This document shows, piece by piece, positions 1 to 64,000 of a stretch of DNA of 64,000 nucleotides; position 1 is the stretch's first letter; the number at the start of each line of letters is the position of its first letter. Position numbers and translations under genes: made by a program. The DNA is from an uncultured delta proteobacterium (lineage in GTDB: Bacteria; Desulfobacterota; Desulfobulbia; Desulfobulbales; Desulfocapsaceae): positions 156,556-220,555 of the forward strand of contig CAVWXN010000008.1 in the NCBI GenBank assembly GCA_963759125.1. The letters are read 5' to 3'. Under the pieces are notes generated by a model. The model was not told the origin of the DNA and did no database searches. It saw only the letters and a list, made by a program, of their open reading frames with translations.

Positions 1-573
1 CTCGGCCACGATCCGTGCTTCAAGATTCTCTTCTGGATAAGAAAATGATAGCGAAACAAAGCGTTGGCGGGTGGAGGTTTTTAAATCTTTGAGTACACTT
101 TGATAGCCAGGATTATAGGACACCCCGAGCATAAACTGCTCTGGTGCGACCAAGAGCTGGCCCAGCTTATCTATCGGAAGCTCCCGGCGATCATCGGCCA
201 GCGGATGAATTACCACCGTCGTATCTTTTCTTGCTTCTACAATCTCATCCAGATAGCAGATTCCCCCGGCGCGGACGGCTCGGGTGAGAGGACCGTCAAC
301 CCAGATTGTCTCATCACCTTTGACCAGATACCTGCCGACCAGGTCCGAGGTTGAAAGATCGTCATGACAAGACACTGTGATGAGAGGTCTGCCCAACCGC
401 CAAGCAAGATATTGCATGAAACGCGTCTTACCGCAACCGGTGGGACCTTTTAGCAGCAGCGGCAGCTTTCTCTCGTAGGTTGCTATGCCTATTTCTATCT
501 CATCACCGACCGGTAGATAAAAGGGTTCCTCGGTAATGAGGTGTTCCTCCAGTGAGGATTGAATGAAAGTCAT
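1..573 (-). CDS. CbbQ/NirQ/NorQ-family MoxR-type AAA+ ATPase (N-terminal 191 codons; 3' end lies beyond the left window edge)
   Basis: Minus-strand ORF with ATG at 573-571, absent from the ORF track because the window edge truncates it. Translation: [84 protein letters not shown]...[24 protein letters not shown]...YNPGYQ. Walker A is GPTGCGKT, and the CbbQ/NorQ signature blocks are present. Confidence 0.85.
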
Positions 574-1280
574 GGATTATCCTTTTTTCCAAATAATTAA
601 GGTTTTGGTTAACCATAAGAGCACCCCTCCCGAGACGCAAGAATCCTGGCCTGAAGAAGGTTAAAGCCAGTCAATTGAGCCAACGATCTTAGTTAATGAA
701 ATACAAACAATAGCAGTTTCTATAGTTAAATTACTTTTTGTTACCCATTGTCATTAAGGGGTACATGTCTAGCTTAGAAACCTAAGAGGTGGCAATCACC
801 ATTGAAACAGCCAGCAAAAAATTTAGAGGTAGAAAAAGAATAGCGGATACCATTTACTGGTGTGGATCAACAGTAAACAGGGGAAAGAGTACATCTGCTC
901 GCTCGAAAAAACAGATAATAAATCGTTTGAACAACTCAATGACGATGAACGAGCAAGGTGCACCGATGTTAATCAGATTGTCGGAACCGAGCGCTGGTAA
1001 AGTTACGGAGGAGTAATTGTAATGAAAACACTGCTTATAACTGGAACAATTCTAATAATTGGTATTTCCACCCCTGTTCTTGCTACCTGACAAGCTCAGC
1101 AGCATGCTGCTGCCGGCTGCTGAAGGATCATATGCCATGAGAAATCAAATTGCAGAACTTGACGCACACAACTCCGGGCAATTTGTGATCCAGGTAGAAT
1201 GGTCTGAGTTTTAATAACATTTAGCTAGTTCTATTTAGGCATATTCAGGTGTAATTTTCCCTATACTCATTTTCGTTTTT

Positions 1281-1310
1281 TTGACAAAACGCAAATTGTT
1301 TTTGTAAACT
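1281..1310 (+). promoter_or_regulatory. sigma-70-type promoter of riboswitch cassette 1 (TTGACA-N18-TAAACT)
   Basis: TTGACA at 1281-1286, an 18-nt spacer, TAAACT at 1305-1310. The identical hexamers and spacing recur upstream of the other two GEMM-I copies (4421-4450 and 11498-11527, minus strand). Confidence 0.6.
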
Positions 1311-1335
1311 TAGATAGCATACATAACAACTTCTT

Positions 1336-1412
1336 CGAAAGGGCAAACTTGGGGTGACCTGAGGGCGCAAAGCCACGGACCAGAACTTGCTGGCAGCCGG
1401 GTTGCCGAAAAG
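1336..1412 (+). promoter_or_regulatory. c-di-GMP-I (GEMM-I) riboswitch aptamer, copy 1
   Basis: RNA is CGAAAGGGCAAACUUGGGGUGACCUGAGGGCGCAAAGCCACGGACCAGAACUUGCUGGCAGCCGGGUUGCCGAAAAG. It matches the GEMM-I core as recalled from Vibrio cholerae Vc2: GGGCAAAC-hairpin with GNRA loop-GGGACGCAAAGCC-hairpin-GGGUUACCGA. The first hairpin stem covaries among the three copies. Confidence 0.9.
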
Positions 1413-1432
1413 AGGGGCTCAACCGTATTTTG

Positions 1433-1469
1433 CAACGCCCGTCTTCGGCTGAAGGATGGGCGTTTTTTT
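1433..1469 (+). terminator. intrinsic terminator (expression platform of riboswitch copy 1)
   Basis: AACGCCCGTCTTC-GGCT-GAAGGATGGGCGTT hairpin followed by a T7 run (1463-1469). It lies 20 nt after the aptamer and 130 nt before the ATG at 1599. Confidence 0.85.
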
Positions 1470-1598
1470 ATGAACATGGACATCTTAGCTTCTGTATTCA
1501 CGTCTGGTTCTTGTTCTGGCTTGCAAGCACGAGAAGAGTGCGTTGGCCTCGGTAACTAGCTTGATTTAAGATAAATATTTTCCCTCTTGGGTGAAAAA

Positions 1599-2012
1599 AT
1601 GAAGATGATTGCCCCAATAACATTTATTCTGATTGCAGTAATCGTAGGTAGTGGGCAAGCAGCTACTTATGGGGATACAGAGCAGGCCTTTCAAGACTGC
1701 CAACTTGCTTTAGAACTTGGCCGAGAGCTAACTGTGGATGAATCAATACGAGCTAACTCTTGTGTTAATTTCGTTATAGGAGCTTGGGATATGGGGGAGT
1801 ATTTATCTTGGAGGGATGTTTTTCTTGGGAATGACCCCCCTTTCTGCCCCCCTGATGAAGAAGTTGATATCACCCGACCCATCGTCGCATTTGTCAACTA
1901 TGTGGAAGAATATCCCGAAAAAATGGAACATCGTTTGGCGATGGTGCTGGAGTGGAGTTTCAAAAGGGCCTATCCGTGCACTGACGCCAACATCATCAAA
2001 CTAGCAAACTAA
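1599..2012 (+). CDS. small secreted protein, Rap1a/Tai4-like (T6SS amidase-immunity family fold) - tentative
   Basis: The ORF track starts at 1587 (TTG); ATG at 1599 or 1605 is more likely. N-terminal signal peptide is MKMIAPITFILIAVIVGSGQAA. The family pattern C..F.IG..D...(x)...FCPP.E.V....IV..V..Y.E.YPE.....LA.V.....F...YPC matches the Rap1a/Tai immunity-protein layout as I recall it. Confidence 0.65.
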   Translation: MKMIAPITFILIAVIVGSGQAATYGDTEQAFQDCQLALELGRELTVDESIRANSCVNFVIGAWDMGEYLSWRDVFLGNDPPFCPPDEEVDITRPIVAFVNYVEEYPEKMEHRLAMVLEWSFKRAYPCTDANIIKLAN

Positions 2013-2218
2013 AGATTCATGTTTGGATTAGATCAGGAAATTCAGGCGATTTCCAACTCAAAGATTTTCTGATCTTCTGCTAAACCTTCGATCAATTCCT
2101 TTGTCGCATGTACGGTGCCCACCTAATCTCAGGCCTGGAGTGTATTTTTGAATTCAAAAAAAATCAAAGCAGTTCATGTCTATTTACCCTATAAGAAGCC
2201 GGGCCTGAATCCAGCCCT

Positions 2219-2668
2219 CTAGTTTTGAGGTGGTCTGAACCTTAATTCCAGCTGGATAAACTCCTTTTTCATTTCAGCCGGCATGGCAGGTAATGGGCTG
2301 GAGTTTGAGATGCACTCCAGGGCGTAAAAATTGAACCGATCATTACCTGATGATTTCATAATCTCCTGAGCAATGATAGTGCCATCTCGGTCGATTTTGA
2401 GAGCGACTCGCAGAAAATCATCCGTTTTGACATCCAGATCTTCTGGAAAAAACCAATTGTTTTTTACCTGATCTATCACTTCGAAAACGTAACTCGACTC
2501 TATACCGTCCCGGGGGGAATCTAAACTCTGGCGTATTTCATTAACTTCTTTTTGGAGTTGTTCAAGCCGCCGCTCAAGTTCAATCTGTTTTTCATCATCA
2601 CTGTTCGCCGGGCTGGCTATCGCTGCAAAAATGACAATTGCTGAGATCACAAGCATATATTTTTTCAT
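2219..2668 (-). CDS. secreted TonB-C/TolA-C-like domain protein with coiled-coil linker
   Basis: Signal peptide is MKKYMLVISAIVIFAAIASPANS, followed by a coiled-coil (QIELERRLEQLQKEVNEIRQ). The C-terminal block NNWFFPEDL...RVALKIDRDGTIIAQEIMKSSGNDRFNFYALECISNSSPLPAMP fits the TonB_C/TolA_C pattern (W..P...v.i.l..dG.v..v.i..SSGn..fD..a..Ai....P.P..P). The RBS AAGGAAA lies upstream. Confidence 0.7.
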   Translation of the reverse strand: MKKYMLVISAIVIFAAIASPANSDDEKQIELERRLEQLQKEVNEIRQSLDSPRDGIESSYVFEVIDQVKNNWFFPEDLDVKTDDFLRVALKIDRDGTIIAQEIMKSSGNDRFNFYALECISNSSPLPAMPAEMKKEFIQLELRFRPPQN

Positions 2669-3033
2669 CGATTTTCCTTTATAGAATATTATCAGAGCAC
2701 CTTTTTATACTGCTTACCTTACCATGCCGTTGCGGGTGAGATATTTCAACTACAAAAGACATTTCAAACAGGCTGTTTCAGTTGTCCAGAAACTGATGAA
2801 GAACCACAGGGTCTGTACTCAATTAGACTGGCGATGCTTGAATATCCAATGGGTAATTTCAGGGAAAAATCGTGTGGTGCATGTCTTTGACATGAAAGAT
2901 CGCCAGATCAAACGTCTGAGGATTAGATATGGCATGGTCCGATACGTGAGCTTATTTATACTTATCAAGATCCATTGTAAAAAGAAAAACTGGTCATCAG
3001 TGCACTAAATTAACGGTTCAACTGGAGGCGATC

Positions 3034-3429
3034 ATGGAAATCAATCAAACCTACGAAATGAACCATACCGTAGACCTAAACGATCTCGCAAGTTCACTCA
3101 GCCCATCCCCCGATGATGAATTTCCGCCAGTTTTCGCCACCTCTCGCATGATTGCCTTCATGGAATTCTGTTCCGCACGATTCATGAATCCGCTATTGAA
3201 GGATGGCGAGTTGTCTGTTGGTGTTGGAATAGATATTAAGCACACGGTGCCGACACTCCCTGGTGAGGAAGTTATCCTCACATCCACCTATCTCGGGTGT
3301 GAAGGTAAACTTTTCCGTTTTAAGGTGTCAGTCTCTGATAAGCACGGAGTTGTAGGTGAAGGCGAACACACACGTGCCATTGTCAACACGGAGAAGTTGA
3401 TGAAGATTGCAGCAAAGCGGGCGATTTAA
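3034..3429 (+). CDS. hotdog-fold thioesterase (FlK/fluoroacetyl-CoA-thioesterase-like family)
   Basis: 131 aa with a GGAGG RBS. Sequence ...FPPVFATSRMIAFMEFCSARFMNPLL.DGELSVGVGIDIKHTVPTLPGEEV...GEGEHTRAIV is typical of this small thioesterase family. Confidence 0.75.
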   Translation: MEINQTYEMNHTVDLNDLASSLSPSPDDEFPPVFATSRMIAFMEFCSARFMNPLLKDGELSVGVGIDIKHTVPTLPGEEVILTSTYLGCEGKLFRFKVSVSDKHGVVGEGEHTRAIVNTEKLMKIAAKRAI

Positions 3430-3539
3430 GAACGGATGGGAGATAAAGCACGAATAAGTTTAAGACTGCTCCATAGAAAAACAGCTCGGCGGGGCGTTTT
3501 TGAAACAATGTGGATCGAGAGGATCAGAGATGTTTTAGT

Positions 3540-4170
3540 TTATCGTGACAGCTCTGCCAGAGTTATTTCATAAGTTCCACAAACTTCAGTAAGTATATTT
3601 ATGTGTCCTGTTTCTCTCCCTGTTCCCGCCCCTGGCTGGTTCATATCTTTTACAAAAACACCAAGAAATCTTGCCCTGGCATCGCTATCCTAGGTTACTT
3701 CTTCAATCACGGCCTTATAATCACGTGCAATTTGTTCCGTAATTGCAGCTTTGACAGCTATTAGAGTTGCCGTACAGTTGTCCGGAACATCTTCACAACT
3801 ATAGATCAACAGGTTGTCTCTCTGAGCCTCCGAAATATCCGGGATCATCCAGATTCAAATCGATATCTACCGTATAGGCATCTATGAGCTCACCCTCGCC
3901 TATTTTAAAATTAGAAACTCCAAATATGGCTTCACCGCCATATTGGATCCCTTCATTTTGCTCTACAGGTATCCAATTTGCTACAAGCGGTACCTCAAAT
4001 CCATCCATGTCGCCAATAGATCTGTGAGGAGGTGAAATTATGCCGTCTAAATAACATTCACCAGGGATGATTCCCCAAAATTCTTGTCGATCAGCATTTT
4101 CTGCCTGAATTATCACCTCGAACCAGCAAAACAGTCCAACAGCAAATAGCGCCGATACAAATTTCTTCAT
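3540..4170 (-). pseudogene. decayed paralog of the 10624-11259 secreted protein (frameshift near 3800-3806 plus in-frame TAG at 3690-3695); N-terminal 124 codons (3799-4170) remain open
   Basis: Residues MKKFVSALFAVGLF...IIPGECYLDGIISPPHRSIGDMDGFEVPLVANWIPVEQNEG...FKIGEGELIDAYTVDIDLNLDDPG align with the paralog. After a stop at 3799-3801, the homologous C-terminal half (YSCEDVPDNCTATLIAVKAAITEQIARDYKAVIEEVT*DSDARARFLGVFVKDMN...LTEVCGTYEITLAELSR*) continues in another frame and carries a TAG. The likely start is ATG at 4170 (RBS GAGGGA), not 4212. Confidence 0.75.
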
Positions 4171-4253
4171 AGTATCCCTCACGTTATGGAGTTGTTGAGC
4201 CGAACAATCCATTCTGCCTCAACAAACAACCCGGGCGCTTTTCGATTATGAAG

Positions 4254-4296
4254 AAAAAAACGCCCGTCTTCTCAGTCTCGGTCAAAGACGGGCGTT
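4254..4296 (-). terminator. intrinsic terminator (expression platform of riboswitch copy 2)
   Basis: Read on the minus strand: AACGCCCGUCUUUGACC-GAGA-CUGAGAAGACGGGCGUU followed by U7 (plus-strand A7 at 4254-4260). It lies 84 nt upstream of the ATG at 4170. Confidence 0.85.
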
Positions 4297-4320
4297 GCAT
4301 TGTGAGATGGCAAAACCCCT

Positions 4321-4397
4321 CTTTTCGGCAACCCTGCTACCAGACCATTCTGGCCAGTGGTTTTGCGTCCCTAGGTGACCCTAGGTTTGCCCTTTCG
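4321..4397 (-). promoter_or_regulatory. c-di-GMP-I (GEMM-I) riboswitch aptamer, copy 2
   Basis: Minus-strand RNA is CGAAAGGGCAAACCUAGGGUCACCUAGGGACGCAAAACCACUGGCCAGAAUGGUCUGGUAGCAGGGUUGCCGAAAAG, with the same core blocks as copy 1. The track ORF 4248-4430 overlapping it is rejected. Confidence 0.9.
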
Positions 4398-4420
4398 AAG
4401 AAGTTGTTTTGTTATCTTTT

Positions 4421-4450
4421 AGTTTATTGAAAAATTGAAATGTTTGTCAA
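4421..4450 (-). promoter_or_regulatory. sigma-70-type promoter of riboswitch cassette 2 (TTGACA-N18-TAAACT)
   Basis: Reverse complement gives TTGACA (4450-4445), an 18-nt spacer and TAAACT (4426-4421). This is identical to cassettes 1 and 3. Confidence 0.6.
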
Positions 4451-4761
4451 AAAAAAACTTAATTATTCTCGGATGATTGTTCTGGTGAAGAAAAAATAAC
4501 TCGACTATTTTACAAGGGTTTGGATGTTTTCTGATAACCATGCTGCCCAGGAAGTATTTTATTGACCCATTTCTTCAAGGAGGGTCACCCTGACTGGTCA
4601 AGCATATCGACATTTTTTATATTTCGAATTTCTCCGGGCGATTCAGTTGAAATTGTGTATTTTGCCTATTTAAACCCCTGAAGAAGCAGTGTAGATGGTG
4701 TATATGTTTATCGAAAAATTGAGATTTTGTGTAAGGAAGTGGGAAAGAAAACAGGAGATCC

Positions 4762-5133
4762 ATGATGCCTAAAAGAATGATTCTACCAATAGCCTTTATC
4801 ATCGTGACTCTCTTTTTCGTAATCAAAGGTTTCTTTGGCATGTTTCAGGATGAGCAAACGAAAGAAGAGCAACGTAAGGCTGAATTTGTCGAAAAAATCG
4901 AGGAAAAACGGGAGTACGATCTAAAGCTCCAGGGTTGTATCGAACAGCAGGACGAGCACCATGACTCACTCGAGGCCAAAGGTCAATTATACTCCATTGA
5001 AAATGGCAAAAAGGTTGACAACTCTTTCAAACTTCTCAGTGCCGAGTGCAAAATGATGATAATCCGCTCGGAGAAAGAATCGGATAATAAATCATCTGAG
5101 CAGAGAAAGAACACCACCGAGGAAAGCTCATAA
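4762..5133 (+). CDS. hypothetical membrane-anchored, charged/coiled-coil protein
   Basis: AGGAG RBS lies 5 nt upstream of the ATG. There is one N-terminal TM helix (ILPIAFIIVTLFFVIKGFFGMF), followed by a Lys/Glu-rich region. I recognise no family. Confidence 0.55.
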   Translation: MMPKRMILPIAFIIVTLFFVIKGFFGMFQDEQTKEEQRKAEFVEKIEEKREYDLKLQGCIEQQDEHHDSLEAKGQLYSIENGKKVDNSFKLLSAECKMMIIRSEKESDNKSSEQRKNTTEESS

Positions 5134-5163
5134 CAGCAAAAAATACTATCTGTTTGGTAATGA

Positions 5164-6456
5164 TTAATACCCCTTGTTTGCCAGTATTCTTTCAATATAT
5201 CGTGATTTTACCTGGCTGTTTGCCAGAATCTGCTTGACCGGAGGCAGCTTAAATACCACTCCAAGAAGTGCGGCCAGTGCTCGATGGCTGAAAAGCACCC
5301 GATTATCAAAAATCAGATGCTGAAGCTTTCCTCGTTCGATCGCCATAAGTACAACCCGGTGCGCACTGTTTACCGGGGTAATAACTTTTTCCTTGCGCGG
5401 GATCAGATGTATCGATTCTGTCGGACAGGAGCGGACACAGAGACCGCAGCCCAGGCAGATTTCTTGATCGAGTCGTGCGCTTCTCTTTTTCGGATTATGG
5501 GGGGCGTTTGCAGATACAAGGGATAAGGCCTCGACTGGACAAATATCGACGCATTTTCCACATCCTTTACAGGACTCGGTTGCCAGAGAAGGGATATAAT
5601 TCGTGGTATGGACCGGATGCAAATGGGCAAAGCGTTTGGCGGCAAGCAGCGCCTCACAGCAACAGCCGCAGCAATTACAAATAAAATTCACCCCCCTCAT
5701 GTTGTTTTCACCGAACTGCACCAAATTATTTTCATAGGCCTTCTGCAGCAATTCTCGCCCTTCCACGACATCTACTCGACGAGCGTGACCGTGGCGTATA
5801 AGTGAGTCTGCTGAAGTGTTAAAGGTCATGCAGATATCCATTGGTGCCTCACAGGCCTTATCTACATGCTGCATTTTGTGTCGGCAATAACAGAGGCTGA
5901 CACCCATCGGGTCAGCTGTTTCAATTACCTCACTTGCCCTTTCATAATCAAGTACAAGTAGAGACTGCTGATCGGGAAGTGCAGGTTCATGAACAAAGGT
6001 CCGACCGAGTTGTGTATCGCCCTTGGTAAAAAGTTCACGGATAAAGTCTTCTTCTTCATTCAGGTATTGGCAAAACAACTCACTCAGCACTTTCTGATCG
6101 ATGTCGTCCCGCAAACGCATAAGTGAAAATTCAAAAAATCCTGCCATTGGTGGTGGCAGAACATACTGGATCTCATCGTTTTGAACGATGTCTACAAGAA
6201 TGGCTCTAGAAGCCAGGGAGTCCAGAATTTTGTGCGTCTGACCTTCACCGATAGACCAGATCCGGCTCGCCTGTTTTGCGGTAAAAGGTTTTATCGGCAG
6301 CGCTGCAACCAGTTCAGCTTCCCGATCGGAAAAAAGAATTTTTAAGATTTTTTCAAGCAGAAGAGAGTCAGGTGCCCCCTGCGGAAAACGGTTTAGCCGG
6401 CTTGTAAGTAGATCGTGTGGTTGGTGATGAGAGTGATTGTTGAGGTGATGAGCCAC
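5164..6456 (-). CDS. 4Fe-4S dicluster domain protein with Cys-rich CNCCGCCCE motif and N-terminal wHTH-like region
   Basis: GTG start at 6456-6454 with RBS GGAGAAG. There are two ferredoxin motifs, CKGCGKCVDICP and CLGCGLCVRSCP, plus CYCRH...C...C and CNCCGCCCE clusters. The N-terminal segment AKQASRIWSIGEGQTHKILDSLASRAILV looks winged-helix-like. Confidence 0.8.
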   Translation of the reverse strand: MAHHLNNHSHHQPHDLLTSRLNRFPQGAPDSLLLEKILKILFSDREAELVAALPIKPFTAKQASRIWSIGEGQTHKILDSLASRAILVDIVQNDEIQYVLPPPMAGFFEFSLMRLRDDIDQKVLSELFCQYLNEEEDFIRELFTKGDTQLGRTFVHEPALPDQQSLLVLDYERASEVIETADPMGVSLCYCRHKMQHVDKACEAPMDICMTFNTSADSLIRHGHARRVDVVEGRELLQKAYENNLVQFGENNMRGVNFICNCCGCCCEALLAAKRFAHLHPVHTTNYIPSLATESCKGCGKCVDICPVEALSLVSANAPHNPKKRSARLDQEICLGCGLCVRSCPTESIHLIPRKEKVITPVNSAHRVVLMAIERGKLQHLIFDNRVLFSHRALAALLGVVFKLPPVKQILANSQVKSRYIERILANKGY

Positions 6457-6597
6457 TGGTCACTTCTCCATAACTTTGTCGTTCGCATTCATTTGATCCA
6501 AGCGAGACTCGCGCCGATTTCTCCGGCTGGCCCCGGTAATTTCGGAGTAGGAAATTACCGGCTCAACAGAGGAATCGTGCAGATAATCGGCTAAGTG

Positions 6598-8610
6598 CTA
6601 AACTTTTTCGAATTGAATCAGAGTGGTCCCGGTTTCCACGGCATCACCTGGGTTGACGTGTACAGATTCGACAATCGCATCGGTTGGCGCGGAAACCGCA
6701 CTTTCCATTTTCATTGATTCGAGAATGATCAGTTCCTGGCCTCGATAGACCCGCTCTCCAGCTTTAACTTTTACATCCACGACCATACCGGGCATAGGGC
6801 AATCAAGCAGATTTTCAATCTTTTTCTTGGAGGGCCGCGGCATAAATCTCGCTACTTCCCATTCCCGAGGATTGTAAATCTCGAAATTCCTGCAAACACC
6901 ACAGTAGGCCGCCTCGATAAAATTGCCGTTGTATTTCAGTCGAAAATAGCTGCTCTCTTCGTTGATGGTGAGTTTGAGTCTGCGACGATAGAATTCCGGT
7001 GGTGGAGTGACGACCTTGTAGGCTACCCCGTTGACTTCGATCAGCCATTGATGTTCACCGCCAGCCCTTTCAATCTGCACCTTGAACACGTCATCATCGC
7101 ATTTGGCCACATAGAAAAAGGCTGTCTCATCGGTTCCGGAAACGCCGACCCGGGATTTGAGAGGCAGCAGCGCATTCCTCATCAGATTTTCGCGCAGGTG
7201 GTAGACAAGGGTAGTGGCAATTGCCATGGCGTCCAGAGTTTCGGGGGACGGTGGCAGCCCCTCGTCCTGGGCCGGCAGATAGGTCGGGATGAAGGCGGTG
7301 GTGACGTTACCGCTGATAAATACCGGATGGGACAATACCTGGTTGGCAAAATCGACGTTGGTGGAAATTCCCTCGATATGATATCCGTTGAGGGCCTGAA
7401 TCATCAGCTTGCGAGCCTCTTCGCGATTTTGCCCCCAGGTGATAACTTTGGCGAGCATCGGGTCGTAATAGACACTGACGGTGCTTCCGGCATCGACCCC
7501 CGAGTCCACCCGGATATGCGAACCACGCGGCTCTGCGTAACGGGTGATAAGGCCGACTGAGGGTACAAAGCCGCGCAGGGCATCTTCGGCGCAGACGCGC
7601 ACCTCAATGGCCCAGCCTTTGAGCGCGATGTCCTGCTGGCTGAACGGCAACGGCTCGCCGACCGCAACCCGCAGCTGCAGTTCCACCAGATCAACTGAGT
7701 TGACCAGTTCGGTCACCGGGTGTTCGACCTGCAGCCTGGTATTCATTTCCAGAAAGTAGAAGGAACTGTCCTCAGCTAAAATAAATTCAACCGTGCCGGC
7801 ATTGACGTAGCCTGCACGCCTCGCCAGATCGCAGGCAAGGCTGCCCATTTTGTCACGCAGAGCAGGAGTCAGGGCACAGGAAGGCGATTCCTCGATTATT
7901 TTCTGGTAGCGACGCTGTATGGAGCATTCCCGTTCACCGAGATGAACGATGTTGCCGTGCTGGTCGGCAATGAGCTGGATTTCGATGTGTCGCGGTTTGG
8001 TAAGGTAGCGCTCGACAAAAATGCGGTCGTCACCGAACGATTTTCTGGTTTCCTGCTGGCAGAGTTGCAGCGAGGAACTCAGGTCCTGCTCTTGTTCGAC
8101 CACGCGCATGCCCTTGCCACCTCCACCCGCAGCGGGTTTGAGCAGGACGGGATAACCTACCAGTTGGGCAATGTCACGGGCCTGCTCGAAATCCAGCACC
8201 GGTTCGCTGTGACCGGGCACCGTTGGCACATCGGCCTCGATGGCCAGCTTTTTGGCGGCAATCTTGTCACCCATGGTGCTGATCACCTCGGCTGGCGGAC
8301 CGATAAAGACCAAGCCTGCAGCTCTAACGTTTTCGGCAAATTCGGCATTCTCGGACAGAAACCCGTATCCCGGGTGGATCGCCTGGCAGCCAGTGCCAAG
8401 CGCTGCCTCGATAATGGCGTCCATGCGTAGATACGAATCAGCCGGTCGAGCACCCCCGACGAGCACGGCCTCGTCCGCCAGGCGCACATGCTGTGAACGG
8501 AAATCGGGTTCGGAGTAAATGGCAACGGTTGAAACCCCGAGGGCCTGGCAGCTGCGAATTATCCGAAGGGCGATTTCACCACGGTTGGCAATGAGCACTT
8601 TGCTGAACAT
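6598..8610 (-). CDS. acyl-CoA (acetyl/propionyl-CoA) carboxylase alpha subunit: biotin carboxylase fused to biotin-carboxyl-carrier domain
   Basis: 670 aa. The N-terminus KVLIANRGEIALRIIRSCQALG and the ATP-grasp motifs (GGGGKGMR, EMNTRLQVEHPVTE) are present. The C-terminal biotinylation motif is ESMKMES. Confidence 0.92.
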   Translation of the reverse strand: MFSKVLIANRGEIALRIIRSCQALGVSTVAIYSEPDFRSQHVRLADEAVLVGGARPADSYLRMDAIIEAALGTGCQAIHPGYGFLSENAEFAENVRAAGLVFIGPPAEVISTMGDKIAAKKLAIEADVPTVPGHSEPVLDFEQARDIAQLVGYPVLLKPAAGGGGKGMRVVEQEQDLSSSLQLCQQETRKSFGDDRIFVERYLTKPRHIEIQLIADQHGNIVHLGERECSIQRRYQKIIEESPSCALTPALRDKMGSLACDLARRAGYVNAGTVEFILAEDSSFYFLEMNTRLQVEHPVTELVNSVDLVELQLRVAVGEPLPFSQQDIALKGWAIEVRVCAEDALRGFVPSVGLITRYAEPRGSHIRVDSGVDAGSTVSVYYDPMLAKVITWGQNREEARKLMIQALNGYHIEGISTNVDFANQVLSHPVFISGNVTTAFIPTYLPAQDEGLPPSPETLDAMAIATTLVYHLRENLMRNALLPLKSRVGVSGTDETAFFYVAKCDDDVFKVQIERAGGEHQWLIEVNGVAYKVVTPPPEFYRRRLKLTINEESSYFRLKYNGNFIEAAYCGVCRNFEIYNPREWEVARFMPRPSKKKIENLLDCPMPGMVVDVKVKAGERVYRGQELIILESMKMESAVSAPTDAIVESVHVNPGDAVETGTTLIQFEKV

Positions 8611-8618
8611 TATCTACC

Positions 8619-10172
8619 TCACAGGGGGATATTTCCGTGTTTGCGGTCGGGACGACTCGGCTTCTTACTCTCCAGAACCTGCAGGGTACGGATCAGTCTG
8701 TGTCTGGTCGTGTGCGGAAAGATGACATCGTCGATATACCCCCTCTTGGCGGCAAGAAACGGATTCATGAAACGGTTACGATAGGCTTCCATTTTCTCAT
8801 TGAGCAGGGCATCGGGGTCATCTGACTGGTCTATGTCTCGGCGATAGATAACCTCGCTTGCCCCGCGTGCGCCCATGACCGCAATCTCAGCGGTCGGCCA
8901 GGCGTAGTTGATGTCACAATGAATATGTTTGGAATTCATCACCACGTAAGCTCCGCCATAGGCCTTGCGCACGATGACGGTGATGCGTGGTACCGTAGCC
9001 TCGGAAAAGGCATAGAGCAGCTTTGCCCCGTGGCGGATGATACCGCCATGCTCCTGCTCTGGCCCAGGCATAAATCCAGGCACGTCAACCAGGCAGACGA
9101 GAGGAATATTGAAAGCGTCGCAGAATCGGACGAAACGGGCTGCTTTGAAGGAGGCGTTGTTGTCGAGAGCTCCGGCCAGCACCGCTGGCTGATTCGCTAC
9201 AAGACCTATGGTCTGGCCCCCGAGACGACCGAAACCGCAGATGATATTGTTGGCGAACAATGCTCCGATCTCAAGAAACTCGGCCCCGTCAAGAATCGAA
9301 TAGATCAGCACGTTCATGTCGTAACTCTGGTTGGGATTGGGTGGCACCAGGTAATCCAGCGTCGGGTCTGTGCGTTCAGGCGGATCGTTGAGATCGAGTA
9401 GCGGTGCCTTTTGTTTGCTGTTCGATGGCAGGTAGTTGATGAGCTGTCGCACGCCGCGCAGGCAAAGGATATCGTTTGGATAGATACACTGGGCCACACC
9501 GCTCTCGGTGGCGTGGACCTCAGCGCCTCCCAGTTCCTCGGAGCTGATATCCTTGTGAATGACCGTCTTGACCACATTGGGTCCGGTTACGAACATATGC
9601 GAAGTCTGTTCGACCATAAAAACAAAGTCGGTCATCGACGGACTGTAGACTGCTCCGCCGGCGCATGGCCCCATGATGCAGGAAATCTGAGGGATTACCC
9701 CGCTGGCGAATACATTTCTATGAAAAATCTCGCCGTAAGCCGCAAGCGCGTCGACGCCCTCCTGGATCCTCGCCCCTCCGGAATCATTGATGCCGATAAT
9801 GGGGGACCCCACCTGCAAGGCAAGATCCATAACTTTGCAAATCTTTTGGGAATGGCCCTCACCCAGGGAGCCGCCAACCACCGTGAAGTCCTGACTGAAG
9901 ACAAAAACCTCACGGCCATTGATGGTCCCGTGACCAGTAATAACTCCGTCGCCAGGGTGGCTCTTGTCTCCGCCAACCATTTCTCCCCGACCTACCTTTA
10001 GACTGTCGATTTCCTCGAATGACCCTTCATCGAGAAGCAGCTGCAGTCTCTCACGGGCGGTGAGCTTGCCGCGCTGGTGCTGCAGTTCGATGCGCTGCTC
10101 GCCACCGCCTGAAAATGCATGTTTTCTGAGCTCGTAAAGTTCGAGAATATTGCTGTGCTTGATATCTACCAT
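8619..10172 (-). CDS. acyl-CoA carboxylase beta subunit / carboxyltransferase (propionyl-CoA carboxylase beta or methylmalonyl-CoA carboxyltransferase 12S type)
   Basis: 517 aa. Sequence ...[31 protein letters not shown]...[14 protein letters not shown]...[13 protein letters not shown] is the classic carboxyl-transferase domain. The gene sits 8 nt upstream of the alpha subunit and has a strong GAGGAGG RBS. Confidence 0.92.
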
Positions 10173-10623
10173 AGCACCCCCTCCTCGATGGAATGCGGTT
10201 CTTTCCGGATTGTTGAGAAACGACCTGTAGAGCGTTGCGCATTAATGCTGGTTGGCCGGGCGGCCAGTCCCAGTCGATTCCCCAGATAGCAATCTTATAA
10301 CTCAAAAATGGTCGGGAGGGAAGATGGTAGGTCTACCTTACTGTGACAAGCTTACCGCTTCGTTGCTCTGACCGGCCCCTGGATACGAGGCCATAGAAAA
10401 TGCCGCCAGGTTTGCTTAGGGTGGAATTTTTCAGGTAGTCAGATTAGATCAGCAGAAAAGTGCCTTTTCTGTAAATTGACCTCATACCTGTTAACCTCTC
10501 GTGAACCCGAGACTCGCTCTACCGAAAATAAACAGGAATAACTCAATGCCAACTTAATAATAAAAACATCAACATCCTTTCGGAGCGAATCTGAAACGTT
10601 AAGGATTAAAGGGGTTCGATTAT

Positions 10624-11259
10624 TTAATAAATCGTGATTGCCTGAGCCATAGTTATTTCATTTGTACCACAAACTTCAGTGTGTAAATAAATCTGTCCCC
10701 TTTGATCTTCCGTTTTCATCCCGACAGGGTTCATACCTTTTATAAAAACGCCAAGAAAATTTGCAATGGTATTGTTCTCGTAAATTACGTCTTCAACCTC
10801 AGTTTCATAGTCGCGTGCAATCTGCTCCGTTATGGCCGCTTTGACAGTTGCAAGAGTCGCGGTACAACTCCCAGAAACATTTTTACATCTATAAATAAAA
10901 TGGTTGTGCCTCTCTTCTTCCGAAAGACCAGGATCATCTCGATTCAAGTGAACGTCTACGATATGGGCCTCGACAAGCTCACCTTCACCTATTTTAAAAT
11001 TATAGACTCCAAATTTAGCATCACCTCGAAATTGGGTTCCTTCATTCAGCTCTACCGGATTCCAGATAGCCACAAGTGGAACTTCAAATCCATCCATATC
11101 GTCGACAGATTTATATGGTGGGGAAATGATCCCGTCCAGATAGCATTCACCAGGAATAATTTCCCATAATTCTGAGTGGTCAGGATTATCTGCCTGAATA
11201 ATTACTACCAGCCCGAAATAGAGTCCAGCCGCGCATAGTGCCGATACCAATTTCTTCAT
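10624..11259 (-). CDS. secreted protein of unknown function (intact paralog of 3540-4170), c-di-GMP-riboswitch controlled
   Basis: The likely start is ATG at 11259 (RBS GGAGGAG), inside track ORF 10624-11313. Signal peptide is MKKLVSALCAAGLYFGLVVIIQA. The N-domain is IIPGECYLDGIISPPYKSVDDMDGFEVPLVAIWNPVELNEG...FKIGEGELVEAHIVDVHL. The C-domain contains Cys pairs (CKNVSGSC, EVCG). Confidence 0.8.
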   Translation of the reverse strand: MKKLVSALCAAGLYFGLVVIIQADNPDHSELWEIIPGECYLDGIISPPYKSVDDMDGFEVPLVAIWNPVELNEGTQFRGDAKFGVYNFKIGEGELVEAHIVDVHLNRDDPGLSEEERHNHFIYRCKNVSGSCTATLATVKAAITEQIARDYETEVEDVIYENNTIANFLGVFIKGMNPVGMKTEDQRGQIYLHTEVCGTNEITMAQAITIY

Positions 11260-11333
11260 AATAACTCCTCCCATTTTGGGTTGATAGGCCAGAAAATTTA
11301 TTCTGCCCATCAAACACCTGAGCGTTTTAAATT

Positions 11334-11375
11334 ATGAAGAAGAAACGCCCATCTTCTTAGCCGAAGGTGGGCGTT
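11334..11375 (-). terminator. intrinsic terminator (expression platform of riboswitch copy 3; interrupted U-tract)
   Basis: Minus-strand hairpin ACGCCCACCUUC-GGCU-AAGAAGAUGGGCGU is followed by UUCUUCUUC, a weaker U-run than in copies 1 and 2. It lies 84 nt upstream of the ATG at 11259. Confidence 0.65.
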
Positions 11376-11398
11376 GCACTATAGACGGCAAAACCCCT

Positions 11399-11475
11399 CT
11401 TTTCGGCAGCCCGGCTGCCAGCTAGTGCTGGCCCGTGGCTTTACGTCCCTAGGTCGCCCCAGGTTTGCCTTTTCG
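11399..11475 (-). promoter_or_regulatory. c-di-GMP-I (GEMM-I) riboswitch aptamer, copy 3 (variant core)
   Basis: Minus-strand RNA is CGAAAAGGCAAACCUGGGGCGACCUAGGGACGUAAAGCCACGGGCCAGCACUAGCUGGCAGCCGGGCUGCCGAAAAG. The architecture is the same as in the other copies. The core shows two substitutions relative to copies 1 and 2: AGGGCAAAC becomes AAGGCAAAC, and ACGCAAAG becomes ACGUAAAG. Confidence 0.85.
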
Positions 11476-11497
11476 TAGAAGTTGTTCAGTTAACTAC

Positions 11498-11527
11498 AGT
11501 TTATTTTAAAAAAGACATATTTGTCAA
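11498..11527 (-). promoter_or_regulatory. sigma-70-type promoter of riboswitch cassette 3 (TTGACA-N18-TAAACT)
   Basis: Reverse complement gives TTGACA (11527-11522), an 18-nt spacer and TAAACT (11503-11498). Confidence 0.6.
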
Positions 11528-12159
11528 AAAATCGTCGCAATGTTAATGAATTATTCCTGTAATCCTGAGACAAGATTATATCAGCGGCTCTGCAAATTAA
11601 TTTATTTTTGATCGCTGATCTTCAGAAATCGATAATTTCATGATCAATCAAGACCGCTTATTTCATTCAATAATTAATACAGCCGGGCTGCCTCAAATTT
11701 GCAAGTTAACCGAAACATAAACTTGCCCTATATGGGTCTATAAGTCATTTTAGCATGGCCACGCGTCAAGGGATATTGTACGAAAGTACAATAAGTTAAA
11801 AAAATTATTCTTCATTATCTCCAATTTCGGTGCCGAAGGTGCCGAAATTGAAATTATGAAAAGTTTCTCTTGGGCAACAAAGGTTTCTCTTGGCAGCTCC
11901 AGACAAACACTGGGAACAGAACTCAAATAGAATCAGGAGACATATTAACCTGCAAAACTTCACCCATTATTAAAATTTTCAATGCACATCCAAAATCTCT
12001 TTCAGGCAAGTAATCTTCTAAGCCAAAATAGTAGAAAAACAGGAAACAGTTTCGGTTAGGTTATTGGCAAGAAAGAATAATCGTTAGTGCGGCACTATTA
12101 AGGTGGGGGCTAAACGGTGATGTCTGCAGGCACCCGGCGTAACCCAAACGTTAACACAT

Positions 12160-12741
12160 TTATTTTAATGGTTTTGTTATTCTTGATACCCAGAAACCGT
12201 AGGTCACAAAGCTTAATGATACAATTTGTTGAACAGCTAACAGTGGCTTATCCTGGACAAGCATAAGAGTTGCCATACTCCCGTTCATTAGCATGAAAAA
12301 CAACCAGCCCGTTCTATTGTTTTTGGCCAGTAGATAACTCCCCAATAAAAAACCTACCATAACTCCCATTTCTAAAAGCTGCGAAAAAGATGTGACCCCA
12401 CCATAATCAAATAGGCTGTAACCAACACCTAATGCTAAAGAACCGTAGGCGAAAAAAGAAGCAACTCTGTTAAATATTCTGGGTGGCGAGCTAGAGTTTT
12501 GATATGCCATATAAAGACCTAAAAACATGGATGGAACGCCGCCAGCTTCTATCGAAGCAGCGATCCAATTTTGCTCGCCTAGCAGTATTATCACCCAGGC
12601 TGGCACTCCTAAAATGTAAATTGCCCAACCATTAAGTTTTAATTTTCGTTTGAATTTTTGTTTTTTTCCCTCTGCAAGAGCAAACAATATTTTATTGATA
12701 AGGTAAAAACTACCTCCCCATATTTGTAATGCTACATCCAT
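12160..12741 (-). CDS. small polytopic membrane protein, possibly PnuC-like (nicotinamide-riboside-transporter fold) - tentative
   Basis: 193 aa with about 6-7 TM helices. An internal repeat with the pattern N..L......(K/N)...GW (INKILFALAEGKKQKFKRKLKLNGWAIYILG and GSYLLAKNNRTGWLFFMLMNG) is reminiscent of PnuC. The assignment rests on pattern recall only. Confidence 0.4.
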   Translation of the reverse strand: MDVALQIWGGSFYLINKILFALAEGKKQKFKRKLKLNGWAIYILGVPAWVIILLGEQNWIAASIEAGGVPSMFLGLYMAYQNSSSPPRIFNRVASFFAYGSLALGVGYSLFDYGGVTSFSQLLEMGVMVGFLLGSYLLAKNNRTGWLFFMLMNGSMATLMLVQDKPLLAVQQIVSLSFVTYGFWVSRITKPLK

Positions 12742-12836
12742 AGAGATCTTAATTTGGTGCTAAAGCTAGGATAATCTGCGAGGTTATGCGAGTGCCAAAT
12801 CGCTGAGTGAACGGGATTAAGCGCCGGGTTGTAAAA

Positions 12837-13631
12837 CTAAATTTTCAAAATACCTTCAATTGTTATTATGGCTTTTCCGGACAATAGTACACGATTGCTA
12901 TCCATTATTTTCATGTTCACAACTCCACCTCGTTCAGAAGCTTGAAATGCTGTCATAATAGACTTTTGAAGTATACCACTCCAGTAGTCTGCTAACGCAC
13001 AGTGGGTTGATCCTGTAACAGGATCCTCATGCACACCGATCCACGGAGCAAAGTTGCGGGAGATAAAATCGAACTCAGAGTGAGAAGATTCAGAAGTGAC
13101 AATGACTGAACGACCTGGAATACTCAGTAGTCCCTGGAAATCAGGTGATATTTCCCTAATCAGTCGCTCATTTTGCAGATGGAGAAAATCTTTTTCTCCA
13201 GCCTTTCCAGCAAAAATCACATCTTTCTCATCGATGCCAAGGTGCTGCAGCTTTATCATGTTTTTTGCTGCGGTCTTAACCTTTATCGCAGGAAAATCCA
13301 TTTCAACAAAATCATCTACTGCCTTAGCTGACAGCGAACCTGACAGAGTGTTGAACCGAATGGTTTGATTCTCTTTGATAAATTTCTTGTAGTAGAGCAC
13401 AGCCGTTGCAGCGAGGGTTGCATGGCCGCACAAGGCAACCTCAACCTTTGGTGAAAACCACCTGAGCCTCATCGTATCTAGTGAGCAGAATGCGGTTTCG
13501 GATACTCCCATTTCCATGGCAATATTCTGCATAGTTGTCTCATCAATCTCGTTTTCAAGAATACAAACCCCAGCTGGGTTTCCGGTGAATGGCTTATCCG
13601 TAAACGAATCTACTTGAAAGATATCGATCAT
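12837..13631 (-). CDS. PhzF-family isomerase
   Basis: 264 aa. The N-terminus MIDIFQVDSFTDKPFTGNPAGVCIL and the motifs ...CGHATLA...DPVTGSTHC... are typical of the PhzF/YddE family. Confidence 0.9.
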   Translation of the reverse strand: MIDIFQVDSFTDKPFTGNPAGVCILENEIDETTMQNIAMEMGVSETAFCSLDTMRLRWFSPKVEVALCGHATLAATAVLYYKKFIKENQTIRFNTLSGSLSAKAVDDFVEMDFPAIKVKTAAKNMIKLQHLGIDEKDVIFAGKAGEKDFLHLQNERLIREISPDFQGLLSIPGRSVIVTSESSHSEFDFISRNFAPWIGVHEDPVTGSTHCALADYWSGILQKSIMTAFQASERGGVVNMKIMDSNRVLLSGKAIITIEGILKI

Positions 13632-13807
13632 ATTTTGACTGCAGGATAAGGATTAATGGACGGCACCACATCTTCGAACAGCTGCCTTGAGGGTACCAGT
13701 ATTATCTCGGCAATTTCCGGAAATCCTTTATAGAAGGTTTCCCATGCAGATCTACTCTATGAATCCACAGAGTGCTTCGCTTTGTGGTTGCGAAAGTCTC
13801 AGCGCCT

Positions 13808-14014
13808 TTATAGAGTCTGCGCAAGCCGGTAGAGTAAGGTGATAGTCAGGTTGCGTTCGAGCTTTTCCTTATGAACAGTCATCGATTCGGACTGCAGCAC
13901 CTGGACGATTTCGATTTCTGGGTTTTCCTCCAACCATTGATTGAGCTGTAGTTCTCCCGGCGGGTTGATGTTGCTGGTACAATAGCTGAAGATTTTTGCT
14001 TTCAATGGTTCCAT
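13808..14014 (-). CDS. small hypothetical protein (Cse60-like layout, tentative)
   Basis: 68 aa with a strong AGGAGG RBS 6 nt upstream. The pattern KAKIFSY...LQLNQWLEENPEIEIVQVLQSES......LTITLLYR resembles the small Cse60-type family. The functional call is low confidence. Confidence 0.5.
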   Translation of the reverse strand: MEPLKAKIFSYCTSNINPPGELQLNQWLEENPEIEIVQVLQSESMTVHKEKLERNLTITLLYRLAQTL

Positions 14015-14226
14015 GATAACCTCCTGGCAAATTTCTGAATAATTCAGCGATGTGCTTCAGTCATCTCCACAGCAATTACTCGCCAGCCGGACTCAAACCA
14101 AGTCGCCAACCTCCCCTTCTTATCAGTCGATCCTGCCGATGGAGCGGTTGGTCATAGCGGCGGTAATAAAATTGATCAGCAGACAAAAGCCAATATCAGC
14201 CTGCGAGTTATCACAACTGCTATTGA

Positions 14227-15285
14227 TTATTTCTTCTCCTTTTCCAGCAGCAGTTTCTTGCGCTTCTTTCCCCAGCGGTAGCCACTGATCTTGTTATCTT
14301 TGGTCAAGACCCGGTGACAGGGAATCAAAACCGCTATCTTGTTTGCCGCACAGGCACCAGCAACGGCCCGCACTGCGGTGGGTTGTCCGATCTGCGCGGC
14401 GATCGCGCTGTAAGTCGACGTGTTCCCAGGTTCAATTCCGCGAAGCGCTTTCCAGACCTTCTGCTGAAAAACCGTACCCTGAATATCGAGCGGAAGGACC
14501 GCCTGTCCTTGAGGGTTTTCAATCTGGATTATAACTTTTTTAACCAGGGCCTGAAAGTCTTTGTCCCCACTTCTGGTGTTGGCATATGGAAATCGCTCGG
14601 TCAGTTTGTCAACCAACTGCTCGGGACTGTCACCAAGTTCAACCATACAAACCCCCCTGTGGGTGGCAGCAACCAGTACTTGCCCCAGGAAGCAGGAAGC
14701 CATGCCGTACATGATTTCAACCCCTTCAGCACCATTTTTAAATGCTTTCATGCTCATGGCAAATTGATCTTGATCTTTATTATAGGCGCCGCTCAAGGAC
14801 TCGAAACCGGCAGCATAGATAGCCTCGCCTATCATTGAACCCTGAGCGAGAGCCTCACGCAACCGATCGGCCCGATGCTTGGCGTAATAGTTTCGCGGCG
14901 TAATGCCCACTTTTTTTTTAAACAATCGGTGGAAGTGATGGGGGCTCATACCCGCCTCGGCGGCAAGTTCGGCCAAGGTGGGTGGACGGGTGCTATGTTC
15001 CAGCCGCCTGCAGGCTGCGACAATTAATGGTTGTCCCTTTTCATCATCGCCATTCCCATCGGGCCTGCATCTTTTACATGGTCGGTAGCCCTGTGCCTCA
15101 GCCTGTTCCCGGGTATTGAAAAACTCAACGTTCATCCGGTTGGGTTTTCTCGATCCGCAATTGGGTCGACAATAGACTCCCGTGGTAATCACTCCGTAAA
15201 AAAAATCTCCGTCAGATGATTTGTCGCGATTGACCAGGGCTTTCCATTTCAATTCGTTGGTATCAGATGCGTGCTGTTCGCTCAC
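14227..15285 (-). CDS. ada: bifunctional Ada: methylphosphotriester-DNA methyltransferase/AraC-type regulator fused to O6-methylguanine-DNA methyltransferase
   Basis: GTG start at 15285 with RBS GAGGTGG. The N-Ada zinc motif is FFYGVITTGVYCRPNCGSR...YRPCKRCRP. An AraC HTH is present (LAELAAEAGMSPHHFHRLFKKKVGITPRNY). The C-terminal MGMT active site is IPCHRV. Confidence 0.92.
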   Translation of the reverse strand: MSEQHASDTNELKWKALVNRDKSSDGDFFYGVITTGVYCRPNCGSRKPNRMNVEFFNTREQAEAQGYRPCKRCRPDGNGDDEKGQPLIVAACRRLEHSTRPPTLAELAAEAGMSPHHFHRLFKKKVGITPRNYYAKHRADRLREALAQGSMIGEAIYAAGFESLSGAYNKDQDQFAMSMKAFKNGAEGVEIMYGMASCFLGQVLVAATHRGVCMVELGDSPEQLVDKLTERFPYANTRSGDKDFQALVKKVIIQIENPQGQAVLPLDIQGTVFQQKVWKALRGIEPGNTSTYSAIAAQIGQPTAVRAVAGACAANKIAVLIPCHRVLTKDNKISGYRWGKKRKKLLLEKEKK

Positions 15286-15567
15286 TTTACCACCTCTGGC
15301 TGAACGATTAATCTCATCGGGAGAAGCGTGTTTGACCGAAATCTCTTTTGCTGATCCAAACTCTGGCTACAATATAAAACCGATGGGATGTCCGCACACT
15401 TCGATTCTTGCTTTTTAATTCGAAATAGTTGTCTCACCCTCTCAAGTCAGGCAATTCTACACCTGAACCTGAAAGGTTTAAAAGATCGGGGCCACACGTT
15501 TTATGAAATAAAAGGTGGGCCTGCCATTATCCAGCAGGAGATGATAATGAAGGCGGGTAAAGATGTA

Positions 15568-15870
15568 TCAGATAAAAAACTCAATCTGCAGCGTCTCGGT
15601 TGACGCATCCGGGGTGAGCCGATAGGTGCCGCTGGGCATAATTTCTATCTCGATGTCCCGGCCGATCGAGATGAATTGATCGGCAATAGCTTTTCGTTTG
15701 TCCTCTTCCGAATTTCCATTTGATGCCCCGAGGGTTCTGATCGAAGCAACACATTCCCAGCCATAATAGGTGTTGGACATCAGCCCCTCTTCTTCATCGG
15801 TGACTCGGATAAACCCATCGCCTAAAAACGGCACCGCCTGATCATAGATTTTTCCTTCATTAAACTGCAA
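15568..15870 (-). CDS. hypothetical protein
   Basis: 100 aa with a TTG start and an AAGGAG RBS 6 nt upstream. I recognise no family. It lies immediately downstream of the HTH-like ORF. Confidence 0.5.
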   Translation of the reverse strand: MQFNEGKIYDQAVPFLGDGFIRVTDEEEGLMSNTYYGWECVASIRTLGASNGNSEEDKRKAIADQFISIGRDIEIEIMPSGTYRLTPDASTETLQIEFFI

Positions 15871-15896
15871 CCTAACTCCTTTACGAAGCTTTCTCG

Positions 15897-16127
15897 TCAG
15901 CGTTCCATGGAGCGGCTGATTCTGCCGATATGTTTGTCGTTAAGCCCGGGGTAGAGTGTGGCACAAATGGAGACCGCAATGTTGTCGCACTCCAGAGCCG
16001 GCACCCCGTTTTTCTGTTCACGTATCAACAGTGCAGCTGCATCGCCTATTTTGAGTGTCTTCTGTCCGGGGCGTATCCAGGCATAGAGTTTCTCAAGTAT
16101 CTCTTCCTTGACACCGTTGACTATCAT
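15897..16127 (-). CDS. hypothetical protein with probable XRE-like HTH at or just upstream of the annotated N-terminus (start uncertain, may be a remnant)
   Basis: The reading frame stays open upstream of the ATG at 16127 and reads ...LKTLGIVTEKFAAQLAGVGVSYVKMIVNGVKEEILEKL, a helix-turn-helix-like segment. No convincing start or RBS is seen for the longer form. Confidence 0.35.
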   Translation of the reverse strand: MIVNGVKEEILEKLYAWIRPGQKTLKIGDAAALLIREQKNGVPALECDNIAVSICATLYPGLNDKHIGRISRSMER

Positions 16128-16424
16128 CTTGACATAACTGACCCCGACACCTGCCAGCTGGGCTGCAAACTTTTCAGTAACGATGCCAAGTGTTTTAAGT
16201 CCCAGGATGACCGGTTAGCGAAATCACATTCATGGGTAGATGTCGGGGTTGAATTTACCCAGCCTAGAAAGATTTATGATCATCATCTGTTCGATCAAAG
16301 CACAAGTTCAAACTACGATTCCGGATCATCGCGGTCCTTTCGATCCAGCAGCTCGCCGAGTATTTTCTCCAACAATCGCAGTCCCCCCATGTAGCTAAAG
16401 GTCGGAAAATGCTGATGCCCCTGA

Positions 16425-16688
16425 CGATCAAGGAGTGGCCCCCCCCCCCGCGCACAAACGGCAGATCCTCATCCCGGGGGCAATGTACTTGCAGTAAGTG
16501 TTGCCTATCAGCAGAATACCCCGGCCCGACGAATTAATGAATTACGCTCCGGAGAATCTCTGGAAGCTCTGCAGCGTCGTGAAATAGAGGCCTCACTAAA
16601 ACGAAACGGCTGGGTACAGATCAGAGCCGCCCGCGAACTGGGTCTCACCCAGCGCCAAATTGGCTACCGTATCAAAAATATGGATTAA
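16425..16688 (+). pseudogene. orphan C-terminal fragment of a sigma-54-dependent (NtrC-family) activator: Fis-type HTH only
   Basis: The frame is open from the stop at 16422-16424 to the TAA at 16686-16688 and has no start codon. It ends in ...ESLEALQRREIEASLKRNGWVQIRAARELGLTQRQIGYRIKNMD*, the typical HTH_8/Fis C-terminus of bacterial enhancer-binding proteins. No AAA+ domain lies upstream. Confidence 0.55.
16439..16449. repeat. homopolymeric C11/G11 tract
   Basis: Direct reading gives ...GAGTGG CCCCCCCCCCC GCGCAC.... The tract lies at the 5' end of the activator remnant. Confidence 0.95.
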
Positions 16689-16919
16689 ACAGATACGAAT
16701 CCTTTCGTTGAGCAATCACCCCTCTTTCCGTCACACCAAAATCTGATAGTGGTGCATAGACTGGAGTCACCTCAATGCAATTTATAATACATTTATGTAA
16801 TATTATATCTCCAACTATTACAATATGGTTGTTTTTGTCGAAGGCATGTTTGTTCATCCCTGCATAAAATAAGTTACTAAACAACTGTTATAAATATAAT
16901 TATCTATATTTTTTGATTA

Positions 16920-16934
16920 TGGCACAGCAATTGT
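16920..16934 (+). promoter_or_regulatory. candidate sigma-54 (-24/-12) promoter for amtB-glnK
   Basis: TGGCAC-AGCAA-TTGT compares with the consensus TGGCAC-N5-TTGC (one mismatch in the -12 element). It lies about 82 nt upstream of the amtB GTG. Nitrogen-regulated amtB-glnK operons are commonly sigma-54/NtrC dependent. Confidence 0.45.
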
Positions 16935-17015
16935 ACTAAGAGATTCAACACCTGTTTTTAACTATTCGTTTTTAAGCAAGACTTCAAGACGATTAACAAC
17001 AAAGGAGGAACAAAC

Positions 17016-18359
17016 GTGAAAGTACACATGAAGATGAAACCAAGAACCTATTGGGGCGGTGCTGCATTCCTTGCCGTCCTGGCTGTTGCCTTGCCGGCAC
17101 TCGCCGAAGAAGTGAGTGTTGGCGATTCGGTCATTCACCTGGCCTATGCCCTCGACACCTTTTATTTCCTCATGTCCGGAGCCCTGGTCATGTGGATGGC
17201 AGCAGGATTTGCAATGCTTGAAGCGGGTCTCGTTCGCGGCAAGAACACCGTTGAAATTCTGACCAAGAACGTGGCGCTCTATTCGATCGCCTGTATCATG
17301 TATATGGTAGTTGGCTACAACATCATGTACGGTGGCGGCCCTAACGGCGTGATTCCCGGCCTCAGCTTTTTCCTCGGGGCTGACAACTCTGCTGGCGATG
17401 TTCTGAAAAGCGGAGGGGAGATCTATTACTCCGGCATGTCTGATTTCTTCTTTCAGGTTGTTTTTGTAGCCACCGCCATGTCGATCGTTTCCGGTGCCGT
17501 GGCTGAGCGCATGAAGCTCTGGGCATTCCTGATTTTTGCGGTAGTTATGACCGGTTTTATTTACCCGGTTCAGGGCTACTGGAAATGGGGCGGAGGCTTC
17601 CTCGACGCTCTTGGTTTCCTGGATTTTGCCGGATCCGGCGTTGTCCATCTCTGTGGTGCATCGGCAGCAATCGCAGGCGTTCTCCTTCTCGGCGCCCGAA
17701 AAGGTAAATACACCGATGGCAGGGTCAATGCTATACCCGGTGCCAATCTGCCCATGGCAACCCTGGGAACCTTCATTCTCTGGCTGGGCTGGTTTGGCTT
17801 CAACGGCGGCTCCGAGCTGATGATCTCCAATATAGACGAGGCCAATGCCGTTTCCTTGATCTTTGTCAACACCAATACCGCCGCTGCAGGTGGTCTGGTT
17901 GCTGCACTGCTGTTGTCACGGGCCTGGTTCGGCAAGGCTGATCTGACCATGGCTCTGAACGGCGCGCTTGCCGGCCTGGTCGCCATTACCGCTGAGCCTC
18001 TCACCCCGAGTCCACTGCTGTCCACCATCGTCGGCGCAATCGGCGGCCTTATAGTAGTGGCTTCCATCGTCTTCATGGATAAAGCCAAGATTGACGACCC
18101 TGTCGGTGCCATCTCGGTTCACGGAGTGGTCGGTCTCTGGGGACTGCTCGCCGTCTCTTTCACCAATCCTGAAGGCTCACTTGTAGCCCAGGTAATAGGC
18201 GCTGCGGTCATCTTTGGCTGGGTATTCGGCACCAGTTTTGTAACGTGGCTGATAATCAAGGTTGTCATGGGTATTCGGGTCAGCGAAGAAGAAGAAATGG
18301 AAGGCTGCGATGTCTCCGAATGTGGACTTGATGCCTATCCGGAATTCACCAGAGATTGA
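17016..18359 (+). CDS. amtB: ammonium transporter AmtB
   Basis: 447 aa. GTG start with an AGGAGG RBS 7 nt upstream. There is a signal-like N-terminus, 11 TM helices and Amt signature blocks (DFAGSGVVHLCGA, WLGWFGFNGGS). A PII gene follows. Confidence 0.95.
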   Translation: MKVHMKMKPRTYWGGAAFLAVLAVALPALAEEVSVGDSVIHLAYALDTFYFLMSGALVMWMAAGFAMLEAGLVRGKNTVEILTKNVALYSIACIMYMVVGYNIMYGGGPNGVIPGLSFFLGADNSAGDVLKSGGEIYYSGMSDFFFQVVFVATAMSIVSGAVAERMKLWAFLIFAVVMTGFIYPVQGYWKWGGGFLDALGFLDFAGSGVVHLCGASAAIAGVLLLGARKGKYTDGRVNAIPGANLPMATLGTFILWLGWFGFNGGSELMISNIDEANAVSLIFVNTNTAAAGGLVAALLLSRAWFGKADLTMALNGALAGLVAITAEPLTPSPLLSTIVGAIGGLIVVASIVFMDKAKIDDPVGAISVHGVVGLWGLLAVSFTNPEGSLVAQVIGAAVIFGWVFGTSFVTWLIIKVVMGIRVSEEEEMEGCDVSECGLDAYPEFTRD

Positions 18360-18365
18360 TCATAG

Positions 18366-18716
<351 letters not shown>

Positions 18717-18748
18717 CAGTATCTTTGCAACAACCTCCTCCACGAAGT

Positions 18749-18787
18749 GCCCCCTGTCGGTTTCGACCGATGGGGGGTACTTTGTTT
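18749..18787 (+). terminator. intrinsic terminator after glnK
   Basis: CCCCCTGTCGG-TTTCGA-CCGATGGGGGG hairpin followed by TACTTTGTTTT. Confidence 0.8.
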
Positions 18788-18983
18788 TGCCATTTATCTA
18801 GACTCGAGCGAGTTTATCGAAAAACAATAGCCAACCACCTACCAGCTCACCCCAAGGCCCCAGCGGATTTTATTTCGGTAGGGCCTTCTTTTTACTGCTT
18901 GCCTCATCATCGACCGTGCATACCTTGCTAAAGTATCCGGAAAAAAACGCTTTAATCTCACATATAGTCAAGGATTTTCAGCC

Positions 18984-20483
18984 ATGTCCACTCCCTACAG
19001 CCAGCTAGTTGATCACTTCACCAGCCTCTCCCATCTAGCACATTCCCTGACGTTTCTGCAGTGGGATCAACTGGTAATGATGCCGCCCCAGGGAAATGAC
19101 TCCCGTTCGGAGGCCATCGCCGAGTTGAGTTCGCTCTATCATGAACAGCTGATATCTCCTGAATTGGGTGAATTGCTGGCCAAGGCCGAGGCAGATGAGG
19201 TGGATACCGCTCGCCAAGCAAGTCTTAGAGAAATGGATCGCGAATATCGCTGGGCAACCTGCATACCGGCGGACCTGGTCAAGGCCAAATCGCTGGCCGG
19301 TTCAAAATGTGAACATGAGTGGCGCAGCCAGAGGCAGAAAAACGACTGGCCCGGTTTTTTGACAAACTTCAAAGAAGTCGTCAATCTTTCGAGACAGGAA
19401 GCCCAGGCCCGCCAGAATTGCAGCAACGAGAAATTTTCGACTCCTTATGACGCCCTGCTCGATCTCTACTGCACCGGTGACTCAAGCAGCATGATCTCTG
19501 AAATATTCACCAGCCTGAAAACCACCCTGCCACCTCTGATATCAGAAGCAGTGGAAAAACAATCCGGCAGAACACGCGAATTCAAAGGAACCTTTCAGAA
19601 AGAATCCCAGCAGCGGCTCAACAGAGTGCTGGCCGGCCTGCTTGGCTTTGATTTCGAGGCCGGCAGAATCGATGAAAGTTCCCATCCATTCAGCACAGGC
19701 GGCCACGGCGACCACCGAATCACTTCGAGATACCGGGACAACGATTTTGTCGATGCCCTCAAGGCAACTGCCCATGAAACTGGCCATGCCGCCTACGAGG
19801 GAGGGTTGCCGCAGAAATGGAAAAATCTGCCGCTGGGCCAGGCCCGCAATATGTCCATTCACGAGAGCCAGAGCCTGCTGTTTGAAAAACAGATCTTTCT
19901 GTCCAAACCGTTTTTAAAATTTTTCACTCCGGAAATCCATCGACACCTGGACAAAAGCAGATCTTATGACTGTGAACAGATCTGGCTGAACAGCATCAAG
20001 GTAAGTCCCTCATATATAAGGGTGGAAGCCGACGAACTCTGCTATCCTCTGCATGTTATCATCAGATACGAGATCGAGTCGGCCCTGATCAACGGTACGA
20101 TGGAAGCCGCTGAACTGCCTGAGATGTGGGATGAAAAGATGCAGACCTATCTTGGTCTTTCAACTGCAGGAAATTTTAAAGACGGCTGTCTGCAGGATAT
20201 TCATTGGACAGACGGATCTTTCGGCTACTTTCCCGCCTATACGATGGGAGCACTGAACGGAGCCCAGATATTCTCAGCCTTTCGGCGCCAACATAAGAAC
20301 TGGCAGGATCTTCTGGGAAATGGTGAAATCTCCACAATCCGCAACTGGCTGGAGGAAAGAATCTGGTCCAAAGGTCGATTGCTCTCCTCGCAGGAACTAA
20401 TGCAGTCTGCCACCGGCGAACCTACCAATCCCGACTATTTCATCGACTATTTGCAAGAGCGTTATCTGGAAGAGAAGTATTAA
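18984..20483 (+). CDS. M32 carboxypeptidase (carboxypeptidase Taq family)
   Basis: 499 aa. The motifs HPFS, HETGHAAYE (HExxH), HESQS and IRVEADELCYPLH are diagnostic for the M32 family. Confidence 0.9.
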   Translation: MSTPYSQLVDHFTSLSHLAHSLTFLQWDQLVMMPPQGNDSRSEAIAELSSLYHEQLISPELGELLAKAEADEVDTARQASLREMDREYRWATCIPADLVKAKSLAGSKCEHEWRSQRQKNDWPGFLTNFKEVVNLSRQEAQARQNCSNEKFSTPYDALLDLYCTGDSSSMISEIFTSLKTTLPPLISEAVEKQSGRTREFKGTFQKESQQRLNRVLAGLLGFDFEAGRIDESSHPFSTGGHGDHRITSRYRDNDFVDALKATAHETGHAAYEGGLPQKWKNLPLGQARNMSIHESQSLLFEKQIFLSKPFLKFFTPEIHRHLDKSRSYDCEQIWLNSIKVSPSYIRVEADELCYPLHVIIRYEIESALINGTMEAAELPEMWDEKMQTYLGLSTAGNFKDGCLQDIHWTDGSFGYFPAYTMGALNGAQIFSAFRRQHKNWQDLLGNGEISTIRNWLEERIWSKGRLLSSQELMQSATGEPTNPDYFIDYLQERYLEEKY

Positions 20484-20484
20484 T

Positions 20485-21132
20485 TCAATTCCCGCCTTTT
20501 CTCATCATCGTTTCAGTCAGCAGATTCAACAGTACGCCATAGGCGGGCAGAAAGAGCAGCATACTCACCACAATCTTGAAACAATAATCCACCGCCGCTA
20601 TTTCAGGCCAGTGCAGTGCCATAAACGCATCTGAGCTGGCCCAAAAGGCAATCGAGTAAAACAGTATAGTATCGACCAGGTTTCCAACTATGGTTGAAGC
20701 GGCGGGGGCAACCCACCAACTCCGGTGTTCTCTGAGACGGGAAAAAACCTTTACATCCAGAAGCTGCCCAGCCAGATAGGCGATAAAGCTGGCAAAGGCG
20801 ATTCTGAAAACGAACAAGTTGAAAACGGCCAGTACTCCAAGCCCCTGAAAATGTCCTTCAAAAAAAAGAATCGACATCAGATAGGAAATGAGCAGGGCAG
20901 GAATCATGGTCAGAAAAATAATCTTTCTGGCCGGCCCCTTGCCGAAGATTCTGACGGTAAGATCCGTGGCAAGGTAGACGAGCGGAAAACTGAAGGTGCC
21001 CCAGGTCGTATGAAGTCCGAGAACCTGAAATGGAATCTGAACCAGATAGTTGCTGGCTGCGATGACGACCACGTGAAAAGAGACGAGAACTGCCAGAGCC
21101 CGGCTGAGCTGTACATCGGTGAATGAAGACAT
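20485..21132 (-). CDS. yhhQ: queuosine-precursor (preQ0/preQ1) transporter YhhQ/DUF165 family
   Basis: Start is chosen at ATG 21132 (MSSFTDVQLSRALAVLVSFHVVVIAASNYLVQIPF...), immediately downstream of the preQ1-I riboswitch and its SD. The protein is polytopic, with the YhhQ-type blocks ...TWGTFSFPLVYLATDLTVRIFG.... Confidence 0.85.
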   Translation of the reverse strand: MSSFTDVQLSRALAVLVSFHVVVIAASNYLVQIPFQVLGLHTTWGTFSFPLVYLATDLTVRIFGKGPARKIIFLTMIPALLISYLMSILFFEGHFQGLGVLAVFNLFVFRIAFASFIAYLAGQLLDVKVFSRLREHRSWWVAPAASTIVGNLVDTILFYSIAFWASSDAFMALHWPEIAAVDYCFKIVVSMLLFLPAYGVLLNLLTETMMRKGGN

Positions 21133-21139
21133 GAAACAA

Positions 21140-21171
21140 TCCTTTTTGTTATTCGGGGTGAGGGAACCCGA
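21140..21171 (-). promoter_or_regulatory. preQ1-I riboswitch (translational; overlaps the yhhQ Shine-Dalgarno)
   Basis: Minus-strand RNA is UCGGGUUCCCUCACCCCGAAUAACAAAAAGGA followed by UUGUUUC-AUG. Compare the Thermoanaerobacter preQ1-I aptamer as recalled, CUGGGUCGCAGUAACCCCAGUUAACAAAACAAGG. Shared features are a 4-5 bp P1 (CGGG/CCCG), a C-containing loop, an A-rich tail, and a 3' AGG able to pair with loop CCU (P2 pseudoknot). YhhQ genes are a known preQ1-riboswitch target. Confidence 0.75.
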
Positions 21172-21272
21172 GTCAATCGAACTCACTTTATGATCGCCAA
21201 AGGCAGCACCTTATACAACAAAAGCTGAGGGTCGGCAACGATAATCCCTTTTAAGCTGCATCAAGACATAGC

Positions 21273-21314
21273 AAAAATAATACAGGCCGCACTGACCTGA
21301 GTCAGAGCGGCCTG
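21273..21314 (-). terminator. intrinsic terminator after the arylsulfatase gene
   Basis: Minus-strand hairpin CAGGCCGCUCUGAC-UCAG-GUCAGUGCGGCCUG followed by UAUUAUUUUU. Confidence 0.8.
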
Positions 21315-21345
21315 TTGATTTGGAACAGACATGTTCGAAAAAATC

Positions 21346-22896
21346 TTACTTGGAGCCTCCGCCCCCCTCGGAAAGTTTTTCCATAACCTGGCTGAGATTG
21401 AAGCTGGCGGCTTTCTGGCTGGGCGGAAATTCCTTGAAAGTCTCGAGAAATTTGGCCACATAGGCCTGAGCCGGCACCAGCAGATAGGGCCGGTCGAGAA
21501 ACCAGTCGTCATAGGTATTGGAGGTTACCATACCGCGCTCGTAAGGGTCGCGGCGCAGGTTTATCAGCAGTGGAATACGCAGCGTAACAAACGGTTCGCG
21601 CCAGGCCTGAAAAGTGGCCTCGGCCCGCTGCTCCATGAAAATGACCTTCCAGTCCATATAGCGCAGCGCGGTCAGGTCGCCGTCGTCGGAGAAGTAAAAG
21701 ATGTCCTTGCGCGGCCCTGATTCCTCCTGGCCGGTGAGATAGGGCAGCAAGTTATAGCCGTCCAGATGGACCTTGTAGGTCCGATTGATGGCTGAGACGC
21801 CGCCCTGTTTCAACTGATCTTTGATATCTGGCGCACCGGCAGCGGCCAGAAAAGTTGGCAGCCAGTCCATATGGTGCATTATCTCATTGGACCAGGTTCC
21901 CTGCTCTATTTTTCCAGGCCAGCGCACCATGGCCGGCACCCGCCAGCCGCCTTCCCAGTTGGTGTTTTTCTCGCCCCGAAACGGCGTCATTGCGGCATCG
22001 GGCCAGGTGTTCATATGGGGGCCGTTATCGGTTGAATAGAAGACGATGGTGTTGTCGGCGATGCCAAGTTCATCCAGAGCCTCGAGGAATTTGCCGATGT
22101 GCATGTCATGCTCCACCATGCCGTCTGAATACTCGTCCTGGCCGGAAATCCCCCGCAATTCCTCTTTCACATGGGTGCGAAAATGCATGCGGGTACCGCT
22201 CCACCAGACAAAGAATGGCTTATCAGCCTGAACCTGGCGCTGGATAAAATCAAGGGCCGCGTCCGAGGTTTCATCATCGACCGTCTCCATCCGCTTCTTC
22301 GTCAATGGGCCGGTGTCTTCGATACGTCCGTCGGCATATGAGTGAATGACCCCACGGGGGCCGAACCGTTTGCGAAATTCCGGATTCTTAGGATAGTCTT
22401 CGTTTTCCGGCTCCTCCTCTGCATTGAGGTGGTAGAGGTTGCCGAAAAATTCGTCGAAGCCATGATTGGTCGGCAGGTGCTCATCCTTGTCGCCCAAATG
22501 GTTTTTACCGAACTGGCCCGTGGCATAGCCCTGGGCTTTGAGCAGCCCGGCGATGGTCGGGTTCGCCTCCTGCATACCTTCTTCGGCACCCGGCAGACCT
22601 ACCTTTGAGAGACCCGTTCGAAACACAGACTGGCCCGTGATAAAGCTCGAACGACCGGCGGTGCAGCTCTGCTCGCCGTAATAATCGGTAAAAGTCATGC
22701 CCTCTTCGGCAATCCGGTCGATGTTCGGGGTCTTGTATCCCATCAGGCCGTGGGTGTAATAACTGATGTTGGACTGGCCGATATCATCACCCCAGACGAC
22801 CAGGATATTGGGTTTATCGGCACTGAGTGCTGGCGCGGCAGCCGCCAGCGCCAAGGCAGTCGTCAGCACTAATAAACGTTTATGAACATTTATCAT
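21346..22896 (-). CDS. arylsulfatase (formylglycine-dependent sulfatase family), secreted
   Basis: 516 aa. Signal peptide is MINVHKRLLVLTTALALAAAAPALSA. Sequence NILVVWGDDIG...QSCTAGRSSFITG contains the C-x-A-x-R formylglycine motif. Confidence 0.9.
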   Translation of the reverse strand: MINVHKRLLVLTTALALAAAAPALSADKPNILVVWGDDIGQSNISYYTHGLMGYKTPNIDRIAEEGMTFTDYYGEQSCTAGRSSFITGQSVFRTGLSKVGLPGAEEGMQEANPTIAGLLKAQGYATGQFGKNHLGDKDEHLPTNHGFDEFFGNLYHLNAEEEPENEDYPKNPEFRKRFGPRGVIHSYADGRIEDTGPLTKKRMETVDDETSDAALDFIQRQVQADKPFFVWWSGTRMHFRTHVKEELRGISGQDEYSDGMVEHDMHIGKFLEALDELGIADNTIVFYSTDNGPHMNTWPDAAMTPFRGEKNTNWEGGWRVPAMVRWPGKIEQGTWSNEIMHHMDWLPTFLAAAGAPDIKDQLKQGGVSAINRTYKVHLDGYNLLPYLTGQEESGPRKDIFYFSDDGDLTALRYMDWKVIFMEQRAEATFQAWREPFVTLRIPLLINLRRDPYERGMVTSNTYDDWFLDRPYLLVPAQAYVAKFLETFKEFPPSQKAASFNLSQVMEKLSEGGGGSK

Positions 22897-23168
22897 GGTT
22901 CCTCCTTTTCAAGATTGAAATAGTTAGATGCAGGGGACAGATAATCCCCCTCAAATGTCAAATATGTGTGGAAAAAAGAAGAAGTCAATCGGTGAGTAGA
23001 AAAAACTCAAAGAAACCGTGAAATACCCTAAAAATGACAAGGGATATAAATTTTACCTAACGACATAAGTTCAAGACGCTTAATCGGGCAAGGATGGCGA
23101 GTAGCCGGGGGAGCAGCCTTGCAGCACTGTGAGCGTGCAACGCAGCGAGTGGCGCAGCCGTGCCTGTT

Positions 23169-23454
23169 AACCACGGTGGCACCGCCGGCATTGGTGAGAC
23201 GGGCCGATTTCTCAAAACTGGTCCCCTCTTCAGCCGAACTTACAACTTGAATCTCACCCTGCATTCACTGCGACATTTGCTCCAAAACCTACCCGCTGGC
23301 GTTGATCCCGGAACGTAGCGGGGGTTGCTCCGCCTCTTGCTGGAACTGTGGCGGATGTGTTGACAATTGTCCCACCGAGGCCCTTGTGTTTCACCGGGAC
23401 TCCAGCCGTTACCCTTGGGTAACACCTCCTCCCCAGATCGTTACCAATCAGTAA
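23169..23454 (+). pseudogene. decayed small 2x[4Fe-4S] ferredoxin-like gene (pyruvate:ferredoxin oxidoreductase delta-subunit-like), no start codon, frameshifted
   Basis: One frame reads ISPCIHCDICSKTYPLALIPERSGGCSASCWNCGGCVDNCPTEALVFHRD...*. The first cluster motif has lost its fourth Cys (C..C..C...YP), while the second is intact (C..C..C...CP). A different upstream frame reads GIGETGRFLKTGPLFSRT, resembling the PorD N-terminal KTG.WR block. No ATG/GTG with an RBS is present. Confidence 0.4.
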
Positions 23455-23577
23455 CTCTTCTTGTAGCATAACCACACATCACTTTGATATTATTGTACAT
23501 ATTTATTTGGAATCATATTTGCAAGATTTTACCAGATCTGCTCTTTCACCGCTCACACTGACAGGCAAGGAGGGCTC

Positions 23578-24144
23578 ATGCACCAGGAGTCTAAGCAAAA
23601 ATACTACGCCCATCTGATCCGGCTGATCATCGCCCTGGTGGTCGTGATCCTTATCGGCCTGGGGGCCAGACTGCTGTTTATGCCGGAGGGCATGGGAGAT
23701 TATGGCCACTACCGTGGAGCCGATATCACTGATCAGAAAGCGGTACCGGTTCGCCTGGGTACCAACGAGGCCTGTTTTCAATGCCATCAACCGATCAGGA
23801 CCATTCATAAAAACGGGGTGCATAAAACGGTATCTTGTGAGGTCTGCCATGGACTCTACGGTGATCATATCGCCGAGGGCAAGAAAGTCGGTACCCTGCC
23901 AGTGATGCGGGGCGACGATCTTAAGGATCTGTGCCTGCGCTGTCACAACAAGATAATTACCGCCCGCCCACGCCAGGAAATCAAAGTAATAGGAATGCCG
24001 GAACACCTTCAGGATCAGCATGTACAGCTGACCCACACCTGCGATCAGTGTCACATGGTTCACGACCCGCTGCTGTGGATCAACCAGGCCAAGGAGATTG
24101 TTGGTGTAGCCACGGTGAAACCACTCAAGGATTCCTCACCGTGA
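23578..24144 (+). CDS. membrane-anchored tetraheme c-type cytochrome
   Basis: 188 aa with RBS AAGGAGGG. There is one N-terminal TM helix (LIRLIIALVVVILIGLGARLLF) and four CxxCH motifs (CFQCH, CEVCH, CLRCH, CDQCH). Confidence 0.85.
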   Translation: MHQESKQKYYAHLIRLIIALVVVILIGLGARLLFMPEGMGDYGHYRGADITDQKAVPVRLGTNEACFQCHQPIRTIHKNGVHKTVSCEVCHGLYGDHIAEGKKVGTLPVMRGDDLKDLCLRCHNKIITARPRQEIKVIGMPEHLQDQHVQLTHTCDQCHMVHDPLLWINQAKEIVGVATVKPLKDSSP

Positions 24145-24200
24145 TTTGCTGAGGTGAGAGGCAACCCATATCTGATGCCCGCTGAAAAGGAGAGGCAAGC

Positions 24201-24992
24201 ATGGTGGATTTAGAAAAAGAGATCAGTCTTGATCGGCGCCAGTTTATAAAGAACGTGCTGGGCGGTACCATCGCCGGTTCCCTGCTTCTGGTCATCCCGC
24301 TCAGCGCCAGGGAGTTGGAACAGATACCAGGAATGAAAGACGAGGACAGCATCTTCACCGAGAAAAACTTTGTCTTCGTCGTTGATATCACCGCCTGCAT
24401 CGGCTGTGGGTCCTGCTGCATCGCCGATAAAGCCGAATACAAGGTTCCCGACGGCTACTACAGAACCTGGGTCGAGCGCTACATCATCGACGACCACGAC
24501 GGTGTTCATGTGGATTCACCAGACGGAGGGCTCGGCGGTTACACTAAGCCTCGCGAGGGACTGCCACATCCGATCAGGGACACCTTTTTTGTCCCCAAAC
24601 TCTGCAATATGTGTGAAAAGCCAAGTTGCGTGCAAGTCTGTCCGGTAGGCGCCACCTATCAGACCAAGGACGGTTTTGTGCTGGTCGATAAGACGCGCTG
24701 TGTCGGCTGTTCCTATTGTGTGCAGGCCTGTCCCTATTCGATTCGTTTCATCAACCCGATTAGCCATACGGCAGAAAAATGCACCTGGTGCTACCACCGT
24801 GTCCGCCAGGGTCTGCTTCCCGCTTGCGTGGCCGTGTGCCCAACCGGCGCTCGCAAGTTCGGCGATCTCGATGATCCGCAATCAGAGGTGGCCCAGCTCC
24901 TGCGCCAGCCCCATGTAATCTCGGTACTGAAACCCGATATGGGTAACGAGCCGGCCCTTCATTACCTGGGCCTTAGAAGGGAGGTCGTCTAA
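24201..24992 (+). CDS. Tat-exported 4x[4Fe-4S] iron-sulfur subunit, NrfC/PsrB/DmsB type
   Basis: 263 aa. The twin-arginine motif is DRRQFIKNVLGG. There are four Cys clusters (CIGCGSCC, CNMCEKPSCVQVCP, CVGCSYCVQACP, CTWCYHRV...CVAVCP). Confidence 0.9.
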   Translation: MVDLEKEISLDRRQFIKNVLGGTIAGSLLLVIPLSARELEQIPGMKDEDSIFTEKNFVFVVDITACIGCGSCCIADKAEYKVPDGYYRTWVERYIIDDHDGVHVDSPDGGLGGYTKPREGLPHPIRDTFFVPKLCNMCEKPSCVQVCPVGATYQTKDGFVLVDKTRCVGCSYCVQACPYSIRFINPISHTAEKCTWCYHRVRQGLLPACVAVCPTGARKFGDLDDPQSEVAQLLRQPHVISVLKPDMGNEPALHYLGLRREVV

Positions 24993-26212
24993 TGAATGGT
25001 GCTATCCAACATGGCGATACCGTCTCGTCTCTGACCAACTACGTATTTCCCAACGATTTTCACGTACACTGGTCGCTGATGATCGTGCTTTACCCCTATA
25101 TCACCGGCATTGTCGCGGGAGCATTCATCGTTTCATCGCTCTATCATGTATTCGGCATCAAGGCCTTGAGACCCATCTCCCGCTATTCCCTGATATTCGC
25201 CCTGGCCTTTCTGGCCTGCGCCACCTGGCCGCTGCTCCTTCACCTCGGCCACCCGGAGCGCTCATACTCGATGTTTCTGACCCCCAACCCTAGTTCTGCA
25301 ATGGCCGGGTTCGGTTTTATCTACACGGCCTATCTCATCCTGCTTTTACACGAGATCCTGTTCATCTACCGGCCGACGATGGTCGGCTTGTGGCACGAAT
25401 CTTCGGGCTTGAAGAGAAGGTTCTATGCCTTTCTCGCTTTTTTCAACGACAATCTTTCCAAAGAAGCACTGACCCTCGATAACCGCATCATCAGCTTTCT
25501 CGCCGGGCTCGGCATACCGATGGCCTGTGTCCTGCACGGCTATGTCGGTTTCATCTTCGGAGGCGTTAAGGCCAACCCATTATGGGCCACTCCACTCATG
25601 CCGGTTATCTTCCTGCTCTCAGCCTGCGTATCCGGGATTTCCGGTATCATTCTCACCTACGTCCTGATCATGAAGTTCAAGGGCAAACCAGTTGATATGG
25701 ACTGCATACGCACTTCAATCAAGTTCCTCTGGGGCTTTTTCATCCTCGATTTCGTCTTCGAGATGCTCGAGGTGTTCAGTCACGCCTACATGGCGACACA
25801 CCACTGGCATGTCCTGGAAAACCTCTATTGGGGACCGCTCTATACCACTTACTGGGTCCTCCAGGTAAGAATCTTTTCAGTCATACCTTTCATTCTGCTC
25901 GGCATCCTCTGTCTGTTCAAACTCAAAGACAGGGTTGTACTGTTTTTTGCCCCGCTCGTATCGCTGATGATCCTTATCCAAGTGCTGCTGATGCGCTGGA
26001 ACGTGGTTATCGGCGGGCAACTGATGTCCAACTCAACCAGGGGACAGGTGTCCTTTGTGCCCCATTGGGAAGGCCGTGAAGGGATAATCGCAGCGCTCGT
26101 GGTGATGACCGCCCCCTGGGTCATTTTATTTATACTCAGTAAAATTTTTCCCCTGTGGCTCGACGACCAGCCGGCCGACCAGCAAGTGTCGGAGGCTTCA
26201 GCCCCAACTTGA
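24992..26212 (+). CDS. NrfD/PsrC-family integral membrane quinol-interacting subunit
   Basis: 406 aa. The start overlaps the stop of the FeS subunit (TAATG). It has about 10 predicted TM helices and follows an NrfC-like gene, as in the NrfCD/PsrBC/ActBC/DsrOP modules. Confidence 0.85.
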   Translation: MNGAIQHGDTVSSLTNYVFPNDFHVHWSLMIVLYPYITGIVAGAFIVSSLYHVFGIKALRPISRYSLIFALAFLACATWPLLLHLGHPERSYSMFLTPNPSSAMAGFGFIYTAYLILLLHEILFIYRPTMVGLWHESSGLKRRFYAFLAFFNDNLSKEALTLDNRIISFLAGLGIPMACVLHGYVGFIFGGVKANPLWATPLMPVIFLLSACVSGISGIILTYVLIMKFKGKPVDMDCIRTSIKFLWGFFILDFVFEMLEVFSHAYMATHHWHVLENLYWGPLYTTYWVLQVRIFSVIPFILLGILCLFKLKDRVVLFFAPLVSLMILIQVLLMRWNVVIGGQLMSNSTRGQVSFVPHWEGREGIIAALVVMTAPWVILFILSKIFPLWLDDQPADQQVSEASAPT

Positions 26213-26369
26213 TAAGAGTAACGAGGAGGATGGGACAACCATTCTATATAAGAGTAAGGGCGCCCTGCAGATGTATTAAAGACAAGGAGGTGATGACGTA
26301 CTAAAAGATCTTGGGCTGCCAATTTGTTTTATCACCCAAAAGAATTTAAACAATTGACTGGAGGAGAAG

Positions 26370-27956
26370 ATGCAATCTTTAGGTAGAGTGCTTTTCTTAA
26401 CTCTGCTAGCGTTCTTCATTGCCACCCCCCTCTATGCCGCCACCAAGGTATCGATGGATGTGAGCAACGAAAGAAACGTGCAGATGAATGTAAAATGCGT
26501 GAATTGCCATCTGAAAGAGAACAATTCACTGGTCCAGCAGTGGCGTCATTCCCCACATGCTGCTGGAAAAGACGGCCAGGTTGGCTGCTATAACTGCCAT
26601 GCGGCGGAAGAGGGAGAAATCACCGGCTACGAACACGAGGGTGCGTTTATCAAAACCGTACTGAGCCCCAAAGATTGCGGCTACTGTCACGAGCGTGAAA
26701 CAAAGGAGCAGCAGGCTTCTCATCATGCCGCTGCCGGACAGATCATGGCCTCTCTGGACAACGTGCTGGGCGAGGTAATCTGCTCGCTTGAGGACAAGGC
26801 CGATGCTGCAAACGGCTGTTGGCAATGTCATGGCTCCATTCTGACGGTTCTTAAAGACGACAGCGGAAAGCCATTGAAGAGGGCCTCCGGAGCCGTCATG
26901 TTCGATCCGATGACCTATCCCAACTCAGGAATGGGTCGCCTCAACCCGGACGGGTATGCGGGAACCTGTAATGCCTGCCACTCCAAGCACAGTTTCCGTG
27001 CCTCGATGGCACGCCAGCCAGAAAACTGCGGTAAGTGCCATCTTGGTCCTGATCATCCGCAGATAGAAGTTTACAACGAATCCAAGCATGGCATAACCTA
27101 TTACTCGGCAATGAAAGACGCTGGTTTCAACGGCATGAACATTATGAAGGCTGGCCAATGGGTCCTCGGCAAAGACTACTACTATGCCCCGACCTGCTCG
27201 ACCTGCCATATGGGCGCCTTCGTGAAACCCAACGGCGGAGAAGCACAAAACACCCATAATGTCGGCGACCGCCTCTCCTGGACCCTGCGTCCCCAGGTTT
27301 CGGTCAAGCTGAACCGGGCGGTATTTGCCGATGGAACCGAGAAGGACATCCCCGGTGATATTCCGCCGCAGCCTGGCTCTATGATCAAGTACAATGAATT
27401 CAAACAGGTCGACGGTACGTGGAAGCAGGTACCGGTTGAGAAAGAAGCCGTCGAGGTCATCAGCTGGGAACAGCGCCGGGAGAACATGAAAGGTGTATGC
27501 AATCAGTGTCACGGCAAACAGAAGATCGAGAATTTCTACGATCAGTTCGATGCCCTGGTGGTTACCTACAACGAAAAATTCGCCAAACCCGCCAAAATGC
27601 TTTACGGGATGGCTTCAGAAGATGGACTTGTGTTCGGTTCGACCTTCCACACCGAGCTTGGCTGGCACTGGTGGGAACTCTGGCATCATGAAGGACGACG
27701 GGCAAGGCACGGTGCCTCTATGGGTGGTCCCGACTACACCCATTGGCACGGTATGTACGATGTCGCCCACAACTTCTACTTCAAGTTCCTACCCGAGTTG
27801 ATGCATCTGGCTGAGAAAAAAGGTATGTCCGAGAAGTACGAAAAGGTTGTTGGAGAGATGCTTGCCAAGCCTGAACATGCCTGGTACAAGGAAGGCTTTG
27901 ACGCAGATGTGATGAAAGCAATCAAAGCCGAACAGCAGGATCGTTACAAGCAGTAA
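26370..27956 (+). CDS. periplasmic octaheme c-type cytochrome, hydroxylamine-oxidoreductase (HAO)-like family (tentative subfamily)
   Basis: 528 aa with a Sec signal peptide (LTLLAFFIATPLYAA). There are eight CxxCH motifs (CVNCH, CYNCH, CGYCH, CWQCH, CNACH, CGKCH, CSTCH, CNQCH). The heme spacing and the C-terminal block WWELWHHEGRRARHGASMGGPDYTHWHG match my recollection of HAO/epsilon-Hao-type proteins. Confidence 0.8.
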   Translation: MQSLGRVLFLTLLAFFIATPLYAATKVSMDVSNERNVQMNVKCVNCHLKENNSLVQQWRHSPHAAGKDGQVGCYNCHAAEEGEITGYEHEGAFIKTVLSPKDCGYCHERETKEQQASHHAAAGQIMASLDNVLGEVICSLEDKADAANGCWQCHGSILTVLKDDSGKPLKRASGAVMFDPMTYPNSGMGRLNPDGYAGTCNACHSKHSFRASMARQPENCGKCHLGPDHPQIEVYNESKHGITYYSAMKDAGFNGMNIMKAGQWVLGKDYYYAPTCSTCHMGAFVKPNGGEAQNTHNVGDRLSWTLRPQVSVKLNRAVFADGTEKDIPGDIPPQPGSMIKYNEFKQVDGTWKQVPVEKEAVEVISWEQRRENMKGVCNQCHGKQKIENFYDQFDALVVTYNEKFAKPAKMLYGMASEDGLVFGSTFHTELGWHWWELWHHEGRRARHGASMGGPDYTHWHGMYDVAHNFYFKFLPELMHLAEKKGMSEKYEKVVGEMLAKPEHAWYKEGFDADVMKAIKAEQQDRYKQ

Positions 27957-27980
27957 TTTATACCTGACTGACCTTAACCA

Positions 27981-28018
27981 GCCCCGGTATTCCGGATAAG
28001 GATACCGGGGCATTTTTC
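27981..28018 (+). terminator. intrinsic terminator after the octaheme cytochrome gene
   Basis: GCCCCGGTAT-TCCGGATAAGG-ATACCGGGGC hairpin followed by ATTTTT. Confidence 0.85.
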
Positions 28019-28031
28019 TGGAACTGCCAAA

Positions 28032-28634
28032 ATGAGAAACCATTTAATATTTATTACCATATTAGTGAGCGGGCTTCTGTTGAACAGAGCAGCGATCGGT
28101 TCACCCATCGACGAGGAAATTGATCGTGTCGCAGGCGAGGTCGCAGAGCTTAAGCTTGGTTTCGGCGACTATGTAGTAGGTAAGGCTCTCACCATGGAGC
28201 AAAAGGAAATGGCCCGCCAGAACCCAATCAAAAAATCCTTGCGAGGCACCTACAAATTCCAGGATAGCGATACTTTTGTGATCGCCGCCAACAACGACGA
28301 TATCGTTCTTGGGGTTTACCGACATTACCCGGAAAGCACGATGGCGGACATAAAGAAGATAATCGGCGGCCTGATGTTTGAATATGGTGAACCGACAGCC
28401 ACCGCCCACGATAAGATGATTTACTGGACCTATGACAAGACAGGAAAAATTGACCAGGATACCTTCGAGTTCCAGAAAAGCAATGGCGGCACAAAATCGC
28501 TGGCTACCATTAAATTTTCAAGCTCTGAACTAGTCAGCGGTGCAGCCAAGGAGGATGCACCCCCAATATCAGCCTATTTGATGATTACTTCAGATCCGCT
28601 TTCCCAACTCTTTCTTGCCCAGACGAAACAGTAA
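28032..28634 (+). CDS. hypothetical secreted protein
   Basis: 200 aa with signal peptide MRNHLIFITILVSGLLLNRAAIG. I recognise no family. It is translationally coupled (TAATG) to the next ORF. Confidence 0.55.
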   Translation: MRNHLIFITILVSGLLLNRAAIGSPIDEEIDRVAGEVAELKLGFGDYVVGKALTMEQKEMARQNPIKKSLRGTYKFQDSDTFVIAANNDDIVLGVYRHYPESTMADIKKIIGGLMFEYGEPTATAHDKMIYWTYDKTGKIDQDTFEFQKSNGGTKSLATIKFSSSELVSGAAKEDAPPISAYLMITSDPLSQLFLAQTKQ

Positions 28635-28879
28635 TGGTTAGACAATCCCCATTGAAAACCTCGATTCTTCTGCTTGCAGCCATGCTGCTGTTCACTTCCT
28701 GTGCAGCCACGACAACTGCTCCTGAGGAATCCGTTAAGTATCCGCGTAAACCAGCCGACAACCCGGAAAGGAAGTCTGGCCAGGCTATGCTCTTCTACGA
28801 GGCTGCCGAAGAGGACGCAGATCCGGGTAATGTCATCGTCATCCCGCCTGAAGAGAAAAAGAAGGAGAACATCCAGTAG
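28634..28879 (+). CDS. small lipoprotein (hypothetical)
   Basis: 81 aa with the lipobox-like signal LLLAAMLLFTSC. The mature part is acidic and Pro-rich. Confidence 0.5.
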   Translation: MVRQSPLKTSILLLAAMLLFTSCAATTTAPEESVKYPRKPADNPERKSGQAMLFYEAAEEDADPGNVIVIPPEEKKKENIQ

Positions 28880-28919
28880 GCAACAGGCAGCTTCTCGGTT
28901 CGGATCGCCATTAGGAAAA

Positions 28920-29249
28920 TTAAGAACACCGTCGGCAGTGATACTTGCGGTGGCTTTCGAGCGTCTTACAAATGTTATCCGCCGTTATTTGCAACCCTCT
29001 GGCCCGGTAGATAGCCACCAACTGCCCTTCAAGCAGATTGGCCTTCTCCAGTAAGAGCACCCTGCTCGTCTCATCGAGGGAAGAATAGGCCTCGATGATC
29101 AGATCCTTGATTCGCTCCAGGCTCAGCTCTCCGTTGCCTTCTTCAGGCAACGATTCTAACGATACCGGCAGGTACTGACGACTCACGGGAGTAGTTAGCT
29201 TCAGCAGGCGGACAAGTTTATTGGGAGTGATTTTCTTTAACAGGCTCAT
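28920..29249 (-). CDS. hypothetical protein
   Basis: 109-aa ORF with no clear SD and no recognised family. It is kept only because of its ORF length and intergenic position. Confidence 0.35.
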   Translation of the reverse strand: MSLLKKITPNKLVRLLKLTTPVSRQYLPVSLESLPEEGNGELSLERIKDLIIEAYSSLDETSRVLLLEKANLLEGQLVAIYRARGLQITADNICKTLESHRKYHCRRCS

Positions 29250-29622
29250 CTGTGTCGATCTGAATTTCGGGCTCTAATGAACTGTGTGGGCGGTTCGTCG
29301 CTGTTGACAAAATGGATCACGGCAGGGTACCTGCTGGTACTTGGCTGCATCCGATTTTACATATACAAAATTCGGACCATTCTGCTCTCTACCAGACCTG
29401 TCCGACAGAGCCTGCCAAATTACAACCTTAATCACCCATCAAGTTATTTGAGTCGTCCATTTCGACTAAACCTTCTACTAATTTACACAACACTTAGTGC
29501 ACCAAAGCGTCAGTTTGTGACGATTTTTGTCGGTTCATTTTGGACTTCATTAGGTGATGGCTGTTGACAGGGGTATTGCTAGCTCATAAGGTGAAAAGAA
29601 GATTGATTCTGTTGGCTCGAAG

Positions 29623-29899
29623 ATGAAAAAACTCACACCCAAAAACCTGAGATGGATCAAGGTCCTCCACCTGATCTGTGTGAGCTGTTGGCTAGGAGGG
29701 GCCGTGGGAAACGGCTAATGATGAATTTTCAGGCGAACTCGGCCTCGCCTCACCCGCCGATCAGGAGTATCTTTATAATCAGCGAATGAATTTGTGGTTC
29801 GGTACCTGGCAATGTCTGGTTCTGCTCCTCACTGTCTGGATATCGGTCTTCAAACCATGGCGCACATCCACCCAAAAATCTAGTACGGTAAAACGATGA
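29623..29899 (+). pseudogene. remnant of a small membrane protein (N-terminal TM segment, premature stop, then C-terminal TM segment in another frame)
   Basis: ATG at 29623 gives MKKLTPKNLRWIKVLHLICVSCWLGGAVGNG* (stop at 29716-29718). A second frame reads ...ADQEYLYNQRMNLWFGTWQCLVLLLTVWISVFKPWRTS...KR*, and its TGA overlaps the ATG of the next gene (ATGA at 29896-29899). Confidence 0.3.
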
Positions 29900-30306
29900 C
29901 ACATATTTTCACCTATGGGTCGCTGATGTTCGAACAGGTCTGGAAGGAAGTGGTGAGCGGAACCTATCGACATCACCCTGGAACCGTATCCGGCTTCATT
30001 CGCCTTTCAATACTCAATGAACACTATCCGGCCCTTCTGTCAGGTCCTGTCAATTCGACGGTGGCCGGTGTCCTCTACCTCGATATCGATTCAGGGGATC
30101 TGTCCCGGCTTGACGAATTTGAGGGAAGCTATTATGAACGCCGGATTGTCCAGGTCATGACCGACAACAATATCTTTGCGGCAGAAGCCTACGTCCTGAA
30201 AGACAGCTACCGCCATATAGCCACGGATACAGATTGGGACCCGGAGAAATTCAAGGATCAAGGTATCAACCAATTCCTCGGATCTTACTTTGGTTTTGAT
30301 CGCTGA
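29896..30306 (+). CDS. gamma-glutamylcyclotransferase / AIG2-like family protein
   Basis: 136 aa. The N-terminal motif is IFTYGSLM; further blocks are ...YPALL...VAGVLY....L..LDEFEG..YER. Confidence 0.8.
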   Translation: MTHIFTYGSLMFEQVWKEVVSGTYRHHPGTVSGFIRLSILNEHYPALLSGPVNSTVAGVLYLDIDSGDLSRLDEFEGSYYERRIVQVMTDNNIFAAEAYVLKDSYRHIATDTDWDPEKFKDQGINQFLGSYFGFDR

Positions 30307-30606
30307 CGAAAGGAATCCTCACTTTAAAACCTGTCGGTAATTATCACGATTTGTCCAAAACCTCATCGAGCCTGCGAGCGATCTTCTCCATCTGCTCTGC
30401 CGTCAGCCTTTCAGGCAGACTGGTTGGCAGCCGCTGGTTGTTGAGAAACGCAGCAAGCGCAGCATCAAAGTGTGGACCCTGGCCGGGAATTATGCTAGAT
30501 AGATGGCGCCTTGTCGGATGCGTTGTTATCTGTTATTGAAAAGTTAAAAGTTGCTGGAGTTGAATGGTCTGGCGGCCGGTTGAAAAGATTCAGGTTGGAG
30601 GGAGCG

Positions 30607-31740
30607 ATGTATAAAGTTGGATTTGTCGGCTGGAGAGGGATGGTCGGTTCCGTTCTCATGAACAGAATGATCGAAGAAGGAGATTTTCAGAGGTTCGAAC
30701 CTCATTTTTTCACCACCTCCCAGGCCGGTGAACCGGGCCCGGATGTCGGCCAGGGTGCAAATCCTTTGCAGGACGCAGGCAATCTCAAATTGCTTGCCAA
30801 AATGGATGCTATCGTCTCCTGCCAGGGCAGCGGTTATACCGACAAAGTCTTCTCTCAACTCAGGGAATCCTGGGCCGGCTACTGGATCGATGCCGCTTCC
30901 GCTCTGAGAATGAAGGAAGACTCGATTATCGTACTCGACCCGGTGAACAGGTCTGTGATTGACCGCGGACTGAACAGCGGCACAAAGAACTTCATTGGCG
31001 GCAACTGCACGGTATCTTTGATGATGATGGCTCTGGGCGGCCTCTTTGAGCGCGATCTGATCGAGTGGATCAGTTCGATGACCTACCAGGCCGCAAGCGG
31101 TGCCGGCGCCAAGAACATGCGTGAGCTGATTGCCCAGATGGGGGCGCTTGAATCGGAGGTATCTACCCTGCTGGCAGATCCCTCTTCAGCAATTCTCGAT
31201 ATCGATCTTAAAATCACTGCAAAGCTTCGTGACGGCTCCCTGCCACTGGACAATTGGGGAGTTCCACTGGCTGCCAGCCTGATCCCCTGGATCGATGTTC
31301 CCGTGGAAAACGGTCAGAGCAAGGAGGAATGGAAGGGCATTTCCGAGACCAATAAAATTCTGGGTAGGAGTGGTGGCAATATTATCCCCGTGGATGGGCT
31401 ATGTGTCCGTATAGGCACCATGCGCTGTCATTCACAGGCTTTCACGATAAAACTGCGTGAAGATCTGCCGATTGCTGAGATCGAAAATATCATAGAGGGG
31501 CATAATGATTGGGTCAAAGTGATAGCCAACGACAGGCAGATCAGCAGCCAGGAGTTGACCCCCACCAAGGTTTCCGGAACACTCGATATCCCTGTTGGTC
31601 GGCTGCATAAGCTGAATATCGGGCCCCACTATCTGACCGCCTTTTCGGTGGGCGATCAGCTTCTGTGGGGAGCCGCCGAACCGCTCAGAAGGATACTCGG
31701 GATAATCCTGGATTATGTGGATGAAAGCGGCGGAGCCTGA
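30607..31740 (+). CDS. asd: aspartate-semialdehyde dehydrogenase (E. coli-type long form)
   Basis: Start is chosen at ATG 30607 (RBS GGAGGGAG). [39 protein letters not shown]... and [33 protein letters not shown] closely parallel E. coli Asd. The track start at 30511 is an upstream extension. Confidence 0.95.
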
Positions 31741-31783
31741 GCTCGGCTGAAGATACACCGCCGGACCCTGGATGCTGCAAAGC

Positions 31784-32335
31784 TCAGCTCTTTCCGATCC
31801 CCTGGCGAATCTGCTCAGCCAGCGAAGCACCCTGCTCGTCTGCCACCAGCAGTTTCGCCAGTGATCGTAAAATTTCTTGCACTATTGCTTTTTTCGGCCT
31901 ACTTGACAGCAGCTGAGTTTCCAGGGTCTTGATATCGATGACGAGCTCTTCGACCTGGCTGTAGCTGAACCCGCCCTCGACAGCTGCCTTTTTGATCTCG
32001 ACAATCAGTTGTTCGACCGCATTACAAACCTCGCGAGCCAGCACCTCGACCTCTCCCAGCGCAAATTTCGCCTCGCTCGAGGCGTCGGGCCCATCCGTAA
32101 TTTCCGCGTCAAGTAAGCGCAAACCAGCTGTCGTGATAGCTATATCGCCGGTGAGATTTTTCAACTCGGCGTATCCGTCGATGATGAGATCCTCCGCAAC
32201 GCTGCCGGCCTCCGACTTATCCAGGCCAAGAGCAGCTCCTATCTCGTACATTGAGACTTCAGCACTAACATCTCCGCCGCTCATCTGGTAAAGCTGCTGC
32301 AGATAATTGTTCATCTGTACATCCTCACTGCTCAT
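31784..32335 (-). CDS. hypothetical cytoplasmic protein (acidic, helical)
   Basis: 183 aa with a good RBS (GAGAGGTGGGA). I recognise no family. Confidence 0.6.
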   Translation of the reverse strand: MSSEDVQMNNYLQQLYQMSGGDVSAEVSMYEIGAALGLDKSEAGSVAEDLIIDGYAELKNLTGDIAITTAGLRLLDAEITDGPDASSEAKFALGEVEVLAREVCNAVEQLIVEIKKAAVEGGFSYSQVEELVIDIKTLETQLLSSRPKKAIVQEILRSLAKLLVADEQGASLAEQIRQGIGKS

Positions 32336-32391
32336 CTATCCCACCTCTCTGGTTGATGGTATTATGATTCTTATAAGGCCGAACTTTTGTT

Positions 32392-32829
32392 CTAGTGGTA
32401 CAAATTCCCCTGATGCTTGAGCCAGCCGTCGACGTGCTTTCCTGCCGGGTCACGGTGGGTCCAGTGGATGACTCCCCCTTTGTTGTTCCACTCATACTCA
32501 CCGAAAAATTCCAGCTTATCACCCTTCTTGATATTCTCAACCCGTGGGGCAAGATCGATATTGTGGGCGATCAACACGGTCTGACCAGCACTGATGCGCA
32601 GGATTATCCTTTGATGGCGACTTCCTTCGACATCATCTCTGAGTACTTTTTCGACCAGACCGGAGCCCTCAACCTGGAGATTGCTCAGCCGATTTTCATA
32701 AGCCGAACTTATCTTTGCTGCCCCTCCGGATTCTATCCCACCGCCACGGTTGAAGTACCCGGCCTCATAAAACGAAGCCAGAATCATTATCGCCAGAAGA
32801 ACAAAGATTACGATCTGTCTGTTTCTCAC
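32392..32829 (-). CDS. DUF3465-family protein (membrane-anchored or secreted)
   Basis: 145 aa. Sequence ...HQRIILRISAGQTVLIAHNIDLAPRVENIKKGDKLEFFGEYEWNNKGGVIHWTHRDPAGKHVDGWLKH matches the DUF3465 signature as recalled. The GTG start overlaps the stop of the upstream hydrolase gene. Confidence 0.8.
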   Translation of the reverse strand: MRNRQIVIFVLLAIMILASFYEAGYFNRGGGIESGGAAKISSAYENRLSNLQVEGSGLVEKVLRDDVEGSRHQRIILRISAGQTVLIAHNIDLAPRVENIKKGDKLEFFGEYEWNNKGGVIHWTHRDPAGKHVDGWLKHQGNLYH

Positions 32830-33617
32830 TTCACCTTTTCCTGCTGGAGTCTCGTTATAAAACTCTTTATTGAGGAGCTAAATGACGGAAAATTATCAAT
32901 AGTGTTGTGATAGGCACCTTCTATCACAACTTTCTCGACAATCCCCTGGTTAAAAGAAGAGATCAGCCCAGCACTGACTTTGGCGGGAATTATCTCGTCA
33001 CGCTCAGCAACCAGGGTGAGAACCGGTATATCGATCTGAGGCGCTAGAAGATCAGATTCAAAACGATCCTTCAACAATGGATTAACTGGCAGATAAGGAT
33101 AGTAATGGCGCGCCAGGGCAACCATGCTTGAGTAGGGGGTGACCAGAACCATCCCCTTTACCGGCCTCGCGGCAGCCAGATACACTGCTACCGCCGTACC
33201 CAGACTGCGGCCCATGACTATCACTTCATCATGTTCGGTCACCACACGGTCATAGAGGGCCAGCGCATCTGAAAACAGTGCCTGTTCAGATGGAGAACCG
33301 CTGCTGCCGCCGTACCCCCGATAATTCATCAGGTACAAAGTGAATTCTGGATAGATCCGTTCAAGCTCTGCACTGCTATGAATAACATTTTCGGCGTTGC
33401 CGCCAAAATAAAGCAGTACGGGCTTTGCTTCAGTCATCCCCCTCCAGACCTTCAGTTTCTGGCCATCGTTGTCCAGCCAGATGGATTGGAGTTCACTGGT
33501 TTTTGCTTCGGAATGGGGATAGTAGATCAGGCTTCGCTGGCGAAGATAGAGAAACAGACAAAAGCAACCGTAGGCAAGAGCGGCAAGAAAGAGTATCCAG
33601 AGGGTGACTTTTGACAT
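32826..33617 (-). CDS. alpha/beta hydrolase (membrane-anchored)
   Basis: 263 aa with an N-terminal TM helix. The nucleophile elbow is GRSLGTAV. The layout of the Asp and His regions is typical of the BAAT/DLH-like alpha/beta hydrolases. Confidence 0.8.
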   Translation of the reverse strand: MSKVTLWILFLAALAYGCFCLFLYLRQRSLIYYPHSEAKTSELQSIWLDNDGQKLKVWRGMTEAKPVLLYFGGNAENVIHSSAELERIYPEFTLYLMNYRGYGGSSGSPSEQALFSDALALYDRVVTEHDEVIVMGRSLGTAVAVYLAAARPVKGMVLVTPYSSMVALARHYYPYLPVNPLLKDRFESDLLAPQIDIPVLTLVAERDEIIPAKVSAGLISSFNQGIVEKVVIEGAYHNTIDNFPSFSSSIKSFITRLQQEKVK

Positions 33618-33676
33618 TGACTTTCAATCACCCGGAAATCCACAGACCAGTTCCGTATAAACAGATCTACCTTGCA

Positions 33677-34096
33677 TCACTCGTCTTCGATCAGCCGTTT
33701 TCCAAGACAAACAACCTCATCAGTTTTGAAACCATGCCGGTGATAGAAGTCGATCACCCTAGTATTTGAACCCCTCACCATGATATTGAGTTTGGGACAA
33801 CCCCTCTGCTCGAGCAGGTCGGCAATGTAATCTGTGATTTTTCTTCCATAGCCCCGGCCCTGTTGTTCCCCATCCACGGCCAGATAATAGAGCGAACCCC
33901 GATGGCCGTCGTAACCTCCCATCGCTGTAGCCACCAGGCTGGAATCTACAAGTCCGACGACAAACAACTCGGGATCGACCCGAAGTTTTCTGTCTATATC
34001 AGCCTCCGGATCATTCCAGGGCACCACCAGCCCGCTGCGACGCCAGAGCCTTATGACCGTCTGGCGGTCATCATTTTCAAACGGCCTGATGATCAC
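33677..34096 (-). CDS. GNAT-family N-acetyltransferase (YpeA-like)
   Basis: 139 aa. Sequence ...LYYLAVDGEQQGRGYGRKI...FYHRHGFK contains the acetyl-CoA-binding Q/RxxGxG/A motif. Confidence 0.85.
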   Translation of the reverse strand: MIIRPFENDDRQTVIRLWRRSGLVVPWNDPEADIDRKLRVDPELFVVGLVDSSLVATAMGGYDGHRGSLYYLAVDGEQQGRGYGRKITDYIADLLEQRGCPKLNIMVRGSNTRVIDFYHRHGFKTDEVVCLGKRLIEDE

Positions 34097-36257
34097 CGGT
34101 TCTTTTTCTTTCTTCGGCCGGCCAGGGCCTCTATGGTGTGCTTGACATCGACTTTCGAATCCCGTTTTTTCAGACCGCCTCTAAGTTGCATGATGCAGCC
34201 CGGGCAATCGGTCAAAAGCAGATCGGCCCCGGTTGCTTCGACGTTGTTCAATTTGTTGTCGAGAAGCTGGGCGGAAAGTTCCGGGAACTTGGCCGAGTAG
34301 GTGCCTCCGAATCCGCAGCAGACTTCCGATTCAGCAGCTTCAATGTAATCCATTCCGGCCGAACGCATGAGGTTCTTTGGCGCATCATGCACTCCGAGCC
34401 CGCGGCAGAGGTGACAGGGAGCATGAAACGTCACTTTTTTACCGTCCCCGTCAAAGTCCTCGGGAGTTACCTTGAGTACATCATGCACAAAAGATGAGAG
34501 GTCGATGACTTTGTCGCAGAACGATCCCGACTTTGCTCCGCCAGTTTGGGATTATCCTCGAACAGTACGGGATAGTTATGCTTCAGATGTGAAGCGCAGG
34601 AAGCACAGAGGGTGACGATATAATCGACCTCCTCATCTGCAAACGCCTTGAAATTTTGCAGGGCCACCTCTTTTGAAACCTTCTTGTCGCCCATCATTTG
34701 GACAGGAAGTCCGCAGCATGATTGCTCCATCGGAAAAATCATGGCTACATCGTGATCTCTGAACAGATCAACTGCAGCGATCATCTGCTCCGGATACACA
34801 AAATCCTGAACACACCCGGAAAACAATCCCACCCGGTATTTCGGGTTTTCGACCCGGGGCTTTATCTCCAGCCAGACGTCACGGAATGGTTTTTCGGCAA
34901 TGGCGGGCAGCGCTTTGAAGTCATGCTCTTTGAAAAACATCATCGGTAGATGCCGCATGAAGCCATCCTCGCCTGACACCGGCTTCTGGGCCCACTTGGC
35001 GGTCCTGAGCAGAGTGTGAAAGAGTTTTCTGTTTCTCATTATCTTGCCCAGCAGCAGACTCGGCAGCGGCTGACCGTCTTTTTCCTGAATCCGGGCATGA
35101 ATTTCCTTGATCAGCCGTGGCAGATCAATTCCTCCGGCACAGATATCCTTGCAGGCTTCGCAGTTGATGCAGTTCTGGACCAGGTGCTTGGCGTTTTCCT
35201 CACCATGGAAAAAGTAGGTGAGAATCAGGCCGATGGCACCGATGTATACATGTCCCATCTTGTGACCGCCGACCAACCGATATACTGGACAGACGTTGGC
35301 ACAGGCGCCGCAGCGCACACATCTGAAGACCTGAGAGAAGAGCGGGTCGGCCACCATCTCTCGACGGCCGTTATCGAGCAGTACGTAGTGAACTTCTTTT
35401 CGCTCCCCCGCACTGGCCCCGCACTGATTGGCGCCGGTGACCCAGGTCACATAAGAAGTAATAGCCTGGGCAGTTGCATTCCTGGTCAGCACCTTGACCT
35501 GGGACAAGGCATCACCGATGGTGGGAACCAGTTTGTCGATGCCCAGAAGCGCTACATGTACACGCGGCAGCGTGGTTACAAGCCTGGCATTTCCCTCATT
35601 GGTGACGATACCTATGGAGCCGCTTTCGGCCACTCCGAAGTTGGCGCCGGTTATACCCATCTCGCCTTCGGCAAATTTTCTCCTCATCTGGTTCCTGGCA
35701 ACCTTGACCAGTTTTTCGATTTCTTCATCCTCCTCCTTGCCGGTAACTTCCGAGAACAGATCCCTGACATGGTAACGGGAGAGGTGAATGGCGGGCATAA
35801 CCATGTGCGATGGCGGCTCATCACGAAGCTGAATAATCCATTCGCCCAGATCGGTCTCCGTTACCTCAAAGCCTTCAGCGACCATGGCATGCACCAGGTG
35901 AGTCTCCTCCGCGGTCATGGATTTGGTTTTTATGACTTTTCGACAACCCGCCTTGAGGCCGATTTCGTTGATTATTGCATTGGCTTCATCGGCGTCTTTG
36001 GCATAGTGAACGACCACACCGGCTTCTTCCGCTTTCCTGGTAAACTGCTCCAGATAGTGGTCGAGACTTTTGAGTGTCTCATCCTTCATATCGGCAACGT
36101 CTGAAACAAGCTGTTCCACATCGATTTCAGAAAAGGCGTTGTCCCGTCCAACCCGGTAGGCGACGGCAAATTTGTCCAGGGCCGAACGCAGGTATTCGTT
36201 ATCCAGAGACTCCTGGCATTCTTTGCGGTAGGTTTTCAGGCTTTTTGCTTCCGGCAT
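34093..36257 (-). pseudogene. fused LutB-LutA-like lactate-utilization Fe-S oxidoreductase (LUD domain + 2x[4Fe-4S] + two CCG domains) interrupted by an apparent 1-nt frameshift at about 34520
   Basis: ORF 34467-36257 encodes a LUD/DUF162 domain, CVRCGACANVCP and CINCEACKDICA clusters and the first CCG domain (FSGCV...CCG). ORF 34093-34488 encodes the second CCG domain (HAPCHLCRG...CCGFGG...TDCPGC). In the frame of the second ORF, the codons upstream of its ATG read FCDKVIDLSSFVHDVLKV and join ...NPKLAEQSRDR if one nucleotide is restored in the AA run at 34520-34521. Confidence 0.75.
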
Positions 36258-36259
36258 GA

Positions 36260-36880
36260 TCAGTCCTCCAAAATCAGAATATGAAGCTCGAGTGGTCCAT
36301 GCACACCAATGGAGAGAACACGCTCGATATCAGCAGTTCGGCTTGGTCCGGTGATAAAAGCCGTGTAAGTTGGTGAGTCCAGCATGAATTTCTGCAGCTG
36401 CTTCTCAGCTCCAAAGCCGTCGGCGAAGATTTTCGATTTCGCTAACACGCACACATGATATTCACACAACATGGTAGCCAACCGAAGTTCCTCATCCGGG
36501 CAGTTGAGCACCAAGGTACCGGTTTCGGCAAGGCCGAGGTCGCCATAGGTGAATCCTACATCGACGCCGATGAGATTGTCACGCATCCCCGAATCAATGC
36601 AGTCGATGGAATTTTCCCTGCACTTTTCTTGGAGCAGACCATACTCAGACTCAGAGAGAAACGGGGCGGCTATAACTTTGCGCAGCCCTGAAATGTCGAG
36701 AGCTTCATCGCTTATCGCATACCGGTTCAACGGCCGCTCGAGGCACAAATTTACCGTGTAGCTCACCGCTTCATCAAAAGATGTAATGGTCGAAACAATG
36801 GCAGCGGAAACTTTCGCCTTCTCAATAAATCTGTCAACATCTGAGGACTGCTTCGGAATGGCTTCCTGGGTTTCGGTCAT
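36260..36880 (-). CDS. lutC: LutC-like lactate utilization protein (LUD/DUF162 domain)
   Basis: 206 aa. Sequence ...GVDVGFTYGDLGLAETGTLVL...TAFITGPSRTADIE is the LUD-domain signature. The start overlaps the ackA stop (ATGA), and lutB follows 3 nt downstream. Confidence 0.8.
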   Translation of the reverse strand: MTETQEAIPKQSSDVDRFIEKAKVSAAIVSTITSFDEAVSYTVNLCLERPLNRYAISDEALDISGLRKVIAAPFLSESEYGLLQEKCRENSIDCIDSGMRDNLIGVDVGFTYGDLGLAETGTLVLNCPDEELRLATMLCEYHVCVLAKSKIFADGFGAEKQLQKFMLDSPTYTAFITGPSRTADIERVLSIGVHGPLELHILILED

Positions 36881-38112
36881 TGTCGTGCATCCTTAAAATA
36901 TTTTGCGTCTTCAACAACGCTTATGCTCTCTCGGGCTATGGCCAGTTCCTCGTTGGTCGGGATAACCCAGATTTGAACCAGGCTCTCAGCAGTATGCAGA
37001 GACCCTGGTTCTTTAAATCGCTGAAGGTTTTTCTCAGCATCGAGTTCGATGCCGAGATGCTCCAGGCCGGCAACCGATTTTTCCCTGACGATTGGATCGT
37101 TTTCCCCGATGCCGGCGGTGAAGACCAAAGCATCCACCCGGCCAAGCACCGCCATATAGGCACCAATGTATTTTTTGTTTCTGTACGTCTGCACCTCAAG
37201 GGCCAGACTGGCCCGTTCGTCCCCTTTGCCTGCTGCCTCGTGGATGTCTCTCATGTCATTGAGGCCGCAGATGCCTTTCAGCCCGGAATCCTTGTTGAGC
37301 ATGGCGTCTATCTGAACCAGATCCATACCTGCAGTGCGCTGCAGAAATGAATGTATGGCCGGGTCCACATCCCCGCTTCTGGTTCCCATGACCAGTCCTT
37401 CGAGCGGCGTCATACCCAGCGAGGTATCTACACTGCACCCCTGTTCGACAGCACTCATGGAACATCCATTACCAAGATGAATGGTAATCAGATTGGTCTC
37501 CGGCAGTTGTCTGCCCATCAGTCTGGCACATTCTCCGGCCACAAATTTATGGGAGGTGCCATGAAACCCATAACGGCGGACGCGGTGACGTTCATAGAGC
37601 TCATAGGGCAGCGCATAGATATGGGCCCGTTTGGGGATCGTCTGGTGAAACGCAGTATCAAAGACCGCTACCTGTATTATTCCCGGAAACAGCTCTCTTG
37701 CTACCCTGATGCCGTCAAGGTTGGCGGGGTTGTGCAGCGGAGCCAGTGGAATATTCTGCTCAATTGCCGCAACCACCGTATCATCGATAATAGTCGGTTG
37801 ATGAAACGCTTCCCCTCCATGGACGACGCGATGTCCGATAACTCCGATCTCCTGCCTGGAGCGAACCACGCCTTCCTGCTCATCGCCCAGGACCTCGCCG
37901 ACCATTAGCATGCCGCGCTGATGATCAGTGATCTTCATCTCTTTCTCTATCGTGCTCTGGGCTGACGATCCGGGGCGCATCCGACAGCTGATTTTGCCCA
38001 CTTCCTCGCCGATACGTTCAACCAGCCCAGAGGCCAGGACCTGCTCGCCCTCCATCTCCAGAAGCTGGAACTTTATCGAGGAACTGCCCGAATTTATAAC
38101 CAGTGCTTTCAT
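36877..38112 (-). CDS. ackA: acetate kinase
   Basis: 411 aa. Motifs are MKALVINSGSSSIKFQL, HRVVHGG, GFHGTSH and HLGNGCS. Confidence 0.95.
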   Translation of the reverse strand: MKALVINSGSSSIKFQLLEMEGEQVLASGLVERIGEEVGKISCRMRPGSSAQSTIEKEMKITDHQRGMLMVGEVLGDEQEGVVRSRQEIGVIGHRVVHGGEAFHQPTIIDDTVVAAIEQNIPLAPLHNPANLDGIRVARELFPGIIQVAVFDTAFHQTIPKRAHIYALPYELYERHRVRRYGFHGTSHKFVAGECARLMGRQLPETNLITIHLGNGCSMSAVEQGCSVDTSLGMTPLEGLVMGTRSGDVDPAIHSFLQRTAGMDLVQIDAMLNKDSGLKGICGLNDMRDIHEAAGKGDERASLALEVQTYRNKKYIGAYMAVLGRVDALVFTAGIGENDPIVREKSVAGLEHLGIELDAEKNLQRFKEPGSLHTAESLVQIWVIPTNEELAIARESISVVEDAKYFKDARQ

Positions 38113-38115
38113 ATC

Positions 38116-40230
38116 CTAGAGATCTTCCGCCTGGGCCTGAATCGCCGTGATGGCTACCGTATTGACGATATCATCAATGGTACAGCCCCGGGACAGATCA
38201 TTTACCGGTTTGTTAAGCCCCTGCAGGATCGGCCCGATGGCCACCGCGTTGGCGGCCCGCTGCACGGCCTTATACGTGTTGTTGCCGGTGTTGAGATCTG
38301 GAAAAATGAACACGGTTGCCCGGCCCGCTACTGCGGATCCCGGCAACTTGGTGTTCGCCACTTCGGGATCAATCGCGGCATCGTATTGCAGCGGACCTTC
38401 CAGAATGAAATCGAGATTTCTTTCCCTTATCAGGTTCTGGGCTATGTGGGTGGCTTCCAACACTTTTTCCACGTCCTCTCCTTTGCCCGAGGTGCCAGTC
38501 GAATAGCTGAGCATAGCCACCCGCGGCTCGATACCGAAAGTGCGTGCCGTTTCAGCAGAACTCAAAGCAATCTCGGCCAGCTGGGAAGCATCGGGATTGG
38601 TGTTGACCGCACAATCACCATAGACCAGAATGCGATCTCGCAGACACATGAGAAATACAGAACTGACGATGGTAAAGCCCGGTTTGGCCTTGATAAACTC
38701 AAAAGCCGGCCGGACCGTGTGGGCCGTGGTGTTCAGAGCACCGGAAACCATGCCGTCGGCAAACCCTTTGTAGACCATCATGGTGCCAAAATAGGTGGTG
38801 TCGGACATCCTGTCCCTGGCCATGTCCTCTATGACGCCCTTGTGCTTGCGCAAAGAAATGTAGGTCTGGACGAAATCATCAAGCATCGGGCTGGTCTGGG
38901 GATCGATCACTTCCACCCAGGTAAGATCGAGCCCACTAGAAGCAGCAAGGCCCCTGACCTGATCCTCCCGACCGAGAATTGTCAGATCCGCAACTCCACG
39001 CCTGAGCAGGATATCGGCGGCCCTGAGGATGCGCTCACAGTTTCCTTCAGGCAAGACGATTCGCTGGCGATTCTCAGCGGCCCTTTCGGTCAGTGAATAT
39101 TCGAACATCTTGGGGGTGATTCGGGCAGGACGGTCGGTGATCACATTTTCCCGCAATTCGGCGACATTCACATACTTCGAAAAATCACCGAGGGCCGTGG
39201 CTATCCTGGACTGATCGTCGGCCTCGATATGTCCGTAAAGCTCGTAGAGCTGCTGAACAACCAGGTAGGTATGGCCTTTCACACAGATGATTGGCACGGG
39301 CTTGCCCGACCAGCCATCGATCAGGCGGCGAATATTGTCTGAGGGCACCAGCCCACCGGTGAGCACAATGCCCGAAACTTCGGGGTAGGAAGTTGAGGAG
39401 CGGGCTGAGAGGCAGGCCAGAATGATGTCATGCCGATCGCCAGGGGTGATCACCAAACATCCCGGAGTGATGTATTCAAGGAAATTCTCGACCCTCATGG
39501 CGGCCACCACATAATCCCCGACAATCATGTTCAAGGCCGCTGCTCCGTACATGATGCTGCCGTTGAGCCAGCGATTGACATCACCAACAGTGGGGTTGGC
39601 CAGGGCAGGATTCTCTGGGATAACATAAAACGGCAGCCCCTCATCCGGATGATATTTTCGCCTTATGTCAGAGAGGATCTGTGATGTCAAGCCCTCCGGT
39701 GCACGATTTATAATCGAGGAGACAAGAATCAGTCCCTTTTCTTTATGGCTGTCGATGGACACCTGAACCTGCCGGATCATCTCCTCGACCGTTTTCTTAC
39801 GGCCCGAGGAAATCAGCAAAACCGGCGCCCCGAGATTGGCGGCGATGTCACCATTTATCTCTGATTCGAAAGTGGTATCCTGGCCCCTGAAATCGGTTCC
39901 CTCGATCAATACGAAATCGTATTCATCGGCTATCTCACGGTATTTTTGGAGAATGAGGTCATGCAAATCGTCCTCGCGACCGGAATTGATCAACTCATAA
40001 GCCTTTTTCAAGGTACAGCCGTAGCAGGTTTCATACTCCTGTTCGAGTTCAAAATAATCGATGATGAGGGTAATATCGTGGTCCGGTTTTTCTTCCACAT
40101 GGTCATTGATTATCGGCCTGAAAAAAGCCACTCGATGGAGCTGATTCAACAGCATCTGCATGATACCGAGGACGATGACCGACTTTCCGCTGCGCTCTTC
40201 GGTGGCAGTTACGTAGAGATTGTTCGGCAT
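38116..40230 (-). CDS. pta: phosphate acetyltransferase, long form (AAA-like N-domain + DRTGG + PTA_PTB)
   Basis: 704 aa. The N-terminus YVTATEERSGKSVIVLGIM and the C-terminal catalytic domain ...GALNTTAHTVRPA...YGDCAVN...LSYSTGTSG...RGCTIDDIVNTVAITAIQA are present. Confidence 0.95.
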   Translation of the reverse strand: MPNNLYVTATEERSGKSVIVLGIMQMLLNQLHRVAFFRPIINDHVEEKPDHDITLIIDYFELEQEYETCYGCTLKKAYELINSGREDDLHDLILQKYREIADEYDFVLIEGTDFRGQDTTFESEINGDIAANLGAPVLLISSGRKKTVEEMIRQVQVSIDSHKEKGLILVSSIINRAPEGLTSQILSDIRRKYHPDEGLPFYVIPENPALANPTVGDVNRWLNGSIMYGAAALNMIVGDYVVAAMRVENFLEYITPGCLVITPGDRHDIILACLSARSSTSYPEVSGIVLTGGLVPSDNIRRLIDGWSGKPVPIICVKGHTYLVVQQLYELYGHIEADDQSRIATALGDFSKYVNVAELRENVITDRPARITPKMFEYSLTERAAENRQRIVLPEGNCERILRAADILLRRGVADLTILGREDQVRGLAASSGLDLTWVEVIDPQTSPMLDDFVQTYISLRKHKGVIEDMARDRMSDTTYFGTMMVYKGFADGMVSGALNTTAHTVRPAFEFIKAKPGFTIVSSVFLMCLRDRILVYGDCAVNTNPDASQLAEIALSSAETARTFGIEPRVAMLSYSTGTSGKGEDVEKVLEATHIAQNLIRERNLDFILEGPLQYDAAIDPEVANTKLPGSAVAGRATVFIFPDLNTGNNTYKAVQRAANAVAIGPILQGLNKPVNDLSRGCTIDDIVNTVAITAIQAQAEDL

Positions 40231-40343
40231 GTGGGCAGTGGGATTAGTTTGAGATTAACGGGCAATGGTGGCCTCGACACTGGCACCCAGATGTCGGATG
40301 GTTCCTTGCTGCTGGCTACTGAGGATTGGGAACTTAGCACAAA

Positions 40344-40976
40344 TCAGGGTAAATGGACATATGCGTTTGCCGGAATGGGGACGAAATTTTCACTTCCAGG
40401 AGTCTTCCAGAACAATTTCAGCGCCGCGGTTCCTTTCCTCTGGAAATATTCCACCAGCAGCGGATAATGGCCGGCCTTGTCAATGGTGACATTGCCGATA
40501 TTGGAAAGCCGGTCAGAATGCTGTTCAGGGTCGCTGATCACTGTCTTGCCGCTGAGCATGACGTTGACACCGTCATTGGACAGAGCCTGAAACTGATACA
40601 GCCCTTCTTCTTTGATCACGAGATAACCCCGCATACGCATGGCCACCCCACGATTGGCGCCGCTGTCAAAAACCTCTTCCTGGCCGAACTGATGATTCAG
40701 CTCGAAAATGGGTTTGCCTGTTTTTTTCCTAAACGAGGAACTGCCATTTCCGGGAATGCTATCCAGGTGTCGTTCGAAAAACTCCAGATAATAGACAACG
40801 CTCAATCCTTTTGCCAATAGCTCCAGTGAAACGATCTCGGGTTCAATGTTTTGCACCTCGAGCGGCGCGTATTCGACCGGCTTGCTGAAATCTTTGGCAG
40901 CATCAGCAGGCGGTACTGTAAGCAGACAGAGCGCTCCGAATAACAACAGCCATTTTTGTCCAAGTCGCGATCGCAT
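40344..40976 (-). CDS. secreted PA14-domain protein
   Basis: 210 aa with signal peptide LLLFGALCLLTVPPADAA. The C-terminal block GLYQFQALSNDGVNVMLSGKTV...GHYPLLVEYFQRKGTAALKLFWKTPG fits the PA14 pattern. Confidence 0.7.
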   Translation of the reverse strand: MRSRLGQKWLLLFGALCLLTVPPADAAKDFSKPVEYAPLEVQNIEPEIVSLELLAKGLSVVYYLEFFERHLDSIPGNGSSSFRKKTGKPIFELNHQFGQEEVFDSGANRGVAMRMRGYLVIKEEGLYQFQALSNDGVNVMLSGKTVISDPEQHSDRLSNIGNVTIDKAGHYPLLVEYFQRKGTAALKLFWKTPGSENFVPIPANAYVHLP

Positions 40977-41263
40977 ACTCTATCCCCTTTGCTGATCCAT
41001 TCCTGTTATTGATTCACTGCTTTCAAATCTATTCATTTCCTCTGAAAATACAAATCCATATCCTTTCAATTCCAGGGTTCGTGATTATTTCAACTCAAGT
41101 AATGTGATAGATAGAACAGATCAGTCACACATTGTTCTTGAAGATATGAATAAAGTGTATTCTCTTTATTAGCGGCATGAGCATCCATGCCGTTCCTTGA
41201 CCACCCCAAAGTACCGGAGCTTACCCAGATTAGGCCCGGAAATCTCAGCCATAGGAGTGAACA

Positions 41264-42283
41264 ATGAAGTGTAAACCCCTACCTTTCCACCTTGTCATTG
41301 CCGCAGTTGTCATTGCTTTTTTTACCGCAAATCCAGCCCAGGCAGCTGAGGAACGCAGCTATCTCCTTGCAACTGCAACCACCGGAGGTACATACTACCC
41401 AGTTGGCGTGGCCATTTCGACTCTTACCAAGGTTAAGCTGCAGCCAGCACACAAAATCGGCATGTCTGCCATCAACTCAGCCGGTTCTGGGGAAAACATC
41501 AAGCTCTTGCGGGACAATGAAGTTCAGTTTGCCATTCTGCAGGGCCTTTTTGGCTACTACGCCTGGAACGGTAAGGGTCCTCTGGAAAATGACGGTCCTC
41601 AAAAAGAATTGCGGTCGGTGACCATGCTCTGGCAGAATGTTGAGCATTTCACCATTCTTGCAGACAAAGCGAAAACCGGCACCATCGCTGATTTGGAAAA
41701 TCTTAAGGGTGAACGCATGGCTCTGGGCGCCAAAAATTCAGGAACCATTGGATCCAACAAGTTCCTGCTCGGTAACCTCGGCCTAGATGCAGAAAAAGAT
41801 TTCGAGCTTGTATACGGCGGCTACGGTCCCAGTGCAGATGCTCTGCAGAACGGACAAATTGCCGGTTTAGGCATTCCCGGAGGAGCTCCAACCGGTGCAA
41901 TTACCCGTGTCATGGCAGCCATGGGCGATAAAATAAAAATTCTTGATTTCACCGACGAGCAGGCCAAGAACGCTGATGGTGGATTTGAACTATACACCCG
42001 CTACGTGATCAAATCCGGAACCTATCCGGGCCAGGAAAAAGATATCAACACTATTGCCCAGCCGAACTTTCTGGCCGTCCGAGCTGATGTTGACGAAGAG
42101 GCTGTCTACCTGATTACCAAAACTATTTATGAGAACCTGCCGTTTCTAAATGCCATTCATAAAGCTACTTCAGTCATGGCTCTTGAAAAAGCCCTGGCAG
42201 GACTGCCAATGCCCCTGCACCCTGGCGCGGCCAGATATTTTAAGGAAGCTGGGCTGGACATCCCGGCTCGATTGATGCCCTAA
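41264..42283 (+). CDS. TAXI-family TRAP transporter solute-binding protein
   Basis: 339 aa with a signal peptide. The hallmark TGGTYYPVGVAIS is present, and the gene is followed by a fused TRAP permease. Confidence 0.9.
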   Translation: MKCKPLPFHLVIAAVVIAFFTANPAQAAEERSYLLATATTGGTYYPVGVAISTLTKVKLQPAHKIGMSAINSAGSGENIKLLRDNEVQFAILQGLFGYYAWNGKGPLENDGPQKELRSVTMLWQNVEHFTILADKAKTGTIADLENLKGERMALGAKNSGTIGSNKFLLGNLGLDAEKDFELVYGGYGPSADALQNGQIAGLGIPGGAPTGAITRVMAAMGDKIKILDFTDEQAKNADGGFELYTRYVIKSGTYPGQEKDINTIAQPNFLAVRADVDEEAVYLITKTIYENLPFLNAIHKATSVMALEKALAGLPMPLHPGAARYFKEAGLDIPARLMP

Positions 42284-42296
42284 TAAATGCTACTTA

Positions 42297-42327
42297 GTTC
42301 ACTCCCGCCTACTGACGGGAGTGAACT
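42297..42327 (+). other. intercistronic stem-loop between TAXI receptor and permease genes
   Basis: GTTCACTCCCG-CCTACTGA-CGGGAGTGAAC is a perfect 11-bp stem with no following T-run. It is probably an mRNA stability or partial-attenuation element. Confidence 0.5.
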
Positions 42328-42353
42328 TGCTGACTTATCCTCAGGTGTAATGT

Positions 42354-44435
42354 GTGAAATCCGAAACCTCCGGGACCGAGGCGCAGCCATATATTGAGAA
42401 AGCCATATTTGTTCTCGGGGTCATCGTCTCTTTACTGCACATTTATTTCAATATATTCGCCATACTTCCCAACCTCCTTCAAAACTCGCTGCATTTCTCC
42501 GGATTTGCGCTTCTCTGCGCCCTCGTCTACCCGTTAAGAAAAACAAAGGATTCCCCTAGAAGTAGGCTTTCTCTCTTCATTGATCTATCCATAGGGGTCA
42601 CTGCTGCCGTCTGTGCAATTTACATGATCAGCATGGAGGATGCGATCTACGCCCGTGGCGTGCATTTGAGCAGAAGCGAGTGGCTAGCAGGTACCCTGCT
42701 CATTTTTACAGCCATTGAATTTACCAGGCGCACAACCGGCTGGATTATTCCTTTCCTCATTGTTCTTGCTCTCTCCTATGTCGGCTGGTGGGGCAGTCTG
42801 ATCGGGGGTGTTTTCAAGTTCAGCGGACTGACTGCCGAAACCATACTTTTCAGATCAATCTATGGTGATGACGGCATTTTTGGGAACATAGCCAGAATAT
42901 CCTCGACTTTTGTCTTCATGTTTATTCTGTTCGGCGCATTTCTTCTGAAATCAGGGGCCGGAGAATTCGTCATAAACCTTGCCAGAGCCGTTGCCGGAAG
43001 ATTTATTGGCGGCCCGGGACTTGTCGCAGTCTTTGCCTCCGGCCTTACCGGAACCATTTCCGGTTCTGCTGTTGCCAATACCGCCTCAACCGGGGTAATT
43101 ACCATCCCGCTGATGAAACGGGCCGGATTCGAACCAAAATTTGCTGCGGGTGTCGAAGCTGCAGCCTCAACCGGTGGACAACTGATGCCGCCAATTATGG
43201 GAGCTGGCGCTTTCGTGATGGCCAGCTATACTCAAATCCCCTATACGACGATCGTTCTTTACTCGGTCTTGCCGGCAATTCTTTATTTTGCCACGGTTGG
43301 TTTTTTCGTAAGGGTAGAAGCCAAACGTTCGAATATTCAGGCTGTGGAAGATGAGAATCTTAGGATATTCGAGGTGATAAAAACAGGAGGACTCCCTTTT
43401 CTCCTACCGATTTCAGTTTTAATCGGCTTGTTGATATACGGCTTTACCCCCACCTATGCCGCCGGCATTTCCATTGTCGCCGTAGTGGCCTCATCCTGGT
43501 TGACTCCACACAGAATGGGAATCAAAGGTGTTTTCGAGGCACTTGCGCTTGGCGCCCGCAATATGGTTATGACCGCTATCCTGCTCTGCAGCGTAGGTCT
43601 GGTTGTCAATGTAATTGCCACGGCGGGCATCGGCAACACCTTCTCACTGATGATAACCAACTGGTCCGGACACAGCCTGCTCATGGCCATCACCCTGATC
43701 GGCCTTGCCTCCCTGGTGCTTGGTATGGGATTGCCGGTTACTGCAGCTTATATTGTCCTGGGCACCCTTTCAGCCCCGGCTCTCTACAACCTCATCGTCG
43801 ATGGCCAGATCGTCCAGATTCTTGCCGCCGGAAACCTGGGCGAAGAGGTGAAGGCCGTAATGATGCTGGCCCTGCCTGACCAAATCGAGATGCTGAGCAA
43901 GCCGATGGCCATCGAACAGGCCAGGACGTTGCTCGACGCCATTCCGCCTGACCTGGCCGGCACCGTGCGCGATATGGCCCTGTCGCCTGAGGCCGCACTC
44001 TTCGCGCTGCTTTCGGCTCATATGATCATCTTCTGGCTCAGCCAGGACTCCAACGTAACCCCACCGGTCTGTCTGGCTGCATTTACCGCAGCAGCTATCG
44101 CTGAGACTCCGCCAATGGCAACCGGTCTCAGGTCCTGGAAAATTGCCAAAGGTCTCTATATCATTCCGCTGCTCTTTGCCTATACTCCGCTGCTTGGCGG
44201 TAGTTGGCTGGAAATATTGACCATTTTCATCTTTGCGCTGGCCGGACTCTACGCCTTTACCTGCGCCCTGCAGGGCCATATGGAAAACCCTGTCACTCTG
44301 CCAATCCGGCTGTTGTTGCTGCTCCTCGCCCTGGCCCTTTTAAAACCTACAGCAGTGCTCGTTCAGGCTGCCGCACTGAGCGGCCTGGTGCTGTTGCTGT
44401 TTGTCAATATCAGAAGACAAAGAGGGACAGGCTAG
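42354..44435 (+). CDS. TRAP transporter fused permease (TAXI-type 4TM/12TM fusion)
   Basis: 693 aa with a GTG start. The protein is highly hydrophobic with more than 15 TM helices, the typical partner of TAXI receptors. Confidence 0.9.
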   Translation: MKSETSGTEAQPYIEKAIFVLGVIVSLLHIYFNIFAILPNLLQNSLHFSGFALLCALVYPLRKTKDSPRSRLSLFIDLSIGVTAAVCAIYMISMEDAIYARGVHLSRSEWLAGTLLIFTAIEFTRRTTGWIIPFLIVLALSYVGWWGSLIGGVFKFSGLTAETILFRSIYGDDGIFGNIARISSTFVFMFILFGAFLLKSGAGEFVINLARAVAGRFIGGPGLVAVFASGLTGTISGSAVANTASTGVITIPLMKRAGFEPKFAAGVEAAASTGGQLMPPIMGAGAFVMASYTQIPYTTIVLYSVLPAILYFATVGFFVRVEAKRSNIQAVEDENLRIFEVIKTGGLPFLLPISVLIGLLIYGFTPTYAAGISIVAVVASSWLTPHRMGIKGVFEALALGARNMVMTAILLCSVGLVVNVIATAGIGNTFSLMITNWSGHSLLMAITLIGLASLVLGMGLPVTAAYIVLGTLSAPALYNLIVDGQIVQILAAGNLGEEVKAVMMLALPDQIEMLSKPMAIEQARTLLDAIPPDLAGTVRDMALSPEAALFALLSAHMIIFWLSQDSNVTPPVCLAAFTAAAIAETPPMATGLRSWKIAKGLYIIPLLFAYTPLLGGSWLEILTIFIFALAGLYAFTCALQGHMENPVTLPIRLLLLLLALALLKPTAVLVQAAALSGLVLLLFVNIRRQRGTG

Positions 44436-45421
44436 AGGGCTGCAGCGAAGAAGTTTACCATCCGGGTAAGGATATCATCTCTTATCCGATCGACTTCCAT
44501 GAATAGCTCATGGCGGCCGTCCTCGTATTCCTTAAGTGAGCAGTACTCGGATGATGTGCAGAACCGCTTTACTACTCCGCTCTTTATTACCTGATCCTGG
44601 GGGGCCGTAAGGATCAGCATTGGAATAGGAATTCTTTCCCTATTTGCGTTCACCGCTCTCATTGCCTTGTAAGCCTCATACAGCCAGCGATAGGTGGGTC
44701 CTCCGAGAGGCGCGAAATCGAGCAAATTGGTGAGAAAGCGATTGTAACTGAACCGCTCTTCATCTGAGGTCAACAAATTTCCATTGAACTGCAGGTCTGG
44801 CTGGTAGGGACCGGTGGTCGCTGCATAGCGCTCGCCGCGGCCGAATCGGCAGGCCGCCGAGACATAGGGCTTGATCAGAAACTGCGGGAAAATAGAGTCG
44901 GTTCTGATCGCACCCATTGGCGATCCTAGAACCAGCCTGCTTATTTGTCCGGGATGGCGCAGTGCATAGAGCATCGATACAGTCCCCCCCATCGAATGGC
45001 TGATCAACCGAACCTGGTCAAGCCCAGCGGCGCCGCGTAACTCGCCAATCACTCGATGCAGATCGTCCACGTAGGTCTCGAATCGATCGATGTGACCCTT
45101 CTGGCGATCCTCGAGCTGTCTATCTGAAGCACCCTGCCCGCAATGGTCGTAGAGACAGACGGATATCCCTCTATGATAAAGGTCACGGGCAAGCTCGATA
45201 TATTTTTCTATAAACTCTGTCCTGCCGCTGACCACGACTGTCGCCATTTTCTGGGAGGCCTCCCTGGGCAAGGCCAGACGAAGTGTACCGCCGCCTGAGG
45301 ATGGTATCCGCATCTCGGTAAAAGAGGATCGGTACCAGCTCTGTTGTTCCCGGTATCGCTTCAGGTATTCGTCTTGCTTACCCATTGATCCGTTCGCCCT
45401 TTGAAGCCTTTTCTTTTGCAA
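44432..45421 (-). CDS. alpha/beta hydrolase, lysophospholipase (PldB/monoglyceride-lipase)-like
   Basis: Sequence GRTEFIEKYIELARDL..RG..V..YDHCGQGASD...HIDRFETYVDDL... with nucleophile elbow HSMGG. The start is uncertain (TTG at 45421 or ATG at 45385). The 3' end overlaps the permease gene by 4 nt (convergent). Confidence 0.75.
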   Translation of the reverse strand: MQKKRLQRANGSMGKQDEYLKRYREQQSWYRSSFTEMRIPSSGGGTLRLALPREASQKMATVVVSGRTEFIEKYIELARDLYHRGISVCLYDHCGQGASDRQLEDRQKGHIDRFETYVDDLHRVIGELRGAAGLDQVRLISHSMGGTVSMLYALRHPGQISRLVLGSPMGAIRTDSIFPQFLIKPYVSAACRFGRGERYAATTGPYQPDLQFNGNLLTSDEERFSYNRFLTNLLDFAPLGGPTYRWLYEAYKAMRAVNANRERIPIPMLILTAPQDQVIKSGVVKRFCTSSEYCSLKEYEDGRHELFMEVDRIRDDILTRMVNFFAAAL

Positions 45422-45655
45422 TGAGAATTTCCAGCCTCCAAACAGCTAGCCATAGATGGAAATAGCGGTCCAAATCGCTCTTTTGACAGCAATCAAATAG
45501 GTTGCCTCGGCAACTCCCACTTGCTAGTATATCTGAGAGGTTGAGCTATTGTTGTTAGACAATGCCAAACTTACTAAATTTCTTCGCGTTTTCCTATAAT
45601 TGAAGCACCATGGTACGCTCATTTCTCATCATCGCGTTCCCTTGAGGAGGGGATC

Positions 45656-47506
45656 ATGGTTCAAAATCGTTCCCGCCGAAAAACCGATAATAAGAAAAAA
45701 CTACCAAGTACGCTGGTCAGGGCCAGGGGCATTGACGAACTGGCCCAGCGGCTATTGCAGGTTGAAACCGAGCTCAATTCAAATATCCCGACCACACTGT
45801 GGATCAGTGATCTACACGGTGAAGGTGACCGATTCAAGTCGATTTTGCGAGGCCGTTTCGGGGTATTATACCAGACCTGCCGGGAAGCACTGCCTAACAC
45901 TTTTACCACCGATAAGGTGCAGTACCTGGTAAGAATAATCAGGCAGCAGCAATATATCGTCGACGGCTCAATCAAGATGGACACCCAGGACGTCATCCTC
46001 TGCCTGGTCCAAATCCTCAAATACAAACTTACCAACGCCCGCTACCGTATTGAAGATATACTGATGCCGGAGTTTCGCGAAACGATCTCCAGGCTTTTAT
46101 CGGGTCTGGTGGTACCCAATCCCATTTTCGAGAAAGACATCATTTCTGCCAGGCTGATTACTCATCTCTGTCATGGCATACGCAATGTGCTGCTTGACCG
46201 TATCCAGGTTCTTGGCGATATCTTCGACCGGGGCCCTCAACCGGACAAGATCATTCGCTTTCTCTCCTCCTCTCCCTATCGCCGCATTGTCGACTATGTT
46301 TTTGGCAATCATGATATTCTCTGGATGGGCGCCGCCTCCGGAAACAAATCGCTGATTGCCGAGGCGATCCGAATTACCTCCCGATACGACCATTTCGAAT
46401 TCATGGATCGACTCGACTTCGACGTTTCCCTGCTCGAGTCATTTGCCATCTCAACTTATCCTGCTGAAAAGGTGACCGGGAATTTCAAGGCCAGGACCGA
46501 CAAGGGCAGATCTATGGAAAAAGCTCTCGCCGTGATCCAGTTCAAACTCGAGGAACAGACCATCGCTGACTTTCCCGATTATGGAATGGAGTCAAGGCTC
46601 TGGCTTGATAAGCTCTCGGCGATGCTCGAGAACAACCATACCGAAGGACTCAACGATACCTACTTCCCCACTATCGATTCTCAGGATCCAAGACGTTTAT
46701 CGGTGGAGGAACAGGAAGTTATCGATGACCTGGCTGGTCAGTTCATCACCAACAGAAAACTGAAGCGGCTGCTCGGTTATCTTTTCAGCATCGGCAAGAC
46801 CTATTCGATTTATAACGATATGTTAAACATTCATGCCCTGGTGCCATCCACCAGTGAAGGAGAGTTTGACGAATTTCTCGGCCGCAGCGGCAAAAACCTG
46901 CTCGCCTTTATCCAGGCTACCATTGAGCGGGTCGGCAACAATTATCTGGAAGGTAAAACCCAGGATCCACGAGACCAGGCGTTATTTTTCTATCTCTGGT
47001 GTGGGCCGAAATCACCTTTTTTCGGCAAACATGCTATGAAAACCTTCGAACGCTATTTTCTGGTCGACAAAGCTACCCATGTTGAACGGTCTCTTTACTG
47101 GCTGCATAATCTGGAGAAACCTGAATTCAAGACAAAATTGCTGAACGAGTTCGGGGTCAAGAGGGTCGTCTACGGTCACACTCCGATAGACTATCTCAAA
47201 GGTAAGCACATGGCCAGCGACGACGGGGTGGCCATCAATGTCGACGGCGGATTCGCTGCGGCCTACTACAATCGCGGCCACTCGCTGGTCCAGACACCGC
47301 ATCAGCTGTACGGTATCATCCTGCCGACCCCTGATGAAATAAAGGAAGCAGAACGCAAACTTGATTCGGCACCGCTCGATATTGAAATCATTGATGAGTT
47401 TCTTCATCCCAAAAAAGTCAAGGACAGCCAGGAAGGCAAGAAACTCCAAATAGAACGTGACCGGCTCATGAATAAGATAACCAAACTCGCAGCCGAGATG
47501 GAGTAG
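45656..47506 (+). CDS. fbp: fructose-1,6-bisphosphatase class III
   Basis: 616 aa with RBS GAGGAGGGG. The blocks [79 protein letters not shown] and VDGGFAAAY parallel B. subtilis Fbp (YydE) as recalled. Confidence 0.9.
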
Positions 47507-47573
47507 CAATGTCACCAGTGGATTTCTCCGTAAAGCTTAACAACTAAACCGCTCAATTCGATCAGGATTCCCC

Positions 47574-48521
47574 ATGGATACAAACTACGGAATGGAGATT
47601 GTCAGGGCGACCGAGATAGCTGCCCTGACCGCGGCCAGAACTCAGGGACTGGGGGATTATATCGACATCCTCAACACCGCCCGGGGAGCAATTGCCAAGA
47701 CTCTGAACCGTTTGCAGATTGACGGCAGCCTCATCAACGACCGGTTCGAAAATCGAGACGATATTGTCGATATGCCTCTCAACATCGGTCAGGGGGGGCC
47801 AACCATGGATGTCATGGCAATCGCCCTGGAGGCCCACCATTCAGCAGCAACCGGCGGCAACAACGCCACCTCCTATGCGGTGATCGCCCCCAAGGGAGTG
47901 GTCCAGACGGTTCCTAACCTGAGCATGTATAAAATCGTCGTTGGCCCCGAGGTCGGCAATGTGATTAATATCGACCAGCCGCCGGCCATAAATGTCAAGC
48001 GTACGGCCCGGGCCCTTGGCAAATACACCGAAAATGTAACCGTCTGCATACTGAACCAGGCCAGGCACACACAGCTCATCAAGGAGGTCCGGCAGACCGG
48101 TGCCCGGATCAAGTTGATAGAAGAAGGCGAGATTTCAGGCTGTCTGTCAGCCATCATAGGCGAGAAAACCGACATCTACATGGGCTACGGCTATGCGCCC
48201 GAAAGTACGTTTGTGGCGGCGGCCATAAACTGCCTTGGCGGCTACTTCGAAGGAAAAATTCTGTACGAAAACAATCGTGATCGGGAACAGGCGAAGACAC
48301 ATGGCATTAGTGATTTCGATAAGATTTTCAGAACCCATGATCTGATTCGCTCCAAAGAGGTTGCCGTAGCTGCAACCGGCGTGACCGATGGCGAATTTCT
48401 TGAAGGTGTTCGCTTTACCTCAAATGGTGCGGTAACCAGTTCTTTTGTTGCCAGGGCCGAGACCAAAACCTATCGAAAACTTGAAACAAGGCACTTCTTC
48501 GACTATAAACCTGTATTTTAG
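47574..48521 (+). CDS. GlpX-like (class II FBPase fold) protein, divergent; two canonical metal-ligand positions appear substituted
   Basis: 315 aa and collinear with E. coli GlpX (EIVRATEIAALTAA...GLGD...; MYKIVVGPEVG; ARH..LI.EV...GARI.LI.EGE; YGYAPES; ATGVTDGEFLEGVRF). Hand alignment shows NTADGAA aligned to NTARGAI (Asp33 to Arg) and VDIAVDPIEGT aligned to MDVMAIALEAH (Asp85 to Ile, Thr90 to His). Confidence 0.75.
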   Translation: MDTNYGMEIVRATEIAALTAARTQGLGDYIDILNTARGAIAKTLNRLQIDGSLINDRFENRDDIVDMPLNIGQGGPTMDVMAIALEAHHSAATGGNNATSYAVIAPKGVVQTVPNLSMYKIVVGPEVGNVINIDQPPAINVKRTARALGKYTENVTVCILNQARHTQLIKEVRQTGARIKLIEEGEISGCLSAIIGEKTDIYMGYGYAPESTFVAAAINCLGGYFEGKILYENNRDREQAKTHGISDFDKIFRTHDLIRSKEVAVAATGVTDGEFLEGVRFTSNGAVTSSFVARAETKTYRKLETRHFFDYKPVF

Positions 48522-48573
48522 AGAAATCTAAACCGTTAATGACCCCCAAAAAACCTTCTGGAGTCCCAAGTCC

Positions 48574-49899
48574 ATGAAAAAAACAATACTCAGTTTTGTC
48601 CTCATAGTTCTGGCGATCTTTTTTATCCTGCCGTCGGTGGCAGGCGCCCGGCCAGCCGCATCGGCAAAATTCTCGACCACCCGTGCGGAAAATCCTAACG
48701 AGGCTCAGAATAGATTAGTTTTACCTTACGCCTTTCCTTCAGAATCCATGGGAACCACTGTCGGAGTTGGCGGTTTCACCAAAGGCTATTTCCAGGATCA
48801 ATTACTTTTGGCAGGATCCGTGTTCGGCAGCGTTGATGACGCCAAAGGGGTAGTCGGCGGCTTCTGGGATTACCTTCTGCCTTTTTCAAGAAGACTTTAT
48901 TTCACTGCCTATGGCGCCCTCAGCTATTTCCCGCGAAACCGTGCCTACACCCAAGTTCCTAGATTTTCATCCGATTTTGACCCCACCGTGGCCGGCTCAA
49001 ATGGTTCGGACCAGGATGATTACATAGAGGATGACGGCAACGACAACTGGTATGAGCTCAAACTCGAGTATGTGCTGCCGCTCGGCAGCATGAAAAATGA
49101 ACACAAAGGAAAATATAAACTGAAGAACGGAATCCTGCAGTCTGGTGCAACCGGCGGCGACAAGTGGAATCCGCTGGCGACAGGAATGTCTGTCCTGCTG
49201 CTCGGACAGTCCGGCAGGTATCAGAACTTCAGAACAGATACTGTCACCTATTCGGGCGATGCCTATCCCTGGGAAATCGGCTACCTCTATAACAACACCG
49301 ATTTTCCTACCAACCCGACCTATGGCAGTCTTCAATACATTGCCTATACGAAGGATTTCCACGATGGCAATTTCGGTTCATGGGATTTTCTCGAGTTTGA
49401 GGCCAGCAAATTTTTCGATCTGGGCCAGTCGAGATTCTCACGGCAGCGGGTGGTGGCCCTTAACTTTTGGACCGGCAGTTCTCTGTCCTGGAATGAGACC
49501 CTCAATGAGAACGGTGATGTCGTCATCGAAAACAAGCCTCCCTATCTCGACGGTGCTCGGCTTGGTGGTTGGTACCGGATGAAAGGCTATCCGAACAACC
49601 GTTTCAATGATCGATCTGTTATCTATGGCACTGCTGAGTACCGCTACACCCTGGACTGGAATCCGGTGGCGGGTGTCAACTGGCTGCGCTGGCTCCATCT
49701 TGACTGGTTTCAGCTCGTGCCCTTTGTCGAAGTAGGAAGGGTAGCGCCCGATTACGATCTGGGCGAGCTCTTTTCCGATTTGAAATTTGACGGCGGTATT
49801 GGCTTACGAGCGATGACGGCTGGTGCCGTGGTCCGTTTCGACACCGCTTTCTCCGATGAAGGAACCAATTTCTGGGTGATGTTTCAGCAGCCTTTCTAG
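48574..49899 (+). CDS. outer-membrane beta-barrel protein (Omp85/surface-antigen-like barrel, no POTRA region evident)
   Basis: 441 aa with a signal peptide, alternating amphipathic beta-strand pattern rich in Gly/Tyr, and the C-terminal motif ...FWVMFQQPF ending in Phe. Confidence 0.6.
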   Translation: MKKTILSFVLIVLAIFFILPSVAGARPAASAKFSTTRAENPNEAQNRLVLPYAFPSESMGTTVGVGGFTKGYFQDQLLLAGSVFGSVDDAKGVVGGFWDYLLPFSRRLYFTAYGALSYFPRNRAYTQVPRFSSDFDPTVAGSNGSDQDDYIEDDGNDNWYELKLEYVLPLGSMKNEHKGKYKLKNGILQSGATGGDKWNPLATGMSVLLLGQSGRYQNFRTDTVTYSGDAYPWEIGYLYNNTDFPTNPTYGSLQYIAYTKDFHDGNFGSWDFLEFEASKFFDLGQSRFSRQRVVALNFWTGSSLSWNETLNENGDVVIENKPPYLDGARLGGWYRMKGYPNNRFNDRSVIYGTAEYRYTLDWNPVAGVNWLRWLHLDWFQLVPFVEVGRVAPDYDLGELFSDLKFDGGIGLRAMTAGAVVRFDTAFSDEGTNFWVMFQQPF

Positions 49900-50035
49900 A
49901 TCTGCCAGCTCGCCTTTGATCGATAAGATAAATAGATTGACTAGTCTGGATATTCTGGAACCGCAGGTCTTAAAGTTTTCTGGTAATGGTCCGACGTATA
50001 GTTCACAGATCATCAGAACTAGATTGAACAGAAAA

Positions 50036-50872
50036 ATGGTTATGCGACTGGCAGTATTCTTTATAGCGTTGTGTTTGTTTACCTATGGCGGGAAGCTTTG
50101 TGATTCTGCCGTCGCCGGCCATGTTATCGACCGGATCAAGGCCAATGGCGAACTGGTTCTCGGTACCCCTGGCGATTTTCCCCCCTTCAGCGTGACCTCA
50201 GATCAGGGCGATCTGATCGGCTTTGACATATCCCTGGCCAGGGAACTCGCCAAGTCGATGAATGTCAATCTGCGCATTGTCCGGCTGCCTTTTCATGAGC
50301 TGATTCCTAACCTTGAAGAAGAAACTGTCGACATAATCATGTCGGGGCTCAGTATCACCCCGAGACGCAATATGGAGATCGCCTTTGTCGGTCCATACGG
50401 TAATTCAGGACAGGCCTTCCTGGGCAGAAACGAGATCGTCGAATCTCTCGACGAACCGTTAGATTTGAACAGGGAAGGCTTGAAGATTGCCGTACTGAGT
50501 GACACCACCGCCGAAATGACGGTTCGGGTCGTGCTGCCCAAGGCAGAGGCTACCTTTACCACAAGTCTTGATCAGGCCCTGATCAAGCTGCTCAACAATG
50601 AAATCGATGGAATCATTTCTGATTATCCATTCTGTAAGGTTGCTGAATACCGCTATAAGGAAAGGGGCTTCTCCGTCTACGATAAAATTTTCAGCTACGA
50701 ACAACTGGGAATCGGAGTACCCGCAGGTGACCCCCTGTTCATCAACCTGCTGGAGAATTATCTAAACCTTCTCATCGGTTCCGGATCCCTTAAGGCCATG
50801 CAGGAATTCTGGTTCAAGAGCAGCGACTGGATCGTCAGTCTGCCAGATTTAACCGTTCTCAAAGATTTCTGA
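50036..50872 (+). CDS. periplasmic substrate-binding protein, family 3 (amino-acid ABC / SBP_bac_3 type), orphan
   Basis: Start is chosen at ATG 50036 (MVMRLAVFFIALCLF signal). Sequence IKANGELVLGTPGDFPPFS..DQGDLIGFDISLARELAKSM.V.L..V...F..LIP.L....VD.IMSG.SIT..R is the SBP_bac_3 pattern. No permease or ATPase gene is adjacent. Confidence 0.8.
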   Translation: MVMRLAVFFIALCLFTYGGKLCDSAVAGHVIDRIKANGELVLGTPGDFPPFSVTSDQGDLIGFDISLARELAKSMNVNLRIVRLPFHELIPNLEEETVDIIMSGLSITPRRNMEIAFVGPYGNSGQAFLGRNEIVESLDEPLDLNREGLKIAVLSDTTAEMTVRVVLPKAEATFTTSLDQALIKLLNNEIDGIISDYPFCKVAEYRYKERGFSVYDKIFSYEQLGIGVPAGDPLFINLLENYLNLLIGSGSLKAMQEFWFKSSDWIVSLPDLTVLKDF

Positions 50873-50876
50873 GCAG

Positions 50877-52253
50877 ATGACTGAACGAAGAGCAAAATCA
50901 GATAATGCCCCTTCGTACTCTTCGCTTGAGAAAAGTTTCAAACAGGTCGTTTCACCCTTAGAGGAATTTCTTCACCAGGAAACTTCCTCCGGCATACTCC
51001 TGATGATATGTGTGGCGTTGGCGCTGGTCATAGCCAACAGTCCACTTTATCCGGCCTACGATGCAGTTCTTCATACCAAGTTCAGTATCGGTACAGAGAA
51101 ATATTATATCAGCCAGTCCATCCAGCATTGGATCAACGACGGTCTTATGGCGCTGTTCTTTTTTGTCATCGGTCTTGAAGTCAAAAGAGAAATCCTCATC
51201 GGCGAATTATCCAATCTGAGACAGGCAATTCTTCCCATCAGTGCGGCACTCGGTGGAATGGTCGTACCCGCCGGATTTTATCTGCTGTTCAACCGCTCGG
51301 GGCCCGAAGCCAATGGCTGGGGCATACCGATGGCCACCGATATCGCCTTTGCGGTGGGAATAGTCGCCCTGCTCGGCTCCCGGGTACCCAAACCGCTGGT
51401 GGCCATGCTGCTGGCTCTGGCTATCGTTGACGATATCGGGGCCATCCTGGTAATTGCTCTGTTCTACACTGACTCGATCCATATGGGCGCCCTCTTCTTT
51501 TCAGGAGTCTGCTTTCTGCTCCTCATCTGCGTCAACCTGGTGGGAGTAAGAAGCCCCCTGCCCTACGGAGTGATTGGTCTTATCTTTTGGCTGGCGATGC
51601 TGAAATCTGGGATTCACGCAACGCTGGTCGGTGTCCTGACCGCTTTTACCGTTCCTGCACGATCCTCTCTGAACAGCCATCTGTTTGGCGAGGCAATGAC
51701 AGATCTGCTGAAAAATTTCCAAAGTCAGATCCAGGAATCGGGCGATTCAAAAATGCTCGGGGTGCTGCGCAACAGCAGAAAACAGGCTCTTCTGCAAGCA
51801 ATGGAAAACGGTCTTCATAAGATGGAGAGCCCGCTGCAGCGGATGGAGCATACCCTGCATGGCTGGGTGTCGTTTACTATTGTTCCGTTGTTTGCCCTGG
51901 CCAACGCCGGGATCCCCATAGATTTTGGCAGACTTGGTGAGATTCTGCTGCACCCGGTTACCATAGGCGTGATCGCCGGCCTAATGCTGGGCAAGGTAGT
52001 CGGCATTTTCTCCTTCTCCTGGCTGGTTGTAAAGTCAAAGCTTGGTGATCTGCCCCAGGGTGTCACCATGCCCCAGATCCTCGGCATCGGCCTTCTGGCG
52101 GGCATAGGCTTCACCATGTCCATATTTATCGGGAGCCTGGCCTTCGAAGCCAACCCCGAGGCCCTGCTCGACGCCAAAATAGGCATTCTTTTTGCCTCGT
52201 TGGGTGCAGGAATCCTGGGGTATATCTGGCTCTACAAAACCACCTCCAAATAG
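50877..52253 (+). CDS. nhaA: Na+/H+ antiporter NhaA
   Basis: 458 aa. The blocks WINDGLMALFFFVIGLEVKRE, WGIPMATDIAFA and LALAIVDDIGAILVIALFYT are present. Confidence 0.95.
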   Translation: MTERRAKSDNAPSYSSLEKSFKQVVSPLEEFLHQETSSGILLMICVALALVIANSPLYPAYDAVLHTKFSIGTEKYYISQSIQHWINDGLMALFFFVIGLEVKREILIGELSNLRQAILPISAALGGMVVPAGFYLLFNRSGPEANGWGIPMATDIAFAVGIVALLGSRVPKPLVAMLLALAIVDDIGAILVIALFYTDSIHMGALFFSGVCFLLLICVNLVGVRSPLPYGVIGLIFWLAMLKSGIHATLVGVLTAFTVPARSSLNSHLFGEAMTDLLKNFQSQIQESGDSKMLGVLRNSRKQALLQAMENGLHKMESPLQRMEHTLHGWVSFTIVPLFALANAGIPIDFGRLGEILLHPVTIGVIAGLMLGKVVGIFSFSWLVVKSKLGDLPQGVTMPQILGIGLLAGIGFTMSIFIGSLAFEANPEALLDAKIGILFASLGAGILGYIWLYKTTSK

Positions 52254-52508
52254 CAGCTCAGCCCAGCGTGCACGTATCACACAGCCCTGTGAACAGGTTC
52301 GATTCAGTCAACAAAAACCTGAAGACAAAATATTTTTTCTTTCCCATATGCCTGTAATAACTAAATATATTTTTACCAATCACCTAAACTCAAGTAAATA
52401 GAGCCACTCTTTTTTTATGCCCAAGACGATATGATCATGGTATTTTCTAGTTTCATTCTGAAGTAATTCCTTCCCCCAATTTGTCATGGCGATCAGGGAG
52501 TCAAATTT

Positions 52509-53423
52509 ATGAACAGAGTCTTCTATTTACTGCTGTGTCTAACGGTTGTAATCGTAGCCAGCTGCGGACCAATTACCTCCAAGCAGGCAAGCAAACGGGA
52601 CAACACAGAATTGACCTCCGAACAGATTTTTGCGGTGATCGCCGATAATTCTCTCATCATGTCGGCCTACGATTTCAGCGGAACGGTCTATTTTGATCAG
52701 GGTGGTCTGTTGTCTGCCGTTGATAATGAAAATCAGCAGGATGTTGGAAAATGGGATTTAACCGATGAAAACCAGCTCTGTCTAAAATTCAGAGTCTGGT
52801 ACTATGGAGATATCAAGTGCTACACGGTATTCGATAACCAGCAGGCCGACAAACTCACCTTTTTTACCTCCAATGGGGCTGCCTACTACACGGCAATGAA
52901 GGTTGAAGGTGATCCTGCTGCACTGGCCAAAGAGATTGAGAAATCTGCCTCACCCAAGTCCGTTCGCCAGCAAATTGCCTCGCAACAGAGCCCTGCCACT
53001 GCCCCCTCGGCTGCTGCCGAGCCAGCCCCATCTAGAGACATTGAGATTGACCCTTCTTCAGAGAATGACAGCGGACAGACCGCCAAGCGTCTTGCCGGAA
53101 ATTGTCCAGGATGCAACATGGCCGGTATGGATCTCAAGGAAGCCTCGCTGGTCAAAGCCAATCTCCAGGACGCCGATTTGAGCGGAGCAGACCTGCGTTA
53201 CGCAAATCTCAGAAGAGCGAATCTCAACGGAGCTAACCTCAGGAACGCCCGGCTCAATCATGCTAACCTGCCGGGAGCAGACCTGAGCAACGCCGACTTG
53301 CGGGGAGCCGACCTCAGTGGGGCCAACCTGCTGCTTGCCAATTTCACTGACGCCGACGTAAACGGGACAATATTCACCAATGCCAACCTCGAAAAAACCA
53401 TAGGATTAGCGAGCAAACCATGA
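52509..53423 (+). CDS. lipoprotein with C-terminal pentapeptide-repeat domain
   Basis: 304 aa with a lipobox (VVIVASC). The C-terminal 100 residues or so are tandem A(D/N)LxX repeats (ANLQDADLSGADLRYANLRRANLNGANLRNARLNHANLPGADLSNADLRGADLSGANL...). The stop overlaps the dnaE ATG (ATGA at 53420-53423). Confidence 0.85.
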   Translation: MNRVFYLLLCLTVVIVASCGPITSKQASKRDNTELTSEQIFAVIADNSLIMSAYDFSGTVYFDQGGLLSAVDNENQQDVGKWDLTDENQLCLKFRVWYYGDIKCYTVFDNQQADKLTFFTSNGAAYYTAMKVEGDPAALAKEIEKSASPKSVRQQIASQQSPATAPSAAAEPAPSRDIEIDPSSENDSGQTAKRLAGNCPGCNMAGMDLKEASLVKANLQDADLSGADLRYANLRRANLNGANLRNARLNHANLPGADLSNADLRGADLSGANLLLANFTDADVNGTIFTNANLEKTIGLASKP

Positions 53424-56400
53424 GCGCAGGATTTGTTCATCTTCATGTCCACACGCAGCACAGTCTGCTGGACGGAGCCATACAATTACCCAATTTACTA
53501 AAAAAATGTGCCGAATACGAAATGGAAGCCGTGGCGGTCACCGATCACGGCGCCATGTACGGTGCCCTTGAATTCTATAACAAGGCCAAAAAGGCGGGCA
53601 TAAAGCCCATCGTCGGCTGCGAGTTTTACATCGCTCCCGGCGACCGAGCAGAAAAGGTTTCAGGAGAAGCGGGTCCGGCTTTTCACCTGATCCTGCTGGC
53701 TATGAATTATCAGGGCTATAAGAATCTGATGAAACTTTCATCAATTGCCCAGTTCGAGGGCTTCTACTATAGACCGCGTATCGACAAAGAGGTGCTGCAG
53801 CGCTACAGCAACGATCTCATTGCTCTGAGTGCCTGCCTGCATGGAGAGGTTCCCTGGCTCATTTCCCATAATCGGTTCGAAGAGGCCCGAAGCAAGGCCA
53901 TCGAGATGAAAGAGCTGTTCGGCGATCGATATTATTTTGAACTCCAGGAAAATAGCATCGAAGAACAGCAAACCGTCAACCAGGGGCTTATTCGTCTCAG
54001 CCAGGAACTCGGTATCAAGCTGCTGGCGACCAACGACTGTCATTACCTGAACAAGGAAGAAGCCCACGCCCATGATGTGCTGCTCTGCATTCAGACCGGC
54101 AAGACAATAAAAGATTCCAAACGATTCAAATTTTCTTCGGATGACTTCTATTTCAAGTCACCGGAGGAGATGAAAAAAGCTTTCGACTATTACCCCGAAG
54201 CTATTACCAACACTGTCGAAGTCGCCGAGCGCTGTAATCTGGAAATCGAGCTGGGCCAGTATCATTTCCCAAACTTCCCGCTGCCTGAAGGTGAGACCCT
54301 CGAATCCATGTTCACCAAGGCCAGCCGTGAGGGGCTCCAGCGGCGATTCGCTGCGATGAGAAAAAAAGCCCCCTTGCCCCCGGAGACTGAAAAACTCTAT
54401 CGAGACCGTCTCAACATGGAGATAAACGTCATCAACGAGATGGGTTTTCCGGGCTATTTTCTGATCGTTGCCGATTTCATCAACTGGGCCAAAGACAACA
54501 ATATTCCAGTCGGGCCCGGGCGTGGATCGGGAGCCGGCAGTCTGGCCGCTTATGCGATGTCCATAACCGATATCGACCCAATCCCCTACGGCCTGATTTT
54601 TGAGCGGTTTCTCAATATCGAACGCAAATCTATGCCGGACTTCGATATCGATTTCTGCCAGGAACGCCGAGGTGAAGTTCTCGACTACGTGCGTGACAAA
54701 TACGGCGGCAGCGAGCATGTAGCCCAAATCATCACTTACGGCTCGATGAAGGCCAGAGGCGTAATCAGAGACGTGGGACGGGCACTGGACATACCTTTTG
54801 GCGAGGTCGACAAAATCGCCAAACTGATTCCCGAAGAACTGGGGATGACCCTCGAGAACGCCCTCATCAAGGAACCAAAGCTCACCGAAGCTGCCGATCT
54901 CGATCCCAGAATCGCTGAACTGCTCCGGGTCTCACGAACTCTCGAAGGGTTGGCCCGTCACACCTCGACCCATGCTGCCGGAGTGGTCGTGTCTCCCCTG
55001 CCCATCACTGAATATCTGCCGGTCTGCAAGGGAAAGGAAGGAGAAACGATAACCCAGTATGACATGAAACACACCGAGATGACCGGCCTGATCAAGTTCG
55101 ATTTTCTTGGGCTGAAAACGCTCACGGTCATCAACAAAGCACTGCATCATATCAAGAGCGACTGCGGCAAAGAACTTGACATTGCAGCCATCGACATGGA
55201 CGACCTGAAGACCTTCAAGCTGCTTTGCAGTGGCAACTCCCTGGGTATTTTCCAGCTTGAGAGCAGCGGTATGCGCGAGCTGCTGGTCGACATGGCACCG
55301 GAACAATTCACCGATCTCATCGCTCTGGTCGCCCTCTATCGTCCCGGTCCCCTTGAATCAGGCATGGTCAAGGATTTTGTCAACACCAAGCATGGTCGTC
55401 AGGAGGCCCACTACTCGCTGCCCCAGCTTAAACCGATACTTGAAGAGACCTACGGGGTTATCGTCTACCAGGAACAGGTGATGAAGATTGCCAACGTACT
55501 GGCCAATTACAGCCTGGGGGATGCTGATATCCTGAGAAGGGCCATGGGCAAAAAGATACCCGAGGTTATGAACCAGGAAAAAGAAAAGTTCATGGCCGGT
55601 GCCCGTGAGAACCAGATAGACGAAAAGAAAGCCGAAGACATATTTGACCTGATGGCCAAATTTGCGGGCTACGGATTCAACAAGTCGCATTCTGCTGCGT
55701 ATGCCCTCATCGCCTACCAGACCGCCTATCTCAAAGCCCACTATCCTGCCCAGTTCATGACCGGACTGCTGTCCTGCGACATGAACAATACCGACAAAGT
55801 AGTTGTCTACATCAACGAGTGCCGGGAACACCACATCGAGGTGCTTCCCCCTGACATCAATGAGAGCGTTCAGGACTTCAGTGTCCGCGATGACAAGATT
55901 CGCTTTGGTCTGGCGGCGGTAAAAAACGTCGGCGAGGCCGCGCTCAACAACATCATCAAAGAACGGGAACAGAACGGCAGCTTCACTTCCCTGGTCGATT
56001 TCTGCAACCGCGTCCATTCCAGCAGCGTCAACAACCGGGTTATTGAGAGCCTTATCAAGTCCGGCTCATTCGACTCGATGGGCTGCAAAAGATCCCAGCT
56101 CCTGGCTATTCTGCCCCAGGCGATGGATCAGGCCAAGGCCCATCAGCGGGACAGAATGAGCGGCCAGATGTCCATTTTCAACGTGGCTCCCACCGATGCC
56201 GGTACAGTGGTCTCGGAGATAGTCCTTCCCAATATCGATGAATGGGACGAACTCGACAAGCTCAAGTACGAGAAAGAGACGGTCGGCTTTTATATCACCG
56301 GTCATCCGCTGGACGAGGCAATCGAAGAGATCAGAACGATCACCGATTCGGATATCACCAATCTCGAATTGTTCAATGACGGCCAGCCGGTCAGAATCGG

Positions 56401-56935
56401 CGGGCTGATTCGTACGGTCAAGCAGCACAAAAACAAACAGGGAAAACCGATGGCCTTCGTAACCCTTGAAGACGTGCTTGAATCGGTTGAAATCCTCGTG
56501 TTCCCTGAAGCTTACGCAAATTGTTATCAACTGCTCGAGAGTACCGAACCAATGATCGTCCGGGGCACCGTGCAGAAGAGTGACCAGGGCATCAAAATCG
56601 TGGCCGAAGATATTGACCTGCTGGCCGAGGCACGGCAGAAGTATACCCAGGCCGTCCACGCCAGGCTGGAGGCGGACACGGTCAGCAGGCTCAAGCTGGA
56701 GGAGCTCAAAGAGCTGCTATTCAGCTACCACGGCCCCTGTCCGTTTAGCCTTACCCTGCATTTCGACGGTGAGGGGGAAGTAGACGTGGAGATAGACAAA
56801 AACTTCACTGTAAGGCCATCCAGAGAGCTTAGTGTAAGCGTTTCCGAGTTGTTCGGCTACAATCCCCTGAGATTCGAGAAGAAGATCATCGAACCGATAC
56901 AGCGCAAGCGATCCTTCAAACAGCGAACCAATTGA
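53420..56935 (+). CDS. dnaE: DNA polymerase III alpha subunit
   Basis: 1171 aa. The PHP N-terminus FVHLHVHTQHSLLDGA, the polymerase core (GPGRGSGAGSLAAY, PDFDIDF) and the HhH/OB regions are present. Confidence 0.97.
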   Translation: MSAGFVHLHVHTQHSLLDGAIQLPNLLKKCAEYEMEAVAVTDHGAMYGALEFYNKAKKAGIKPIVGCEFYIAPGDRAEKVSGEAGPAFHLILLAMNYQGYKNLMKLSSIAQFEGFYYRPRIDKEVLQRYSNDLIALSACLHGEVPWLISHNRFEEARSKAIEMKELFGDRYYFELQENSIEEQQTVNQGLIRLSQELGIKLLATNDCHYLNKEEAHAHDVLLCIQTGKTIKDSKRFKFSSDDFYFKSPEEMKKAFDYYPEAITNTVEVAERCNLEIELGQYHFPNFPLPEGETLESMFTKASREGLQRRFAAMRKKAPLPPETEKLYRDRLNMEINVINEMGFPGYFLIVADFINWAKDNNIPVGPGRGSGAGSLAAYAMSITDIDPIPYGLIFERFLNIERKSMPDFDIDFCQERRGEVLDYVRDKYGGSEHVAQIITYGSMKARGVIRDVGRALDIPFGEVDKIAKLIPEELGMTLENALIKEPKLTEAADLDPRIAELLRVSRTLEGLARHTSTHAAGVVVSPLPITEYLPVCKGKEGETITQYDMKHTEMTGLIKFDFLGLKTLTVINKALHHIKSDCGKELDIAAIDMDDLKTFKLLCSGNSLGIFQLESSGMRELLVDMAPEQFTDLIALVALYRPGPLESGMVKDFVNTKHGRQEAHYSLPQLKPILEETYGVIVYQEQVMKIANVLANYSLGDADILRRAMGKKIPEVMNQEKEKFMAGARENQIDEKKAEDIFDLMAKFAGYGFNKSHSAAYALIAYQTAYLKAHYPAQFMTGLLSCDMNNTDKVVVYINECREHHIEVLPPDINESVQDFSVRDDKIRFGLAAVKNVGEAALNNIIKEREQNGSFTSLVDFCNRVHSSSVNNRVIESLIKSGSFDSMGCKRSQLLAILPQAMDQAKAHQRDRMSGQMSIFNVAPTDAGTVVSEIVLPNIDEWDELDKLKYEKETVGFYITGHPLDEAIEEIRTITDSDITNLELFNDGQPVRIGGLIRTVKQHKNKQGKPMAFVTLEDVLESVEILVFPEAYANCYQLLESTEPMIVRGTVQKSDQGIKIVAEDIDLLAEARQKYTQAVHARLEADTVSRLKLEELKELLFSYHGPCPFSLTLHFDGEGEVDVEIDKNFTVRPSRELSVSVSELFGYNPLRFEKKIIEPIQRKRSFKQRTN

Positions 56936-56986
56936 AAACAATTGCTGCCTGGGCTCAGCACACCCGAGCCTAGAAATTTTGATGTT

Positions 56987-58399
56987 TTAGAGGATAAATC
57001 TGCTCAAGTCCTGATCTTCGGCAATATCCTGGAGTTGGCTGCGCACATACTCAGCCGTAATCTCGATAGTCTGCTCTTCTTTCTCGGAAGCATCGAAGGA
57101 CAGATCATCCAGAACCCGTTCCATGATGGTGTGCAGTCGACGGGCACCAATCTCTTCGGTGTTTTCATTTACTTCGACGGCAATCCTGGCCATTTCCTCG
57201 ATGGCTCCTTCATCAAAAGAGAGTGATATACCTTCCGTCTCCATCAGAGCAATGTATTGTCTTGTCAAAGCATTTTCCGGTTCAGTGAGAATCCTGACAA
57301 ACTCGTCCTTGCCGAGGGAGTGGAGCTCTACCCGAATCGGAAAACGGCCCTGAAGCTCAGGCACCAGATCAGACGGTTTGCTCACATAAAAGGCACCTGA
57401 GGCGATAAACAGGATATGATCGGTTTTAACCATGCCGTGCTTGGTGTTGACCGTTGCCCCCTCGACAATCGGAAGCAGGTCTCGCTGAACCCCTTCACGT
57501 GAGACATCAGGCCCGTGGGTTCCGTGACGGGAAGCGATTTTATCGATTTCGTCGAGGAAGATAATGCCCGATTCTTCGGTGCGTCGCAGCGCCTCTTTGA
57601 GCACCTTGTCCCTATCAACCAGACGCTCCATCTCCTGCTGCTTGAGCGCCTCCATGGCCTCGGGAACTTTGAGCTTCCGCTCTTTTTTCTTACGCGGAAA
57701 CATCTTGCTGAAGGCATCCTGGATATTCGACTGCATGTCTTCAAGCCCTGAGGTGGTCATAATCTCCACCATGGGTGTCGATTTGGCCTCATCGAGAACG
57801 ACTTCCAGTTCCCTGGAATCGAATTTCCCATCCCTGAGCATTTTTCTGATCTTTTCCCGGGTGGACGTCTCATGCTCCTGGGCGACCGGGGTGGGGGCGT
57901 CATCCTGGGAAACCAGAGTAAATGATTTATTCCCGTCGGGCCCGGCATCATGCAGCACGCCAGGCTTGTCTGGAGCCGGCGGCAACAGGAGATCGAGAAT
58001 CTTATCCTCGGCATGGGCCTCGGCAATTCCTTCCACCCTTTTTTTCTCCTCTTCTTTGACCATGCTGATGGCGATCTCGACCAGGTCCCTGATCATCGAC
58101 TCGACATCTCTCCCTACATAGCCGACCTCGGTGAACTTTGACGCTTCAACCTTGAGAAACGGCGATTCGGCAAGTATTGCCAGCCGTCTGGCAATCTCAG
58201 TTTTGCCGACGCCGGTGGGACCGATCATGATGATGTTTTTGGGGGCGATCTCTTCTCGCAGAGGCGGCTGCACCTGCTGTCGACGCCAGCGGTTTCTGAG
58301 GGCAATGGCCACTGAGCGTTTGGCATCGCTCTGACCAACAATGAATTTATCTAAGGCGGCTACTGTTTCCCGCGGGGTCAAGGACTGAATCTTTTTCAT
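56987..58399 (-). CDS. hslU: ATP-dependent protease ATPase subunit HslU
   Basis: Start is chosen at ATG 58399, overlapping the hslV stop (ATGA). Sequence is [40 protein letters not shown]...[15 protein letters not shown]. Confidence 0.95.
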
Positions 58400-58926
58400 A
58401 GTGTTTCTGAGATGATTTCCTGGTTTGTGTAAATACAGATAGATCCGGCAATTTCCATAGCAGTCTGGCAAATCTCTTCGGCCTCTAGTTGACTCTTCTG
58501 GACCAGAGCAAGGGCAGCAGCCTGGGCATAGGGTCCACCGGAGCCAATGGCCAGGACGCCGGTGTCGGGTTCAATGACATCCCCGGTTCCCGAAATCAGC
58601 AGGCTATGCTCTTTATCCACGGCGATGAGCATGGCCTCGAGTCGTCTGAGCATTCGGTCCGTTCGCCACTCCTTGGTCAGTTCGACTGCTGAGCGCATCA
58701 GGTTACCGTTATACTGCTCCAGTTTGGCCTCGAATTTATCGAACAGCGTAAACGCATCTGCAGTAGCACCGGCAAAACCACAGATAACCTGGTCATGATA
58801 CAATCGGCGAACTTTTCTGGCTTTGTGCTTGATCACGGTGTTGCCAAGTGACACCTGACCGTCTCCGGCGACCACGACCCGACCGTTGTGTCGAACCGAG
58901 AGAATTGTTGTTGATCTTATTGTCAT
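58396..58926 (-). CDS. hslV: ATP-dependent protease peptidase subunit HslV
   Basis: Start is chosen at ATG 58926 (RBS AGGAG). Sequence is [42 protein letters not shown]. The longer track ORF (to 58977) would overlap xerC. Confidence 0.93.
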
Positions 58927-58954
58927 TCCTGGCACTCCTGGTAAAATTTCAAAA

Positions 58955-59878
58955 TCAGCTATTGCCGTCACCGTCACCCAGCGGGTGCGATGAATCGTAG
59001 ATTCGGCTGAGGTGATCCAGAGTCAGATGAGTATATTTCTGGGTGGTCGACAAACTGGCGTGGCCAAGCAATTCCTGCACCGAGCGCAAGTCTGCACCCA
59101 TCTCCAGAAGATGGGTGGCAAATGAGTGGCGCAGGGCATGGGGAGTAACGGGAATCTGGATACCCGCCCGCCTTCCATATTTATCAACAAACCTCTCAAT
59201 GCTTCTGGTGGTCAACCGACCGCCGCGGTTATTCAAAAACAGCGCCTGATCATCCACCTCTTTTCCTCGGGCCAGCTGTCTGGTGAGCAACACAGTCCTC
59301 TCCCCCAGCTGATAAGCTCTGATCGCCTCGATTGCAGGCCTTCCAACTGGAACCAGCCGTTCCTTATTTCCTTTGCCCCTCACCCTAAGCATTTCACCCT
59401 TCAAATCAAGATCGTCAAGGTCGGCGGAGACCAGTTCGGCAACGCGGATTCCAGTGGAATAGAGCAGTTCCAGAATGGCTCTGTCCCGGTGCTTGAACCG
59501 ATCCCCTTCAATGGGTGCCTCGAGAAGTCCAAAGACCTGATCCACGGTGAGAAAATTGGGGATCGATCTGCCGACTTTAGGACCGGCGATGTTTTCGATC
59601 GGATTCGTCGTGATAATGGACTGTCGCTGCAGATATCTGAAAAAAGAGCGCAGCGCCGATAATTTCCTTGCCACCGTCGAGGGGCCGTTTCTGCCATGCA
59701 AGCCAATGATGAATTTTCTTATGTCTGCTGCGGACAACGCGTCTATGCTCACGGACTCATCGAGCTGGCCGTTGAATTCCTGGAGATCTCGATTATAGCC
59801 TGCGATAGTATGGGGAGAATAACCCTTCTCGTGTTCCAGCCAGCGGCAAAACAGAGAAATGCTTTCGGGTACTTGCAT
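58955..59878 (-). CDS. xerC: tyrosine recombinase XerC (chromosome dimer resolution)
   Basis: 307 aa. The catalytic blocks ...[13 protein letters not shown]..., [38 protein letters not shown] are present, and the gene sits in the conserved xerC-hslV-hslU arrangement. Confidence 0.85.
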
Positions 59879-60038
59879 AATGGATCAGAACCTGACAGGC
59901 TGTCTCGCCGCCTCATGAATTGGAATCAGCTCTTGCACTGCAGCCAAATGGTATACTATATTCAGCGTCCAGTATAACCAGCAAAAGTTGATTTTCAATC
60001 CATCTGAACAAATATGGCAACGGGGTCTATCAACCATC

Positions 60039-60272
60039 ATGGCAAAGAAAACCTTCGAAGCGGCCCTTGCGCGGCTCGAAAAGATTACCGAAGAACTTGA
60101 AAACGGCGACTTGAGTCTGGAAGCCAGTCTGAAAAAATTTGACGAGGGCATCCAGCTGACTGAATTCTGCAACGCCAAACTGACTGAGGCACGGACCAAG
60201 GTGGAAATACTGCTGGAGAAAAACGGCCGCCTCAAAGCCGAACCATTCGACGAAATTGAGCATGGAGATTAA
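60039..60272 (+). CDS. xseB: exodeoxyribonuclease VII small subunit
   Basis: Start is chosen at ATG 60039. Sequence is [48 protein letters not shown]. The gene lies upstream of ispA-dxs, as in many bacteria. Confidence 0.9.
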
Positions 60273-61155
60273 CCAGTACCTCAAGCACAAAAAACAGCTG
60301 GTCGAAAATAAGCTCGATTCGCTGATGCTTGCAGCTGACGGTCCGTTCAGCGACCATATTGAGGCCATGCGCTATAGCCTGTTCGTGGGCGGTAAGCGGA
60401 TCAGACCGATTCTCTGCCTGGCCTCCGCCGAAGCCGTTTCAAGTGCGGGCCCGTTGCTTGAAGAAGCACTGACCATCGGCTGCGCAATTGAATGCATCCA
60501 CACCTACTCACTGATCCATGACGATCTGCCGGCCATGGACGATGACGAACTCAGACGAGGTCAACCGACCAATCATATGCTCTACGGCGAAGCAGGGGCA
60601 GTTCTTGCCGGAGATGGCCTACTCACCTTTGCCTTTGAATTACTCGCCAGGCCAGGCTCTTGCATTAGCACCGCCAGGCAACTCAGAATCATCAGGCTGG
60701 TCGCCGAGGCGGCCGGCCCTCTTGGCATGGTTGGGGGCCAGGCGCTCGACATAGCCGGAGAAAACTCAAACTATCCGTTCGAACATTTACAAATGATCCA
60801 CCGCAGCAAGACAGGGGCCCTGATCCGCTGCTGCGCCCAGGCCGGGGGTATCGCCGGCGGTGCCGATGAACAGCAGATCGAACAATTAACCCTCTATGGA
60901 GAGGCAATCGGCCTGGCCTTTCAGATCGTGGATGATCTGCTCGATGCAACCTCGACGACAGAGATACTCGGAAAATCTGCAGGGGCCGATCAGATGAGGG
61001 GCAAGGCTACCTACCCTGCCTTTTTTGGCATAGAAGAAACGAAATATCTGGCCCTGAAGGCCGTTGAACAGGCGAAGAGAGCCCTCGACGGCTTCAGCCC
61101 ACAAGCAGACCCGCTCGTCCAACTGGCCGATTTCATCTATGCCAGAACCCACTGA
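60262..61155 (+). CDS. ispA: (2E,6E)-farnesyl diphosphate synthase / polyprenyl synthetase
   Basis: The first and second Asp-rich motifs are [15 protein letters not shown] and [11 protein letters not shown] at 60262 is preferred (TTG at 60256 is possible). The start overlaps the xseB 3' end. Confidence 0.9.
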
Positions 61156-61270
61156 GCCAACCCTATACAATCATTAGTTTTCCGCCTTTCCTGCACATTT
61201 TCATTTGCTGATTTTTTTTACTGATTATTGTATAGCAGACTCAAATAACTACATTGTGGAATAATTATAG

Positions 61271-63175
61271 ATGCTGCTACCTTCAACGACGACAATCGGA
61301 CAGACCAATCTGCTGAATAAGATTGACAGTCCCAAAGACATTCGCCTGCTGCACAGATCCGATCTGGACCAGCTGGCTGAAGAGATTCGTGACTTTTTGA
61401 TCAAATCGGTCGCCCTTACCGGCGGCCACCTCGGCCCCAGCCTTGGCGTGGTCGAACTCACTCTGGCGCTGCACTATGTCTTTGCTACGCCTGTAGACAA
61501 GCTGATCTGGGATGTGGGCCACCAGAGTTATGCCCATAAACTAATTACCGGACGGCGTGATAGATTTCACACCCTGCGGCAATATCAGGGGATCAGCGGC
61601 TTTCCCAAAGTGAGCGAGAGCGAATACGACACCTTCGAAACGGGTCATTCGTCCACCTCTATCTCCGCCGCCCTGGGTATGGCCCTGGCCAAGGATCTCA
61701 AAGATGATCCGGCCAAGACCATCGCCGTCATCGGGGATGGCTCGATGACTGCAGGCATGGCCTTCGAGGCCCTTAACCAGGCTGGTGACATCAACAAAAA
61801 TCTGATCGTTGTCCTCAACGACAATGAGATGTCCATCTCACCGAACGTCGGTGCCTTAAGCAGTTTTCTGAGTCGCAAGCTGACCGGCCGAACCATGCGG
61901 CGTCTCAAGGATCATCTGGTCGAACGACTCGGCCAGTTATCCAATGTCGGGGAGAATATTCTCACCGTTCTGAAGAAGAGTGAGGACAGTTTCAAAAGCT
62001 TCTTCACCCCGGGAATGCTTTTTGAGGCACTGAAATTTGACTACGTTGGACCGCTCAACGGGCACAATTTCGAAGAACTGATCGAAACGTTCGAAACGAT
62101 CAGAGATACCCAGCAGGGACCTGTTTTGGTCCATGTTCTGACCACCAAGGGAAAAGGCTATGAACCGGCAGAGAAAAATCCTGGCCTGTTTCACGGTATA
62201 GGTCCCTTTGAGTCGGAAACCGGCAAGGCCAAGGCCGGCGGCGGCTCGGTATCCTACACCAAGGTCTTTGGCGACACCCTCACTGAGATTTCCCGCACCA
62301 ACGATAAAATAGTTGCCATATCCGCAGCCATGGTGGCCGGTACCGGTCTAAGCGACTTTGCCAGGACCTATCCCGAGCGTTTCTTCGATGTCGGCATCGC
62401 CGAACAGCATGCGGTCACCTTCGCTGCCGGGTTAGCCAGTGAAGGGTTTCACCCGGTGGTGGCAATCTATTCGACCTTTTTTCAACGGGCCTACGATCAG
62501 ATCATCCATGACGTCTGCATCCCAAATCTGCCGGTAACCCTGGCAATTGACCGGGCGGGAGTGGTCGGCGCCGATGGACCGACCCATCACGGCGTCTTCG
62601 ATCTCAGCTTCTTACGGATCATTCCCAATCTGGTATTGATGGCTCCAAAGGATGAGGAAGAACTCAGACACATGCTCTATACCTCCCTTAATCATCCCGG
62701 TCCCTCAACCCTCCGTTATCCAAGAGGTTGTGGCGAAAATGTCGAACTGGGCTCAGATCTTCTAAATCTGGAGATAGGTCGTGGAGAACTGTTGCGCAAG
62801 GGCAAGGATATTCTTCTGCTGCCGGTCGGTAATCGTGTGCACCCGGCACTTCGGGCTGCCCAGGGACTCGCAAAACTGGGTATCGATGCCTCGGTGATCA
62901 ATCCCCGCTTTATCAAGCCGCTGGACTCTGAACTGATCTGTGATGTGGCCTCGTCAACCGGCAGGGTCATCACCATCGAGGACAACGCCAGGCAAGGCGG
63001 ATTCGGCAGCAGCATCCTGGAACTTTTCAGTCGCTGCGGACTCTCGGTAAAGACAAGCCTGCTCGCCCATCCCGACCGCTTTCTCGAACAAGGTCCCCAG
63101 AAAACTCTGTGGCGCAACAGCTCGATTAACTCGGTGGCCATAACCGAGGCGGCCCTGAAGCTCATGACGCGCTGA
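61271..63175 (+). CDS. dxs: 1-deoxy-D-xylulose-5-phosphate synthase
   Basis: 634 aa. The blocks GGHLGPSLGVVELT, GHSSTSISAALGMA and GDGSMTAGMAFEALN, together with the transketolase-like C-domains, are present. Confidence 0.95.
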   Translation: MLLPSTTTIGQTNLLNKIDSPKDIRLLHRSDLDQLAEEIRDFLIKSVALTGGHLGPSLGVVELTLALHYVFATPVDKLIWDVGHQSYAHKLITGRRDRFHTLRQYQGISGFPKVSESEYDTFETGHSSTSISAALGMALAKDLKDDPAKTIAVIGDGSMTAGMAFEALNQAGDINKNLIVVLNDNEMSISPNVGALSSFLSRKLTGRTMRRLKDHLVERLGQLSNVGENILTVLKKSEDSFKSFFTPGMLFEALKFDYVGPLNGHNFEELIETFETIRDTQQGPVLVHVLTTKGKGYEPAEKNPGLFHGIGPFESETGKAKAGGGSVSYTKVFGDTLTEISRTNDKIVAISAAMVAGTGLSDFARTYPERFFDVGIAEQHAVTFAAGLASEGFHPVVAIYSTFFQRAYDQIIHDVCIPNLPVTLAIDRAGVVGADGPTHHGVFDLSFLRIIPNLVLMAPKDEEELRHMLYTSLNHPGPSTLRYPRGCGENVELGSDLLNLEIGRGELLRKGKDILLLPVGNRVHPALRAAQGLAKLGIDASVINPRFIKPLDSELICDVASSTGRVITIEDNARQGGFGSSILELFSRCGLSVKTSLLAHPDRFLEQGPQKTLWRNSSINSVAITEAALKLMTR

Positions 63176-63226
63176 CCAACCGTCAGCTGGCGCTGTTTCT
63201 TCTGGTGGGGGTATTTTACTGTGGGC

Positions 63227-64000
63227 TCAGGCGCTTAACTGGAAATAGTCTTTATACCAGTCGACGAACCGGGCCACCCCATATTCCAGGGTTGTGCCTG
63301 GACGATAGTCCAGATCACGGACCAGGTCGTCCACATCGGCATAGGTTGCCGGCACGTCTCCCGGCTGCATATCAAGCAGCTTTTTCTGCGCCTTGACACC
63401 AAGGCAATCTTCCAGCACTTCTATATAGCGCAGCAGCTGCTCCTTATTGTTGTTGCCGATGTTGTACACCCGGTAGGGACAGTAGGAGGTGGCCGGATCC
63501 GGTGTGTTGCCAGACCATTTGGGATCAGCTTCCGGAACCTTAAAAATAACCCTGCAAACACCTTCAACTATATCGTCAATATAGGTGAAATCACGTTCCA
63601 TTTTGCCATGGTTGAACACATTTATCGGTTCACCCGCCAGCATAGCTTTGGTGAACAGAAAAAGAGCCATATCCGGCCTTCCCCAGGGACCATAGACAGT
63701 AAAAAATCTGAGGCCGGTAGTCGGCAGATTATAGAGATGGCTATAGGTGTGAGCCATCAACTCATTGGCCTTTTTCGAGGCTGCATAAAGCGATACCGGA
63801 TGGTCGACGTTGTCGTGGACGGAAAATGGCATCTTGGTATTGGCTCCGTAAACAGAGCTGGAGGAGGCATAAACCAGATGCTTGACTCCGGTGTGGCGGC
63901 AGCCTTCCAGAATATTAACGAACCCTACCAGGTTGGTATCGACGTATGAATGGGGATTAATCAGCGAGTACCTTACTCCGGCCTGGGCGGCAAGATTGAC
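63227..64000 (-). CDS. NAD-dependent sugar-nucleotide epimerase (UDP-glucuronate 4-epimerase-like), 5' end beyond the right window edge
   Basis: The frame is open from 64000 down to the stop at 63227. Sequence is ...[81 protein letters not shown], containing the YxxxK of the extended SDR family. Confidence 0.8.

Follow-up and report, generated by a model that had tools for sequence, protein, structure and literature searches.

Each of three leaders, designated c1, c2 and c3, in the 64-kb stretch of DNA analysed herein (hereafter the window) was found to combine a predicted promoter, a GEMM-I-type aptamer and an intrinsic terminator ahead of a gene for a signal-peptide protein, which supported the core of a preliminary description of this sequence, and we consider it almost certain (probability of about 0.95) that all three are GEMM-I-class riboswitches. 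They are real, well-conserved new members of a known and ordinary riboswitch class and make up a tidy lineage-specific regulon. Our understanding of how this class works is unchanged by them; their contribution is a clean, conserved riboswitch-gene pairing in the c-di-GMP regulon of the Desulfocapsaceae, in which little genetics has been done.

Architecture and structural conservation of the leaders

An Rfam scan at the gathering thresholds identified exactly three aptamers in the window, with covariance-model matches (E values of 1e-11 to 6e-13) at all three places and on the strands previously proposed, and a permissive scan (E ≤ 0.1) of the same 64 kb gave zero extra copies. The best family was not RF01051, as had been anticipated, and instead RF03167 (c-di-GMP-I-GGC, clan CL00126; gathering score 59) was the best model for every copy. 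Clan competition shows the best CL00126 member only, so that the scores of RF01051 were hidden behind those of RF03167; the hidden same-clan matches amounted to three above their own gathering scores in the threshold scan and six at E ≤ 0.1 in the permissive scan. The promoter hexamers and spacing described before (TTGACA-N18-TAAACT) were present in all three leaders, and a GC-rich hairpin with a U-tract was likewise located in each cassette (1434-1464 on the forward strand, 4296-4259 and 11375-11344 on the reverse strand).

1281..1310, + strand: c1 promoter predicted by consensus scan (-35 TTGACA at 1281-1286, 18-nt spacer, -10 TAAACT at 1305-1310)
1330..1418, + strand: c1 aptamer with P1 strands (Rfam core 1333-1410; P2 loop GUGA; RF03167, 60.2 bits, E 1e-11)
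1434..1471, + strand: c1 intrinsic terminator (12-bp stem 1434-1464, U7 tract 1465-1471)
4421..4450, - strand: c2 promoter predicted by consensus scan (TTGACA-N18-TAAACT)
4315..4403, - strand: c2 aptamer with P1 strands (Rfam core 4400-4323; P2 loop GUCA; RF03167, 63.2 bits)
4252..4296, - strand: c2 intrinsic terminator (13-bp stem 4296-4284 / 4271-4259, 12-nt loop, U7 tract 4258-4252)
11498..11527, - strand: c3 promoter predicted by consensus scan (TTGACA-N18-TAAACT)
11393..11481, - strand: c3 aptamer with P1 strands (Rfam core 11478-11401; P2 loop GCGA; RF03167, 64.4 bits)
11335..11375, - strand: c3 intrinsic terminator (stem 11375-11363 / 11356-11344; interrupted U-tract UUUCUUCUUC)

The first-hairpin sequences were confirmed to be CUUGGG-GUGA-CCUGAG, CCUAGG-GUCA-CCUAGG and CCUGGG-GCGA-CCUAGG in c1, c2 and c3, respectively, so that the P2 tetraloops of c1 (GUGA) and c3 (GCGA) are of the GNRA kind that caps P2 in type 1 GEMM and that of c2 (GUCA) is not. 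Across 14 related leaders, 94.5% of the aptamer and terminator structure was paired, versus 34-54% in slid controls; ten pairs were changed on both sides, a count reached by 3 of 500 shuffles, and the covariation score was 0.185 versus 0.140 (0 of 500 shuffles). P2 was 100% paired, and both partners had changed in four of its six hairpin pairs; the corresponding figures for P3 were 98.8% and four of 12, and the terminator pairs covaried as well, while P1 was 93-99% paired yet invariant. The covariation, together with the occurrence of the riboswitch upstream of homologous genes elsewhere, thus reinforced the earlier reading of the cassettes as conserved RNA structure.

Orthologous leaders carry identical promoter hexamers at an equal distance to the aptamer, and the three promoters are predicted from their sequences to be of the sigma-70 type, with putative transcription start sites placed on the same basis. 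The copies are 77-80% identical from the -35 box through the T-tract; beyond the T-tract, the identity of c1 to c2 and c3 falls to 41-46%. Duplication and inversion of the cassette, as initially suggested, proved too simple an account, as c2 and c3 are paralogous over gene and leader together and a related Desulfofustis MAG already has both with the same synteny, and c1 with its Rap1a gene (see below) constitutes an insertion/deletion relative to that MAG.

The prototype of c-di-GMP-I (GEMM-I; RF01051, clan CL00126) is Vc2 of Vibrio cholerae. The window copies resemble it in their three-helix junction, in the core blocks GGCAAAC and GGGACGCAAAGCC, in G20/A47/C92, in the GNRA-capped P2 of c1 and c3, and in their location within the 5' leader of envelope or secreted-protein genes; they differ from it in scoring best on the sister model RF03167, in a short P3 apparently without the 11-nt-type tetraloop receptor, and in an extended P1 of ~12 bp. 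Even in the absence of ligand, a P1 of this length (up to 12 bp, extension included) may form.

The host of the leaders is a Desulfofustis-like sulfate reducer of the Desulfocapsaceae. Clustering of this kind has a precedent in another sulfate-reducing deltaproteobacterium, Desulfobacca acetoxidans, in which three c-di-GMP-I, one c-AMP-GMP and three AdoCbl riboswitches occur within 7 kb (PMC9481103). Very similar c-di-GMP-I aptamers lie a few kb apart in both cases, but those of D. acetoxidans form tandem logic gates, whereas c1, c2 and c3 are singlets that each have a separate promoter, terminator and gene.

Genes downstream of the leaders

1599..2012, + strand (c1): gene for a Rap1a/Tai-family protein (Pfam PF18602) of 137 aa, the N-terminus of which resembles a signal peptide
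3540..4170, - strand (c2): pseudogene paralogue of the 211-aa protein below, frameshifted near 3845 and interrupted by an in-frame TAG near 3690 (three-frame translation)
10624..11259, - strand (c3): gene for a 211-aa predicted secreted protein of an orphan family, with a signal peptide ending IQA and four invariant Cys

The ORFs 1599-2012 and 10624-11259 were intact and 3540-4170 was decayed by one frameshift and one in-frame TAG, in good agreement with the preliminary description. Its statement that the effectors have no assigned function was in error for c1, as the 1599-2012 product matched PF18602 with 34.3 bits (cutoff 27.7; E 3.4e-8), residues 32-127 aligning on profile positions 7-90 of 90 (84/90). 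The product is predicted to be periplasmic. All 28 close homologues, from Desulfofustis MAGs, belong to PF18602, and a riboswitch was found upstream of the Rap1a homologue in two of three other testable loci; a phmmer comparison of solved Rap1a sequences with the product gave zero matches. Rap1a/Tai proteins (PF18602) are Serratia T6SS immunity proteins against Ssp1. The 1599-2012 product is similar to these in its match to the Pfam model and its signal-peptide-like N-terminus, but an immunity function is only putative for it; as regards linkage to a cognate T6SS amidase effector, the one adjoining gene scanned is TonB_C-like, not an effector. Rap1a homologue loci elsewhere have unrelated neighbours.

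The product of 10624-11259 is probably exported and disulfide-bonded. It belongs to an orphan family (53 homologues) that is without a Pfam, NCBIfam, PDB-sequence or fold match and that is represented by no more than ~21 clusters in a set of 1.84 billion representative proteins. The riboswitch was present upstream of the orphan-family gene at 8/8 testable close homologue loci and also before a 32%-identical relative. Where the riboswitch precedes homologous genes in other genomes, Rap1a homologues included, it lies on the same strand and 145-270 nt upstream. The orphan family is flagged as a predicted direct c-di-GMP output worth characterising.

In the orphan-family leader, the U-tract is directly followed by 10-11 nt (UUCUUCAUAAU) that could pair without a mismatch with the start-codon region (AUUAUGAAGAA), being its reverse complement, and the hairpin between the two covaries. 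It is conceivable, though rather improbable, that this leader adds a translational layer, in which transcripts that pass the terminator although its hairpin has formed would have their AUG sequestered and antiterminated transcripts could free it. If true, a single c-di-GMP aptamer would control both transcription and translation, and the riboswitch-gene pair concerned is old enough to persist at 32% protein identity.

The chances seem evenly balanced that c2, alone among the three, is a relic riboswitch before a dead gene and is itself starting to decay. The frameshift and nonsense codon of 3540-4170 stand against an intact 213-aa ORF in its syntenic orthologue in the Desulfofustis MAG, the P2 loop is GUCA where the other 13 leaders have GNRA (GUGA in the orthologous leader L007), and the antiterminator advantage of c2 (-4.5 kcal/mol, described below) is the weakest of the window copies. 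However, c2 retains a score of 63.2 bits and pairing in every helix, there is no damage to its promoter hexamers, terminator or U7 tract, and in L007, the gene of which is intact, the antiterminator is favoured by an equally small margin (-3.5 kcal/mol); moreover, the frameshift could be a sequencing error in this metagenome-derived assembly.

Predicted switching mechanism

1404..1418, + strand: c1 switching strand GCCGAAAAGAGGGGC (P1 3' side or partner of the terminator 5' arm)
4329-4315, - strand: c2 switching strand
11407-11393, - strand: c3 switching strand

The choice between ON and OFF had been described as not derivable by eye; computationally it is predictable as OFF, and the leaders are probably Cd1-type transcriptional OFF switches, the genes of which would be shut off as c-di-GMP rises. 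The search for an antiterminator by folding revealed a pairing of the P1 3' strand with the terminator 5' arm, in which the former with its adjoining GCC (GCCGAAAAGAGGGG) complements the latter (CGCCC-N-UCUUCGGC). When transcripts ended before the terminator 3' arm, this antiterminator (A-strand:T-strand) was the minimum free energy (MFE) structure in 14/14 leaders, beating the P1 state by 3.5-12.7 kcal/mol (9.5, 4.5 and 9.8 kcal/mol in c1, c2 and c3, respectively). The c1 duplex had an energy of -19.8 kcal/mol, which was equalled by 3 of 500 shuffles, and the A:T duplex energy of c2-type leaders was only ~1.3-1.6 sd better than that of shuffled strands. The antiterminator pairs were 94% kept, versus 44-55% when slid. 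Compensatory double changes were absent from the antiterminator among the 14 aligned leaders because both strands are nearly invariant, so that its support comes from energy models and from complementarity that is conserved. The aptamer and the terminator are non-overlapping (about 15-25 nt apart) and both appeared in every full-length MFE; since the full-length thermodynamic minimum is P1 plus terminator even without ligand, the switch must be kinetic.

Each cassette would then be a self-contained regulatory leader consisting of a promoter, a class I c-di-GMP aptamer and, ~25 nt beyond the latter, an intrinsic terminator. When ligand is absent, the antiterminator would prevail over P1 for as long as the polymerase has not reached the terminator 3' arm, and its formation would allow read-through into the gene. 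When c-di-GMP is bound, P1 and the junction would be locked and the terminator 5' arm left free, upon which the terminator would form and transcription would stop. Low c-di-GMP would lead to expression of the Rap1a/Tai-family periplasmic protein (c1) and the orphan disulfide-bonded secreted protein (c3).

Cd1 is a c-di-GMP transcriptional OFF switch of Clostridioides difficile, located upstream of flagellar genes. Its aptamer and terminator coexist, its antiterminator is transient, and its full-length minimum is aptamer plus terminator (PMC9262584). The present leaders share with Cd1 the separate downstream terminator and the antiterminator formed from the aptamer 3' (A) strand and the terminator 5' (T) strand, and it is from this matching layout that an OFF switch is predicted; they differ in that the expression-platform sequence is unrelated, the phylum is another, the controlled genes encode small secreted proteins instead of a flagellar operon, and the logic here is a predicted one.

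An ON logic, in which c-di-GMP bound to the same aptamers would promote read-through as in the Geobacter pilM or Bacillus Bc2 leaders, appears unlikely but not negligible. Numerous GEMM-I/Ib riboswitches of Deltaproteobacteria are of the ON type (PMC9262584), the extended P1 is stable alone, so that the ligand might act elsewhere than on P1, and the linker GCCGUCU, which by eye resembles the terminator 5' arm, might in principle vie with it for pairing to the 3' arm. The ON switches of this class, however, need a mutually exclusive aptamer and terminator, as in pilM (PMC9262584), whereas here both coexist; the linker:3'-arm pairing is shorter and bulged in comparison with the perfect 12-13-bp terminator, and the sole strong alternative pairing found was that of the P1 3' strand with the terminator 5' arm.

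Ligand specificity and antisense reading frames

Positions 10, 37 and 75 of the RF03167 model correspond to G20, A47 and C92 of Vc2, which serve as ligand-contact nucleotides (PMC5888326). According to the model alignment, the equivalents in c1, c2 and c3 are located at 1342, 4391 and 11469 (G20), 1369, 4364 and 11442 (A47), and 1405, 4328 and 11406 (C92), respectively. On the strength of this canonical signature, c-di-GMP is the predicted and likely ligand of all three aptamers. The designation GGC reportedly refers to the nucleotides at positions 20/47/92, and the RF03167 consensus has G at model position 37. This variant-defining G is replaced with A in the three window copies, in 14/14 aligned leaders and in L139-141, which speaks against a GGC-variant identity and for a canonical binding pocket. 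The cGAMP subclass (GEMM-Ib) was excluded for the window copies by their G20, and its signature A20 was found only in the external leader L011, before an orthologous Rap1a gene.

That the aptamers nevertheless belong to an altered-specificity subclass (c-di-GMP-I-GGC or c-AMP-GMP/GEMM-Ib type) and sense a ligand other than c-di-GMP is quite improbable. Within the clan, RF03167 scored highest for each window copy and every related leader, and the window copies share with that variant the peripheral AAAGGCAAACC, GCCACGG and AGCCGGGCUGCCGAA; likewise, the scaffold is that of the Geobacter c-AMP-GMP (GEMM-Ib) riboswitches, and the A20 of L011 indicates that specificity switching occurs in the lineage. 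These likenesses are opposed by the A at position 37 and the G at position 20 noted above, and other same-clan families matched the same spots too. Annotation calls for caution here, as clan competition names these aptamers c-di-GMP-I-GGC despite the canonical A, and automated pipelines will mis-name them. Furthermore, the near-identical leaders with G20 (window) and A20 (L011), the genes of which are orthologous, form a matched pair provided by nature for the study of c-di-GMP versus cGAMP specificity.

The ORFs 1310-1501 (- strand) and 4248-4430 (+ strand), which exist in the window antisense to the leaders, had been regarded as artefacts, a view borne out by their lack of conservation in orthologous leaders. 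The chance that the conserved blocks are coding, with both ORFs being real small genes and the RNA likeness incidental, is vanishingly small: despite their presence in the window, they lie antisense to covariance-model matches (E about 1e-12), the stem substitutions are compensatory, and stops break every antisense frame in c3, L003, L005, L007 and L008, the c2 orthologue L007 having stops in all three.

Aptamer identity and predicted ligand

A scan of the whole 64-kb window at the Rfam gathering threshold returned exactly three aptamers (60.2-64.4 bits, E = 1e-11 to 6e-13), at the positions given in the preliminary description, and a permissive Rfam scan (E<=0.1) found no fourth copy in the window. 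They lie in three leaders, c1, c2 and c3, in each of which a consensus scan located the shared promoter TTGACA-N18-TAAACT and a 12-13-bp GC-rich stem plus a U-rich tract comes after the aptamer, both as originally described; the sequences of the P2 hairpins were also identical to the earlier transcription.

Features of the three leaders and of the genes behind them
1281-1310 (+), promoter of c1
1333-1410 (+), c1 aptamer, RF03167 (Rfam scan)
1434-1471 (+), c1 intrinsic terminator, including the U-rich tract
1599-2012, ORF behind c1: 137 aa, signal-peptide-like N-terminus (by eye), PF18602 Rap1a/Tai
4450-4421 (-), promoter of c2
4323-4400 (-), c2 aptamer, RF03167 (Rfam scan)
4296-4252 (-), c2 intrinsic terminator, including the U-rich tract
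about 4245-4255 with about 4161-4171 (-), post-U-tract/AUG pairing of c2
4191-4230 (-), c2 second hairpin, conserved, between terminator and Shine-Dalgarno
11527-11498 (-), promoter of c3
11401-11478 (-), c3 aptamer, RF03167 (Rfam scan)
11375-11335 (-), c3 intrinsic terminator, including the U-rich tract
11327-11337 with 11253-11263 (-), post-U-tract/AUG pairing of c3
11281-11316 (-), c3 second hairpin, conserved, between terminator and Shine-Dalgarno
10624-11259, ORF behind c3: 211 aa, predicted signal peptide (conserved) ending IQA, four invariant cysteines

The expected c-di-GMP-I family was thus recovered with three matches above threshold, but the winning model was RF03167 (the c-di-GMP-I-GGC variant) and not RF01051 as had been anticipated. 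The Rfam scan reports the best clan member alone for each site, and lower-scoring matches to same-clan families were also present. The GGC variant was reportedly studied by Weinberg in 2017, and Geobacter GEMM-I riboswitches sensing c-AMP-GMP reportedly by Kellenberger in 2015; "GGC" in the RF03167 name is presumed, in keeping with the model consensus, to denote the nucleotides at positions 20, 47 and 92.

Equating model pair 11-36 with G21-C46 in the numbering of the prototype Vc2 places G20, A47 and C92 at model positions 10, 37 and 75. At model position 37 the consensus of RF03167 is a conserved G, whereas all three window copies carry A (1369, 4364 and 11442), as do all 14 aligned related leaders and three more contigs. 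The window copies have G at position 20 (1342, 4391 and 11469) and C at position 92 (1405, 4328 and 11406). One guanine of the ligand is recognised by G20 through a Hoogsteen contact and the other by C92 through Watson-Crick pairing, and A47 touches the ligand's backbone (PMC5888326); c-AMP-GMP-responsive variants have A at position 20 (PMC9481103). Since G20, A47 and C92 are all present, the binding pocket of c1-c3 is predicted to be the canonical c-di-GMP pocket. Identity as a cGAMP riboswitch was dropped because position 20 is G, and identity as the GGC variant because the variant-defining G at position 37 is A; c1-c3 owe the "GGC" label to similarity in their peripheral sequence. Through Rfam clan competition, automated annotation will mis-name the whole Desulfocapsaceae subfamily as c-di-GMP-I-GGC.

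At L011 (3670-4005; also L012), a locus outside the window, the orthologous leader ahead of the Rap1a homologue P0065 reads GAAAGAGCAAAC; its Vc2 position 20 is thus A, the signature of c-AMP-GMP (GEMM-Ib) riboswitches, and not G as in the window copies. In the same genome a 765-aa MshEN + T2SSE ATPase is encoded 54 nt behind the Rap1a-like gene.

RNA structure and predicted switch direction

Structural conservation was assessed in an alignment of 14 leaders upstream of homologous genes, taken from MAGs and metagenomes. Across aptamer and terminator, 94.5% of cells were paired versus 34-54% with partners slid, 10 pairs were changed on both sides (a count reached by 3/500 shuffles), and the covariation score was 0.185 versus 0.140 (0/500 shuffles). 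The compensatory changes were located in P2 and P3, and P1 was paired yet invariant. In the terminator, one pair was changed on both sides (alignment 133-164; G-C, A-U, G-U) and pair 137-160 occurred as G-U, A-U or G-C, all of them standard. Related leaders do not conserve the antisense ORFs 1310-1501 and 4248-4430, previously called artefacts: stops interrupt all antisense frames in five orthologous or paralogous leaders, among them L007 (the c2 orthologue), and the two ORFs are therefore indeed artefacts. The P2 loop of c2 (4350-4353) is GUCA, as against GNRA in the other 13 leaders; lying ahead of a pseudogene, it is possibly a first sign of riboswitch decay.

P1 is composed of CUUCUU/AAGAGG plus CG/CG adjoining the junction, with an extension CAAAAC/GUUUUG in most leaders. 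Its end is separated from the terminator start by ~15-25 nt, so that aptamer and terminator are able to coexist, and both are present in every full-length MFE. The strand GCCGAAAAGAGGGG, which covers the C92 region and the P1 3' strand, has its complement in the 5' arm of the terminator, CGCCC(G/A)(U/C)CUUCGGC. When transcripts were folded with the 3' end set just before the terminator 3' arm, this antiterminator was the MFE in 14/14 leaders, with an advantage of 3.5-12.7 kcal/mol over the best structure that leaves this arm unpaired (antiterminator minus arm-unpaired: c1 -9.5, c2 -4.5 and c3 -9.8 kcal/mol). The duplex energies were -13 to -20 kcal/mol (z -0.9 to -4.0 versus shuffled strands), and 94% of the pairs were maintained versus 44-55% when slid; double changes were absent because both strands are nearly invariant.

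In Cd1, the OFF switch of C. difficile, the aptamer coexists with the terminator, and an A/T-strand antiterminator forms transiently and later relaxes to the terminator, whereas in pilM, the Geobacter ON switch, aptamer and terminator are mutually exclusive (PMC9262584). The predicted platform of c1-c3 resembles that of Cd1 in its coexisting aptamer and terminator and its transient antiterminator, and differs from pilM in that the terminator does not exclude the aptamer. The preliminary description had left ON versus OFF underived; on the basis of the antiterminator pairing and this Cd1-like logic, sequence and energy models now predict c1-c3 to be OFF switches, to which we assign a probability of roughly two in three. 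Binding of c-di-GMP would lock P1, upon which the terminator would form and transcription would stop.

Another conserved pairing involves the start-codon region (AUUAUGAAGAA), whose exact reverse complement is found in the 10-11 nt directly 3' of the U-tract of the terminator (UUCUUCAUAAU). Most leaders of the 211-aa family retain this pairing, and it is present in the full-length MFE. The second hairpin, which lies between the two pairing strands, has the stem GUUGAG/CUCAAC in c2 and GAUGGG/CCUAUC in c3, with two pairs changed on both sides among 10 leaders. In the antiterminated state, AUG accessibility rose in c2, c3, L003 and L009 and did not in L001 and L005-L008 (loci with homologues). 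The difference between the two states is therefore not consistent among these leaders; hiding of the AUG by this pairing, and with it a layer of translational control, is a possible role.

Downstream genes and history of the copies

The effectors had been described as lacking an assigned function. This holds for the 211-aa protein, which had no match in Pfam, NCBIfam or PADLOC, but not for ORF 1599-2012, which matched PF18602 at 34.3 bits (Pfam cutoff 27.7) and has 28 close homologues, all PF18602, the named ones from Desulfofustis MAGs. Only 21 clusters of the 211-aa family emerged when 1.84 billion representative proteins were searched exhaustively with a profile; its distant relatives gave nothing significant in Pfam, nor did a profile search against PDB sequences. 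Two AlphaFold models were obtained (pLDDT 65.5 and 74.6), the latter a beta-rich sandwich plus two helices, and Foldseek against the PDB returned only generic Ig-like sandwiches for them, none of them significant (best E 0.013, TM about 0.3). Region 3540-4170, behind c2, is paralogous to the gene of the 211-aa protein and is interrupted by a single frameshift and a single in-frame TAG. Outside the window, the 251-aa proteins P0052, P0053 and P0090 match the family N-terminus over their first ~72 residues, with an OmpA-family domain (PF00691) in the remainder of P0052 and P0053, and are apparent chimeras.

The same riboswitch precedes the gene by 145-220 nt, on its strand, in 8/8 loci of the 211-aa family with enough upstream DNA, the named relatives being Desulfofustis, Desulfocapsaceae and Desulfobulbaceae MAGs. 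P0091, only 32% identical to the 211-aa protein, also has one, and one other distant relative has none within 253 nt upstream. Downstream of P0091 (L141, 1443-1522) there is a partial match to a group II intron domain (RF02005, 30 bits, below threshold). Among Rap1a homologues, L011/L012 and L015/L016 have the riboswitch upstream and L013/L014 lack it; L017 is truncated. When metagenomes were scanned for the 15-mer TGCCGAAAAGAGGGG, a single locus (L059) among the matches listed was a real cassette, the others being chance matches.

From the -35 box through the T-tract, c1, c2 and c3 are 77-80% identical; past it, c1 is only 41-46% identical to c2/c3, whereas c2 and c3 remain 67% identical as far as the start codons. 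In an uncultured Desulfofustis MAG with 85-92% nucleotide identity to the window, both 211-aa-family paralogues keep their synteny, one block comprising a Fer4 protein, a 122-aa ORF, leader plus gene and a FlK thioesterase, and the other leader plus gene followed by a carboxyltransferase; the c2-equivalent gene is intact there (213 aa). Therefore, c2/c3 is an old gene-plus-leader duplication, and the c2 gene of the window died recently. The proposed duplication of the cassette thus applies to c2 and c3, together with their genes, while c1 with Rap1a is an insertion or deletion relative to that MAG. The c1 leader and its Rap1a gene belong to a 1.5-kb segment (698-2222) flanked by the two copies of an imperfect 17-nt direct repeat (639-655 and 2193-2209); in the MAG an unrelated 411 nt takes the place of the segment. 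As Rap1a units elsewhere occur in unrelated gene contexts, this unit behaves as an accessory gene cassette. The L010 leader, ahead of a 211-aa homologue, is closer to c1 than to c2/c3, and leaders have therefore been exchanged between the 211-aa and Rap1a gene families. Within the c1 segment, a 22-codon ORF (1022-1090) resembles an orphaned signal peptide (MKTLLITGTILIIGISTPVLAT), and a 21-nt inverted repeat (81% complementary) between 1323-1343, the c1 P1 5' strand, and 1850-1870 in the Rap1a coding region is probably chance purine/pyrimidine complementarity.

As a whole, c1-c3 fit the known c-di-GMP-I class with a Cd1-like platform, and Desulfobacca acetoxidans, with several similar c-di-GMP-I aptamers likewise packed within a few kb, provides a precedent (PMC9481103). 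What is new are the members, the mislabelling by Rfam and the lineage-specific regulon, which comprises an orphan secreted family and a protein of the Rap1a/Tai family. No GGDEF, EAL, PilZ or other c-di-GMP genes were found when the 20 largest of the window's remaining ORFs were searched. Region 14227-63175 is ordinary chromosome, encoding an Ada-like methyltransferase, AmtB, an M32 peptidase, a sulfatase, an LUD/CCG protein, NrfD with a multihaem cytochrome (24992-27956), Pta-AckA, TRAP transporter components, DnaE, an XerD-like integrase, IspA and Dxs.

Follow-up and report, generated by a model that had tools for sequence, protein, structure and literature searches.

A conserved five-gene cluster most likely wires an HAO-like octaheme cytochrome to the membrane quinol pool for nitrite reduction

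Introduction

A locus encoding a HaoA-like cytochrome together with NrfD, 4Fe-4S and transmembrane cytochrome c proteins has been described in Thermosulfurimonas (2017, PMC5276818) and Dissulfuribacter (2022, PMC9676032), with a putative role in nitrite reduction. T. dismutans (PMC5276818) and D. thermophilus (PMC9676032), which carry this locus, ammonify nitrate without NrfA. Among related octaheme cytochromes, IhOCC is described as an HAO-fold nitrite reductase that has no P460 cross-link (PMC9250108), and εHao reportedly reduces nitrite to ammonium (cited in 10.1101/2020.02.22.960823). In MccA, the active heme is located in the N-terminal module, and in HAO, in the C-terminal module (PMC9250108).

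Here, we describe a copy of this locus in a 64-kb window, the whole stretch of DNA that was analysed. The module is already in print, with a function that has so far only been hypothesised, and the window copy is an ordinary-looking member. The locus contains a fifth gene beyond the four counted in the 2017 and 2022 papers.

Results

Gene content of the cluster

A sequence-only reading of the window had reported a four-gene module at positions 23578–27956. All four open reading frames were found there, with the motifs, transmembrane segments and export signals claimed for them (Table 1). The cluster is genuine and conserved but consists of five genes rather than four, the downstream gene d200 having been overlooked. 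All five open reading frames are intact and have good Shine-Dalgarno sequences. Within the 64-kb window, CxxCH motifs are confined to the tetraheme and octaheme genes; the heme motifs are therefore not due to chance.

Table 1. Features of the cluster and its flanks (window coordinates)
Feature	Position	Strand	Remarks
napH 3'-end relic	23260..23457	+	in-frame remnant of 65 codons lacking a start codon
cyt4, membrane-anchored tetraheme cytochrome c	23578..24144	+	188 aa, four CxxCH, one TM
nrfC, NrfC/PsrB/TtrB-type FeS subunit, Tat-exported	24201..24992	+	263 aa, Fer4_11 E 9.5e-28
nrfD, NrfD-family integral membrane subunit	24992..26212	+	406 aa, Pfam NrfD PF03916 E 9.7e-35
occ, exported HAO-superfamily octaheme cytochrome c, predicted IhOCC/εHao-like reductive branch	26370..27956	+	528 aa
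GC-rich hairpin + U-tract between occ and d200	27981..28018	+	candidate intrinsic terminator or attenuator
d200, exported protein	28032..28634	+	200 aa, homologs downstream of occ in clade A

The tetraheme cytochrome has exactly four CxxCH motifs, as had been claimed, and a sole, N-terminal transmembrane segment (residues 16–34). In Pfam, it matches Cytochrom_c3_2, with weak c7 and NrfB-like matches and no match to NapC/NirT (PF03264). Hemes 1–3 resemble the N-terminal triheme domain of the octaheme nitrite reductase TvNiR (E 6e-5). A phmmer search located the gene 5' of nrfC in 22 of the loci surveyed, and equivalent genes are present in loci L082 and L084. By analogy with NrfB, cyt4 is proposed to act as an electron wire.

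The FeS subunit carries a Tat motif (DRRQFIK), 16 cysteines in four groups, and the Fer4_11 domain, i.e., all features of the NrfC/PsrB/TtrB four-cluster ferredoxin type. Its best NCBIfam matches are TtrB (219 bits), NrfC and DsrO, every one of them under the cut-off, and the nearest solved chain is PsrB (2VPW_B, E 7.8e-49). The start codon of the next gene overlaps the nrfC stop codon as TAATG, the coupling noted in the earlier reading, and its product is an NrfD-family protein (PF03916, 121 bits versus a cut-off of 25.8) with ~9–10 hydrophobic segments and no heme motif (CxxCH). Its NCBIfam matches are weak and far under cut-off: NrfD (TIGR03148; 53 bits, cut-off 348), DsrP (39 and 350), QrcD (23 and 570), HybB and HmcC. 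Judged by these scores, the protein represents a subfamily distinct from the NrfD proper, DsrP, QrcD and HmcC equivalogs. A phmmer search of PDB chains returned no match. The protein is a putative menaquinol dehydrogenase.

The strong terminator reported downstream of occ was recovered at 27981–28011 as a hairpin whose 12-bp stem includes 8 GC pairs, with a T-run (folding energy −25.4 kcal/mol, z = −3.5), the strongest terminator-like site within positions 22800–29300. Similarly strong hairpins of unrelated sequence (z −3.5 to −7.6) occupy the same position in loci L001, L003, L008, L021 and L082.

Homologs of d200 lie 12–242 nt 3' of occ in 21 loci of clade A, the NrfCD-linked octaheme clade described below, while none were found next to octahemes of other clades among the surveyed loci. 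The Thermosulfurimonas homolog matches with an E-value of 3.5e-17. No match was obtained in Pfam or NCBIfam, and a database of 5.8 billion proteins yielded 44 clusters, all hypothetical. The AF2 model of d200 is confident (pLDDT 89.4), and its best Foldseek match in the PDB has an E-value of 0.013 (TM <= 0.26). As modelled, d200 matches no PDB fold, and it is without a detectable family relative.

Conservation of the cluster

The neighbourhood was surveyed in 26 related loci from public genomes and metagenomes of Desulfobulbales, Desulfobacteraceae, Thermosulfurimonas, Arcobacter, Sulfurovum and Sulfurimonadaceae. The tetraheme–FeS–NrfD–octaheme order was kept in all but one of them (25/26), and the full cyt4-nrfC-nrfD-occ-d200 order recurred collinearly in 22 of the 23 nearest loci in the survey, as well as in Thermosulfurimonas and Sulfurovum. 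The architecture, which had been called unusual, is therefore common to several phyla. In phylogenetic analysis, clade A octahemes were monophyletic (100/100 bootstrap). By its collinear gene order, its d200 gene, and the position of its octaheme inside clade A, the window locus belongs to the five-gene TDIS_0606-0609 type. The sequence-only reading would have been refuted by a gene order that is both common and functionally assigned; the order is indeed common and in print, and its function has been hypothesised rather than assigned. In sister clades, the octaheme partner is a Rieske/cytochrome b pair, a NapC/NirT protein, or a small TPR protein. The sequence-only reading had expected HAO-family octahemes to be partnered with NapC/NrfH-type tetrahemes, and this holds for clade C, to which NapC/NirT partners (PF03264, encoded downstream of the octaheme) are restricted, but not for clade A. 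Genes for a Tll0287-like heme-c sensor kinase and an OmpR-type regulator adjoin ~7 loci.

When the window was compared with its closest relative used here, locus L001, dN/dS values were 0.041 for nrfC, 0.039 for nrfD and 0.051 for occ. The module is thus under strong purifying selection in the window, despite the loss of nap described next.

Link to nitrate reductase genes

The spacer upstream of cyt4, which had seemed empty, contains a napH pseudogene fragment. Its two Cys motifs have survived, as has the original stop codon, and it is 58% identical to residues 231–295 of L001 NapH (tblastn, E 5e-19). Nucleotide synteny with L001 starts exactly at the relic (window position 23260 corresponds to L001 position 4887), and the napH-cyt4 intergenic region is kept and aligns with that of L001. 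No napA or napG was found in the 64-kb window. In L001 (90% identity) and L002, napADGH are located immediately upstream of the module; in L021 and L082, nap is downstream. Overall, nap occurs within 7–9 kb in only 4 of the 26 clade-A loci, and the large Desulfobacteraceae/Desulfobacula subgroup has no nap nearby. The Thermosulfurimonas locus (homolog P0079, 59% identity) has the order cyt4-FeS-NrfD-OCC-d200-like, followed by napMADGH. In sister clades, napA adjoins loci L032, L068, L069, L071, L072 and L080, whose octahemes have the same Asp-His-Arg pocket as that of the window.

The octaheme cytochrome

The octaheme protein has a signal peptide and eight CxxCH motifs, as described in the earlier reading; a motif scan revealed no CxxCK and no CX15CH. 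It matches Pfam family PF13447. Its E-value against IhOCC (4QO5) is 2e-43, or 4.8e-54 with a profile, while values for HAO, HDH and HAOr range from 1e-10 to 1e-18; IhOCC, HAOr, HAO, HDH and HOX were the only PDB matches. In Foldseek, the ranking was 4qo5 > 6h5l > 6hif > 1fgj, with the top seven matches all from the HAO family, a ranking that uses a poor AlphaFold model (pLDDT 54.9). The HAO-type designation is borne out by sequence search and Foldseek: the protein belongs to the HAO superfamily (clade 1 of Soares), apparently on its IhOCC/εHao-like, reductive side, and appears to be the catalytic subunit.

Residues D228-H229 align with D267-H268 of NeHAO (HMMER), the catalytic Asp-His couple over heme 4, which is kept in the window octaheme. 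Residue R307 aligns with NeHAO Y334, so the distal Tyr of the oxidative P460-type HAO/HDH enzymes is replaced by an Arg. All three residues (D228, H229 and R307) are invariant in 67 family members.

Several other identities were considered and rejected. The CX15CH heme-8 motif of MccA/SirA is absent, as had been claimed, and no similarity to MccA was detected by HMMER or Foldseek. NrfA and ONR were only marginal in Foldseek (E 0.04–0.3), and there is no CxxCK motif. No similarity to Otr was found by HMMER or Foldseek. An adjacent NapC/NirT tetraheme, as in the εHao-HaoB system, is absent, cyt4 lacking PF03264.

Discussion

Proposed function

The core of the sequence-only reading, an HAO-type octaheme joined to an NrfC/NrfD quinol module via a membrane-anchored tetraheme, is supported by our analysis. 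That reading considered the substrate not deducible. The adjacency of nap genes in relatives, the napH relic, the Asp-His-Arg pocket, and the reductive nature of the nearest relatives together point to nitrite. The likely function of the five-gene module is thus that of a menaquinol:nitrite oxidoreductase, and the most likely role of the cluster is nitrite reduction by an HAO-like octaheme wired to the membrane quinol pool.

We think it probable that the five genes encode a respiratory module, located at the periplasmic side of the inner membrane, that passes electrons from menaquinol to nitrite via the HAO-fold octaheme, with d200 as an accessory and with nap lost. The genes and their families, their conservation and synteny, the nap relic and the purifying selection were observed; that the products form a physical complex, which way the electrons run, what is reduced and whether energy is coupled are inferred in this reading. 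The heme-less NrfD subunit would take electrons from menaquinol, and the Tat-exported NrfC/PsrB-like subunit would receive them into its four iron-sulfur clusters. The membrane-anchored tetraheme, as the counterpart of NrfB in E. coli NrfABCD, would then carry them over its four hemes to the eight-heme chain of the IhOCC/εHao-type enzyme. At the five-coordinate heme 4 of this enzyme, nitrite would be reduced to ammonium, and hydroxylamine or NO probably as well. The d200 protein, encoded behind the conserved hairpin, may be a clade-specific accessory or a fifth subunit. In the presumed ancestral order, napADGH lay directly 5' of the module, giving a nitrate to nitrite to ammonium pathway, and nap has since been deleted. 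The window module would now most likely be a stand-alone nitrite reductase serving respiration or detoxification. NrfHA does likewise in sulfate reducers that do not respire nitrate.

Alternative readings

The same architecture and electron flow could serve a sulfur compound (tetrathionate, sulfite, thiosulfate or polysulfide) instead of nitrite, which we consider unlikely. Octaheme cytochromes of the HAO superfamily are often promiscuous in vitro. The best scores of the FeS subunit, to TtrB and PsrB, are to subunits of sulfur-compound reductases, the module is carried by sulfur-cycling Desulfobacterota and Campylobacterota, nap is absent nearby in most clade-A loci, and a tetrathionate/polysulfide alternative was raised by Slobodkina et al. 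(PMC5276818). However, the octaheme has neither the heme motif nor the similarity expected of MccA, nor any similarity to Otr, and no extra conserved Cys: its sole long-spaced heme match, CX11CxxCH, involves C138, which is not conserved. Moreover, the invariant Asp-His-Arg pocket is common to sister clades adjoining napA, and the window itself contains a nap relic.

An enzyme of the oxidative P460 type would oxidise hydroxylamine or another reduced compound and deliver electrons through the tetraheme and NrfCD to the quinone pool. NrfD modules can indeed be quinone reductases, e.g., Qrc for cytochrome c3 (PMC8076601), the octaheme motif GGxxYTxxxG matches NeHAO, and the Asp-His couple is HAO-like, while IhOCC has Asp-Val. 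In P460-type enzymes, the cross-linking Tyr467 of HAO forms the P460 heme; its position in NeHAO was confirmed in structure 4FAS. The octaheme of the window carries a tyrosine, Tyr456, in the loop that joins C-terminal helices 2 and 3, the topological place of Tyr467, but three methods gave three registers (Y456, H458 and W459), the latter two setting Tyr467 opposite a variable His or an invariant Trp, since position 459 is always Trp. Tyr456 itself is Phe (L018) or His (L023) in two members of the NrfCD-linked clade, and Phe or Trp elsewhere. The register is ambiguous; none of the candidate positions holds an invariant Tyr, and the apparent lack of a conserved cross-linking Tyr would point to a reductive enzyme. 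The Arg in place of distal Tyr334, the anaerobic hosts without an ammonia-oxidation context, the linkage of the module to nitrate reductase genes, and the reductive nearest characterised relatives also make the oxidative direction improbable.

About as improbable is a role as a periplasmic electron hub, in which the octaheme would connect the quinone pool with periplasmic or outer-membrane partners in vivo without converting a substrate. The physiological role of IhOCC is not established, and it is reduced by a native hydrogenase (PMC4429474); in Thermosulfurimonas, a porin-like gene (Alginate_exp) follows the module, and relatives in cable bacteria are discussed as periplasmic cytochromes. 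Yet none of the clades shows any variation in the pocket Asp, His and Arg, and one dedicated quinol module per octaheme marks terminal reductases, NrfABCD and MccACD among them (PMC8076601). Finally, that the loss of nap has left the module without function and in decay is very improbable: the napH fragment directly upstream of cyt4, the absence of a sigma-70-like promoter match on the + strand upstream of cyt4, and the absence from the 64-kb window of the Tll0287-type sensor/regulator pair of relatives are outweighed by the intact, well-initiated reading frames, dN/dS of 0.04–0.05, the retained napH-cyt4 intergenic region, and the clade-A loci, most of which work without adjacent nap.

Wider meaning

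It is quite possible, though we stop a little short of calling it probable, that the five-gene module is a distinct HAO-fold menaquinol:nitrite oxidoreductase complex, absent from the current NrfD-family catalogue and with a fifth subunit of a non-PDB fold, and that it is the enzyme long sought as the ammonifying nitrite reductase in DNRA bacteria without NrfA, among them Thermosulfurimonas, Dissulfuribacter, Sulfurovum and Arcobacter relatives. If so, the octaheme family would have repeatedly swapped its quinol-oxidising partner (Rieske/cytochrome b, NapC/NirT, NrfCD) in evolution.

Comparison with known systems

The Thermosulfurimonas/Dissulfuribacter locus is the same module; the papers counted four genes and left the fifth unmentioned, and the window copy is without nap save for the relic. 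Related by description are the nap-linked octahemes of cable bacteria (pOCC/pMHC), which have Desulfobulbaceae hosts, and of orange Maribeggiatoa (BOGUAY_0691), for which conversion of nitrite to ammonium was proposed or shown. There, the octaheme gene directly follows napFDDAGHB and the authors detected no partner that would link it to quinol, whereas here an NrfCD-tetraheme module is present. IhOCC of Ignicoccus hospitalis, which is ~22–30% identical and archaeal, is the nearest solved structure; its Asp-Val differs from the HAO-like Asp-His of the window octaheme, and no NrfCD context is mentioned in the consulted papers on IhOCC (including PMC4429474).

The wiring of the module is that of E. 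coli NrfABCD, in which electrons pass from NrfD (quinol) to NrfC (four FeS clusters), the NrfB wire, and a periplasmic multiheme nitrite reductase. In E. coli, however, the catalytic subunit is the pentaheme CxxCK enzyme NrfA and the wire is the soluble pentaheme NrfB; here, an HAO-fold octaheme with only CxxCH motifs and a membrane-anchored tetraheme take these places, a fifth protein is added, and the NrfC- and NrfD-like subunits fall far short of the respective equivalog cut-offs. In MccACD/SirACD, an octaheme is likewise served by an NrfC/NrfD-type pair (PMC8076601), but it carries CX15CH and the MccA fold, and neither the extra tetraheme nor the fifth gene of our module is part of that system. 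The active heme of the window octaheme is placed in the C-terminal module, like that of HAO and unlike that of MccA (PMC9250108). Clade B octahemes belong to the same family (48–50% identical) and have the same invariant pocket; upstream, they have a Rieske protein and cytochrome b (Pfam) as the quinol-oxidising membrane module, and no d200 homolog. Like the window module, εHao-HaoB of Campylobacterota and clade C comprise reductive HAO-family octahemes that draw their electrons from the quinol pool, frequently with linkage to nap. Their partner is a NapC/NirT tetraheme encoded downstream, while here NrfCD and a non-NapC tetraheme are encoded upstream, and octahemes of each arrangement fall into a clade of their own, both clades being well supported.

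Organization of the module

The four open reading frames that a sequence-only reading had described as a hybrid of an octaheme cytochrome resembling hydroxylamine oxidoreductase (HAO), an NrfCD pair, and a tetraheme cytochrome were recovered on the forward strand, and their coordinates in the ORF list agreed exactly with the earlier ones. The properties ascribed to their products were also present: one N-terminal hydrophobic segment and four CxxCH motifs in the anchored cytochrome (cyt4), a twin-arginine signal and four groups of cysteines in the FeS subunit, an NrfD family match and an ATG start codon overlapping the preceding TAA in the NrfD-like subunit, and a signal peptide and eight CxxCH motifs, with no CxxCK, in the exported octaheme (occ). 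The hairpin behind occ, previously read as a strong terminator, outranked the other terminator-like sites of the region. All eight cysteines of cyt4 are taken up by its CxxCH motifs and, of all non-overlapping ORFs in the 64-kb window, the two cytochrome genes alone contain CxxCH. The earlier description was right for four genes but one gene short, since a conserved fifth gene, d200, also belongs to the module.

Features of the module, its surroundings, and related loci. Positions without a locus name refer to the window; L numbers are surveyed relative loci (L001, closest relative; L082, Thermosulfurimonas)
Feature	Position	Strand	Description
cyt4 (tetraheme)	23578-24144	+	188 aa; hydrophobic segment at residues 16-34; four CxxCH
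FeS subunit (NrfC-like)	24201-24992	+	263 aa; twin-arginine DRRQFIK; 16 Cys in four groups; Fer4_11
NrfD-like subunit	24992-26212	+	406 aa; PF03916, E 9.7e-35
occ (octaheme)	26370-27956	+	528 aa; signal peptide; eight CxxCH
Terminator-like hairpin	27981-28011		12 bp, 8 GC pairs, T-run after stem
d200 (fifth gene)	28032-28634	+	200 aa; signal peptide
occ-d200 hairpin sites	27957-28031; L001 9588-9659; L003 8579-8723; L008 8591-8670; L021 8585-8690; L082 10636-10684		
napH 3' relic	23260-23457	+	last 65 residues of NapH; 58% identity, E 5e-19
GC-rich stretch	~23090-23210		in upstream spacer of module
Ammonium transporter and PII/GlnK-like genes	17016-18716	+	447 aa, Amt-like; 112 aa; ~5 kb upstream of module
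c-di-GMP-I-GGC variant aptamers	1333-1410; 4323-4400; 11401-11478	+; -; -	60-64 bits
Small genes downstream of aptamers	1587-2012; 3799-4212; 10624-11313	+; -; -	N-terminal hydrophobic segment, probably signal peptide
Sensor kinase/regulator	L001 1-12; L003 1716-4051; L009; L013; L018 2302-4185; L022; L082 17501-19635		Tll0287-like heme-c sensor kinase, OmpR-type regulator
Porin-like gene	L082 11280-12851		Alginate_exp; between module and nap
NapM-like tetraheme	L082 12917-13291; L001 439-813		124 aa; ahead of napA
Clade-A octaheme lacking module neighbours	L007 6995-8587		Desulfococcaceae bacterium HSG8

The FeS subunit is nearest to PsrB (2VPW_B, E 7.8e-49); its top model scores were with TtrB, NrfC, and DsrO, every equivalog cut-off being missed. 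The NrfD-like subunit matched the NrfD, DsrP, HybB, HmcC, and QrcD models weakly, and phmmer returned no PDB chain for it; because of this, it is, by sequence comparison, a separate NrfD subfamily. In cyt4, the region of hemes 1-3 is similar to the triheme domain at the N terminus of TvNiR, an octaheme nitrite reductase (E 6e-5), and a weak resemblance to ActA (alternative complex III) was also seen.

Elsewhere in the window, three riboswitch aptamers pass the gathering threshold of Rfam, each with a small gene downstream. Since the N-terminal regions of two of the encoded proteins are alike, these two may be paralogs under riboswitch control.

Conservation and phylogeny

The octaheme family is large (>8000 matches among 90%-identity clusters, 1414 clusters at 50% identity) and is carried by at least 594 species-representative genomes. 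We surveyed the 80 best genomic loci together with the closest metagenomic relative. Of the 23 loci whose octahemes are nearest (identity about 53-91% over the aligned columns of the tree), 22, all but L007, kept the order cyt4-nrfC-nrfD-occ, collinear and on one strand; contig ends cut the module in two of the 22 (L004 and L010). Loci of Sulfurovum and Thermosulfurimonas supplied two further copies. The hosts belong to Desulfobulbaceae, Desulfobacteraceae/Desulfobacula, other Thermodesulfobacteriota, Arcobacteraceae, and Sulfurimonadaceae. What had been taken for an unusual hybrid is instead a conserved clade.

In a neighbour-joining tree of 69 octahemes (481 aligned columns), rooted with NeHAO, the HAO whose numbering is used here, all NrfCD-linked octahemes fell together in a single clade, recovered by 100 of 100 bootstraps. 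In this clade (A, which includes the window), the tetraheme, NrfC, and NrfD genes lie upstream of occ. According to Pfam, clade B has a Rieske protein and cytochrome b upstream, clade C (bootstrap 99) a NapC/NirT tetraheme downstream in the εHao-HaoB arrangement, and clade D (bootstrap 98) a small TPR membrane protein downstream. The expectation that HAO-type octahemes are partnered by NapC/NirT cytochromes holds for clade C but not for the window, where cyt4 is, by Pfam, not a NapC/NirT cytochrome. The octaheme family is a tidy case of partner-module exchange. Because clade B is sister to clade A and the Rieske/cytochrome b pair recurs at two further positions of this distance tree, that pair may be the ancestral partner. 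The clades with other partners sit among loci L024-L081, each arrangement forming its own clade. The only clade-A octaheme without cyt4, nrfC, nrfD, and d200 neighbours, from Desulfococcaceae bacterium HSG8, is 60% identical, has a 1436-aa non-heme ORF upstream in place of the module, and is possibly a rearranged or orphan copy.

The octaheme and its likely reaction

By sequence, the solved relatives of the octaheme are HAO-family proteins only. By far the best match was Ignicoccus hospitalis IhOCC (4QO5; E 2e-43, or 4.8e-54 with a 20-sequence profile), followed by the reductive anammox HAOr (6H5L, 4e-18) and by HAO, HDH, and HOX (1e-11 to 1e-15). An AlphaFold2 model built from a 20-sequence alignment was poor (pLDDT 54.9, heme core <50), and its use was restricted to ranking by Foldseek and to reading the C-terminal helix topology; the ranking followed the same order as the sequence search, with NrfA and ONR as marginal matches. 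IhOCC is described as an octaheme nitrite reductase, grouped with HAO and HDH but without the P460 cross-link to tyrosine (PMC9250108); no gene context for it is given in reviews of archaeal cytochromes or of nitrite-to-ammonia enzymes. C138, considered as an MccA-like extra cysteine, was rejected because it is present in only 5 of 24 clade-A sequences.

In the mechanism that we propose, the NrfD-like subunit would oxidise menaquinol, electrons would pass through the four FeS clusters and the four hemes of the anchored cytochrome to the octaheme, and the octaheme would turn nitrite (and hydroxylamine or NO) into ammonium. That the module proteins form a quinol-to-octaheme chain is highly probable; the overall explanation, with nitrite as the substrate, we hold to be the better bet, with less assurance.

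Among four alternatives, a sulfur compound as the octaheme substrate carries the most weight. The published Thermosulfurimonas/Dissulfuribacter locus was read by its authors as possibly serving nitrite reduction, alternatively tetrathionate or polysulfide metabolism (PMC5276818). On the other side, neither MccA nor Otr was among the Foldseek matches of the poor octaheme model, and the octaheme contains no CX15CH motif, as had been stated before.

Next in weight comes oxidative, P460-type operation, with electrons entering the quinone pool. Tyr467 of HAO lies in GGWTYTEGWG (verified in 4FAS), and the window octaheme has GGPDY(456)THWHG at the same topological place, the loop joining C-terminal helices 2 and 3. 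HMMER profile alignments end before the cross-link site, and three approaches (MAFFT on C-terminal domains, MAFFT on full-length sequences, and motif matching) gave one register each, placing Y456, H458, or W459 opposite Tyr467. No candidate column is an invariant Tyr: within clade A, one Arcobacteraceae member has Phe and one Sulfurimonadaceae member has His in the Y456 column, the H458 column is variable, and the W459 column is Trp throughout. Tyr456 of the window protein is a candidate counterpart of the cross-linking Tyr that had been proposed for checking, with three competing registers and no conserved column. A conserved P460 cross-link is therefore unlikely in the aligned sequences, though one may still occur in the window protein itself, which has Tyr456.

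A non-catalytic electron hub ranks third. Against it stands the pocket: in HMMER alignments, D228-H229 of the octaheme lies opposite the HAO catalytic D267-H268 (Asp-Val in IhOCC) and R307 opposite the distal Tyr334, and these Asp, His, and Arg residues are invariant in all 67 aligned family members.

Linkage to nitrate reductase genes and their loss

In the closest relative, whose octaheme is 90% identical, napA-napD-napG-napH lie immediately upstream of the module on the same strand; L002 is arranged likewise, and in Thermosulfurimonas and an Arcobacter nap lies just downstream. Of 26 clade-A loci, however, just 4 have nap within the 7-9 kb examined, and the linkage should be read with caution. 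In the window, a sulfatase gene on the opposite strand takes the place of nap upstream, and a 680-bp spacer comes after it. At the nucleotide level, synteny with the closest relative begins within napH, a napH relic retains both Cys motifs and the original stop without a start codon, and neither napA nor napG was found anywhere in the 64-kb window; nap has therefore been deleted in this lineage. The window is thus a further module copy that lost the nitrate reductase genes yet kept the module. A dead remnant, the weakest alternative, would fit the lost nap genes, but all five module ORFs are intact, with Shine-Dalgarno sequences, and nrfC, nrfD, and occ have dN/dS of 0.04-0.05 relative to the closest relative.

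In about 7 relatives, the module is adjoined by an OmpR-type regulator and by a histidine kinase whose periplasmic sensor domain is Tll0287-like and of the heme-c type; this kinase may act as the signal sensor of the module. Across the rest of the 64-kb window, searches for a Tll0287-type sensor, its regulator, and nap genes were negative. Genes for an ammonium transporter and a PII/GlnK-like protein lie upstream of the window module; in Deferribacter, ammonium transporters occur near nap-hao clusters (PMC6896113).

The fifth gene and the preceding hairpin

An iterated HMM search located d200 homologs 12-242 nt after occ in 21 loci of this clade only. Homologs are spread over L001-L023, L035, L082, and L084, and the Thermosulfurimonas one confirms the gene across phyla. 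The protein belongs to no Pfam or NCBIfam family, and a database of 5.8 billion proteins contains just 44 clusters of it, each of them hypothetical. Although AlphaFold models the protein with confidence (pLDDT 89.4), Foldseek matched the model to no PDB fold (best E 0.013, TM <= 0.26); the modelled structure may be a new fold specific to the respiratory module.

In six lineages, occ and d200 are separated by a strong GC-rich hairpin, which in most cases has a U-tract. This implies selection for structure at this site, e.g., an attenuator, a terminator, or an mRNA-stabilising end. That the hairpin persists despite unrelated sequences suggests that attenuation, or formation of a transcript end, is conserved ahead of d200.

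Discussion

Several cultured bacteria convert nitrate to ammonium without NrfA. Thermosulfurimonas dismutans and Dissulfuribacter thermophilus are two of these (Slobodkina et al. 2017, PMC5276818); their locus, four genes in an 11-gene nap cluster, was annotated as a HaoA-homologous transmembrane multiheme cytochrome, an NrfD-family protein, a 4Fe-4S protein, and a transmembrane cytochrome c, and was also noted in T. marina and strain F29 (Allioux et al. 2022, PMC9676032). It is the same module as that of the window. Since the locus is already in these papers, the architecture is published as annotation and hypothesis; it is not catalogued as a complex. The sequence-only interpretation was thus right in substance, but the module has five genes, forms a conserved clade, and was already in the literature. 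In cable bacteria, a related octaheme directly follows nap, and the authors found no quinol-linking partner (10.1101/2020.02.22.960823). The cable-bacteria dsrOhPh-tetrahaem/pACIII locus is, by its description, distinct (order TMH1-DsrOh-DsrPh-tetrahaem, no octaheme, an NrfD homolog near DsrP), and a comparison with Desulfurivibrio was dropped, the papers reporting a CxxCK TaNiR-like or NrfA-like enzyme.

The module is a strong candidate for the enzyme of NrfA-less nitrate ammonification and is widespread in sulfur-cycling Desulfobacterota and Campylobacterota; the information added by the window itself, one further copy, is modest. The clade-specific partner switching, the invariant Asp-His-Arg pocket, and the fifth protein without fold relatives, points drawn from comparative data rather than from the window alone, may be worth specialist attention. 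If confirmed, the module would provide better DNRA gene markers for metagenomes, because nrfA-based surveys would miss such organisms, and would illustrate neatly how partner modules are exchanged around a single catalytic multiheme scaffold.

It would also be a new entry among NrfD-type energy-transducing complexes: a review of the NrfD family lists 14 complexes, none with an HAO-type partner, and in the E. coli NrfABCD layout that it describes, NrfB occupies the functional position that the tetraheme cytochrome has here (PMC8076601).
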